Source of the DNA: Diadema antillarum
Lineage: Eukaryota
Direction: 5' to 3'
Assembly: GCF_040938485.1 (NCBI RefSeq)
Contig: NW_027271689.1
Span: forward strand, 1,240,001-1,304,000
DNA length: 64,000 bases
In this document: in pieces, positions 1 to 64,000 of the stretch
Layout: every line of letters starts with the position of its first letter
How positions within the stretch are numbered: the first letter of the stretch is position 1
Translations under genes and position numbers: made by a program
The notes under the pieces: generated by a model
What the model was told of the DNA's origin: nothing
The model's input: the letters and a program-made list of their open reading frames with translations, nothing else
Databases searched by the model: none

Positions 1-173
1 TCTTTGATTGTTATTGTTATATCAACAGAAACAGAAAACCCTTTTCAGTGAAATGCAAGTTAATGACACTTCATATACTTCAGTGGAAAAAGTTAGTGCT
101 GTATGCTGGCTGTCTACTCTGAAAGACAAGCAAATGTTCAAAAGGTTTTGTATCTTTCTTTTTTTCTGAACAG

Positions 174-3100
174 CTTGGATCAGCGAGAGGATTATGAATA
201 CAACAACAGTGAGCCAGTGGCAGGCAACTACTACCCCATCAACAGCAGGATCTTCATCAAGGTGTGTTAATATCAATATCTTTCTTCCCTCACAGAAATC
301 ACTGATTTGTGGCATATTTTGTCCACTCAAAGCCACTCAAGGCCACTCAAGCCCCTTTTGCCTATTTACCCAACAATAATGTACAGGAATTTTGCCTTGG
401 AAATATTCTCGCACAGGCCAAGTCAGTGCTCATTAATGTGTGATTGTTATGCCTGTAGTCCATAATTTACTTTTATTCTTTCTATTCAGACATCTACCAC
501 AGACTTGATGTCTTAAAAGATGTCTAGATGAATTCAACAGGTGAATTAGTCCTCATCATTCATGTATCAAGCTATTGTTGCCTTATTGGGTCGTAGCCAC
601 ATACACATGCTCTCAAGACACCTCATCATATTTGGGTAAATTATAAATATGGGCTGTATGCAATGACGTAGGCTAATTTCATGAGCTTTCAAAATATTTG
701 ATGAACAAACTCAGGGGGCGGTTAAGATACTGTACCTCCATCATAGTAGGTTTACTAGTAAGAAAATTTTTGAAGTGGTTAAAAGAAGCTTATTAAAAAA
801 AGAAATGGTGTGTAGACCAGTTTTTGTCTCAAATTGGTTCTTTGTTCTAAAATTTGTATTTGCTTTGTTTCTTCCACAAATGTATGATGTTATTCATTTT
901 TTGTGTCTTTTATCACAAATATGGCTGCAGGACAACTCATCCCAGTTCACAGTTTTGACTGACAGGTCTCAAGGAGGAAGCAGTCTCAGGTCTGGATCTG
1001 TTGAGGTCATGGTAAGATCCTGTTTCTCATCTGTAATGATAGCTGGCATGGGAGGGAACAGACAATAATTATGATTCAAAGTGATTATTTTGGTTCAGTC
1101 ATGCAATAAACAAGAAATGTTGGATTGTTTGAATGCCAGCTAGTGTTGTTTTAAAGTTTGTACGGTGATGGAAATGAGGAAGAGAGGTCCTCCTTGGAAG
1201 GACTGTTGTTTGGAGAAAGAAAATCCCTAGAATGAGGAGTTCCTGGAATGGAGTAGGAAGGCCACGTAGGGATAGTGAAAGGAATGCTAGTGGTGATATA
1301 CAGTGGACTCCAGTTGTAACGAAGTCCTTGGAACTGGGAGTTTCTTTCGTTATATCAAAATTTCATTATAACCAAGCAAATAAACTATAAAAAAGACATA
1401 GTGTGGGTAATTTTGCAGCCTAAATTTTTATTTCGTTGTAATCGGAATTTCGTTCTAACCGTGTTCATTGTAACGGAAGTGCACTATATCAAGAAACGAA
1501 GTAAATTTGTTCTCTTGCACTTTGTTTTGTGATACATTGGGATACATTTTGCTATTTCCTCGCTTTCCAAAGTCCTGGTATGCGTGACTCTTTTGCACTG
1601 ACAGATCCATCGCAGGGTTCTCAAAGATGACAACCGAGGCGTGGGCGAGCCTCTGAATGAGACTGGTCAGTTTGGGGATGGTCTCATGGTCCGTGGAAGT
1701 CATTATGTGGTCCTGTCCACCCCAAAGAAGGCTACCTTCCTTCAACGCACTCTGGGAGAGGAAATATATATGAGACCTTACTTTTACATCACCTCGGCAA
1801 ACGAGACCAATGTCAGTGCTAATGTGAGTCCAATGGTATTTGCTTAGCTTTATCAACAACTTGGGTTTTATTCAAAGAGATGTAAGTGTGAAAAAAAAGA
1901 ATACCCATCACCATTGAAAAAATTAAGATTCCACTGTTAGGTTGCAGTATTATGTGTCAATTCATCAGCCAGGGCAATCACAAGCCCTCAACTTACTGAC
2001 ACAGTATATGAAATTTCTGCAAACCAGAGAAATGTAGCGTAGGCTTGAGTTAATTTGCAGATTAATCTGAAATGGAACCTCTAAATATGTGTTTGGTTCG
2101 CTCTCTCTACTGAAAATATAAGGCAGTGATTACATTTTTCTAGCCATGCCAACAGCAAATGACTTCCAAATCTACTATTTGCATTATTCATGCTGTAATG
2201 GTTGAGTTGACTTGAAGATCGATACAAAATCACACTTGTTTTCTTGCAGTCAGTAAACAGACATTGCTAATGCCTATTGATTTCTCCAGATCAAATTACA
2301 TGTATAATTTATTTCCTAGTTTAGGTGATAAAGTAGCATTTGTGATGTATTTGTTACCCCAATAAGACATACCTTGCTGAAGTCAACGATTGTTATTCAT
2401 CATAAGCTTCTAATTAAGTCTGGCGCTTAGCAAGCAGCATCTAAGCACTTCCTGAAAAACTTCAGTGGGCACTTTAGATGATTGCCATGATGGAAATGTC
2501 TACAATGAGATATTCCATTTGCAATGAGATACCATGCCCCTGTGGTTGGCATAGAGAAATTACAAATAACAGACTTCCATTTTAATAATTTTTATGTCTT
2601 TTATTTTAGCATTGAAAACAGAAAACAAATTTTCTGCATACAATTTTTAAGAAAGGGGAAGTAATGAGCATGCTTGCTCATTGATGTAGTTTCATAATCA
2701 TTTTCTTTTGTCTCTCTTTCTCTCTCTCTCTCAGGCATCGTATGTGACCACTACCCTACCTGACAATGTCCACCTCTTGACCCTTGAGCAGCTGACCCCC
2801 AACGTCATCCTCCTACGTCTGGAGCACCAGTTTGAGAATGGAGAGGACGCAGTCTTCTCCAAATCTGTAACTGTCTCTCTCAAGGTTAGCCCTACAAACC
2901 ACCTTCTCACAACAGCCTTTACTCTGCTTTGTTCACCGATCATGTATTGTTGTGAGCTCTGTACACAAATGTATGGGCAATGGACGATGGTAAGATGGCG
3001 GTAAATTGGCTTCAAAGTGATTGGCCAGTGAGATATCCAGACTCTTCCAGTAGAGGATCAGTGGTCAAAATGCTGCAAGTTTAGTGGTAGCTTCGAGGTA

Positions 3101-4473
3101 TGAGTGTGTATAGAGGTATAGGGATGGTACAGTTCTTTTTTTAGATTTTTATCATATATTCATTGGATTCCTCTTATATGATATGTTTTTAAACATTTCA
3201 TGAAGTGGTTTCTAAGTATCTCACAAAAAGTTTAAAAGCTGAATCTTCACCTCAACCAATACTATTTTTTATAATTTGGTCCTATGCTCTCCTGTTTGAT
3301 AAGGCACATATGCCTACTCGCACCTTGCATCAAATTTTTGTCCCTTTTGTGGCAATGCTGACAAAGGTTTTTAATATGTGCAGTTGAGCTTAACATAGTT
3401 TGCAATTTTGGTGAAGACATCACAAGTGTTGTAAATGTGTTTTGAGATCTTTCAGCAAGAATTCTCAATACACACCTGGATGTGGGTGTCAAAGCTGGGT
3501 GCTATGTACATCATTTCATGGCATTGTTTGAAGCCATTTTGTTTCCTTCTGCTCTTGTCCATGCAGGATATGTTCACGCCATTCGCCATCGCAGACATCC
3601 AGGAACTCTCTCTGGCCGCCAATCAGCTCCTGAAGAGTGTCGATCGTCTCCAGTGGACAATAGAGGGCAGCACAACAACCACCCCGCAAGGTAACATCTG
3701 TTGTCTATTCTGCCCATATGGCACCATGGTACTCAGTGTATAGGAAATCTTGGCAGAGCATGCTTGGCTTTAGACAGGCTTGAACATCCTTCAAATGTTT
3801 ATGCCTCCATTTTTATTCAAATTTTCTTATTCTTTGAATAATCTGATTCATGATGCGTCTGTTTTCACCAATCACAATTTCTTGGATGAACGTTGACGAA
3901 TGGACTATGAGATTCCACAGATGACTCTGGGATATCAGAGTCCATTGAGAAGAAAATTGGGAGGGAATCGTTACTCATTTTGAGAATATATAGGGCCTAC
4001 AATGCAGCCAAAATATGATGGAATGGAAGTTAAGTCAGTGACGGTACTACTATTATGATAATCCTAAGTCATTATAAAATGAATTGAGATATTAGAACAG
4101 GAACATTATAAATTAATCTTCAACTTATCATGGATGACCTATTCCTGTTCATTTAGCTTGAGAGGCAAGTTGGCACCCCCCCCCCAAAAAAAAAAAAATA
4201 ATAATGACAATGTTTCAAATCAATCTGAGATGGTGATTCAATATGTCACCAGTCACATTTAGTGACCTAACTATGCTTTAAAGTCAAATGGCATTTTGTC
4301 TACTTGAGTGAAAAGTCAAGCTGACATTTTGAAGTATGCTGAAATGGAGTATTTATAATTACTTTTGGACTATTGCAGCTTTCAAGCCCATCCCAGTCAC
4401 TGCGCCAGACTACAACGTGACGCTGAACCCGATGGACATCCGCACATTCAATGTGACCATCCAGAGACACTGA
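174..4473 (+). CDS. MAN2B1: Lysosomal alpha-mannosidase (GH38), last six coding exons; 5' part lies upstream of the window
   Basis: Exons 174-261, 931-1011, 1605-1823, 2735-2884, 3567-3690 and 4379-4473 (TGA) all have AG/GT boundaries and compatible phases. They translate to EPVAGNYYPINSRIFIK, FTVLTDRSQGGSSLRSGSVEVM, IHRRVLKDDNRGVGEPLNE, LPDNVHLLTLEQ..LLRLEHQFE, IQELSLAANQ and VTLNPMDIRTF, all hallmark GH38 lysosomal mannosidase C-terminal motifs. Confidence 0.95.
1301..1486. mobile_element. pogo/Tigger-like (Tc1-mariner) MITE, copy 1, in a mannosidase intron
   Basis: TA|CAGTGGACTCC...GAAGTGCACTA|TA ends with (TT)ATAACG-type subterminal motifs; same family as 18254-18420 and 63218-63733. Confidence 0.7.
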
Positions 4474-6095
4474 ACACAAGCCCCGCCCCCGTTTCCATGG
4501 AGTGAGCAAGCATTGACGTTCTGATGTTTGTACATGATGGATAAGATGCTGATACGTACCATTATTCCGTGGTTACCAACGCTTTGAGAGCTGATACTAT
4601 TTATAATCACTATCATGATTTTTGTCTTCCAAGACACCAAATTGCAGAAATGAATGTATTATATATTACAGTTGTATTATGTATTAACACTCAGATTGGT
4701 GGGAAATTACACACAGATAATTTGTGAAAGAACTGGAAAGATGAAGGTAATAGTTTCAATGATAATATTAAAATGTTAGAAGTGTGACCTCATGCACAAT
4801 CAATCAAATGAGACACTAAAGTAGTACCTTTAAAATATTGTTTTTAGCATGTTAAAGACTCAATGTGGTAAAAGAGTCTGAGCATATCAGGAAAGGATAT
4901 ACTTTAGTAAATAAAGCAAACATCAAATTTAGACTGAAATGTGTTTCATAGTCGGGTATCAGCAGACCCCTCATGTTTACACGATGAGGGGACTTTTCTT
5001 TTCTCTTTTCTTTTCTTTTCTTTTTTAAAGTCTTATTCATTCTGAAATATAAAAACACAATGATGCAATTTACCTACATGTACCCTCTTACATTGTTTGT
5101 GTCCATGTGACCAAGCTGTTCATGTCCCAGTATACGGTGCATGGTTGTGTACATTTTTCGCAAAGGTTGAAAAAAAATAGAAACATGAGTTGCATTTGGG
5201 TGTTGGTATACCCAAGAAATTGATCTTTTTTGTTGGATGTGTGTTGTGCTTGTTAATTTTACTTTTGTGGGCATTGACAAGCATTCTTGAATAGTATCAT
5301 TGAAAAGAGCAGTACAATTGAACGGTCTGATGAAGTTATGCACATGATATTCAACGCACAGGCAAAGAAGTACATGTATTTACCATTCCATACTATTAGG
5401 AGTATAGGTCAGCATGACAGAATAGAGCAAAATTATCAAGATGCTTTAATACTGTGGTGTTGTCAATGTCTGTGATGTTAAGTGAAGCAATTTTTTTTTT
5501 CATTTGGATTTTCTTCTTGGCATGACAATACAGTGACTTCATCAATGATTACCATTGCTGAGGAGTATGGCAAGATGTTTACAAGACACATGCTTATTAT
5601 ATATAAAATGTCTTAGGTTGAGAAGAGTCTGTGGAAGGGAGTGATGAATTCATCAAGCTTTGCCGTGCAATAAGGTAACATTTGGATCAGATTTCAAACC
5701 TGTGATCTAAATGCCTTGATATATTTTGAATGTTTGGTATGTTGTAAGAAGAAGATTGCTTGTTTTCTATGGAGAAAGAAGTGTAGAGTGGTTACAAAAT
5801 CACACTAAATTGTGACTGTTCTTGTTATCAAATGACATGCAGTACATAGGTGTATTTTTCTACGGTGTATGTTCAGTATTGAGAAATTTGACTTTCTTTC
5901 CATTATTAGTACTTTTGTATTGTAGAGCTTTGATCTCGCAAACAAGACACCTAATTACAACTATGTGAAAAATTAAAAAATTGTTTGAATATAGAATTTG
6001 AATTTATAAGTCTTGATGTATAATTAGCCTGCATTAATACAGACAACCTTACAGGAATTTGTGTGACATTGTATGTCAGTTACGGAGTTTAGTCA

Positions 6096-6370
6096 GTGTT
6101 TGTTTGTTTGTTTGTTTGTGTGCTTTTATTTCTGCATTCAATCAGATGCAATTTGAATGCAAACTTCAATAAGTACAAAGACAAAGAATAACAATTGCAG
6201 TGAAATAAATCGATAACAGTACATAAATAGATACACATAGGTGATTGCATTGAGCAATGTAGATACACAGAAACATAAAATAAGATATACAATATTTTTC
6301 AGTAAACAACAGAGATCATTGAATGCAGGAGACCACCATCATAAGCGATTAAGCTTGAAATGGATGGAGG
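6096..6370 (-). mobile_element. Possible 3' tail of a CR1/L2-type LINE
   Basis: On the minus strand, a short stem-loop-like segment (CAAGCTTAATCGCTTATGATGGTGGTCTCC) is followed by an AT-rich tract, AATAAA and an (ACAA)n tail. No RT coding sequence is visible. Confidence 0.3.
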
Positions 6371-6931
6371 CCTCATTTTAGTCAATGTTCAGTTGATCAT
6401 GCCCCAAATCAATGTTTTTTCATGTCTTTGACATAAATATCACTTCACTCCACCTGTGTTAGGCCTATTTTTTTATCCTAGCAGCTTTACTAGATGTTGC
6501 CGATAGATAAGTGCATTTTATGAAGGAATCCTCTGTACCATAGTTTAAAGCCTAAACACATGTGAATACTTCTGGTCTCGCCTCCAATTTAGCTGGTAAA
6601 CAGCACCTTCAGGGATTATATCATCAAGGTCAAGGTACTAGGTGGTCCATAATCACCGTCGTGGTATGTATTCTTACGGGGTCATTGAATGTACAATCAT
6701 AGCAGCTCTATTAACAATAGAGTAACTGATATGATGTCATTGTTATTGTTTATGTTATTAAAGTGAACATAAATATGTTTACTACTGTGCGATATTTTGT
6801 AAATGTATCATTTGGTACCTACTGCGTGTCTCACTTTATGAAATGGCCTGCCATCACATTGTTTTATGGTTAGCATGCACATTTCATGATTTTTTTCTCT
6901 TTTCCCTACTTTCCCTCTGTAATGTTTTTAA

Positions 6932-7312
6932 AGGGATAGTACAGTATTGGTGGAGATGAGAATTGGGCTTTTAACTTTTTGCGAGATACCAAGAAAACAC
7001 TTATGACATAGTACAGAGGATACCATTTTAAGAGGAATTCAAAGTTTATTTGATGAAAATCGGGTTTGGACTGACTGAAACATCCAAAAACAAAGTGAAA
7101 CAAAGCGATCGTAATAAAGTGTGGGTCCCACACTTTATTAGAATCGCTCTTTTTTGGATATCTCAGCCATTTCAGAACCAATTTTCATCAAATAAACGTT
7201 GAATTCCTCAAAGAATTACATGCTCTTTCAAATTTCATAAGAGGTTTCTCATCATCTCACTAAAAATGTTAGAAACCTGAAATTAGGTCTCAACCAAAAC
7301 TATACGATCCCT
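6932..7312. mobile_element. Non-autonomous DNA transposon with TTAA target duplication (Kolobok-like)
   Basis: TTAA|AGGGATAGTA...TACGATCCCT|TTAA. Confidence 0.6.
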
Positions 7313-7593
7313 TTAAGCAGTGTCATCTTTCAATTACATCTATCTACTGATATTATACTGTCTCGTGTAATAATTTTGTTCACAATGACCAAGAGTGATA
7401 TAATTTAATCTGTTTCACTGTTGATATCCGATGGACAATAAATGAATTGTATGTGAGCAAGAAATACAAGAACTGTTAGTGTGATGTGTGTACAGTGTAT
7501 GTCATTTTGAGTTTCACTCACAAACATGTACATTCTCTTTGGATGAGAATCCTATCGGCAGTTTTGTTTGTTCTAGATATGATAAGCGCTTAA

Positions 7594-7678
7594 CCCGTTG
7601 GGGACAAGTCCCGAGTATACTCGGGCAGGTGTCTATGGGAAATGCGTGTTGTAGCAAAATGAAACCGTCCTCAACGGG
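7594..7678. mobile_element. 85-bp piggyBac-like mini-element
   Basis: TTAA|CCCGTTGGGGAC...GTCCTCAACGGG|TTAA (12-bp TIR, 1 mismatch) with internal perfect palindrome CCCGAGTATACTCGGG. Confidence 0.65.
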
Positions 7679-7986
7679 TTAATTGTGTCAGTAGATTCAT
7701 CCTAATCATGGAGCCAGTTGCCACCCTTTCTTAGCCGAGGCTTCGTAAAGTTTTATTGCAAAAACATGATACCATGATACTCATTACGATATTGGTGTGT
7801 AATGGGACCTTTCAGAAATTATACCGACAGATGATTTAGATAGCTTGTTTTTCATTCCTCGGGTAAAATGTCCATGAGCCTCATCAAATACAGTGTACTG
7901 TATGTATAATTACCACTTCAATAACATAATCATTCAAATCATGTGTAGTTTGTACTATTTTTCCTTTCCCGATAACTACAACACAG

Positions 7987-8142
7987 NNNNNNNNNNNNNN
8001 NNNNNNNNNNNNNNNNNNNNNNNNNNNNNNNNNNNNNNNNNNNNNNNNNNNNNNNNNNNNNNNNNNNNNNNNNNNNNNNNNNNNNNNNNNNNNNNNNNNN
8101 NNNNNNNNNNNNNNNNNNNNNNNNNNNNNNNNNNNNNNNNNN
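7987..8142. other. Assembly gap (156 N)
   Basis: Run of N. Confidence 1.
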
Positions 8143-8470
8143 TGTACCTGGTAATCCGAGCATTTGATAGTACTCGGTAGAAGCATCTGAGTAAGAATGT
8201 TTACAAATGTACTCAAATTTATGAAACCATTTCCCTCAGGTGCTCCTAACATTCTATTCCATTGACCTGTGCACGCCTAGCTAATTTCGTATAAACTTAG
8301 AATCCAGTTCACATATTTTAGTTGTTGCTACATCAGGCAAGCCTTTAGCAAACTAACTAGGAATTAGGAAGAGCCTACAGGGTATGCATGAGATTTAAAA
8401 CATTTAGCAAACAAATCTGATGAGAAGATTACTCCTATGTCAAATTAGGGAAGGGGCGGGGGTGATGAGT

Positions 8471-8636
8471 CAGGGGCGGATCCAGGAATTCTGTGAAGGG
8501 GGGGGGGGGGCGTGACAAATATTTCTGGTGTCACTTCCGGGTTTCATTTCATTGTTTTTCTTTTTATTTCTTTTGTTTTAAACGAAAAATAAAGGGGGGC
8601 GTGCGCCGGTTGCGCCCCCATCTGGATCCGCCACTG
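8471..8636. mobile_element. MITE with CAGGGGCGGATCCAG termini
   Basis: CAGGGGCGGATCCAG...CTGGATCCGCCACTG inverted ends flanked on both sides by TGAGT (apparent 5-bp TSD). Confidence 0.7.
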
Positions 8637-9369
8637 TGAGTACATGTAAATGATGTAATATTCTGAATAAACCAGCCCATACACGTGTCGTGTGTGTCTA
8701 AATCAGTTTAATATACGGTTTCTCCACGCACTGTGTATCATACGGGAACATAGATTCATTATACATGTACATGTTTTAATAAAATGTTTACATATAAAAT
8801 GTTCACGTATCGTATCTGCCGAAGTACATGTAGTATTGATACAATGTACAATGGATTGCTCTTTACTACTTTTAAGTTGATGCAATATAGTTGTAAAGCA
8901 ATTTGAGTTGTACAATTATGAGCCTATGTAATGTGACACCACAAACAATAAAAAAAAAACTCTTATCATAATACAACATGTACACCACATTTATCACATG
9001 TAGTTTAACCCGTAAGTCAAGCAGTTTGCTGCAGTCGTAGTTCTAGACAGTTGGGGAAAAATCTTGGTATGTATTACAATGAGAGTCAATACTTCATGTT
9101 CGTGACATGTCCAGCAAATTGTTAAAAGTGTCATGTTTTCAGACGTAGTCACCTTTTATCAGATACGACTTTTTGTGTTGTCATTTATAGTAATCATTGC
9201 AAGTGGTGTACAAATAGAACTCTATCATCGGAAATCAAACAGGGCCCAATACCCTATATATTTTTGCATAGACCACGGATATGACAAAGCTTTTGTTCCT
9301 CAAAAATAAATAAAGAAAAAAAAGAGTTTTGATGTATTTACAATAGTTTTTCCTATCAGAGATATGAGA

Positions 9370-11547
9370 TTAAGATTCTGGGAATGGATTTCGGCATCGC
9401 ACTCGTCCATCAGCGAAACATCGACACACGAGATCTCCCTTCAAGAAGTTCACATTCACCTGTTAGAAGAAGACAAACGAAACAAATATTCCAACAATGA
9501 GATTGAACAGTAACAACAGTGCATTGATTTCATTGTGAATAATAGTGCGCAACTTAATGTGTAGATTTGCCAATTGCAAAGCAGCAGTGTTCATATTCGA
9601 CATTTGCTGTCTGCTATAGTGTACCAAATTATTTGACGAGAGAAAAAAATTAGGGATAGTACTCCGCTATTATTTTTCCAGCTGAGCAAGGGAAGGTATA
9701 TCCATGTAGCTCCATGGTATATCCATGGTATTGTGGGGGGCTTTATTGCCTGAAGTCAATGAAGTCCGCTTTATTATGTACCAGTACTACACTTGAAGAA
9801 AAAAAGATGTTCGTTGTTTGCCATTTGCTTACGATTTCGTTCCTTTTCAAGATTTTGAGCCGTTATACTTCATTTACCAGGTAACGTTTAATAAAACTAA
9901 AAAAAAAAAAAAAAGGAGTAACTCTTGATATTTAAGATATGAATAGACAAAGACGGAGTACAAGAAGAAAAATAATGCAAGCAGAAAAGACCATGAAGAC
10001 AGAGACTTCATTGTAAAGAAATAGAGAGATGAGAAACGAAAGCTTACTGGAAAAACTTCGTCGTCGTAACTGCACTCGGTGACCTGACGTTTCCTTCGAC
10101 AGACCCTCTTCTGCACACACACATCCGCGTAGCCATCCAGAATGTAACGCCCGCGAGGACACGCCCACCCGCTGACGCACATGCGCACACATGGGCGCAT
10201 GCCGGATCGAGATTCTTTACGCACATCTGCGCAGGTGATTGACTGGCATGCCGATAGGCATTGGTTGAACTCGAGATCGTTACTGCTCGGGCATTGTTGC
10301 AGTGGGCGTGTCTTACGTACTAGACGGTCTAATATACGAAGAAAATAGACAAATGGGAAAAAAAAAAAACATGGGAAAGAAATGCAACAGCAAACGCATG
10401 CAGATAGTATTATTGGCAATGTTATAATTCTATTCAATATAGGATGAGAGAGAAAGAGAGAGAGAGAGAGAGAGGGGGGGGGGGGGACAGGCAGACGAAA
10501 TTGTTAAAAAAGTACAAAAACCCTAATAGAAACTCTTTGAAAGCATATCATAGACGCATAAATGTTTGATATCACGTATACAAGCAATAAGATAATTACA
10601 GCTAAAATGGATATCTCCTTTTTTCCATCGAACAAACCACTCTGATGTTACATAATAATTTTGCCCATCCGTTTTGGTTGTTGGTTATCTATGTTTACGT
10701 TTGACTGCACGAGTTGCAGAGATTAAAGATAAAGTGGATGGTGACACCTTTTCACGATCGGTTGGATTCACTTTCAAGAAGCATACAGGACTAGGCATAA
10801 TACTATTAATAGAAACTTCATGATTTAACCATGAGGAACACTGGAGTTATGATAGTAAAATAAGTAAGTTCAATAACAAACATGACAAAGATAGTGAAGA
10901 AGATAGAAGAAGGAATGTGAAATATAATATATCATTATGTCTTTCCAGTAAATTATTATGATATAATATGTATTATATATGGGTGTTTTGGTGTGTATAT
11001 TCATATACATGTATCATATCTAACATTGAAGAAAGGGAGAGGTTGTAGATAGAGACATAAGTAGAGGAAAGATATTGATGGATGTAGGATTGAAAAAGGG
11101 ACCTATACGTAAAGTACATGATATATTTGCTGCACTTCACAAGAATCCTCCTCTTACTGTTTGTAAGCTCAAACGATATCTATCAGCCACGCAAAAACTA
11201 CGACATTAACATAAATGTATTTGATATGTGTGAGAACAAAATGTTTCATGTATAAGAATAACGCGCTTAGATATCCATTCAGATAAAACTTCTAAAGTTT
11301 TATGAGAACATTTATTCCTACGGTATATTCCCCGAAAGGTAAGAGTGCTCACTCCTAGTTATGATAAATATCATGAACTAATACGGCAGTAACTAACATA
11401 ATAGAATAAACTGTGTGAGTAGGTTGCATTAATAGTCGAAATGATTGCAAATTTCTGTTCCATACCTTTCGCAGGCCTCTGCTGAGCTCCATTAACCAAA
11501 ACGGCTAATACGAGGATGAACAGTAAGACATTGAGTATTCTCTTCAT
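9370..11547 (-). CDS. Secreted small cysteine-rich protein: signal peptide + TIL (trypsin-inhibitor-like) domain + short VWC/TILa-like 4-Cys module, 150 aa
   Basis: Exons 11547-11466 (MKRILNVLLFILVLAVLVNGAQQRPAK, GTATG donor), 10328-10048 (CPSSNDLEFNQCLSACQSITC..PCVRMCVSGWACPRGRY..CVQKRVC, GTAAG donor) and 9459-9370 (VNVNFLKGDLVCRCFADGRVRCRNPFPES-TAA). Total 453 nt with phases 1 and 0 consistent. Confidence 0.85.
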
Positions 11548-12963
11548 TGTAGTGATCTCCGGAGACAGTGTTTCAACTTTCTTTGCCCTTGTATTGGAGT
11601 TGCAAAAGCACAACAACACTACTAACACCCGACCGTGATTTGGTAACTGGTAAGTTGAGATCGCGGGGGGGGGGGGGGGGGGGGGGGAGGGGAGGAGCCG
11701 ACGTAAGACCGGAAGTGGGTCTGTCAAGCCCGATAGATTAGGAGAATGGAAATCGTGTGTCGTACAAATTGTAGCCATACAAGAGATAGCCTACCTTTGG
11801 CCACTTAATTCAATCCTCTTTATCACTACTCGCTTATTGGGATCATATCCCGTTTACGAAAACGTTGGTGGTTGCATGCTCTTTGCCTATAGCAAAGAGA
11901 GAATGCAAATACAGTTGATCAATATAATTGTGCATTGGGCATTTAACGGAATGATAAGTCATCTTTTTTTTAATAGATCGGTGCATGGTTAGCCAGCTAG
12001 CTCTTTAGATAGATTATAGCTTGATTGATTGATTTATGGACAGACACATAGGAAGACACGCCAAAACAAATAGATCGATTAGAACAGATATCAAAACAGA
12101 AAAGATTAAGTGATGGGGTATGAGGTAAGACATTTTTGTACCTGATGATAAAGAAAAAAAGAAATGTATAAAAACTATGTCAAAACTGTGGAGTCATGGT
12201 ACTGTAGTGATGGGTTTTCTCGTCAAAGAAATGTCAGCAATTGTGTACGCATACTAGTAAAGCTGCTTCAAGTACAGCAAAATCTACATTTGCTGGTTGA
12301 AGAGTTTTGTTTGAATTCCGATACATGTCCACAAATTGCTAGCTTCGGTAATGCATATTACGATATTGACTCTGCCTATACTTTTGAAGGCTTTTGTTCA
12401 AAGCAGCCACCCGATGCGAAAGGTAGTGACGCAACAAACGCTTCTTCCACTGAAGCAAAACAAGCCTTTGTCATGCATTTTTTCACCTTGTGCTAGACAT
12501 GTCTGCCTTGTCTGAAATAGCTATGCCTGTCCATAGGTCCATAGACGCGTAGGGAGACATGAGTAGTTTGGGAGTCGTCTCAACGTTGATATTGATACAC
12601 TGGGGTATGTCATCATTTTGTCACAGGTTATAATAATGTATGTCCTCAGCGTTTATTCAAAAGACTTTAGATATTGTTTGAACAGAAGCTAATCGTTGCT
12701 ATAAACTACAATATACACTTCCCCGTCTGTATCTGTGAACGAGGATGCAGCATGAGGCAATTCAAAGCAAACACGCCAACAACAACAAAACAGCAACAAA
12801 TGTGCGACGCTGTTTAGGGCTTTGGAATGTGCACATTCATTCCATACCGTTTGCTAGATCGGGAATCACGATTCACGCCCTTCGAGTTCCATGGGGGCAC
12901 TCTGTGTGTCTTAACTACATTAATACTTTTCTTCACCTTTGCTGTCTTCACGCAACACACAAA

Positions 12964-15900
12964 ATGGATCTCACTCGTACTCTGCTCGAGAAGTATAAGG
13001 TAAGTGACATTTTTGCGAAAATTGGAATCGAAATAGTCTCGTAATGTTACTACCCACACCCACTCACAGAGTAAAACACTAAATTTAAACCCAGCCTCAA
13101 CCCCAACCAAATCCAAATACCCATGGACCGAGGATGATCTAAATATTCATCACCAAAATCCAAACCCGAAACTTATCCCTATCCCAGTTATTTACCGTAA
13201 ATTTACAAGCTACTTGAGGCCGATGGGTGTTGCTGTGAATGCTTGCTTTCATCTTCACTTAAAATTGATTTAAATTTATTTCAATTCAAATGACTACATT
13301 TGCAAAGTATTATTAAATCAATCTTAACTAAATTCAGTTAATTGTGTGTTCTGGGTACTTCTTTACGAATGATTCATTTACCTGTCTCGTTCATTTTCGG
13401 AATCACCCTCGAATTTGTTTTAAATTTACCCGGAAGTGCCACACCTCCTTTTTCACGTAAAATTACGTTATAGAACTTAAGATAGAGATCGCATAGTGTG
13501 GCAGGGTTTAGCGCAAACCAGAAACAAACGTTTCTTATAGGAACGCATGAACTTTCCTGGCGCTGTGAGAAATTAGAATTCTGGAATGTGTGTCTGTATC
13601 AAACATTTCCTATTCGTTTTGCGTGCACCAAGTCATGCTAGCCTGGGCAAGCCCTGCATAGTCGGCAGTCACGCTGTGAGGTTGCCAGGACTAAATAGTG
13701 AGTAGAATGAATCAAATAAGACTTCACTTTACTTGTCATGTATTTAAATCAAATTCTATGTAGATTTGTTTCATGTTTCATGAAGACTTGTTCAGCTGTT
13801 AATTCACCTCCTCCAACTTAATATTTGCTGAAATTACTTTGTATTCCAGTCTTGTTATGACGGGTAATTCCGGGCAAGTTGTTCGGTTGTCCATAACAAC
13901 CTTCAGTGGCATTCATGGTATGCACGCGTTTTGAATATGTTAGTGTTTGTACTCTTTCTTCGTCGAGCATTAGATAAGCTGTGTTCAGACGGAGGCAGTT
14001 TTGGTCGGAGTAACTTCGGAGGAAGGGTCGGAGGAAGCTTGGTCGAAGTAACTTCGGAGGATAGGTCGGAGTAGTCCCGTCTGAGCAAGATCGTGGTAAC
14101 TTCCTCTGATCGGAGGAACTTACCACGACCTCTTCCTCCGAACGAGATACTCCTGAGTTTTCTCAGGAGTATCTCGCTACCACGACTAGCCGGTCGGAGT
14201 AAATTGCCCGTGCGGACAAGCCCTCGGAGTATCTATGAACTTACATGCCTTACGACCTAGTAAAACTTCCTGGGTCAAATCGCAATGTTGACATTTTGCG
14301 ACTACACGTGCGCGTGTAGTGCAATTCTATAACCTAGTCGATCGCGACGAAGAAGCTAGCACTCATGCAGAAATTTCTCTTAACAAGAATGGAGAAGACA
14401 AATGCCACTGGTAAAAAAAAACAAACAATCGCATGGTCGACGAGCGCGGCGCTACCACTTCCGGAAGTTACACCGACCCTCACACATAAACTGGTCGGAG
14501 TTTCTTCCCACGACCGTCGTGTGGACACAAGGGTCGTGGTAAGATATGCATTAATTTGAATTTTAATTGCCGTGCCATACATTTTTACTCCGACTAGAAA
14601 TACGTCTGAACATGGCTATAGTTGTTAGCTGATCAACCCAGACTGTGAGGGAAGTTTGAATACATTATGAAGTTACTGTTGGCGGCAGGTTGTTGATAAT
14701 GCGTTGATCATTTCAGAGGCAAATAAGTTTTCAGGGCGGAACCCATCCACATTGGAGGACAACTACATGGTTGTCGAGATTCGAAATGTAGACGGGGCCT
14801 CCCTGACGTCATATGATATGAGAGCAATGTACACCTGCGTATTCCCCCTTATCTGCTTGATCATAAATTAGTTTCTGATAATAATTTACGTATTCATGCC
14901 TGTTTTTGGCTTTGGCGCGAATGGGGATATGAGCTATGATTTCATTTGACATCTCCATTTCAAAGAAAATGTTTGTTGCTTGGTTGGTATTTAAGGAAAG
15001 CAGTGATTATAACGCAATCTAAAAGAAGATATAGGCAAAAGCAGAAGCATTGTTCTTTAGATTCAAATTCATTTTCATTTTCGACGAAACCATTAACACT
15101 CACTTTACTTTTGTAACAGAGAATAATGTAAGCAATGCAATGTAAAGTGAAGAGAGTATACAATAATAGTGAAACATTATAATGAAATATTAAAATGTAT
15201 CACAAAAGTGAAGTGAACAATATGCAATGTACGAAAAAAAAATGAGTCGTACGTTTAATATTCTACTGCTCTGTAACACATAGAGCATTCAAATGCATAT
15301 CCTCGCAAGAGTACTTCCTTTTGTGTAGTACGTTTCATAAATAGGAAAATTGATTTTGTGAGTGATTATTTCATTTCCGTTGTGCATTCATTTTCTTTTC
15401 GTAACGTACATCAAAATCGCATTTCCTCTTACGTTGATATATTCTTTGTCATGAGATCTGATTGAATGACTCAGAGATTGGAGTTCATAATGTGATTGCT
15501 TTGTGGTACTTTTCTGCTATTCACTATGAAAAGTATATAGAAGGAAGAGCAAAAAGAATGAGACAGAGAGACAGACAGAGAACAGGAATATGGAGACACA
15601 ATAGCAGAGAGCACAGTTTTTATTGTTGGATTACATTAGTGAGAATACATACCTAATCAAATGATATAGATTTACATCATCAAACTAACGTCAAAAGTTG
15701 TGCATTACTGACCCCTTCCCCTCCCATCAAAAGAAAAGAAAATCATCTCCCATTTTGATTCATTTGCTGAATTATGAGTCAATATGTCAAAATTGCTATT
15801 AGAGCAACTGCTATAGTGTGCAGCATGTGGTTTTTATACTCGTTCTCATTTCATCATACACATAAATACATGTGAGAAGAATTTTCTGTGCCCGAGTATT

Positions 15901-18900
15901 AACAGTCATTCTCTTTTGTTTATCCTTACTTTTGGTCTTGATTGTACCCGTGCTCCTCATCCTGTTCCCCTCACTAGGCTTTTGTTGGGACCTACACTCA
16001 ACAAGCTTTGCTTTTTAGCAGGTTCCATCGTATTTCTCTTTGCATCCTTTACTTTGATTGAAAATGACACATCGACCGTCATGTATTATTTTTGTATTCC
16101 TATTTCTTCATGTATATATCCAAGCTGGACATTCTGTATTATATTTTGTTATATACGAGATATTTTCCATCGAGAAATACAAAATAAAATTGAAATTGAA
16201 ATAAGTGTTTGTCCATTCTTCTCTTGCTCCAGAAATCCGGACTTGGTGTTGAGGCACAAAACTCTAGAGACGTCCTTGAGGAAGATTTAAAGTTGCATCA
16301 AATCATCAACCAGTCTTTTGACAAAGAAATACAAGGCACTTTGACTCTGCATACTCAAGATGATGGAGCTACAAAGGGTCACGATGAGGCATCAGCGGGA
16401 ACAACGAATCATCATGTCTTCGTCACCAAGGAAACAACATCAGCAAACGACCCTGTGTCCATCAAAAAGTCAGACGTCTTTGGAAAAGAGCTCTATCATG
16501 ACGCAGTAATGGATGTGCCAGTGTGGGCCACAAGAAGTTCTCCCGTATCCAGCAGTGCGGGACGGAACGCATCGCGGCTAGGAAGCACTAGTTCTGACGA
16601 TCATCCAGTGCAGGCCCATGGTGTAGCAGTGCCTGTTCCCGCTCTGGTTATGCTGTGTGTATTTGTCGAAGCGTGCGTCCTGGCTGCCTTCGTCGTTGCT
16701 ATCATTTCTCATATAAGGCGACTTGATAGGAAAAAGGACGCCGAAAAAGGAGCCAATCGACTGTCTGAAAAAGTCGAGGAAATACCGTCTGTAATCAGCA
16801 CCTCGACGCCGCAGTCACAGAGCCGGGTTTGCCCCGGTCTGACCAGCGCCCTGTCGGATAACCTACAATTCGTGTTGCCTGTGTCTCCCATAGACCCCCT
16901 TGATCGACCAACCCTTGGCAGCCTTTCCGCTGGTTCCGGCACACCGTGTGTTCCCGCTGACGCTCGACCAAAGAAAATCCTCGGGGCCCTATCCGAAGAC
17001 AGGCAGCGAAGCAGCACCTGGTTAACTTTCACTCCCGACTCCAAGAGGGCGTTATTTGCCATGACGCGCTCGAAGTCGAACCCGGAGCAACTCTACTCCC
17101 TTTCGATGTCGAGCGACGGACATGAGATCGAGACGGCCATCGGCAAAATCGACCCGTCCGTTTACAAACGGCAAGAAGAGCTGGTGGCAAAATATGTTGG
17201 CAAGTGGAAGCAAAAGAGTAAGAAAGAAAAAGGCAAAATCAGTTTCAAGGTCTCCTATGACTTTGAAATCGAGCTTCTGACTGTGTTCGTCGCCAAGGCA
17301 ACAGATCTCCCCGTTGTGTCGAAAGAGGTACGAGAAGCATTATTTTTCCATTAATCCTGGAAGATATCTTAATGATTAAAATGTCACTGCAAATGTCTTC
17401 ATAATTCAACACAATACTTTTTATTCATTTTATTTCCATGTTTCATGAATTTTTGTTTTTGTTTTTGTTTTTTGTTTTTTAGGAGGCTGGTGTATTTGTT
17501 TGTTCAGAAAGAAAATGAAACCTTAGAAACAAGCGTCAGGAATTCCCCTTGTTAACAGGGCTCGTGGTTGCATAGAGTATTGGCTTGAACAGGCAGACAT
17601 CAAGATGCACACTGATTAGGCGTTTTCACATCAGCCCGATAAAAATCCAAGCTCGAGATATTTTTTAATTTCCCAAGTCAGAAAATAGCGCGCTATTTCG
17701 AAACATCGGGCTGATGTGAAAACGCCTAATGAAAACAGTAGATATAAAGATGCGTAGATTTAAAGGTCAACCGAAGATTATCTGCGGGGAAACATGTACA
17801 TGTCATGCAGATAATCTGTACAACTTGTGCGTGTACGAAATAGGGACGTATTGAGTAAGCACAAGGAATTATAGTATGTTGGGTTGCATTTCAAGGTGGA
17901 ATATCTATCATTGAAACCCTGACAGTTCAATGGGGATGTGTTCATCAAAGTGGCTTTAGACCCAGATCACAAGAAGCGTTCCATGAGTTCTTCCATCCTA
18001 CGTGGTACTCGCAGCCCAAACTTCAGCCAGAACTTCGCTTTCCGCATCGCCAAATGCGCCCTCGCCGACATGAACGTAATTCTGACGGTGTGCGAGTACG
18101 ACCGCTATTCCCATCCGATACCTGTCGGTCATGTGACCTATTCCCTGACAAGTCACGATTTTGCGGGAACCAACACAGACAGTGAAAAACTCATTTGGCT
18201 CGACCTTGAAAAGCCGGATAAGGTATCATAATTATCTAACCTACAGCATAATACAGTGGACTCCCATTATAACGAAGTCCTTGGGACCGGCAGTTTCCTT
18301 TCGTTATGTTTATCGAAATTTCGTTATGGCCAAACAAATAAACAATATAAATACATAGAATAGATAATGTTGCGGCATGATTTTTGTTATAACCGTGCTT
18401 GTTATAACAGGAGTGTACTGTACTCGTAGTTTTCCAATCTATTACGATTTAAGCTCTTTGGGAAGACGATGAATCAGTCATTTGCGTCTGGAGACACGGA
18501 ATTGGGGATCAAAATGTCATACATTTGAAGCTCACGAGAAGCAGCTTTGGTATTGTAATGTATAATCATGTATATAAATATACATCTTATATAATTTATT
18601 GTATAATGCAATTATGAATGAATTATTATCTAATATAGTGTTCATCTTACTTGATCATGTAAGATGCTGGAAGGCATGATTTGTGTGCTAGATACTGTGT
18701 CCACCTTCGAGTATCTTGAGATGGGGGAAGGGTCGGACACTTGTCTACTTTAAATTCAATAGTATTCTCTGGCACAGTATATTGAATGTATAAGTCTAAA
18801 CTGGGAAGACGAGAGAATTTGACAATAAATCTTACGTACTGATCTCTCCATTACTCCAGGATGCAGACGATACCAAATACGGAGAACTGCTCATCTCGCT

Positions 18901-21900
18901 GACGTACCTTCCGAATGCCGAGCGTGTGAATCTCATCATCATGAAGGCACAGGGGTTGAGACTCAAAGAGTGGGGAGACAAGCAAGTTGGAAAGTCCAGT
19001 AAGTCATTAACTAGGTTGAAACAAGTTAATCTTCGTTTGAGACTCAAATAGTAGGTTCAAACAAACTAACAGGGTTTGAGACTCAAAGAGTAGGTTCAAA
19101 CAAGTTAACAGGGTGTGAGACTCAAAGAGTGGGTTCAAACAAGCTAACAGGGTTTCAGACTCAAAGAGTAGGTTCAAACAAGTTAACAGGGTTTGAGACT
19201 CAAAGAGTAGGTTCAAACAAGCTAACAGGGTTTGAGACTCAAAGAGTGGGTTCAAACAAGCTAACAGGGTTTGAGACTCAAAGAGTGGGTTCAAACAAGC
19301 TAACAGGGTTTGAGACTCGAAGAGTGGGCTCAAACAAGTTGGAAAAGTCCAGTAAGTCATTAACTAGGTTGAAACAAGTTAATCTTCGTTTGAGACTCAA
19401 ATAGTAGGTTCAAACAAACTAACAGGGTTTGAGACTCAAAGAGTAGGTTCAAACAAGTTAACAGGGTGTGAGACTCAAAGAGTGGGTTCAAACAAGCTAA
19501 CGGGGTTTGAGACTCAAAGAGTAGGTTCAAACAAGCTAACAGGGTGTGAGACTCAAAGAGTAGGTTCAAACAAGTTAACAGGGTGTGAGACTCAAAGAGT
19601 GGGTTCAAACAAGCTAACAGGGTTTGAGACTCAAAGAGTGGGTTCAAACAAGCTAACAGGGTTTGAGACTCAAAGAGTAGGTTCAAACAGGTTAACAGGG
19701 TTTGAGACTCAAAGAGTAGGTTCAAACAAGTTAACAGGGTGTGAGACTCAAAGAGTGGGTTCAAACAAGCTAACAGGGTTTGAGACTCAAAGAGTAGGTT
19801 CAAACAAACTAACAGGGTGTGAGACTCAAAGAGTAGGTTCAAACAAGCTAACAGGGTGTGAGACTCAAAGAGTGGGTTCAAACAAGCTAACAGGGTGTGA
19901 GACTCAAAGAGTAGGTTCAAACAAGCTAACAGGATTTGAGACTCAAAGAGTAGGTTCAAACAAGTTAACAGGGTTTGAGACTCAAAGAGTAGGTTCAAAC
20001 AAGCTAACAGGGTTTGAGACTCAAAGAGTAGGTTCAAACAAGCTAACAGGGTTTGAGACTCAAAGAGTGGGCTCAAACAAGTTAACAGGGTTTGAGACTC
20101 AAAGAGTAGGTTCAAACAAGCTAACAGGGTTTGAGACTCAAAGAGTGGGTTCAAACAAGCTAACAGGGTTTGAGACTCAAAGAGTAGGTTCAAACAAGCT
20201 AACAGGGTTTGAGACTCAAAGAGTAGGTTCAAACAAGCTAACAGGGTTTGAGACTCAGAGTAGGTTCAAACAAGCTAACAGGGTTTGAGACTCAAAGAGT
20301 AGGTTTAAACAAACTAATAGGGTGTGAGACTCAAAGAGTAGGTTTAAACAAACTAACAGGGTTTGAGACTCAAAGAGTAGGTTCAAACAAGTTAACAGGG
20401 TTTGAGACTCAAAGAGTAGGTTCAAACAAGTTAACAGGGTTTACTTGAGACTCAAAGAGTGGGTTCAAACAAGCTAACAGGGTTTGAGACTCAAAGAGTA
20501 GGTTCAAACAAGCTAACAGGGTTTGAGACTCAAAGAGTAGGTTCAAACAAGCTAACAGGGTTTGAGACTCAACGAGTGGGTTTAAACAAGCTAACAGGGT
20601 GTGAGACTCAAAGAGTAGGTTCAAACAAGGTAACAGGGTTTGAGACTCGAAGAGTGGGCTCAAACAAGCTAACAGGGTTTGAGACTCAAAGAGTGGGTTC
20701 AAACAAGTTAACAGGGTGTGAGACTCAAAGAGTGGGTTCAAACAAGCTAACAGGGTTTGAGACTCGAAGAGTGGGTTCAAACAAGTTAACAGGGTTTGAG
20801 ACTCAAAGAGTGGGCTCAAACAAGCTAACAGGGTTTGAGACTCGAAGAGTGGGTTCAAACAAGCTAACAGGGTTTACTTGAGACTCAAAGAGTAGGTTCA
20901 AACAAGCTAACAGGGTTTGAGACTCAAAGAGTAGGTTCAAACAAGTTAACAGGGTTTGAGACTCGAAGAGTAGGTTCAAACAAGCTAACAGGGTTTGAGA
21001 CTCAAAGAGTAGGTTCAAACAAGCTAACAGGGTTTGAGACTCAAAGAGTGGGTTCAAACAAGCTAACAGGGTTTGAGACTCAGAGTAGGTTCAAACAAGC
21101 TAACAGGGTTTGAGACTCAAAGAGTGGGTTCAAACAAGCTAACAGGGTTTGAGACTCAAAGAGTAGGTTCTAACAAGCTAACAGGGTTTGAGACTCAAAG
21201 AGTAGGTTCAAACAAGTTAACAGGGTTTGAGACTCAAAGAGTAGGTTCAAACAAGTTAACAGGGTTTACTTGAGACTCAAAGAGTGGGTTCAAACAAGCT
21301 AACAGGGTTTGAGACTCAAAGAGTGGGTTCAAACAAGGTAACAGGGTTTGAGACTCGAAGAGTGGGCTCAAACAAGCTAACAGGGTTTGAGACTCGAAGA
21401 GTGGGCTCAAACAAGCTAACAGGGTTTGAAACTCGAAGAGTGGGCTCAAACAAGGTAACAGGGTTTGAGACTCAAAGAGTGGGTTCAAACAAGTTGGAAA
21501 AGTCCAGTAAGTCATTAACTAGGTTGAAACAAGTTAACCTTCGTTTGAGACTCAAAGAGTAGGTTCAAACAAGCTAACAGGGTTTGAGACTCTAAGAGTG
21601 GAGAGACAAACAGGTTGGAAAGTCCAGTAAGTTAATGATTAGGTTCGAACTGAGCTGACTTAACTTGATAAGTATGAAAACTTACTCACTTTTAGGACTA
21701 CAGCAATATCTCTTCCTGCATCAAATACTATCCTACATGTATACCAGGCATCTTTTATGGCATTTTAGTACATGTAGCTAATTTGTGTCGGTGACATGAC
21801 ATTTGCTCCTGCAACAATTGCTCTGGTGTTATTTTCTTCAAGGACCTAGGGTTAGGGTTAGGATTGTGTTTGTGGGTCGAATTTATGTTTGGCTTAGCGT

Positions 21901-22789
21901 GTAGATATTTCATAGGAACAATTTAATTGTCGCAGGAGCAAATGTTATGGGGCGCCAATTGTCGCATGGTGTATTTCGCTACGAAATTAGTCATTTCGTA
22001 ACGAATTATCATTTCTTCAACGAACTGTTCATTTCGTCACGAAATACAGTCATTTCGTAACGAAATGGCCATTTCGTCGACGAAATCTGATTTCGTGATG
22101 AAGTAGTCCGTGCGACACTTGGCGCCCATAAATGTCGTGGAACATTTGTGTCAGAATTATAAAGATAATCAGCAAGTCATCAAAATTGTCTTAACATTAC
22201 GTGCCCTTACCATAGATGATATTACAGTTTCGGTGGGTAGTTGGTGATTCAGGATGACCATAATGCGTGAGTATAACCCATGCCTTTATTAATGTTACAC
22301 TGTATTATTTTTCGTCAACTGCAGCTCTCATTGTTCTAAACATCTAAACGCTTTATAATGAGCAAACCACTGAGGGAGCACTTTTTTCTTTTCATGACTA
22401 CAATGAGTACTTCATTAGAGATCAATGGACTGATGGTATTGACGCTGATGTATTTTTGTGCTACAGTTCTCGATACCTTCGTAAAGATTACCATCATGCG
22501 GTGTGGGAAAGTCATGAAGCACAAGAACACCAAAGTCGTGCGTCGCTCGTGTTCGCCGATCTACAACGAAGCATTCTCCATCGATCGCATGCGGCTGTCG
22601 GAGATGCCCGAATGTTGCTTCGTGCTCTCGGTCTGCGTTCGGCTCAACCACTTCCGAAGTCACCGTGTCATCGGTCGATGCGTGGTCGGCGGCAAGGACT
22701 GCGCAGTCGGCGACGGGCTCGCGCACTGGAACGACATGTCAGACTCACCGCGCAGCATTGTCGCCAGATGGCACAAAATACAAAAATGA
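12964..22789 (+). CDS. Synaptotagmin-like protein (single TM + C2A + C2B), probably Ca2+-independent; subfamily not assigned
   Basis: Confident exons are 16233-17327, 17926-18222, 18860-18998 and 22467-22789 (TGA). The TM VPALVMLCVFVEACVLAAFVVAIISHI is followed by RRLDRKK. C2A reads KGKISFKVSYDFEIELLTVFVAKATDLP..DVFIKV..PNFSQNFAF; C2B reads GELLISLTYLPNAERVNLIIMKAQGL..DTFVKI..KNTKVVRRSCSPIYNEAF..GLAHWNDMSDSPRSIVARWH. The putative first coding exon 12964-12999 (MDLTRTLLEKYK, GTAAGT donor, phase 0) is tentative. Confidence 0.88.
13978..14616. mobile_element. PIF/Harbinger-like non-autonomous element
   Basis: TIRs GCTGTGTTCAGACG / CGTCTGAACATGGC (2 mismatches) with 3-bp A/T flanks. Internal TCGGAG(G/T)A repeats, a perfect 15-bp stem hairpin at 14143-14176, and internal TIR-like ends near 14090 and 14215. 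Confidence 0.6.
17619..17726. mobile_element. 108-bp Harbinger-type MITE in a synaptotagmin intron
   Basis: Perfect TIR GGCGTTTTCACATCAGCCCGAT / ATCGGGCTGATGTGAAAACGCC with TTA/TAA flanks. Confidence 0.7.
18254..18420. mobile_element. pogo/Tigger-like MITE, copy 2, in a synaptotagmin intron
   Basis: TA|CAGTGGACTCCCATTATAACGAAGTCCTTGG...TTATAACAGGAGTGTACTG|TA. Confidence 0.75.
18952..21660 (+). repeat. 39-bp minisatellite array (~65 units) starting in synaptotagmin exon 18860-18998 and filling the first part of the following intron
   Basis: Consensus GGGTTTGAGACTCAAAGAGT(A/G)GGTTCAAACAAG(C/T)TAACA. It accounts for all the GFETQRVGSNKLT and LLFESQTLLACLN ORFs in the track. Confidence 0.97.
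21796..22150. mobile_element. Composite: repeat carrying TTAGGG hexamers with a nested palindromic MITE at 21946-22129
   Basis: Host ends ACATTTGCTCCTGC...GCAGGAGCAAATGT. The nested element (T)ATGGGGCGCCAA..TTGGCGCCCAT is flanked by AAATGT on both sides and carries internal (A)TTTCGT..CGAAA repeats. Confidence 0.55.
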
Positions 22790-25029
22790 AACTTATCACG
22801 TTGAAATGGCTTATCGTGTAACTTCCTCATGCACCTGTCATTCGAAGAAGTCAGTAATTCCATGACTTCACGTTTGACCTGATATTTGCAATTGCACTTC
22901 CTTTCCAAACTGGCTGATTTCAGGCATCCATCCTTATAATTTTGTTTAAACACTGCAGGCCATTTTGAAGACGCGAGGCAAAAATCTCGTAAGATGACAT
23001 AGTTTCAAAATGTTGATTGACAGTGGGTTGGACAAGGTCATCAGGTTTTTGTAGTTGCTGAGACGAAATTTTTTTTTTTTCGATAGAAGAATCACTCCAG
23101 TCTGGACGATGAGTGTATTCAAGGAATGGTTAGCTTGTAATCAGTCTCTCCATGATTTTTTTTTTCACATTTGTATAGAAAATTCTCTCGATAATTTTTT
23201 TTTCTCTGCGAGTTCTCGAATGAAGACTTTTAATTGCTTTGAAAAGTCAGAGGTATTACTTAGCGAGAGGAAAAATAATTGATTGTCCCTCCCCATTATC
23301 ACGTACACAGATGCATTTCCTTCTTACATGTATAGGCCTAAATGACTTTGAGGCATCAGCAGCGTATTATTGTAATGATTCGGTCACTTTCCTCAGAGTT
23401 TAGTGATGTAAAAGTTTTTGTCAAGATAAGTATATAGACAGGACCCTGTGTTTAAATGTCTAGGTCATTATATTCCACATTTCCAGCGTGGAAGAAAGCG
23501 TGAGTTTGATTCTCAAAATGATCGATGTCATTGTTAGTACCATTGGATATCAAGTCAAATTTGCAAAAATTAAACTCGGTTGAGAAAACTATGCCTTGCA
23601 GCATATGAACAAAGTGTTTTGTAAGAAATGCTGCTTTGGGAAAAGAGAGCGAGAACTCGCGTATCGGATATTAACGTAAAGTGTTGTACGAGATACACGC
23701 GTGTATTTCAATACACGTTAAACAGGAATGGATTGGAGTTATACTGTCTGACTTTTTTAAACGAAAGTCATTCAAAACCGAAAACAAAAGAAAAAAAACA
23801 AGAAATAGTGAGAAACCCAGCGTTGTAGACATGCAAGAACTTGCGTGAGAATTCTTTCTGATGTATATACACACTGATTTAATTGATTAGGAGATGATTC
23901 AGAGGCCCTGTGTTAGGCAACAAATAAGTTCGAATAATTCGTGGCAAAATCCGTGTAAAACTGTTCTCAATTTGAAAGAAAAACCTTTTTACGGTGTGAT
24001 ATGATGTTGTATCCTATGCAGGATTTTGCTTATTCGATCAGTGACGACTGACGTTATTTGCGAAATTCAAACCGTGCAAAGCTGAACATGCACAAGCACG
24101 TTTTCTCTTAAAGATGCACAGTTACTAGGAAGACTTTTGTAAACTCAAACTAATTCTTTAAAAAAGAAAGAATTGGATATACCATCCTAATGAGTCTGCT
24201 TTTGTGTTTTATTGTTTTTATCATTGGAGTAATGTAAAAAAAGACAGAATGTGAAGTGTAAGCGAATCATTGTTCTCGGGGGAAATGCGAGCTTATTTCT
24301 TTTAAGAGACACATGAACTGAAAAGATTTTTTTCTTCTTTCAAATCTAATTTCAAAAAGTTTCCGAAATAAAGCAAAAATTGTGTCCCTGAATACTCTGC
24401 ATAGAACAACGAAAAATACCTCGTGATATGCCATTGAAAATGGGCAAAAAGTTGTGAGAGTAGGGACCTAATTAAAAAAACCGTCACATAAAACATCGAA
24501 AAATCGAGAACCTTTTCCTCTCGAAAGTCGCGGCAGGAATACTACTGCGATATAAAAAAAAAAGTAATCCCACATGTTCATGTCTCATTTAATCTCGCTG
24601 AAAGTGCCTCAATTTCATTATGCTGTATAACTTTACTCTTATCCTCTGTAGGCAACAGGGGACTCGGTTAGACCAGGGAGGTAACCCCCTCCCTGATTAG
24701 ACCCAACACAGATCATTTCTTCTGTCGACAAAGTGGTCAATATAATGATGTTGATAAATAACCTAACAGGTCAAATGGAACTCCATGAGTATGTTTACAC
24801 GTTATTACTGTCGTTCCCGTTGCTAAAGACAGAGAGAGAGAGAGAGAGAGAGAGATGGAGGGAGGGAGGGAGGGAGGGAGGGCGGGGGGATCTGCGCAAT
24901 AGCAAATTTGTTGCCTCTTTATGATCGATTGCCCAATAAAGGTGTAAGTTTGAATGTAAAGTCACCATGTACATGTACAGCAGGCGGGAATGACCGAGCG
25001 AGAGACGCCTTAAAAGTGTCACACGATGG

Positions 25030-25079
<50 letters not shown>

Positions 25080-25100
25080 GTTTGTTTGTGTGTGTGTGTG
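25030..25100. repeat. (GT)n microsatellite
   Basis: Direct read; other (GT)n tracts at 26709-26742 and 30180-30250, (GA)n at 10446-10473 and 24828-24855. Confidence 0.95.
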
Positions 25101-26711
25101 TTAATGGGCATGCTTTTGTTGAGACTGTTTGCATATAACATGTTACCGTCGACCTCGTGCGTAACGTAATCGATGACTTCGAAGAGAAAACGGGCAGCTG
25201 CTCTATCTTGACCGATATAATAGACATGCCACAACATCCAAGAACAGTCACGGTTTCATATCTTGGAAGTGTAAAAAATTTGGTGATTATCTTCACCCAA
25301 TGACTTATAATAAACATTTGAGACAACTTTACTAGGTATTTTATTATCTATATTTTATTCTAGTTTTTTCTTATCTTTATTCTATTCTGATGGGATTTGA
25401 ATAGGAATTCATGATTTTATCATCTTCCCACACGAAATGCCATCTTGAAATGTCTTTTTTTTTTCTATATTCTGCTTGGTCCTTTTAGTTTCTGAGAAAG
25501 GCGTGGGAGTCTTGAACCTCAACGAAAAAATATAATGTGGATGGTAATTCATCCTCGATACGGGGAATTACGTTGATGAATTGTGTACTTCAGATCATTT
25601 TCCCAGTGTAATAATTGGAATATATCTGTCACTACGCTCAAGACCGGATGTAATGCGTGCATGTGCCGTCATGCTGGTGATCGAACTATGCTATCCATGA
25701 AAGGGAAAGGTAAACGCCTGTAGACTGAAAACAAGTCCCTTGCATTGTTCTTTAGGCCAGTTTGTAGCTCCACCTTGCGCATGCGCAGAAAAAAACACAT
25801 TCTTTTGTCATTAACAGGCATGCTGGTTGTTAAATTCACTGAAAAGAAATATCAGTGAAGTAATGATTATTCTTGACGTAATCCTCATGATAAATGGTGC
25901 TCGCCAGCATGTCCCCCTGACAGCAAAACAAAACAAACAAAACCCCCCCCCAAAAAAAAAACAAAAAACCCAAACAAACAAAAGTATTCATTAACATGAT
26001 CAAAAGCCTTTAGTTCTTGGCAATACTGATAGAAAAGATAATGTAAATACATTCGATGCAAGACAATGAAACGGATGCTTCTCCAAATATCCTCAAGTGT
26101 TGGTTTACGGGGCCTTTCTAGTCACCTGGACTACGAAGATTAATTCTTTCTTTTGATAAGAGTGTCATTAATCATTATGTCAGGCAAAGTAATGCTATGT
26201 TACGTTGGCAACGCTTGAAGTACCCAACCAACTGTAAAAAAATCTACTTTGTCTAATGTGCACATGAGCTAATTAAGAACTAGCTTATTGTTTTATACAT
26301 TGTCTTTCCTGTCATGAGAAATGGTGAGAGGGGCACTAGCTTATGATAATTACGACAAGGGCAAGAAAATATTTCAAGCTTAATGGCAAACGATGTTCTT
26401 TTCTATTTCTTAGGACAATCTGAAAACAATGGAATTTACTTTAATTGTTTTGAATAATTAACAATGCTTCGCAGTTATTGTTTTTTTTTTGTGTTGTTGC
26501 TGTTTTTTTAACAGGGTGAAAAGAAGCTTGCGCTTCGCGCTTTGACTCCTATGATTGTGAAAACATAATATATATACAAGTTATATCCATCTCTTTTGGA
26601 ATCGTGATTCCAGCGTAGATTTGAGAACTATAATTTATGTAGTTTTGTTGCTTGCAATGACAAATAGCCGGTTTATGATTAGTTGGTCGTGCGATGGGAG
26701 TATATGTGTGT

Positions 26712-26743
<32 letters not shown>

Positions 26744-27805
26744 CATTTTCATAAGAAATCGGTGATTTTGCCATAACGCCTCCAATCGCCAGTCTTCCCC
26801 TTTAACCTGTCGCCAAAACAAACTAACGGAAGACGGATCAGTCCAGACATCGTAATAATGTGTAAACATAAACTTCCGTCGCATGCTTTCCTTGTTAACC
26901 AGCGGCTCTACGTGTTTGCTCATTTCGTGTAGAAACATCCATATTTCGCATCTCCAAAACCGACGTTGATCAATGTGGCGAATAACGTATCTCTTGAGCA
27001 AGGTGCTATACTCTTTTACCTTTATCATATAAAGATTATACATAATAATGATTATACAAGTAACATCTCACTGTTTTCTCGGGACTACCACACCAATTCG
27101 CAAACTCAGTACATGATGAATTCGGAGTGTTATGTTGATAAAAGTATATTAACAAAAACTACAATAAAATAGGCATACACATTTATATCTAATGATTTGT
27201 TAATTAAGTCAACACATTTAAAAGATTTGCATGTCTTGTCCAGAAAAAAAAAAACTGCAGGTCGTTACTATACAGGAAAAATCTTAGCATCAAGAACAGT
27301 AACAAAAAGACGAGACTAACGTTTGGAAATCTCTCATACCACGTAGGTTCTATCATATTCTTAAAATGTAATTGCTTTTATCTGTGGTACTTTTGAAAGT
27401 TTTTTTAGTAGGGTATTTCCGGGAATGACAAATTTCAGATGAGGCTTAATTGACCAATGCTTTGGTCATACAATTTATGCAACTCAAATAAATTCATGAC
27501 AACGCCGTAATCTCACAGAAAATATTCACAAGCCCTAAGGTGGAAAGGTATAACAGCAAAAACATTGTTTGAATTTAACATTTGTAAATTCATGGGTGAC
27601 CCCCCCCCCCCCCCCCCACCGCCTCCCTCCCCCGCTGGTAAAATATTTGGGAATACTTCTCTTCGTTGGTCAGCAGCCTTAACAACGCTCGCAGTTGTCC
27701 TGGAAACAGAATGAGCTCGTATTTGCTTGACCATCACACTGGTCGATACGTAACGTTAAAATCTTCATGAATCGATAGAGTCATCGTTCAAACACTGTCC
27801 ATAAT

Positions 27806-29741
27806 TTACAGGCGATACACGGGCTCGAAGTTGGCACAGCCGGTGACTCTCCGAAGGGCGCCTTGTCCCGTCAGAGTCAAATCCATTCGATTGATCTCAC
27901 AGGTGCCGTCTCTAAGGAGATTGAAGGAAAGACACTTGCCTTCGATCAGGCAGAGCGTCGAGCACGACACGGTGGTCATAGCATGGGCCTTTCTCACCAC
28001 GTGGCCTGTTAGACAGAAGTTGATCGTCAGTCGTCTCACTTCGAACGAAGTCACCAAGTTCTTTCCGGAAAGCTCTGTAAAACCAGCAATATTTGACATG
28101 AACATATATGGTTTTTTTTTCTCCACTATCCCAAGCCAAGACGAAGTATCTAAAGTTTGTGTATTTCATTAGGCCCTCCTTATCTATCTTATTTCTATCC
28201 ATCTCTTTATATAATCCATCCTTAAATACATACAGGTCAAGTCTATGAAATACCTATCACATTAACTCTCATACTGTTTATTTCATTTTCAACGTTATTA
28301 TTGTTATCATTATTATCATTATATTATTAGCAGTAGTACAAGTAGTAGTACAAGAAGTGGTCTTCGTGATAGTAGTATCATAATTATTTTTAAGGTTTAC
28401 GGACTTTATCGACTTCTGACACCTGACACCTGACATCTCTTACATGTAATTAACTATTTTATTATCAGCCTCAATATTTTGTCTTCTTGTAATTTTACGC
28501 GAGACTGAGTGGATGTCTAGCTGCTGAGAGATATTTGACCAGCCCTGATCACACTGATGATATCAACGGCTACATTTCTTTATTCCGAAGGTTCATTAAT
28601 CCGGAGGATCGTTAATCCGAAAATGAAGAAAAGTTCGTTATCCCGAAGTTTCTTTAATCCGAATATGAAATACGGTTCGTACTTCTTTATATAGTATGCA
28701 TCTCTCTCTTCTCTCATTTTCATTTGACGATTAACAAACCTTGAGGTTTAATTTTCAGATTAATGAACCTTGAACAACGAACATCATCCGAAATCAATAT
28801 CCTGCATCTACTATACACATACTCGCACGCCCACACACGATACCTACTCACCTGCTACTTTCTGACACATCGTGTAATGATAGCTGGCTGGATGATCATC
28901 CGAGGTTACCAGGGTTTGGGTGTTGAGGACCAAGGATGCGGCTAAGCTCTCGTTTATACTGGGCGTCTCATGGGCCCAGCCTAAAGAGAAGAAGTACGTC
29001 GCACACAGAAAGCAGTGGGGATGAATGCAATATCAAAATGTCAAAATAATGGATAGACTAAGGAGGTATCACACATATACATTGGATGCACTGATAGCAA
29101 TTGGAACTTTGGGCTTACGCTTTACGACAGGTAAGAAGACAGCTGCAGAAATTGGTTAGCGTGAAGAGGGCAAGCAAAGAAAGAATAAGAGAGAAGAAAG
29201 AGAGACAGAAAGGTAAGGAGAGAGTGTTTGTGAGGAACAGAAATTACGTACAATTTATTCACATGGATGATTGCGAATAGAATTATCACCGTTAATAGAA
29301 TTATTTGACACTACTTTTTTATCCTACACACGAAATTACAACAGACACGTACATTCGGAAATTCAATGGAGAAATATACAGCTTTCTTTGTATAGATTTA
29401 CATGCGTTACTTTTGTCACTGAAGAAAGTGAGATTTATGTTTATACATTATTTCATTGTGAAAAAAACCCCCGGAATAAATTTGAACTGAACTGAACTGA
29501 ACTGAACAGCTTGAGTAACGCCGAAATGTAGAATACACTAACACACGTGCATTTGTGCATTCTTGTTATAATGTGAAAATACTTGATATCATCAAGGAGC
29601 TATATATTCATTCTAATTAACTTGTTGTAGTTAAGCGTTTAAAGGGGCAGCCCATGTGTATCCTGAATGTATAAAAACTAAGTCTAAAATTTTAAACGAT
29701 GTATATCACGAACTTGCATCAGAAGTAGAAATATGTATATA

Positions 29742-29810
<69 letters not shown>

Positions 29811-30214
29811 TGATTATATATGGATGTTATTGACTTGAACGATAATCCGCACTTTTTTATCTTTTGATATAAGCATTAATCTTTCTTTCCTTTATGATTA
29901 TCTTTTGATGGGCCTAGTAAGATTATTCTTACTACATGTACTCTGGTGCAGTGTTTTGTCGTTAACCTGTTGGTGGTTTATTTCGTAAATGTTATTGTGC
30001 ATTTAGATTTGTGTAAGTCATGTATCTGGGTCTTTCAATACTTCTTTATGACTTTAATTTTGCATTATCATGTTTGGTCAAATGTCAAGAAAGAGGATCA
30101 TTATATTAAGTGATGTGTAGAGCTGAGTATTAATTCTGTTTCTCTTTGTCAGAAACAGCAACCTTTCTTATTTGGATCATGTGTGTGTATGTGTGTGTGT
30201 GTGTGTGTATGTGT

Positions 30215-30253
<39 letters not shown>

Positions 30254-31537
30254 GTTGATTGATCGTTTTATTTGAGGTTTAGCGTTTAGTAGCTCGAGAA
30301 GGTATCATGACGATATTCCAGAATAGAAAATGGGAAGGGAATCGTTTTCATTATCAATTAAAATACCATAATACATGCAAAACAAACTAGCAAACAAACA
30401 AACATACGACATATTAGCTCAAGATTATCAAATAATTATGGCAGATACAATTTTCGTTATTTAGACAAAATGTAGGTGATAATGATGTGACCCACTTGCA
30501 AGTGAATCGGGTATGACACGATAGCATACCTTGAAAAATCTCCTTGTCGTCAACGCAACTCCACGTTTTCGTACCCTTTGCACGCCTACAGCCGAGCCAT
30601 ATATTTTTGAGAACATTGGACGGTTGCAGTGCCAGACGGCTCAAGAAATAAACCTGGCGTCGGGAATGAGCGGTAACCAAGTCTCCACCTACCGACTGGC
30701 AAAATGCGAGCGCATCTGACCACTGCGACACGCCTTTTTCCTTAGAGTAGCAGTAGCCATCCCAATATGTCCAGTCGGCTGGACACGCCGGCGATTCTAC
30801 GGAATAAAATGTTTCATTCGGAGAGCGCTTCTCACTGTTGTTTTCATATCGTGATGTCCAGTATAATAATACTATACAAAGAATGATGAAAACTGACGTA
30901 AAAATTCATTAAAATGCGAAAAGTCATCACAAGACTTTAAAGACCAACATAATAATATGGCAAGATCTTTCTATAAACTTGGGATGGGATGATTTAACAA
31001 ACAAGGAAGACACAACGAAATTTTTTGCTGTCACTATGAGCAGATGAGGGTATCAAAATGTTACGTTCTAAATGATATTTATGAGTGTGGTTATAAAACT
31101 TAAATCTGGCTCGACGTGAACGTTTCTCACTCAAAAAGGAATAGGTTTCAACGCATTTGCCTTTCCCAGTTTTCTAATTTTGATTTTTTTTTTTCTGACA
31201 GTGGTTTTACAGTGTGACGTCCAACATTTCCCTGTAGTCATGATGCGACCAATCAATGGCTTCCTGCTCGGAAATATTTTTCATCAATCTTTAGTCATTG
31301 CACGCTGCCTAAACTTGGAGGAAGATATCTTTCAGAGCGATACAATCAATTTCAGGATTGAGTGCCGGGAACACCAGAAAGAATGGAAATGTCCAACTTT
31401 TAATAGGATCACTTTATCAACTCAGGTTTAGAAACGTGTCTTTCTCTTTCATTCCACTCACCCGACAAGTCTGCAGCCGACACTATGCCCATAGATGTGG
31501 TCAGGATGACGAAGAATGCCTTACAGATATCGGACAT
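27806..31537 (-). CDS. Secreted C-type lectin-like domain + PAN/apple domain protein, 246 aa
   Basis: Exons 31537-31462 (signal peptide MSDICKAFFVILTTSMGIVSA, GTGAGT donor), 30796-30530 (CPADWTYWDGYCY..WSDALAFCQSVGGDLV..IWLGC), 28980-28852 (GWAHETPS..YTMCQK) and 28074-27806 (CLTGHVVRK..SCSTLCLIEGKCLSFNL..TCEIN..GC, TAA). All three introns are phase 1; total 741 nt. Confidence 0.88.
28570..28800. repeat. Dispersed repeat with tandem TTCGTTAATCCGAA-type subrepeats, in the lectin gene intron
   Basis: Repeated GGTTCATTAATCCG / TTCGTTATCCCGAA motifs; a related copy lies at about 35800-36170. Confidence 0.45.
29733..29805. repeat. (TA)n microsatellite
   Basis: Direct read. Confidence 0.95.
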
Positions 31538-32802
31538 ATTTTGTTTTCTGTTCCTCTGCGCGAAGCTCTGCAACTCGTTAAAAAGAAAAATAAGAAGCCT
31601 TGTTGGTAAATCAACAGACTATGCTCAATCAGGTGGTTCTAGTGCCTACTCTCCTCCAGATTCCAAAGCAGGGGAAGCGACTACCATAGGGTCTGGGTGC
31701 GATGCGCTGGAATTATGTCAGTTGGTGGAAAGAGCACTGAATAGTCTGACAAGTCAACAAACTCTGCCATGGGCTTCTGAGGAAAGAGAGAGAGGGAAAT
31801 GCGATCGAAGATTGGCGCGCAAAATGTATTCGTTACCAGGAACGCGGCAGGCATTCAGCTTGCGTCTGACGCTAGTGCCATAATTATGACAAATGAGTTA
31901 GTTTGCAGTGATCGTATGTCTCCCCATTGTGTAAAGAATGCCATTCCATCTTACAATTGTTATTGCTTTCTGTAAAGTGAGAAAGGAGTCCACGCACAAT
32001 GATGTCCTGCATAAATAGGCTTATTTGATCGATTTCCGATAACCACCTAGCGGTAAAAGAAATATACAAAACACCACCCTTACCCCTTGAAAATGTCCTT
32101 GAAAAACATTGAAATTTCAAATTTATTTCAGTTGATGATCATGTATCTCATAATCTTGTCACATTACAAGAACAATGCGCTGTCCGCTATCATCACTATT
32201 AAACGCTGACTATTTTATACAAGCTATAAGCAGGGAGGTCACCTCCCTGCTACAAGGCGTGCAACCTTCATATGCACAATACTAAACATTGTGTCAGATA
32301 AGTAACAAACAGACAGACAAACAAACGTTTTATGGAGAAATGAAGAAAACAGTTGGCAAGCACCAATAAATATATCGGCAAAATGAATTTGTCTGTCATT
32401 CTTATCACATAATGTCAGGGCCCCATGGAAGACCAGAAGTGACTATCATTGTCATGCACTACTGAAAATGGGCTACCCTCCGTATGTTTTTTTTTCTTTT
32501 CTGGACCTTTATATATGAAATATGCTGATTTTTAATACGGAAATAAAACGAACAAACAAAACACAATGTCACAGGCTAAAAGTTGCCCCAAGTAAGTAAG
32601 GACAGCTCAATCATTACACTAGTGATGTATAGACTAATTGGAGTTGACAAAGTACTGCCCACTTCTCATAATCTGCACCGGGATTGACACGCGATACATT
32701 GTGCAGAGACGTACCAGCAGAATGATCCATGGTTAATGCGCGTGATCACCTCATACAGACTGTTTTAGCTTCGAGGTACATGTACTAGTATCAATTTTTA
32801 AC

Positions 32803-35800
32803 ATGGCGTCAGACATAGAATCGGACGAAGGGGTGATCGCGGCCCTAGTTCGCTTCTTGAACCCTTTCCCTGGAAATTTGGAGGTCCTCATCTGGATCCA
32901 GTCAGCTACAGTTGCTATATCCGTCCTTGCCATTGCTGTGTTGCTGTGGATCTGTTGCCGAGGACGACGATGGAAGGAGCTCGACGTCGAACCCGTGCCC
33001 TTCATGTGTCTCTTCATAGGTCAGTGAGGATTGATAGCGAGATAACAAAACGCAATGTAATCTGCGCGTTATTGTGGAATTGATATTCGTCATAATTATT
33101 TTCCCTATATTTTTCCCCTTTAGATATGGAAAATGTTAGCAACAGTGTTCGCTGTCTCTTAGACTCATAATACCCGTATAATACATTGCAGTTACTATTG
33201 AATCATTAGACATTCTTAATAATCAAATACATATCTATTTTGAAACCTACTCCTTCAGCTATATTATAAACAGTATAGGTCCAACAATCAATTTTCGTAG
33301 GACATTTTCATTTGGCAAATTTCCGCAGGATTGTAAGGTGAAATCAGGTACAATTTTCAACACCCATCGGACATTACATATTATGATTAGAAAACAAAAT
33401 GTTTTGTGGGATTAAAGATCCATTAATTTGCTATTAATGGACAATCGAGTTGAATTATTAATAAAGTCATGCTTTGTTCTCTCCATAATAATGGTGAAAA
33501 ATCTGCACTTCAACTACTAACATGTTCATTACAAACTTACTTATGGATGCTTTTTTATACTGTAATTCTCGTTGCGTTTTTCTTTTCATTCCAGCTTTCC
33601 GGCTCTCTTATAGCGTGTGCTTTCAATTTGCTTAAAAAGTCATTGTTTCAACTGGACCCTTTGGTAGACAGTTCTCCCGCAACATCAGCTGCTTGTATAC
33701 TGATTTATTTTTGTATTTCGCCATGTTACGTGATATGATTTTACACAGGAATAAAGTCATATCGAATCGTATGTCATTAATTCTGTGATGATCAATATAA
33801 GCAACTTTGCTGGTACCTTGTGACCGAAAACAAAAGTAGTACTCCTATACACACAGGTATACGTCAATGTATTCAGTTAACGCAAATCAGTATACTATCT
33901 CTCATAGGCACATGCTTCTTTTGTTGACACATAAGAATAACAGGCAACTCGTCTGGTTTCTTTATACTTCAAGACATAATGTAATTTTTTCCATGCTCGA
34001 TTTAATAGTTTGAAGAGTATAGGCGAAAGTCTGACAGAATTACTAACAACACTCGACTATAATTGTATTAAGTTCAAGATATCCCCATATAAAATGATAA
34101 TTACATGCATAACTACGTGTGTCTGCGTCGTGCATTCGTGTGTATATTAATGTGATACCGGATTCATCCTTTAACCATTAATGTTTTATATGTTCTCCGT
34201 TTGTAATGGCAATATAAACCTTTGTTGAATAGCGTAATGAGGGTTTTTTTGTATAATTTAAAAAGAAGAAAGAAAAGAACGCTGAATCTAAACTACTGCT
34301 CATCTTCTTTCTCTTCGTCTCCTGCTCAGATAGCACATGGCTGGACAGATTGTCTGTTTTTGCATGGCTGAACCGCACGCTCCTGCGTAATAGATGGAAA
34401 ACAGAGCGAGAAATGCTGCTCACTGGAATCAGCGAAATGTGTCAGTCGTCTACGACGCAGCATGTACAACATCCAGTTCTTGTGACGTCATCCGTGAAAA
34501 CAACGCTGGACCTTTTCTTTCGAGTCCAGAAGTACCCCTCTGAGTCGGAGGTTATCGTCACTGCTATCAACGCGTATGATACAATTCAAGTCATCCTCCA
34601 TCATGGCTTACACGTGGTTCCTCTGGACATCGATAAAGATACTCTCTCCCCAAACATAGAGGCATTGCGTCACGTGATCAACGAAAACACAGTGGCCCTT
34701 TTTGTGTCACACCTGTACGGGCGGTTGTCGGACCTGACCCAGATAGCCGATATTGCTCACGAGCACGGGGTTCATTTATTGGAGGACTGTTCCCAAGCTT
34801 GCACCAGCCCCGTGGACAGCGCCAACCCCGAGTCTGATCTGGCCTTCTTCAGTTTTGACACCATTCACCCCTGTACGGCACATGGCGGCGCCATAACCAG
34901 AGTCAAGGACAAATATCTCCTGGCCAAAATGAAGGAACTGCACGAGACTTATCCAGTCGGCTCTGAAGTGAAGTATGTGGAGAACATACTGAAAACTTCC
35001 GTGGTGGCACTGACTCTCAACCATCCGCGGTTCACCAAACTCACCATGTTGTTGTTGAGACCGTTCAAGGTTGACCTCAAGGAGAAGGCAAATGCGTTCC
35101 TAACAGCGCCCCCACAGGCTGGATTGTTACGTCTTCTTCGAGACCAACCTCCAACGGCATTGCTGTTCATGCTACACAGACGGTAAGAACCGATGCATGT
35201 GATAACAAAACAAAAACAACGAATACAATAACAACATAAAATCACTCAAATTCAAGGGTTGATGAAATCTGTTCCATTTAAGATTTGAATCGAATCTGGA
35301 AGAAAATGTGTTAGCATGCAGAAAATGTAGTGTACACCAGAATGTACAGACATAAAAACCAGGGCCTAGGTTTATGATTAACAAGCTCCGTCGTTATACA
35401 TGCATGTTTAGTAGCAGAAATATGATGGTCGAACCAGCCAGGTGAATAACCTGAGAAGTCATAGATTTAGAAAAAAAAAAATGCTCGTACATACAGTGGC
35501 AATCCACAACTTTAAAGGTCTCTGCGATAAATGGTAGACCAAATTGGACTTCTTATTGGAAATAGTAAAAAGACTGCTATTAATCAACGTTTGCGTCTAT
35601 AAAGTGCATTAGATGACGATGACAATAACAGTGAAAAGGATAAAGAGTGCAATGATAAAAGTATGCTCTTGTCATTTTTGTAGCCTCCAGCGCTGTTTTC
35701 CTATGAGAGGGCCCCACCATTGTTCTTGTTCTAGCATTACCACGTACAACTTTTGGGAAGAGAGGAACATTAGCCTACAGTCTACAGTGTATAGCTGGTA

Positions 35801-37595
35801 AACGGATGATGTTCGTCACTCCGACGGTTCATTATTCCGAAACAGACAGATTCTCTACACAAAAGTACCTAGGTGTTCGTTAATGCGAAAATGAACATTT
35901 TAGGGTACGTTAATCCGAATATTTTGTGGCATTATTCCGAAAGTTCGGTTTTCATCCGAAAATGAGTTCAGATTCGTTATTCCGAAAATGGGAAACAATA
36001 TGTGTACTCTAACGAACCTTCGGAATTATGAAACTTATTTCATTTTTGCATTAACCAGCCGTCGGAATAACGAACTTATTTATCATTTTATTCAGACTAA
36101 CGAAGCTTCAAAGAAACGAGCCTTAGAACCTTGGGAATAACAAATCTTCAGAATAACGAATTGTAAGGGTACCGCGGGTGGGATTCAAACCCAGGACATT
36201 ATTGCTGGAACAATAATTGATCAAGAATCTCGTCTACTGTGACCCAAAGGTTGTTCTTTAATCAGTATTACACGTTTCCTATTAGGTGTTTGTCATAAAA
36301 TGTGACCCTGTATATGACTATACACCATTATGATGTTAAAATTATTGATAATAAACTTGTTATCGATCTTTGCACATGACTGATGTAGGTTGAAAAATTT
36401 CGATCCGACCGATTTCGACAAGTCACGAGAGACAGGGGACTACGTGTCGGAGAGGATGCCGCAGGTTGCGGGGCAGATTGGCATGAAGGCCCTGGTGAGA
36501 GGTTACTGGCTCTATCCTATTCTAGTGGTAAGTGGTAAAATACACGATCTACAAAATCACACATTCTGCCCTGCCTTGACATAACAAATCAAGTTTAAAA
36601 AAATGTTATGTTTCTTATAAATGAATAATAATTATCAGTAGAATATAATATTTTTTTTAACCTAAAGATTGGTATCAATGCAATTATTATGATGTTTTGA
36701 CGAAGGTATTTTCAGTAAGATTCGTGTTTCTGCTCAAACGTTAATGTTCAAGTATATCAAGTGAAGTCCTATTTAAAGGCAGTAATAACCCGGATTTTGA
36801 TGAGACATTGTATGTCACCGCGCTTCTTCCTGTCAAATGAGGACAGCATGATTTCATTGATTGTCTGTCAGCATGATTGTCTCTTTCACACAGAGATATG
36901 ATTTCGATTGTGGTAATCAGAAAGACTGCTCAGTCAATTCCAATTGAATCAATGGCAACATCGTTAAAAGATGATAATATGGTAAGAGTGATAATATCGT
37001 AATTAAGCTGTAATACTCTATCCGCCTGCACTTTGTCTTCTTTGGTATCCGTATAATCACTTAAAGTTTCAGACTACATCCCCGTTCTATTTGTGCCGTT
37101 ATAATGCAGAATGATCCGGACGAAGTTGTACGTCGCTTAAATCTTCTGGGGATCGAGGCAGCGAGGCAAGTAACTCAGTTGACCCTAATCACGGCTCCTG
37201 CAACTCAAAGTTCCGTGTCTGACTCGGTTGAACCTCCTCTCATGGGAGTGGATTCCAGCCAATGTCCACTTACCACAGCCACCTTCATCATTGACCACGT
37301 CGTCTACCTGCCCGTCCACAAGCGCGTCGCGCGACATCACCTTGAGCAGGTCTGCCTCGCCGTTGAGATCGTTGTCAACAAGCTGGCCATACTAAAACGC
37401 TACCGAGCCAGACTAAAGGACGCCGCCTCGTCGGCGCGAGGATCGCACGAAGTCTCAAACTCTGGTCCGTATGGTCCAGTCGCCTCTCGGAAGACCAAGG
37501 ATTCGAATCGTAGACGCACTGTTTCCTTCAATCCCAGCGTCAAGATGTTCGCCCAAGTACCAGCTTCCCAAACAGAAGGACCCAAGTCAACATGA
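32803..37595 (+). CDS. DegT/DnrJ/EryC1/StrS-family (fold type I PLP) aminotransferase homologue with N-terminal transmembrane anchor, 564 aa; catalytic Lys replaced by His
   Basis: Exons 32803-33019, 34330-35182, 36389-36527 and 37110-37595 (TGA), phases 1, 2, 0. Family motifs: EVIVTAIN..TIQVILHHGLHVVPLDIDKDTL..ALRHVINENTVALFVSHLYG..IADIAHEHGVHLLEDCSQA, FSFDTIHPCTAHGG, WLYPI, YLPVH. Confidence 0.88.
35800..36170. repeat. Dispersed repeat of the same TTCGTTATTCCGAA family, in a DegT-like gene intron
   Basis: Inverted arrays of TTATTCCGAA / TTCGGAATAACGAA motifs. Confidence 0.45.
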
Positions 37596-38259
37596 TCCAT
37601 TCTAAAGTTCCGTTTACTTCCTCGGGACGACTACCAGTTTTCAAGATCATTAGTAATGGAGTATTGAGAATTAAACTTTATGGGCATAAAGTGTTATCTT
37701 GTTATGTCAATACAGAAATATTCCTTCCAGTTACAAATACACAGCTACTGAAAATTATTTTCATCTTTGAGCAGTGAACAGTTTATAATGTGAATCTGAT
37801 ATGCATACCTCTGCAGCCACAGCCCCTGGTTTGATGTAAGCGTATTAACTGATTAATGTTTTATACTCCTTTTAATGTGATATCTAGATTCTTTTAAACC
37901 ATCGGTGTCAGGACATCGCATTAACTTCATTTTCCCTCTTCATTTCCATTTCATCATTCGGTCGTATCATCGCCGTGTCATAGGGGTAGGTTTGCCTTGT
38001 CATATAGATATCAAAGCCGGCAGCAGTTCCAGAATAATTCGCATGTGATCACGTCTCTTAGACAAAATTGTGTTCGTGCCCACTGTTATCCTGAAACGCC
38101 ATGCAACAACACATGTGTCACAAAAAATCATAGCCTGCCATTCGATTATGTAAATAACGACAAGCATACATGCAAGGGTGTTTCACAATTATTGAATTGT
38201 ACCACCATACTATTTTAATGATGATGTACGCACAACGACGGAACTATGTATTAGCTATA

Positions 38260-50628: not shown

Positions 50629-53416
50629 ATGAGAACGCTGCAGGGGGTTTCAAACTTGGCACTGCTACAGGTGCATCATGTCACTTTGTACACAGGGAAA
50701 GCTGTTTGCAAGAAATTTAATGGACAATAAAAATATATTTTTCTAACAGGAATTTGAGCAACAAACATCGTATGGCCCATTACCTTGACCTTATGGTGAT
50801 ACCAAGCCTCAAAATCGAGTCAGTGGGCTGCCAAGCATTTATCGGTCTGCCACTGAGGACGTTTTGAGGGTTAAACCATTCATTGGTGGAAATAGAGGAT
50901 TTGCGGTAATAGGGTGGCTGATGAAAAGATGGATATATTGGCATGGTGCAGACTGCTTACCCCAGCCAAGGAGCTTCAAACACAGCACCCTTTCATGTTG
51001 AGGTATAAAATGCTTCTAGGTGGGGCACAAATAAACTATGTATACACGTACACAAGGTGCATGTTCAAATAGATAAACAGAAATCGAATCAGAATATGTC
51101 AGAATCAAAATGAAAGGTAACTTGCAATAGTTCTTAACATGAAAATCTGAATGTAGAAAATCCAATTTCTGGACAGAACGCTGTACACACACATACCACA
51201 CTACAAACAATATGCACAGAATACACAGATACTGTATAATCAAAATGTTTCATTAACAAAGTCAGAAGCAAAGCTCTATTTATAAACAAAAACCATAACA
51301 CACTCGGAAGGTGCATAAAACATCCCTTACATAGCATGAATAAAGCAAGCAAGATGATTTTGCAGACAGAATATAACACACTGAGGATGATCAACTTGCC
51401 ATTATATAACCACCTGCATCCTAAGAAAGGTGTAAGACAAACTCTAAAATATAACAAATAATTATGTACGCTTTCCCACTTATTCTTGTACAAAATATTT
51501 GCCTATTCATTTCTGAAAACAATCAGCAATCTCACATACAAAACTGTACGCTGCATCATAAGTTTTTTGAGACTGCATGCCCTCATACTCATCTCCTCCC
51601 CATCGTTGGCTAGCAATGCAGTCTGGGTTGAAGGTAAACAGACAATATCTAAAATAACGTTTATTCATCAAGGTTTGTGTGATGTAAAATAAAAAACTTA
51701 CATACCACGTAATGTCTATCAATTGCGGGCGACCCTGATTTAGTCAAATATGATAAATATTTCATATTCATAATCATGCAAGTCAACTACTTCTCTGTGA
51801 CCAACTGGAATCATTATCAATATCAGTCTCTGAATGTACAAAAATATCAGCCTAGACTTTCAAGGCACATTAACAGTTACAACCGGAAGCACTTGAAAGG
51901 GATAACAACAGCAAGAAAAAGGTCATTTTAACACATTTCAGTCTCTGTCACTCAAAGCCTCTGTATATAAAACTGATTTTGGATGCAATTTTTGACAGCC
52001 TCTTTTACATACACAAAATGGGGATAAATATGATGCATTGTGCATCGCTCTACACAAATGTTAACAGAGTGTTTTACTAAAAGTTTATATGCGTAGTTTC
52101 TGAATTTGATTCACATGACAGAAATAGATACTGTGCACTATTAAATTTTGTATGTAAACAATAGGCAGTGATTGTACTACATCTTTTGTTCTGAGGTGTT
52201 TCACCTTCATTATACAATTATGGCATTTTATTTGATCCACTAGCATTGAGCTTGTCTTCATTGCTTCTTTAAATAGATACGTGTGTTTTGGCAATTACAA
52301 AACTAAAGGCAAGTATAAAATCTAATCACAACAATATTTGGCTAGCTAGGAAACACATAAAGCTTTAACAAATCTTAATTCATCTATAATTCACAAATGT
52401 ATACTACTGTAATTATATCTATTTTATCGCTGAAGCTTTTCAATTTTTCGCTCCGTATCAATGACTGTAACTTCACATGGCAAGAAAGTCTGACATTCGT
52501 CCCCCTTGTGATGTAATACAGGGAGCTTTCACAGCATATCTCCATCTTATCCGCTTCTCTGATGAGACAACTGTATCATGAGTGGCCACGCATAACATAG
52601 CCACAAAAGATGTTGCCACATGAGAAGTTTGAGTAGCCATCTAATTATACACGAGGAGATTCGCAGCTCTCCAGAAATCATAACACCGAAGCAGAAAACT
52701 TGACCAACTTACATGTAAATAGGTGAAAGAAGGACCAATTTGTAGGAATCATTAAATCTATACTTTTGAGGAAATGGACATTAAGGCTTTATGGAAGCAT
52801 GCTTCATCACACTTTAATGAGTATGCAACGAATGATGACTGCTACAAAAGACCTTCCTATGCATACTAAAAGATGTTCATTTGCATACACATTGTATTCA
52901 TGATTATCTGAAAGTGATATTGCCACTGCAGTCTTGCTATTGAAATATCTCTAGGATTTTTATGATCATTTCACAAGCATTATTGCAGGAGGAGAAGAGG
53001 AAAACCAACTTTACAGGAAAAAATAAATTGGTGAATTGATTAATGAGCAAATGTCCACAAAAATATCTGAGGAAATCTCCATATACTCAAAGCCTACAAA
53101 CTTCAGATACACATGATAGAAAAAGGGATACTCTTTTAAATACATAATAACCAAAACTACCCCCCCCCCCCAAAAAAAAAAAAAATAAATAATAATCAGC
53201 CTCGTCGACTAAAAAAAAATATTTCAGAGCCCACTAGAAGATCAGCCCAGAAGGGTTTTGGTGTATAATGTGATGTACAATCACATCATGGAAGACATCA
53301 TGCATATGGTTTTATAGGTCTCTGCTTTTTACCCCTAACTAAAATTCTATGACACTCAGGCATCGTATGCTCTTCATGCCAGCGGTTAGGATGAGGATGC
53401 CGACCCCAATTCTGAC

Positions 53417-55323
53417 CTACTTCTTGTCCGAGGATGTCGGTGCCTGGTGGTAATCATACTGGTCCTGGGCCTCCCTGATCTTAGAGATGAAGAGCCACGT
53501 CAGGAGACATCCGAGTAACTGACAAAGAAAATCAACAACCCACAAATTGTATAATAAATATGACAATGATTCCACAGTAATCATAAAGGGAATGCCTTCA
53601 AATAATCCTACAATTCGGACTAAATGGTAGAATAGGCAACTGTTGTACTCAATTCTATTGATTTCCTTTCCTTTATTCAGTTAGGCAAGCCAGCTAATGT
53701 GCTTGTATTTCTGAATTTTTCAACACGGACAAAGAAATACCCTATTTACTTCACCTGTTCCTACAGAGTGCCAAAGTGTGCTGCCACAGTCATTCATCAC
53801 CATGGAAACTGGTTCTAAATAGCCTCACCTGGTCGAAATATGTGAACACTATTGTTGCTAACCATGCCTGCACCTGGTTCCACCCCACGTCAAAACAAAA
53901 GACTGTGACATCATCGCTTTGGCACTCCATTGAATGCTGTTGTCATGTGTAAATCTTGAACAAGTTTGTACAGCTGATTATTTGATGTACTAATTGTCCA
54001 TAAGATCTCTTGTGAAATTCTTTTACTTGGGATTGGCCTTCAGTTTGCTCAAATTAGAGACGCTTAAAAAAGTATTTGGGTTTCTGCAAATAACCTGTCC
54101 AAGGAAGTATGCAAACATGAAATGACACATGAACAAATTGGTTTGGGGATTGATTATTTTTCTCTTTTACTATTTTGAATCACAATTTCATGCATTTCTA
54201 GTTTTTAAATAGGATTCTGATGATAGCTTAAAACCTTGTGGAAGGATTTCTTGGTGCTTCCATGATACTGTGGAAACTGATCAAATTAATAATAAACGTT
54301 TCATCCATAGCCAAGACACTGTTCTTTTGGACTGGAATATTCCAATGCTCTTATGATAAAATGTACATGATTTTGAAAACTGAATATCATATATTCCTGA
54401 CTTTGATCCTAAAACGAAGAAAGCAACAATTTATATTTTAAATGATAAATCCTCGTCTGAATCACAACAGAGTGGCATTAGAAACAATAGTGCCAGTGTG
54501 TCCAATTGTGCTATGTTGGCAAAGCAAAATAAAGAATAAACCTCACACATATTCAACAAGAAATCAAAGATCATATAATCAGACAACTAGAAAATCTGTC
54601 ACTACAGACATTGAAATAAATGTAGAAAATACCATTGCACCACAAACTGCCAGTATAGAAAGATTCTTTCAAAGAATCAACCAAAGTTCTGTAAGTTTAA
54701 TAAAGATTACCACTGCATGAATAATCACAAATGGAATGATTCAGCTTGTGCAATCAACTAAAATATTTTCTCTGCATGAATTATATAATCTGTTAAGCAA
54801 ACACCAAGTCAGTATATGCCTTTCACTATCAACTTGTTTCTATAGCTTGTTAATGTTAAATTAACTGCAATGGTGTGAGTTCGTAAAATATATTGATGTA
54901 TTAGGTTGTTAATCATTTGTTTGATGTCAATTAACAAATATGATATTTGAAATGAAACCTGCTAGTATTGAGGGTTAAGCATATTTGAATATATGCACAT
55001 GATGACTAGTTTATATATCATAGTGAAATCCAGTAATTTATAATCCATACAGCAATGAAACCATGAGAGTTATATTACCTTTTAATAAATAGGTGAACAT
55101 TATTCCTTTAGATGAGATGACAGAGTAGTTTTCTAGAAGTATATATATATCCCTAGTTGGCACCTTAGGGAGACATATTGGGGGGAAGTGTCTTCATTAG
55201 GGAGACAACTGGTCATTAAGGAGACAATTTTCGTGTCTCCATTGCGTAAATTGCCATTGAACATGTATTTTAAAATTTGCATATAAAACAAATGGAAATG
55301 TCTTCCAAATGACCCATCTAGGA

Positions 55324-55384
<61 letters not shown>

Positions 55385-55579
55385 TCCCTAGTTGGCACCT
55401 TAGGGAGACATATTGGGGGGAAGTGTCTTCATTAGGGAGACAACTGGTCATTAAGGAGACAATTTTCGTGTCTCCATTGCGTAAATTGCCATTGAACATG
55501 TATTTTAAAATTTGCATATAAAACAAATGGAAATGTCTTCCAAATGACCCATCTAGGAGTATATATATATATATATACA

Positions 55580-55626
<47 letters not shown>

Positions 55627-58600
55627 CCATAACACAATTTACTAATGTTTTCATTGTTGTAAATTGCTGGCACCGAGCCAGTGTCATCTCTTTTCCTCCC
55701 TTCTCAGTAAAAACAATAAAAAACAAAATCAAAATTGATGCAATTCTACTCAAGCTTGTCTTAAATCCTAGAATGTCCCATGGCAACAGGAATGACAAAA
55801 TTCTTAATCGTCCAATTTCTGCAGTATGCATGTTTCTCACATTCCCTTAAAAAAAAATAGAAATACCACAAATGCATATAAAAGTCTATAAACTCAAAAC
55901 TTCATTCCATCTTCCTTTGGTCCAGGGGCATGATGGCCTCCAAGGATCAACCAGAACATTATGGAAGGCATACAGGCACCAAGAAAATGGCACCACCAAA
56001 CATCATCTTGTTCTGATCTCTAAACACAGTATTTACGTACTGTTCATTGTTCACTGGTAGTCTGCATGTGTGGGCCAGTATACAGAGATGCTGTAAAGTT
56101 TGTTCACTCAAGGACTTAACTAAATAAGGCAGATTTTTTTTCTGTTTTTTTTTCTTCTATTTCTTTCTTTTTCTTTCTTTAATGCTCTGAGGACAAGGTT
56201 GTCTGCCTCACGTAAGTAAGGATTGTGCCTTCCATTACAGTTCCACTTCAGAGGGAGCGACACCTACATTGTAATCTGATTAAATCACGTTATGGGGTTT
56301 CCTAAGTCCAGGCTGCACACAGCAGGGAGGCATGTCTAACCCCTTGTCTTCTAGATATTGTTATTCCCCTGCGAACCAAAATATGACACACCCAAGGTCC
56401 CATAAACATTGGGTTAAGATGCCAATAAATATGGTATAGTAGATGACATTTCTTAGGCGCATGCACGAATATTATATATGGCATGACATCTATATGGAGC
56501 TCAGAGTGGGCAAATCAACAGAATATACACGTATACCTAGTCATAGATGTAAAAAATTGTAAGGCAACATCTGAAATCTACACTCCTTGCGGTAACATTT
56601 CTGTAGTGTCACTGATTGTAATACTGCAAGTATTCAGCACAACTGAATGACCTCGACCTTAAACCACCACCATTAATAACAACAACAAAAAACTCCAAAT
56701 GAGTATTATGTCCAAGAGGTGCAATGAAAAACCAAGATAATCATTCAGTTGAGTCCCTCCCAGATATTGAATAAGTGAAATGAGAGAGCAGAGTTACACT
56801 CAGCATTAGTGTTATGGCAAGAAACAAAATTGTAAAGCAAATGAAAGAAGAATAAAAACAAGAAAAAAAAAAAGGATTCATACTTCTTTTGCAAATCCTG
56901 TATGTTGATGATAAAGAAAAATGCCAAGAGGCAACCAAAGAGCTGAAGAAGAGGAAAGAAAACACTGGTCAGACATTCACTGAATTGACACCTTTATGCC
57001 AAACTCTTTGGTTGGCTTCATTCACGCCATGTCTCAACATAATAGTATAGGATGGAGGTATGCCTAAATAACTTTATTACCCTTACAGAGCAAGGTTATC
57101 ATGGATTCCTTCATGGGGGGGGGGGGGGGGGGGGGGGGTGGGGGAGGTGAGAATGCCGCTTTGAAGTCTAAAAGATGATGAATCACCATAAATGATGTGC
57201 ATGCATCATCAAATATGATGAACATCTGATATCTTAATGTCTGATATCTTTTATTCTTTTTACAATTACATTATGGTTGCAAGAGCCCCCAAGTTTTTTT
57301 TTTTTCTTCTTTCATTCTTTTTGCCCCCCCCCCCCTGCAATAAATTGAATATGACATTAATGCAACATACCTGCAGTGTCCCCTGATGTGTCACTAACTA
57401 AATTGAAGCTACAACTTGAGGGGTCTTACAAAGAACTACATGTACAAACTATGCAGCTTTGCCTCAACAGGGATCTGTACACGCAATAAAATCTACCTGT
57501 TCAAGTGGATGGAGAGATGGTTAAAAAATTACAGTCTTTTTGGTACACATTAGCCTTGGTTCAAGGCCTTTTTATAGGGGGCCAAATGTGACCGTGTATC
57601 ACAAAACAAACAAAAAGTTGCACCCCTTAATTTTATGTGAGACTCAAGAAAGGTGAAACAGGTCAACCAAGTCAATTTTTAGTTTGTCATATTTTCTGAA
57701 AGAACTATTCTTCTTCTACATTATCCCTAAGTTTGGGATCATAAATTGAATGGGAAAGTGGGTTTTCAGCAGTTTTTCTACAACCCCCTTTTTTTTGGGG
57801 GGGGGGTAAAGTAGTGTGATCAGGTTTTTCTTAGAGACCCCTTTTAATTTCTTGAAAATCCTTTGCACACTCTTCACTTTCAACTCTAATAACTTTTGAA
57901 AGGATGATGCTACTGCTTTGAAAGTTGACATTTATTATGAACAGAATGTGGTAATACAGCATGCTCAATTTCAGCTTAATCTGATAATCTCCTCACTGTT
58001 GTTGCTACAGTGGCTTACATCAAGATTTTTGTTCCATTCATTGCAAGGGTAGCACTGCTTACTAAAGATTAGGCACTTGAATAGACCATGTACTTCACAG
58101 CCTCTCTTCTCAGTTCAAACTTTTCTAGAGTGTGCACTTTCTTTCCAATATTCATATAGCTTAGGAGAATCCATTTGAATTGAGTTATACATCATTTTAA
58201 AGCATAGAGTCTGCTCTTTCAGAATCTGCCCTGAACTAAAAATCCATGTCAGGCAACTTTTTGTGTGTTTTGTGAAGCAGGGTCACAAATGTACCATTTG
58301 TACCAATCTGCAGTCTTTGCCCCTGAGAAAAATATCTGCCAAATATGTTTGGAGTGCCCGTTGAAGCTCATAAGAATGAAAGGGTTAATTGTTTCCTTGA
58401 GACCCAATGGAACATAGGGTTTGAAAAACTGCCGTGAACAAAAGTTATACAACGCGTATTTCCTCTCTAATATATTTTCCTCCATTTGGCAAATGGAAAA
58501 CTGATTGTAATCGGGCATCTCTACATCAGGGCTAAATATGTCGAAACCGCTGTTGAAACAGGTATTAGACCAAGTTCAGTGTGGATAAGTATTTGCATAG

Positions 58601-61600
58601 GGCACAATCACCTTTTCATGAATATTAACATGGAATATTCACATAAAACATATGTAATTAGTGCATCAGGATATGTTCAAGTCAAAGTACATGTAAGAAT
58701 GTGCATTAAGCCTTGCAGTAGATACATTATTGTATCCTCTTTAATACGAAGTCATGTTGGTTTTTGCAGATTCCTTTGAGTCTTCCCATACTAATCTTGG
58801 ATCTCACTCTGTCCACTCAAACATCAAGACGCAAGTTTTAATTGCTTTAAAGGGGATGGCTAGTAACTGATCAGTGGGAATGCTGGGTATGATTGTTCAA
58901 ATTCTTGTGGGATTCATTTAAGAGTACATTATATATCTATTGTGTGAAAACTATTTGCTTCAGAATGGTATCATATTCAAGTAATGTGCAGTTTAAGGCC
59001 CCGTCACTGTACAGGCATGCTAACCTGGAAACATAAAACTGCACATTACTTGAATATGAGACCATTCTGAAGCAAACAATTCTCACACAACAATAGATAA
59101 ATAATGTACTCTTAAATGAATCCCACAAAAAATTGGAACAATCATTCCCCAGCATTCCCACTGATTCCCACTGATCAGTTATTAGCCATCCCTTTCAAAG
59201 TTCCAGATCATTTTCCAAAAGATTGGACTATTATTACATATCAGAGATAAACATTAACTGCAAAATAACATATCACTCTTTCATACGCAGGATATACAGT
59301 GCATGTTCATCATCTCTTAAAACAGCGCTTTAACACATTAATTTCATGTGTATTACATAATTTGCAGTCATTCACTTGAGGACATTGCATAATGTCAATG
59401 GGATGACAAAAGTTTGTATCTCAAATCTTGGTAAAAATTGCTTTTCTTGACTAATTGTCGTAAGGATCATGCTATTACTTTCTTGTACTTCAATATAATG
59501 TGTTTGTCAATCCATATTTTTGGTGTACATGCATGCACTATGAATTGTTCTTCACACTTTGCATTTCCAATTCGTGAAATTATGCAATCACATCACAATT
59601 TTATGCATCCTTTGTGTTTTTTCATGATTATGTGGAAATGAATGCAATTCAACTGAATAAATAAATGATGCCCTGTCTAAATCCTAGCTGTCTTACAGAC
59701 CCCATTTGTCATAGTGCTTTAGCTGCTTTGTGCTTTTCTCTCTCCTGAACATTAAACATTTGATATACAAGGTTCTGTCAACACAACAGCAATATATTCT
59801 TTGCGTATTTCTAGTAATAAGCAGGGATTGGATAAAAATCCATGCTTTTTGTCACAGAGGGACCCACCTGCGGTAGACACAGGCCCAAAGTAAGCCCAAT
59901 GAAAATGTCGAGATGGTCTTGGAACCAGACCAGCAAGGCATCCGTACAGCCCCGGACAAAGATCTTCTCATCAAGCGCAAACGGTCCAGGGTTACCCTCC
60001 CGGATGCCTGCTCCGCACTGTGTGTTCACGACCATATCAGTCTGACAGAGAAATGAACATGTAATTCAATTATTGTTTGCATCAATCAACATAACTAACT
60101 AACTGACAAAAGTATTTATCTGCTTCCATAGCTAGTTTGCATCACATATCAGAATAAAAAATCTTGTCCCTATAGATCACTGCAATAGCTATAGCATTCA
60201 GCTTTTATAGTATACTTTGCCTCATCTTCAAACAAATGCACAGAAGTACTTGACAGGACACAGCCACTTCTCACCTGCTGAAACTACAGGGTAAGAGTTT
60301 GCCACAAAGCCCATACTGTTTGATATGAGCAAACTGTTCAGATTCCTAATATGGATTTAAAATGAAGCTACCATGTACCTCATGTATATTGATTCTGTTT
60401 GTAAACTTCTGATGGTCATAATATGCACTGATACATGTAACTAAAGGATGACACACTGAATGAGATTCTGGAAGTGGGATAAATTTTTTACTCAGTGAAT
60501 GATGGTGATACGATTTGAAGGCCAGACATTATGGAGTCTGATTAAAATATTGCTCAGGATCAATAAATCACCTTGCAGCCAATTCAACGCCATCCAGTAT
60601 CACAACATAAGCAAGGAAATATATGAGTCATGTAGTGATTTAAAGCACTGTTTGAGATATGATAAGCGGTAGAGAGACTGTGCGATATCATGTTGCCATA
60701 GTTCCCTGAAACCTATCTTCATGCGGGTATTAAAGCAAATAAAAAATGTGAAACATACACATCATGTGACTAACAACCCATTCCTTTCCAGAACCATGCA
60801 TACCAGGTTCCAGTATTGTCAACTCATAGACAAGCACCAGGTATACTGTCCCCAAACTGTACACAAGAGGGTGTGTAGTGTTACACTGTAGCCTCAATTC
60901 ATGTTTATTGTATTATGCTGAGTAGGAAAAGAACCTTTATCAAAAGATATAGAGTTTTTGCCATCAATATCTGTTCATTTTCTGTCTTAGAATTTGCAGG
61001 TATTTTGTATAGTTTACCTTTTTCCATGCCTGATGTAGTAGTGTGCTTGCTTTGCTGCAAAACTCATATGAAGGTGTATGCAGGAATCAAGGCTGAGCTA
61101 ACAAGATCTTGACATCACTGACCCCATTATATTTGGGTGCAATTATCGTGTATAACAAAAGATTTTGTAATCTCAGTGCATGATCTATTCTTATAAAATG
61201 GGTTCAAGAATGTAGCCAATAGGAAGCACTGAAATGAGACACACCTCCTTTCTTTACTTCAGTACAACTGCACTGCCTGTAATCCTATGGTAGATTGCCG
61301 ATCGTCTGTGCGCGCGGCGGCTCCTTTGATGAATTGCATGCATACGCGTACGCGCTGTCAATCCTGTAAACAACTTCTAGTTCGGGCTGCCGGCCGGCCG
61401 GCCTGTCTTCCCTTGTGCATAACATATGTGGCGTACGTACGTATACTGTATACTATACGTACACTTTGTACAGTACAGTAGACCAAGCGTTATGGGACCG
61501 GACGCGTACATGGAGTCACTTTGAAGAGCAAATCCAACGATTTAGCAGGTTAATTCTCACGCCGTTTTCAGAGTATGTTGTCTAGTAGGCCTATATGAGG

Positions 61601-63004
61601 AGTCTATATCAAGTCTTTAAGGTAAAGGGTGCATATTCTATGTAAAATAAGTAAGTTTTCATGCGGGTGTCCGGAAACCCAACCCCCCATTATACTTATA
61701 CTGTATGTGCGGGACTTCCGCGAGTGCGACGTGCGTAAAAGTTTGGGACGAACATCTTCGGACGTCTTGACCCACAAAGGTACGTGAAAAACGCTGAAAA
61801 ATGATGTTAGTTTTCGAATTTTCGACCCATTTTATAAAACAAATGATGCACAGGATTATTTCGTGGCGTTAGTGTAGGCGTAGCTCACTCTCGGGTATTT
61901 ACAATGTAGTGCAACATGCACTCGGCTTCGCCTCGTGCATGTTTCACAATTGTAAATACCCTCGAGTGCACTACGCCTACACTAACGCACTCTATCCTGT
62001 GCATCATTTGTATAATATCTCACATCTGATCAATATCTTGCAATGTTTAATGGCATGTGCAGTTCACTATGGAAAGGGAATACATGCACTGTTTTCTCAC
62101 AGGTGGATTACCAACCTGTCCATTCAACCTGTTAATTATAATGGGCAAAAAGATTGTAGTTTGGGGGCATTGAAGGTTCTCAGAGAATTGCAAACAAAAA
62201 AGGATTAAGTACAAGACACAATAATTTATCAAAATTAATGCTTTATTTCAGCCAGATTTTTTCCAGACAATTGATTTCCCTTCTTCTGCCAATCACAGAA
62301 ATTCAAATTTGTCCCAAGAAGGATGAGTCAGTCAGTATAAATCAATCTCACAATCGCTATCAGCAGCAACTTAGTTTTTTCCTGCAGTGTGCTGCATTAC
62401 AATCTGAACAATCAATGACATATCACCGAAATTCTAGTAAAAAATAGCAACTCCTGCAAAAGCATGAAAACTTGGCAGGACAACTGCAGTAAACCCTGCG
62501 TTCACATTAGGCTCAATATTGCAGGACCTTCCCCTCCAAAACCATAGTGTGGACTCTCACCACGACTTATACCCTGTCCCTGTGAGTCAAGTTGGGTCTG
62601 GGGACAAAATTTGGAGGGGAGAGTGACCTTGGGACGTAATCAGTAATGCCCAACTGTATTCACCAAATGCACACATGTGCGACATCTGGTGTCAAGAGGT
62701 AGGGCTTGCCCCAAGCCCCGATTGCCCCCGCAGCTCGGGGACTGTCACGATACATCTGTACCATCGTGGATGGTGAGTCGTCAAAAAAAAAGATCACATC
62801 ATTCTTTCATGACTGTCTCTGCAATGCGTGGTCTAGAGTGAACGCAGGGTGTCTTGAAACCAGGTGAAAAGGCAGCTTCTTCTGTGCCGTTACCTTGCTT
62901 GATATACAGCAGGAGTAGGGCACACCACAGCTCCCCTTGTCGTTGCAGGCAAAGTAGAGGTTCTGCTCCCAGTCCTTGTAATCAAAACCTCCACAGCATT
63001 CAAG
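53417..63004 (-). CDS. Tetraspanin, TspanC8 subgroup (TSPAN5/14/15/17/33-like); last three coding exons, 5' exons beyond the window
   Basis: Exons 63004-62894 (LECCGGFDYKDWEQNLYFACNDKGSCGVPYSCCISSK), 60041-59868 (TDMVVNTQCG..KIFVRGCTDALLVWFQDHLDIFIGLTLGLCLPQ) and 53518-53417 (LLGCLLTWLFISKIREAQ..KK-TAG), all phase 0. The large extracellular loop has the CCG motif and 8 Cys. Confidence 0.92.
55151..55559. repeat. Two identical 174-bp units embedded in (TA)n tracts
   Basis: 55151-55324 equals 55386-55559; (TA)n lies before, between and after (to 55624). Confidence 0.9.
57587..58287. mobile_element. Non-autonomous DNA transposon (TGTGACC termini), copy 2, in a tetraspanin intron
   Basis: TIR TGTGACCGTGTATCACAAAACAAACAAAAAGTTGC / GCAACTTTTTGTGTGTTTTGTGAAGCAGGGTCACA. 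The reverse complement of 58070-58287 aligns by eye to 38260-38480. Confidence 0.7.
58851..59193. mobile_element. Foldback MITE, Kolobok-like (TTAA/TTCA flanks)
   Basis: AGGGGATGGCTAGTAACTGATCAGTGGGAAT...ATTCCCACTGATCAGTTATTAGCCATCCCT; arms of about 150 bp pair around a central spacer of about 45 bp. Confidence 0.75.
61866..61988. repeat. Long imperfect inverted repeat (hairpin) with CTCGGCTTCGCCTCG centre
   Basis: TTAGTGTAGGCGTAG..CTCGGGTATTTACAAT..GCATG / CATG..ATTGTAAATACCCTCGAG..CTACGCCTACACTAA; probably part of a transposon. Confidence 0.55.
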
Positions 63005-63217
63005 CTGTATTCATTAGAATACAAAGTAAACTTCAGTGAAATGAACAGAACAGGAGAGAAAACAACATAGTATACCGGACAAAAATAATGTCATACAAGC
63101 AACAAATTGGTTCCTTCGTTAATTTTGTATAGCACAAAGAAATTGTCAGAACTGTTTGCTGACTACTGCTTATCACCTGTTTGAACCTCAAAGGGTCAGT
63201 TCTCACTTATCCATATA

Positions 63218-63733
63218 CAGTGCACTCCTATTACAACGAACACGGTTATAACGAAATTTCGTTACAACGAAGTAAAACTTCTGGTCCAAAACTTAACACC
63301 ATTAAAGTCTATGGTACAAAATTCGCTTATAACGAACACGGTTATAGCAAAATTTTCGTTATAACGAAGTCTTTTACGAGTGCCACTGACAAAGAGAAAC
63401 AAAAGAAATGTGCTCCGTTATAACGAAATGCGAATTGCTTTCGAAAAAACGTAGCGGTAAAAGCATTTATAGCGTCTCTACACGGGCGAATGCTTCACAT
63501 CACTGTGTGTTCGCTTCTTGTGTCACGTACATTTTTTGAGGGGAACTTCCGTTTTGTAATACAATACCAGGTAATCCCATCCCATTTCACATAGCTTTCC
63601 AACGTCCAGAGCAAACAGAATATGATATATATGCGTGGTTTCCTTGTTTTCGTTATATATATATTGTATTAGTTCGGTTATAACGAAAGAAAACTGCAGG
63701 TCTCGAGCATTTCGTTATAACGGCAGTGCACTG
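63218..63733. mobile_element. pogo/Tigger-like MITE, longer copy 3
   Basis: TA|CAGTGCACTCCTATTACAACG...CGTTATAACGGCAGTGCACTG|TA with many GTTATAACGAA repeats. Confidence 0.75.
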
Positions 63734-64000
63734 TACCAGAACAGACAGCATGATAATAAACAACATTACTCAGCTGGAGACATCATGCGCCAAAACCTGC
63801 GTCTCCTAATTGGAAAGCAGACTTGTATCTGACTGAGCCAACTCGACATTTTGGCTAACTGGGCGAATTTTTGGCAAATAATACAAATCACAAGATTTTT
63901 TTTTAAACATCTTTTATAGTGCCTGTGTCAAAGTGCCAACAGCTTATCCTCTTCTTCATTCCTTACATAATGTTCAACTGGTGAGAGACTAGACTTAACC

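What the first reader, a model, noticed from the sequence alone, without database searches (positions are those of the whole stretch)
32803..37595. Membrane-anchored DegT-family aminotransferase whose PLP-binding lysine is His: candidate pseudoenzyme or non-catalytic subunit
Established: DegT/DnrJ/EryC1/StrS enzymes (ArnB, PseC, WbpE type) form the PLP Schiff base through the Lys of the SF...K motif and bind the pyridine ring through the Asp of ED.AQ. Seen: EDCSQA is intact, but the Lys motif reads FSFDTIHPCTAHGG. The codon is CAC (34866-34868), two changes from AAA, so a single-base read error is unlikely. The 564-aa frame is otherwise intact over four exons. Exon 1 adds a hydrophobic helix (LIWIQSATVAISVLAIAVLLWI) followed by CC and RGRRWK, consistent with an N-out signal anchor with possible palmitoylation. 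Inference: the architecture parallels SPTLC1/LCB1, a TM-anchored fold-type-I subunit that lacks the catalytic Lys and works as a heterodimer with an active paralogue. This protein could be the regulatory or anchoring half of an undescribed animal amino-sugar or lipid-modifying complex.
Basis: partly seen in the sequence, partly recalled or inferred. Interest (0 to 1): 0.72.

Follow-up and report, generated by a model that had tools for sequence, protein, structure and literature searches.

The report
Sea urchin aminotransferase-like protein without lysine
A sea-urchin gene encodes a membrane-tethered copy of a DegT-type aminotransferase that lacks the lysine needed for catalysis, as do its counterparts in other sea urchins and a feather star, so it is most likely an old, conserved non-catalytic 'pseudoenzyme' whose lysine-bearing sister gene lies elsewhere in the same genome.

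Summary
Exons 32803-33019, 34330-35182, 36389-36527 and 37110-37595 (+) splice with GT/AG. The 564-aa product is identical to an annotated 'uncharacterized protein' of Diadema antillarum. It hits Pfam DegT (99 bits) and keeps the ED aspartate. His252 (CAC, 34866-34868) sits exactly in the Schiff-base Lys column.

Comparison changes the picture. This is not one odd allele but a monophyletic echinoderm clade. The clade holds a crinoid, two unidentified Logan sequences and three sea urchins, and all have lost the Lys. The replacement differs by lineage (Q, R, H, Y), which argues against a ColD/E1-type catalytic His.

Compared with its relatives, the clade gained an N-terminal membrane anchor and a new C-terminal tail. 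It lost the -SKL peroxisomal signal that 37 of 44 named Lys-bearing animal relatives carry. It is under purifying selection, and one orthologue was found as a spliced transcript.

A Lys-retaining paralogue ending in -SKL lies on another Diadema contig and shares two intron positions and phases with this gene.

The pseudoenzyme reading is supported. The SPTLC1-like heterodimer idea is untested, and the different targeting signals count against it. I found no paper on this family. The scan's notes hold no earlier finding of it.

The parts
32803..33019 (+). Exon 1 (residues 1-72 plus the first base of codon 73): acidic N-terminus, membrane anchor, juxtamembrane CC and basic cluster, and the start of the family motif VPFMCLFI|D
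   Evidence: GT donor at 33020. The model equals annotated protein P0004. The motif continues across the junction as in the Lys-bearing relatives.
32887..32952 (+). Predicted transmembrane signal-anchor (residues 29-50)
   Evidence: The Kyte-Doolittle 19-mer maximum is 2.45. The same feature is present in the L. pictus and Antedon orthologues (2.27, 2.68) and absent from all Lys-bearing relatives (at most 1.63). The AF2 model has a helix at 26-53. The N-flank has net charge -4 and the 8 residues after the anchor +4. A ~5% diverged relative shows hydrophobic-for-hydrophobic swaps here.
32953..32976 (+). Juxtamembrane CC + RGRRWK (residues 51-58)
   Evidence: Read directly. L. pictus also has CC plus a basic cluster (CCRRR), and Antedon has one Cys (RCLR). 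Lipidation is inference only.
33020..34329 (+). Intron 1 (phase 1)
   Evidence: GT..AG. Two related genes have an acceptor at the same place and phase (L002, L003).
34330..35182 (+). Exon 2 (residues 73-357, partly): large PLP-type domain of the DegT fold
   Evidence: Pfam PF01041 96 bits, profile positions 40-200. Matches 49 solved DegT-family sequences.
34782..34799 (+). EDCSQA motif; Asp225 (34785-34787) is the pyridine-nitrogen-binding Asp of the family
   Evidence: E224 and D225 are invariant in all relatives aligned.
34866..34868 (+). Codon CAC = His252, in the Schiff-base Lys column
   Evidence: Lys in 149 of 157 relatives; H/Y/Y/Q/R/R in this clade.
35183..36388 (+). Intron 2 (phase 2); holds a high-copy interspersed repeat at about 35730-36250
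   Evidence: GT..AG. Same place and phase as in the Lys-bearing Diadema paralogue. Contig depth is in the thousands against about 20-50 elsewhere.
36389..36527 (+). Exon 3 (residues 357-403)
   Evidence: Ends with the conserved YWL(Y/F)PILV.
36528..37109 (+). Intron 3 (phase 0)
   Evidence: GT..AG. Same place and phase as in the Lys-bearing paralogue.
37110..37595 (+). Exon 4 (residues 404-564 plus stop): rest of the small domain, a long helix, then a disordered tail. There is no PTS1.
   Evidence: helix 478-516; pLDDT below 50 from 514. The C-terminus is ...GPKST, whereas the relatives end in -SKL.
37464..37529 (+). Conserved tail motifs GPYGP (residues 522-526) and RRRTVSF (residues 537-543)
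   Evidence: Conserved among the Lys-less orthologues and absent from the Lys-bearing proteins. Coordinates. A role as a basophilic-kinase or docking site is inference.

Best explanation
The gene encodes a member of an old, echinoderm-specific paralogue clade of a DegT-like aminotransferase subfamily. That subfamily is widespread in marine invertebrates and usually carries a peroxisomal targeting signal.

After a gene duplication, compatible with the echinoderm stem, this copy changed in three ways.
1. It lost the Schiff-base lysine and changed about half of the residues that are near-invariant in the Lys-bearing branch. The lysine position then drifted to Q, R, H or Y in different lineages.
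2. It lost the C-terminal -SKL signal.
3. It gained an N-terminal signal-anchor helix with a juxtamembrane Cys/basic cluster, and a new C-terminal helix plus a disordered tail with a conserved basic-Ser motif.

It keeps the two-domain fold-type-I fold and has stayed under purifying selection.

It most likely cannot form an internal aldimine and does not turn over as a transaminase. It most likely works by binding rather than by catalysis. In this reading it is a membrane-tethered, cytosol-facing pseudo-aminotransferase that acts as a scaffold, regulator or ligand holder in the still unknown pathway of its active sister enzyme.

Shown here: gene structure, the residue states, clade membership, conservation, the existence of the paralogue, and the targeting motifs. 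Inferred: lack of catalysis, membrane topology, and the binding role.
For: - Gene model: identical to the annotated protein.
- Family and fold: DegT by Pfam. AF2 model pLDDT 68 overall, with most of the core at 80-94. Foldseek TM-scores are 0.66-0.74 (normalised to the target) against ArnB, perosamine synthase, WbpE and PseC.
- Lys column: K in 149 of 157 relatives. The states are H in Diadema, Y in S. purpuratus and L. pictus, Q in Antedon and R in two Logan sequences.
- Tree: these six form one clade with 100/100 support, next to the echinoderm Lys-bearing clade. A single all-echinoderm clade is not rejected (AU p = 0.24).
- Site changes: of 79 columns at least 90% conserved in 38 Lys-bearing animal proteins, 38 are changed in the clade. 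The changes cluster in the family motifs. The Ser of FSF becomes N or D in four of the six members.
- No clade-specific conserved Lys exists.
- Constraint: 117 columns are invariant within the clade. Between two members dN = 0.19 with dS saturated (LWL85 1.7), so dN/dS is about 0.1 or less. Crown branch lengths are similar to those of the Lys-bearing paralogues.
- Anchor: a TM segment is found only in this clade.
- Targeting: a canonical PTS1 occurs in 37 of 44 named Lys-bearing animal proteins and in 0 of 5 clade members.
- Paralogue: a Lys-bearing paralogue lies on another contig of the same Diadema assembly. Its reading frame runs on to ...GVRSKL-stop, and introns 2 and 3 are at the identical place and phase.
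- Expression of an orthologue: contig L002 has introns 2 and 3 removed but keeps the intron-1 acceptor, so it derives from RNA.
Against: - There is no biochemical evidence.
- Asp225, Gln228 and the T-x-x-GG turn after the Lys column are kept. Lys-to-Ala mutants of ArnB, WbpE and perosamine synthase still hold PLP in crystals (entry titles). Cofactor or external-aldimine binding, and some chemistry, therefore remain possible.
- The residue at position 252 is always large and polar (H, Y, Q, R), never small or hydrophobic, which could reflect a retained role.
- No RNA evidence was obtained for Diadema itself. The three public runs found were genomic contigs of a related species.
- The model's pLDDT is only moderate, and I had no coordinates to check the pocket.
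- dS is saturated, so the dN/dS figure is rough.
Confidence: 0.68

Rival explanations
1. SPTLC1/LCB1-like subunit. The Lys-less, membrane-anchored protein forms an obligate heterodimer with its Lys-bearing paralogue. It contributes the second half of the shared active site and tethers the enzyme to a membrane. This is a special case of the non-catalytic reading.
For: DegT-family enzymes are dimers whose active sites lie at the interface (established knowledge of ArnB, PseC and WbpE structures). Every species shown here to have the Lys-less gene also has a Lys-bearing one: Diadema, S. purpuratus, L. pictus and Antedon. The N-terminal anchor with a cytosolic domain mirrors SPTLC1. Many residues conserved in both branches are kept (41 of 79).
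Against: The Lys-bearing paralogues end in -SKL, a peroxisomal matrix signal. This protein has no PTS1 and a cytosol-facing anchor topology, so the two are not obviously together. The Lys-bearing gene is nearly universal in marine invertebrates, so co-occurrence says little. Sea stars and a brittle star show only the Lys-bearing gene, so the enzyme does not need this partner. Heterodimer modelling was not possible with the tools.
Confidence: 0.18
2. Lys-independent enzyme. As in the PMP-dependent 3-dehydratases ColD, E1 and SpnQ, the His at the Lys position acts as the catalytic acid/base, so the protein is an active dehydratase-type or other PMP enzyme.
For: ColD, E1 and SpnQ are DegT-fold enzymes in which the catalytic Lys is replaced by a catalytic His (PMC8987622). 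phmmer aligns His252 with the first His of the E1 (3bcx) active-site motif. The Asp and the Gln of the ED..Q motif are retained.
Against: The His is confined to Diadema. The orthologues have Y, Y, Q, R and R. The protein is nested among animal Lys-bearing aminotransferase-like proteins, not among dehydratases. The NCBIfam RfbH (E1-type) model scores 44.8 bits against a cut-off of 423. The phosphate-binding Ser of the SF motif is N or D in four clade members.
Confidence: 0.08
3. Decaying gene, allele-specific damage or an annotation artefact with no function.
For: No RNA evidence for Diadema. Exon 1 shows 9 non-synonymous against 3 synonymous codon changes relative to a ~5% diverged species, from a truncated table.
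Against: The 564-codon frame is intact across four exons with canonical splice sites. The same architecture is kept in a crinoid and in sea urchins. There are 117 invariant columns, and dN is far below dS. The exon 1 changes are hydrophobic swaps inside a membrane anchor. A spliced transcript of an orthologue exists.
Confidence: 0.03

Closest known systems
SPTLC1 / LCB1 (non-catalytic subunit of serine palmitoyltransferase)
   Same: A fold-type-I PLP-fold protein that lacks the Schiff-base Lys, has an N-terminal membrane anchor with the domain facing the cytosol, is kept under selection, and has a Lys-bearing paralogue in the same genome.
   Different: SPTLC1 belongs to another family (alpha-oxoamine synthases), so this is an analogue and not a homologue. 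SPTLC1 and SPTLC2 share the ER membrane. Here the Lys-bearing paralogue carries a peroxisomal -SKL signal, and no heterodimer has been shown.
ColD / E1 (RfbH, DdhC) / SpnQ PMP-dependent 3-dehydratases
   Same: Same DegT fold, with His in the Lys column in the Diadema protein (PMC8987622).
   Different: In the dehydratases the His is invariant and catalytic. Here it varies (H/Y/Q/R) among orthologues, the protein is not in their branch, and it is membrane-anchored and from an animal.
Classical DegT/DnrJ/EryC1/StrS sugar aminotransferases (ArnB, PseC, WbpE, perosamine synthase)
   Same: Pfam family, two-domain fold, the ED..Q motif and the SF motif in Diadema.
   Different: No Schiff-base Lys. 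No curated equivalog model comes near its cut-off. Only the large domain matches the Pfam profile. The gene is eukaryotic, has introns, and carries added N- and C-terminal segments.
Uncharacterised PTS1-bearing DegT-like proteins of marine invertebrates (e.g. Acanthaster LOC110983304, Saccoglossus LOC100367139, Branchiostoma, molluscs, annelids, rotifers)
   Same: These are the direct relatives: 35-45% identity over the whole domain, shared intron positions with the Diadema member, and the shared N-terminal VPYxCLYID motif.
   Different: They keep SFGxIK with the Lys, have no membrane anchor, and end in -SKL.

Membership tests
DegT/DnrJ/EryC1/StrS family (PF01041), as a fold and sequence family | Significant match to the family profile | tested here: met
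   96-99 bits against a gathering cut-off of 19.8. 49 solved family members match at E <= 1e-3.
DegT/DnrJ/EryC1/StrS family (PF01041), as a fold and sequence family | Two-domain fold-type-I (aspartate aminotransferase-like) fold | tested here: met
   AF2 model. Foldseek probability 1.00 and TM 0.66-0.74 (normalised to the target) over ~430-470 alignment columns against ArnB, WbpE, PseC and perosamine synthase.
DegT/DnrJ/EryC1/StrS family, as an active PLP aminotransferase | Asp that binds the pyridine nitrogen (ED motif) | tested here: met
   E224 and D225 are invariant in all relatives.
DegT/DnrJ/EryC1/StrS family, as an active PLP aminotransferase | Schiff-base Lys of the SF..K motif | tested here: not met
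   His252 is in the Lys column. No compensating clade-specific Lys.
ColD/E1/SpnQ-type PMP-dependent 3-dehydratases | His in place of the Lys, conserved among orthologues | tested here: not met
   His in Diadema only; Y, Y, Q, R, R in the orthologues.
ColD/E1/SpnQ-type PMP-dependent 3-dehydratases | Membership by curated family model or phylogeny | tested here: not met
   RfbH model 44.8 bits against a cut-off of 423. Nested within animal Lys-bearing proteins.
ColD/E1/SpnQ-type PMP-dependent 3-dehydratases | PMP-dependent dehydration activity | not testable with these tools
   Needs an enzyme assay.
SPTLC1/LCB1-like non-catalytic subunit (functional class, not homology) | Lacks the catalytic Lys but is conserved under selection | tested here: met
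SPTLC1/LCB1-like non-catalytic subunit (functional class, not homology) | N-terminal membrane anchor | tested here: met
   Hydrophobic 19-mer scores of 2.27-2.68 in three orthologues and none in the Lys-bearing relatives. This is prediction only.
SPTLC1/LCB1-like non-catalytic subunit (functional class, not homology) | Lys-bearing paralogue in the same genome | tested here: met
   Diadema contig JBFRCO010000273.1 (L004) has SFGIIK and reads on to -SRKL-free end ...GVRSKL.
SPTLC1/LCB1-like non-catalytic subunit (functional class, not homology) | Physical heterodimer with the active paralogue in one compartment | not testable with these tools
   Only single-chain modelling was available. The targeting signals differ (anchor versus PTS1), which counts against it.
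Animal PTS1-bearing DegT-like subfamily | Placement inside the subfamily on a tree, and shared introns | tested here: met
Animal PTS1-bearing DegT-like subfamily | C-terminal PTS1 and the SFGxIK motif | tested here: not met
   The protein ends ...GPKST, and the motif reads FSFDTIH.

The most novel reading that the evidence does not exclude
The Lys-bearing animal subfamily may be a peroxisomal aminotransferase acting on the C2 keto group of dihydroxyacetone phosphate or of its acyl or alkyl derivatives, so that it would make serinol-phosphate-type amino (ether) lipids. The hint is that close microbial relatives are repeatedly fused to glycerol-3-phosphate-oxidase-type, PlsC/DHAPAT-type acyltransferase, fatty-acyl-CoA-reductase, ACBP and FAD_binding_4 domains, together with the animal -SKL signal. 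On this reading the echinoderm Lys-less, membrane-anchored paralogue is the non-catalytic partner or gatekeeper of that pathway on the cytosolic face of the peroxisome or ER. It would act either by capturing the active enzyme before import or by holding a cofactor-substrate adduct, as an SPT-like arrangement that evolved independently in a different PLP family.
Probability: 0.08. Interest if true: 0.85.

Novelty: new variant of a known kind. Interest (0 to 1): 0.58.

Why it matters
Conserved catalytically dead paralogues of PLP enzymes are rare, and SPTLC1 is the textbook case. This would be an independent example in the DegT family, in an animal, and it carries a clear signature: the catalytic residue and the peroxisomal signal were lost while a membrane anchor and a regulatory-looking tail were gained. 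It is old, being shared by crinoids and sea urchins, and sea urchins are experimentally tractable. It also draws attention to its parent family. That family is a widespread, entirely uncharacterised group of -SKL-bearing DegT-like proteins in marine invertebrates, apparently absent from the vertebrate hits, and its domain fusions in microbes point to glycerolipid or ether-lipid chemistry.

Tried and rejected
- RNA evidence for Diadema. The only runs found were genomic contigs of a ~5-6% diverged relative with no spliced joints. The difference table was truncated, so codon 252 could not be read in that species.
- ColD/E1-type catalytic His. I took this seriously after and rejected it as the main reading because the His is not conserved and the protein is not in that branch.
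- Compensating Lys. None is specific to the clade.
- dN/dS. Only one pair of Lys-less coding sequences was available (L002, L003). dS is saturated: NG86 and YN00 fail and LWL85 gives 1.7, so only a rough bound results.
- Curated bacterial family models. None comes near its cut-off.
- Gene neighbourhoods of three microbial relatives. These were uninformative for function.
- Literature. No paper was found on this family in animals or on the S. purpuratus locus.
- The scan's own notes hold nothing on it.
- Heterodimer modelling, and inspection of the pocket in the AF2 model, were not possible. The tool folds single chains and returns no coordinates.
- The spliced 564-aa protein had no reference until the database copy P0004 was found. 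Before that only the exon translations were searched.


Full report
**1. What is in the window**

Reading 32500-38000 and splicing the four proposed exons gives a 1695-nt CDS of 564 aa. The exons are 32803-33019, 34330-35182, 36389-36527 and 37110-37595 on the + strand, and every donor is GT and every acceptor AG. The product is identical, residue for residue, to database protein P0004. P0004 is an 'uncharacterized protein' of Diadema antillarum on a 1.39-Mb contig of assembly GCA_040938485.1.

Other ORFs on either strand of the interval are short (98 aa or less) and lie in introns or overlap the exons out of frame. A tblastn of the protein against the whole window finds no second copy. The only neighbouring gene called within 10 kb is a weak C-type-lectin-like gene on the minus strand, at about window 27806-31537.

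**2. The observation**

Exon 2 matches Pfam PF01041 (DegT/DnrJ/EryC1/StrS) at 96 bits, and the full protein at 99 bits, against a cut-off of 19.8. It also matches 49 solved members of the family.

EDCSQA (residues 224-229) and FSFDTIHPCTAHGG (residues 246-259) are present. Codon 34866-34868 is CAC. His252 occupies the Schiff-base Lys column with no gap nearby in three alignments:
- phmmer against HCAN_0200 (7n63), where it pairs with the K of FSFYPGKN;
- MAFFT;
- hmmalign of 157 relatives.

Exon 1 encodes a 22-residue hydrophobic stretch (residues 29-50, Kyte-Doolittle 19-mer maximum 2.45). It is preceded by an acidic N-terminus (net charge -4) and followed by CC and RGRRWK (+4). By the positive-inside rule this predicts a short N-terminus outside and the enzyme-like domain in the cytosol.

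The AF2 model has mean pLDDT 68. Most of the core scores 80-94, there is a helix at 26-53, and the tail is disordered from residue 514. Foldseek matches ArnB, perosamine synthase, WbpE, PseC and others at probability 1.00, with TM 0.66-0.74 normalised to the target. The whole two-domain fold is therefore predicted to be kept.

**3.

The same phmmer search aligned His252 with the first His of the active-site motif of E1 (3bcx/3bb8), and ColD was also among the hits. ColD, E1 and SpnQ are DegT-fold, PMP-dependent 3-dehydratases in which the catalytic Lys is replaced by a catalytic His (PMC8987622). A His at this position is therefore not in itself evidence of a dead enzyme. The question had to be settled by comparison.

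**4. Relatives**

A word-based search with exon 2 found S. purpuratus LOC100888326 (59% identity). A search with that protein found orthologue-like proteins in Lytechinus pictus and the crinoid Antedon mediterranea. It also found two unnamed Logan sequences and more distant proteins from a sea star and a brittle star.

The Lys column reads as follows:

| Source | Residue |
|---|---|
| Diadema | H |
| S. purpuratus, L. pictus | Y |
| Antedon | Q |
| Two Logan sequences | R |
| Acanthaster, Amphiura and others | K |

A profile search of 1.84 billion representatives gave 28755 hits, and the best 150 all scored above 274 bits. In the hmmalign of those sequences and the earlier hits, 149 of 157 have Lys within a very regular SFGxIKxxTAxGG motif.

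A search with the Acanthaster protein named the relatives. They are 'uncharacterized proteins' of hemichordates, cephalochordates, tunicates, molluscs, annelids, nemerteans, a centipede, rotifers and an octocoral. The same search returned a second, Lys-bearing gene in each sea urchin: Diadema P0043, L. pictus P0038, L. variegatus P0182 and S. purpuratus P0196. Antedon also has one, P0039.

**5. Phylogeny**

I built a careful IQ-TREE tree of 44 sequences with five microbial outgroups.
- The six Lys-less echinoderm sequences form one clade with 100/100 support.
- Its internal order is crinoid, then the two R-type sequences, then Diadema plus the two camarodont urchins.
- It sits among the deuterostome Lys-bearing sequences, next to the echinoderm Lys-bearing clade (support 93/72).
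- Holding all echinoderm sequences together costs 3.4 log-likelihood units and is not rejected (AU p = 0.24). A duplication in the echinoderm stem therefore fits the data.
- The clade's stem branch is long (0.65). The crown branches are similar to those of the Lys-bearing paralogues. The pattern is a burst of change followed by constraint.

A seventh Lys-less sequence, the metagenomic P0012 (Arg, ending -SKI), sits on a very long branch elsewhere and is a separate case.

The Diadema Lys-less and Lys-bearing genes share introns 2 and 3 at the identical place and phase...HR|R, phase 2, and ...LV|(N/S)DP, phase 0. They are therefore true genomic paralogues.

**6. What changed in the clade**

*Catalytic and neighbouring residues.* Among 79 columns at least 90% conserved in 38 Lys-bearing animal proteins, 41 are fully kept and 38 are changed in the clade. 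The changes cluster in the family's motifs:
- LSVRT: the invariant Arg becomes K or N.
- AINIP.
- EDCAExFxG: Ala becomes Ser in all six, and Glu becomes Gln or Leu.
- FSFGxIK: Ser becomes N or D in four of six, and Lys becomes H, Y, Q or R.
- RxFP.
- RNYWLFP: Asn becomes Gly in all.
- GATQL.

No Lys is conserved in the clade that is not also conserved in the Lys-bearing branch.

*Targeting.* A canonical PTS1 ([SAC][KRH][LM] at the C-terminus, mostly -SKL) ends 37 of 44 named Lys-bearing animal proteins and none of 5 clade members. A hydrophobic segment strong enough for a membrane anchor is present in the Diadema, L. pictus and Antedon clade members (2.27-2.68). It is absent from all Lys-bearing proteins examined, which score 1.63 at most.

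*Tail.* The clade has a C-terminal helix and a disordered tail with conserved GPYGP and a basic-x-x-V-S/T motif (RRRTVSF in Diadema). These are absent from the Lys-bearing proteins.

**7. Is it maintained?**

Within the clade 117 columns are invariant in at least four sequences including the crinoid.

For the two R-type members I could obtain DNA (L002, L003). dN is 0.19 while dS is saturated (LWL85 1.7; NG86 undefined), so dN/dS is about 0.1 or less.

Exon 1 differs from a ~5-6% diverged relative by 9 non-synonymous and 3 synonymous codon changes. The non-synonymous ones are almost all hydrophobic swaps inside the anchor, and the Cys codons change only synonymously. The source table was truncated. 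This is the usual behaviour of a simple membrane anchor.

**8. Expression**

The three public runs that hold the stretch are genomic contigs of a related species. Their contigs run into the introns and show no spliced joints, so they say nothing about expression.

Contig L002 (run SRR32120647) carries the orthologue with introns 2 and 3 removed. It still begins in intron 1, with a pyrimidine tract and CAG just before the exon-2 start at the same phase as in Diadema. L003, from a related organism, is an unspliced exon 2 with the same acceptor and donor. L002 is thus best read as a partly processed transcript, which is evidence that a clade member is transcribed and spliced. The organisms are not named by the tool. 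Their place on the tree, sister to the echinoids, would fit holothurians, but that is inference.

**9. The Lys-bearing paralogue in Diadema**

The annotated model P0043 (682 aa) ends oddly in ...GHL. Reading the last exon on in frame gives ...YIIDHVVYLPVHK...GVRSKL-stop. The deposited model is therefore mis-spliced at its 3' end, and the real protein ends in -SKL like its L. pictus and L. variegatus orthologues. The sea-urchin Lys-bearing proteins also carry a disordered Ser/Pro-rich insertion of some 250-300 residues before the last conserved block.

**10. Interpretation**

The Lys is lost across a clade shared by crinoids and echinoids. The replacement residue is different in each lineage. 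Several other subfamily-invariant residues are changed, and the phosphate-binding Ser is replaced by Asp or Asn in some members. Even so, the fold, more than a hundred residues and the new targeting elements are conserved.

This fits a protein that no longer forms the internal aldimine and no longer turns over as a transaminase, but is kept for a binding role. It is tethered by its N-terminus to a membrane with the domain in the cytosol. I put this at about 0.68.

A ColD/E1-like catalytic His is unlikely (0.08), and decay or artefact is very unlikely (0.03).

The candidate partner is addressed to the peroxisomal matrix. Sea stars and a brittle star show only the Lys-bearing gene, so the enzyme can do without this partner.

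Retention of Asp225, Gln228 and the turn after the Lys column leaves room for non-covalent cofactor or external-aldimine binding. Lys-to-Ala mutants of family members still hold PLP in crystals (entry titles).

**11. What the parent family might do (a lead, not a finding)**

No curated NCBIfam equivalog comes near its cut-off, so the subfamily is not one of the named sugar aminotransferases. Long members among the closest relatives are fused to the following domains:
- DAO plus DAO_C, the alpha-glycerophosphate-oxidase type;
- PlsC/GPAT-type acyltransferase;
- ACBP plus a fatty-acyl-CoA-reductase-type NAD_binding_4 domain, with or without an acyltransferase;
- FAD_binding_4.

Together with the animal -SKL signal, this points to the keto group of DHAP or of acyl- or alkyl-DHAP as substrate. 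A DHAP aminotransferase that makes serinol phosphate is known from rhizobitoxine biosynthesis (PMC3222319). Gene neighbourhoods of three microbial members gave no support either way.

**12. Novelty**

I found no paper on this family in animals, and the scan's notes hold nothing on it. All database names are 'uncharacterized' or generic.

Lys-less, selected paralogues of PLP enzymes are a known kind, with SPTLC1 as the example. A DegT-family, membrane-anchored, echinoderm-wide one is a new variant.

**Constraints observed.** No N stretch was touched (the only one is 7987-8142). Read laying was given 5201 letters.

Noticed in passing
Relatives P0086-P0089, P0119, P0139, P0157, P0172, P0275, P0279 (not in the window): The closest microbial members of this DegT subfamily are repeatedly fused to glycerolipid or ether-lipid-type domains. 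These are alpha-glycerophosphate-oxidase-type DAO+DAO_C, PlsC/GPAT-type acyltransferase, ACBP plus a fatty-acyl-CoA-reductase-type domain, and FAD_binding_4. Taken with the -SKL ends of the animal proteins, this suggests a DHAP or acyl/alkyl-DHAP aminotransferase in peroxisomes.
   Followed up: partly
L004:15088-15300 (Diadema antillarum contig JBFRCO010000273.1): The deposited model of the Lys-bearing Diadema paralogue (P0043, 682 aa, ending ...GHL) seems mis-spliced at its 3' end. Reading the exon on gives the conserved last block and a -SKL end.
   Followed up: yes
P0038, P0182, P0196, P0043, P0036: Sea-urchin Lys-bearing paralogues are 680-810 aa long because of a disordered Ser/Pro-rich insertion of roughly 250-300 residues before the last conserved block. 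Sea-star, brittle-star and crinoid orthologues (432-477 aa) lack it.
   Followed up: partly
window 35730-36250 (intron 2): High-copy interspersed repeat with internal short repeats of the CGGAATAACGAA type. Contig depth in three genomic runs of a related species is in the hundreds to about 21500, against about 20-50 in the flanks, with many alternative joints.
   Followed up: partly
window about 27806-31537, minus strand: The neighbouring called gene encodes a 246-aa product with a weak C-type lectin hit. No gene is called in the 10 kb downstream of the DegT-like gene. Earlier notes of the scan place a synaptotagmin-type gene with an intronic minisatellite at about 18950-21660.
   Followed up: no
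L003:1145-1174: This Logan contig ends in CTGTCTCTTATACACATCT, which I recognise from memory as a Nextera-type adapter. The contig end is therefore library sequence, not genome.
   Followed up: no
P0012 (JGI metagenome protein, 438 aa): An independent loss of the Schiff-base Lys (Arg instead) in a very divergent member that still ends in -SKI. It sits on a branch of length 4.1, away from the echinoderm clade.
   Followed up: no
window 37509-37529 and orthologues: The tail motif RRRTVSF fits a basophilic-kinase site (R-x-R-x-x-S). In Diadema, Antedon and one Logan sequence it also fits an RVxF-like docking pattern. The Phe is not kept in the camarodont urchins.
   Followed up: no
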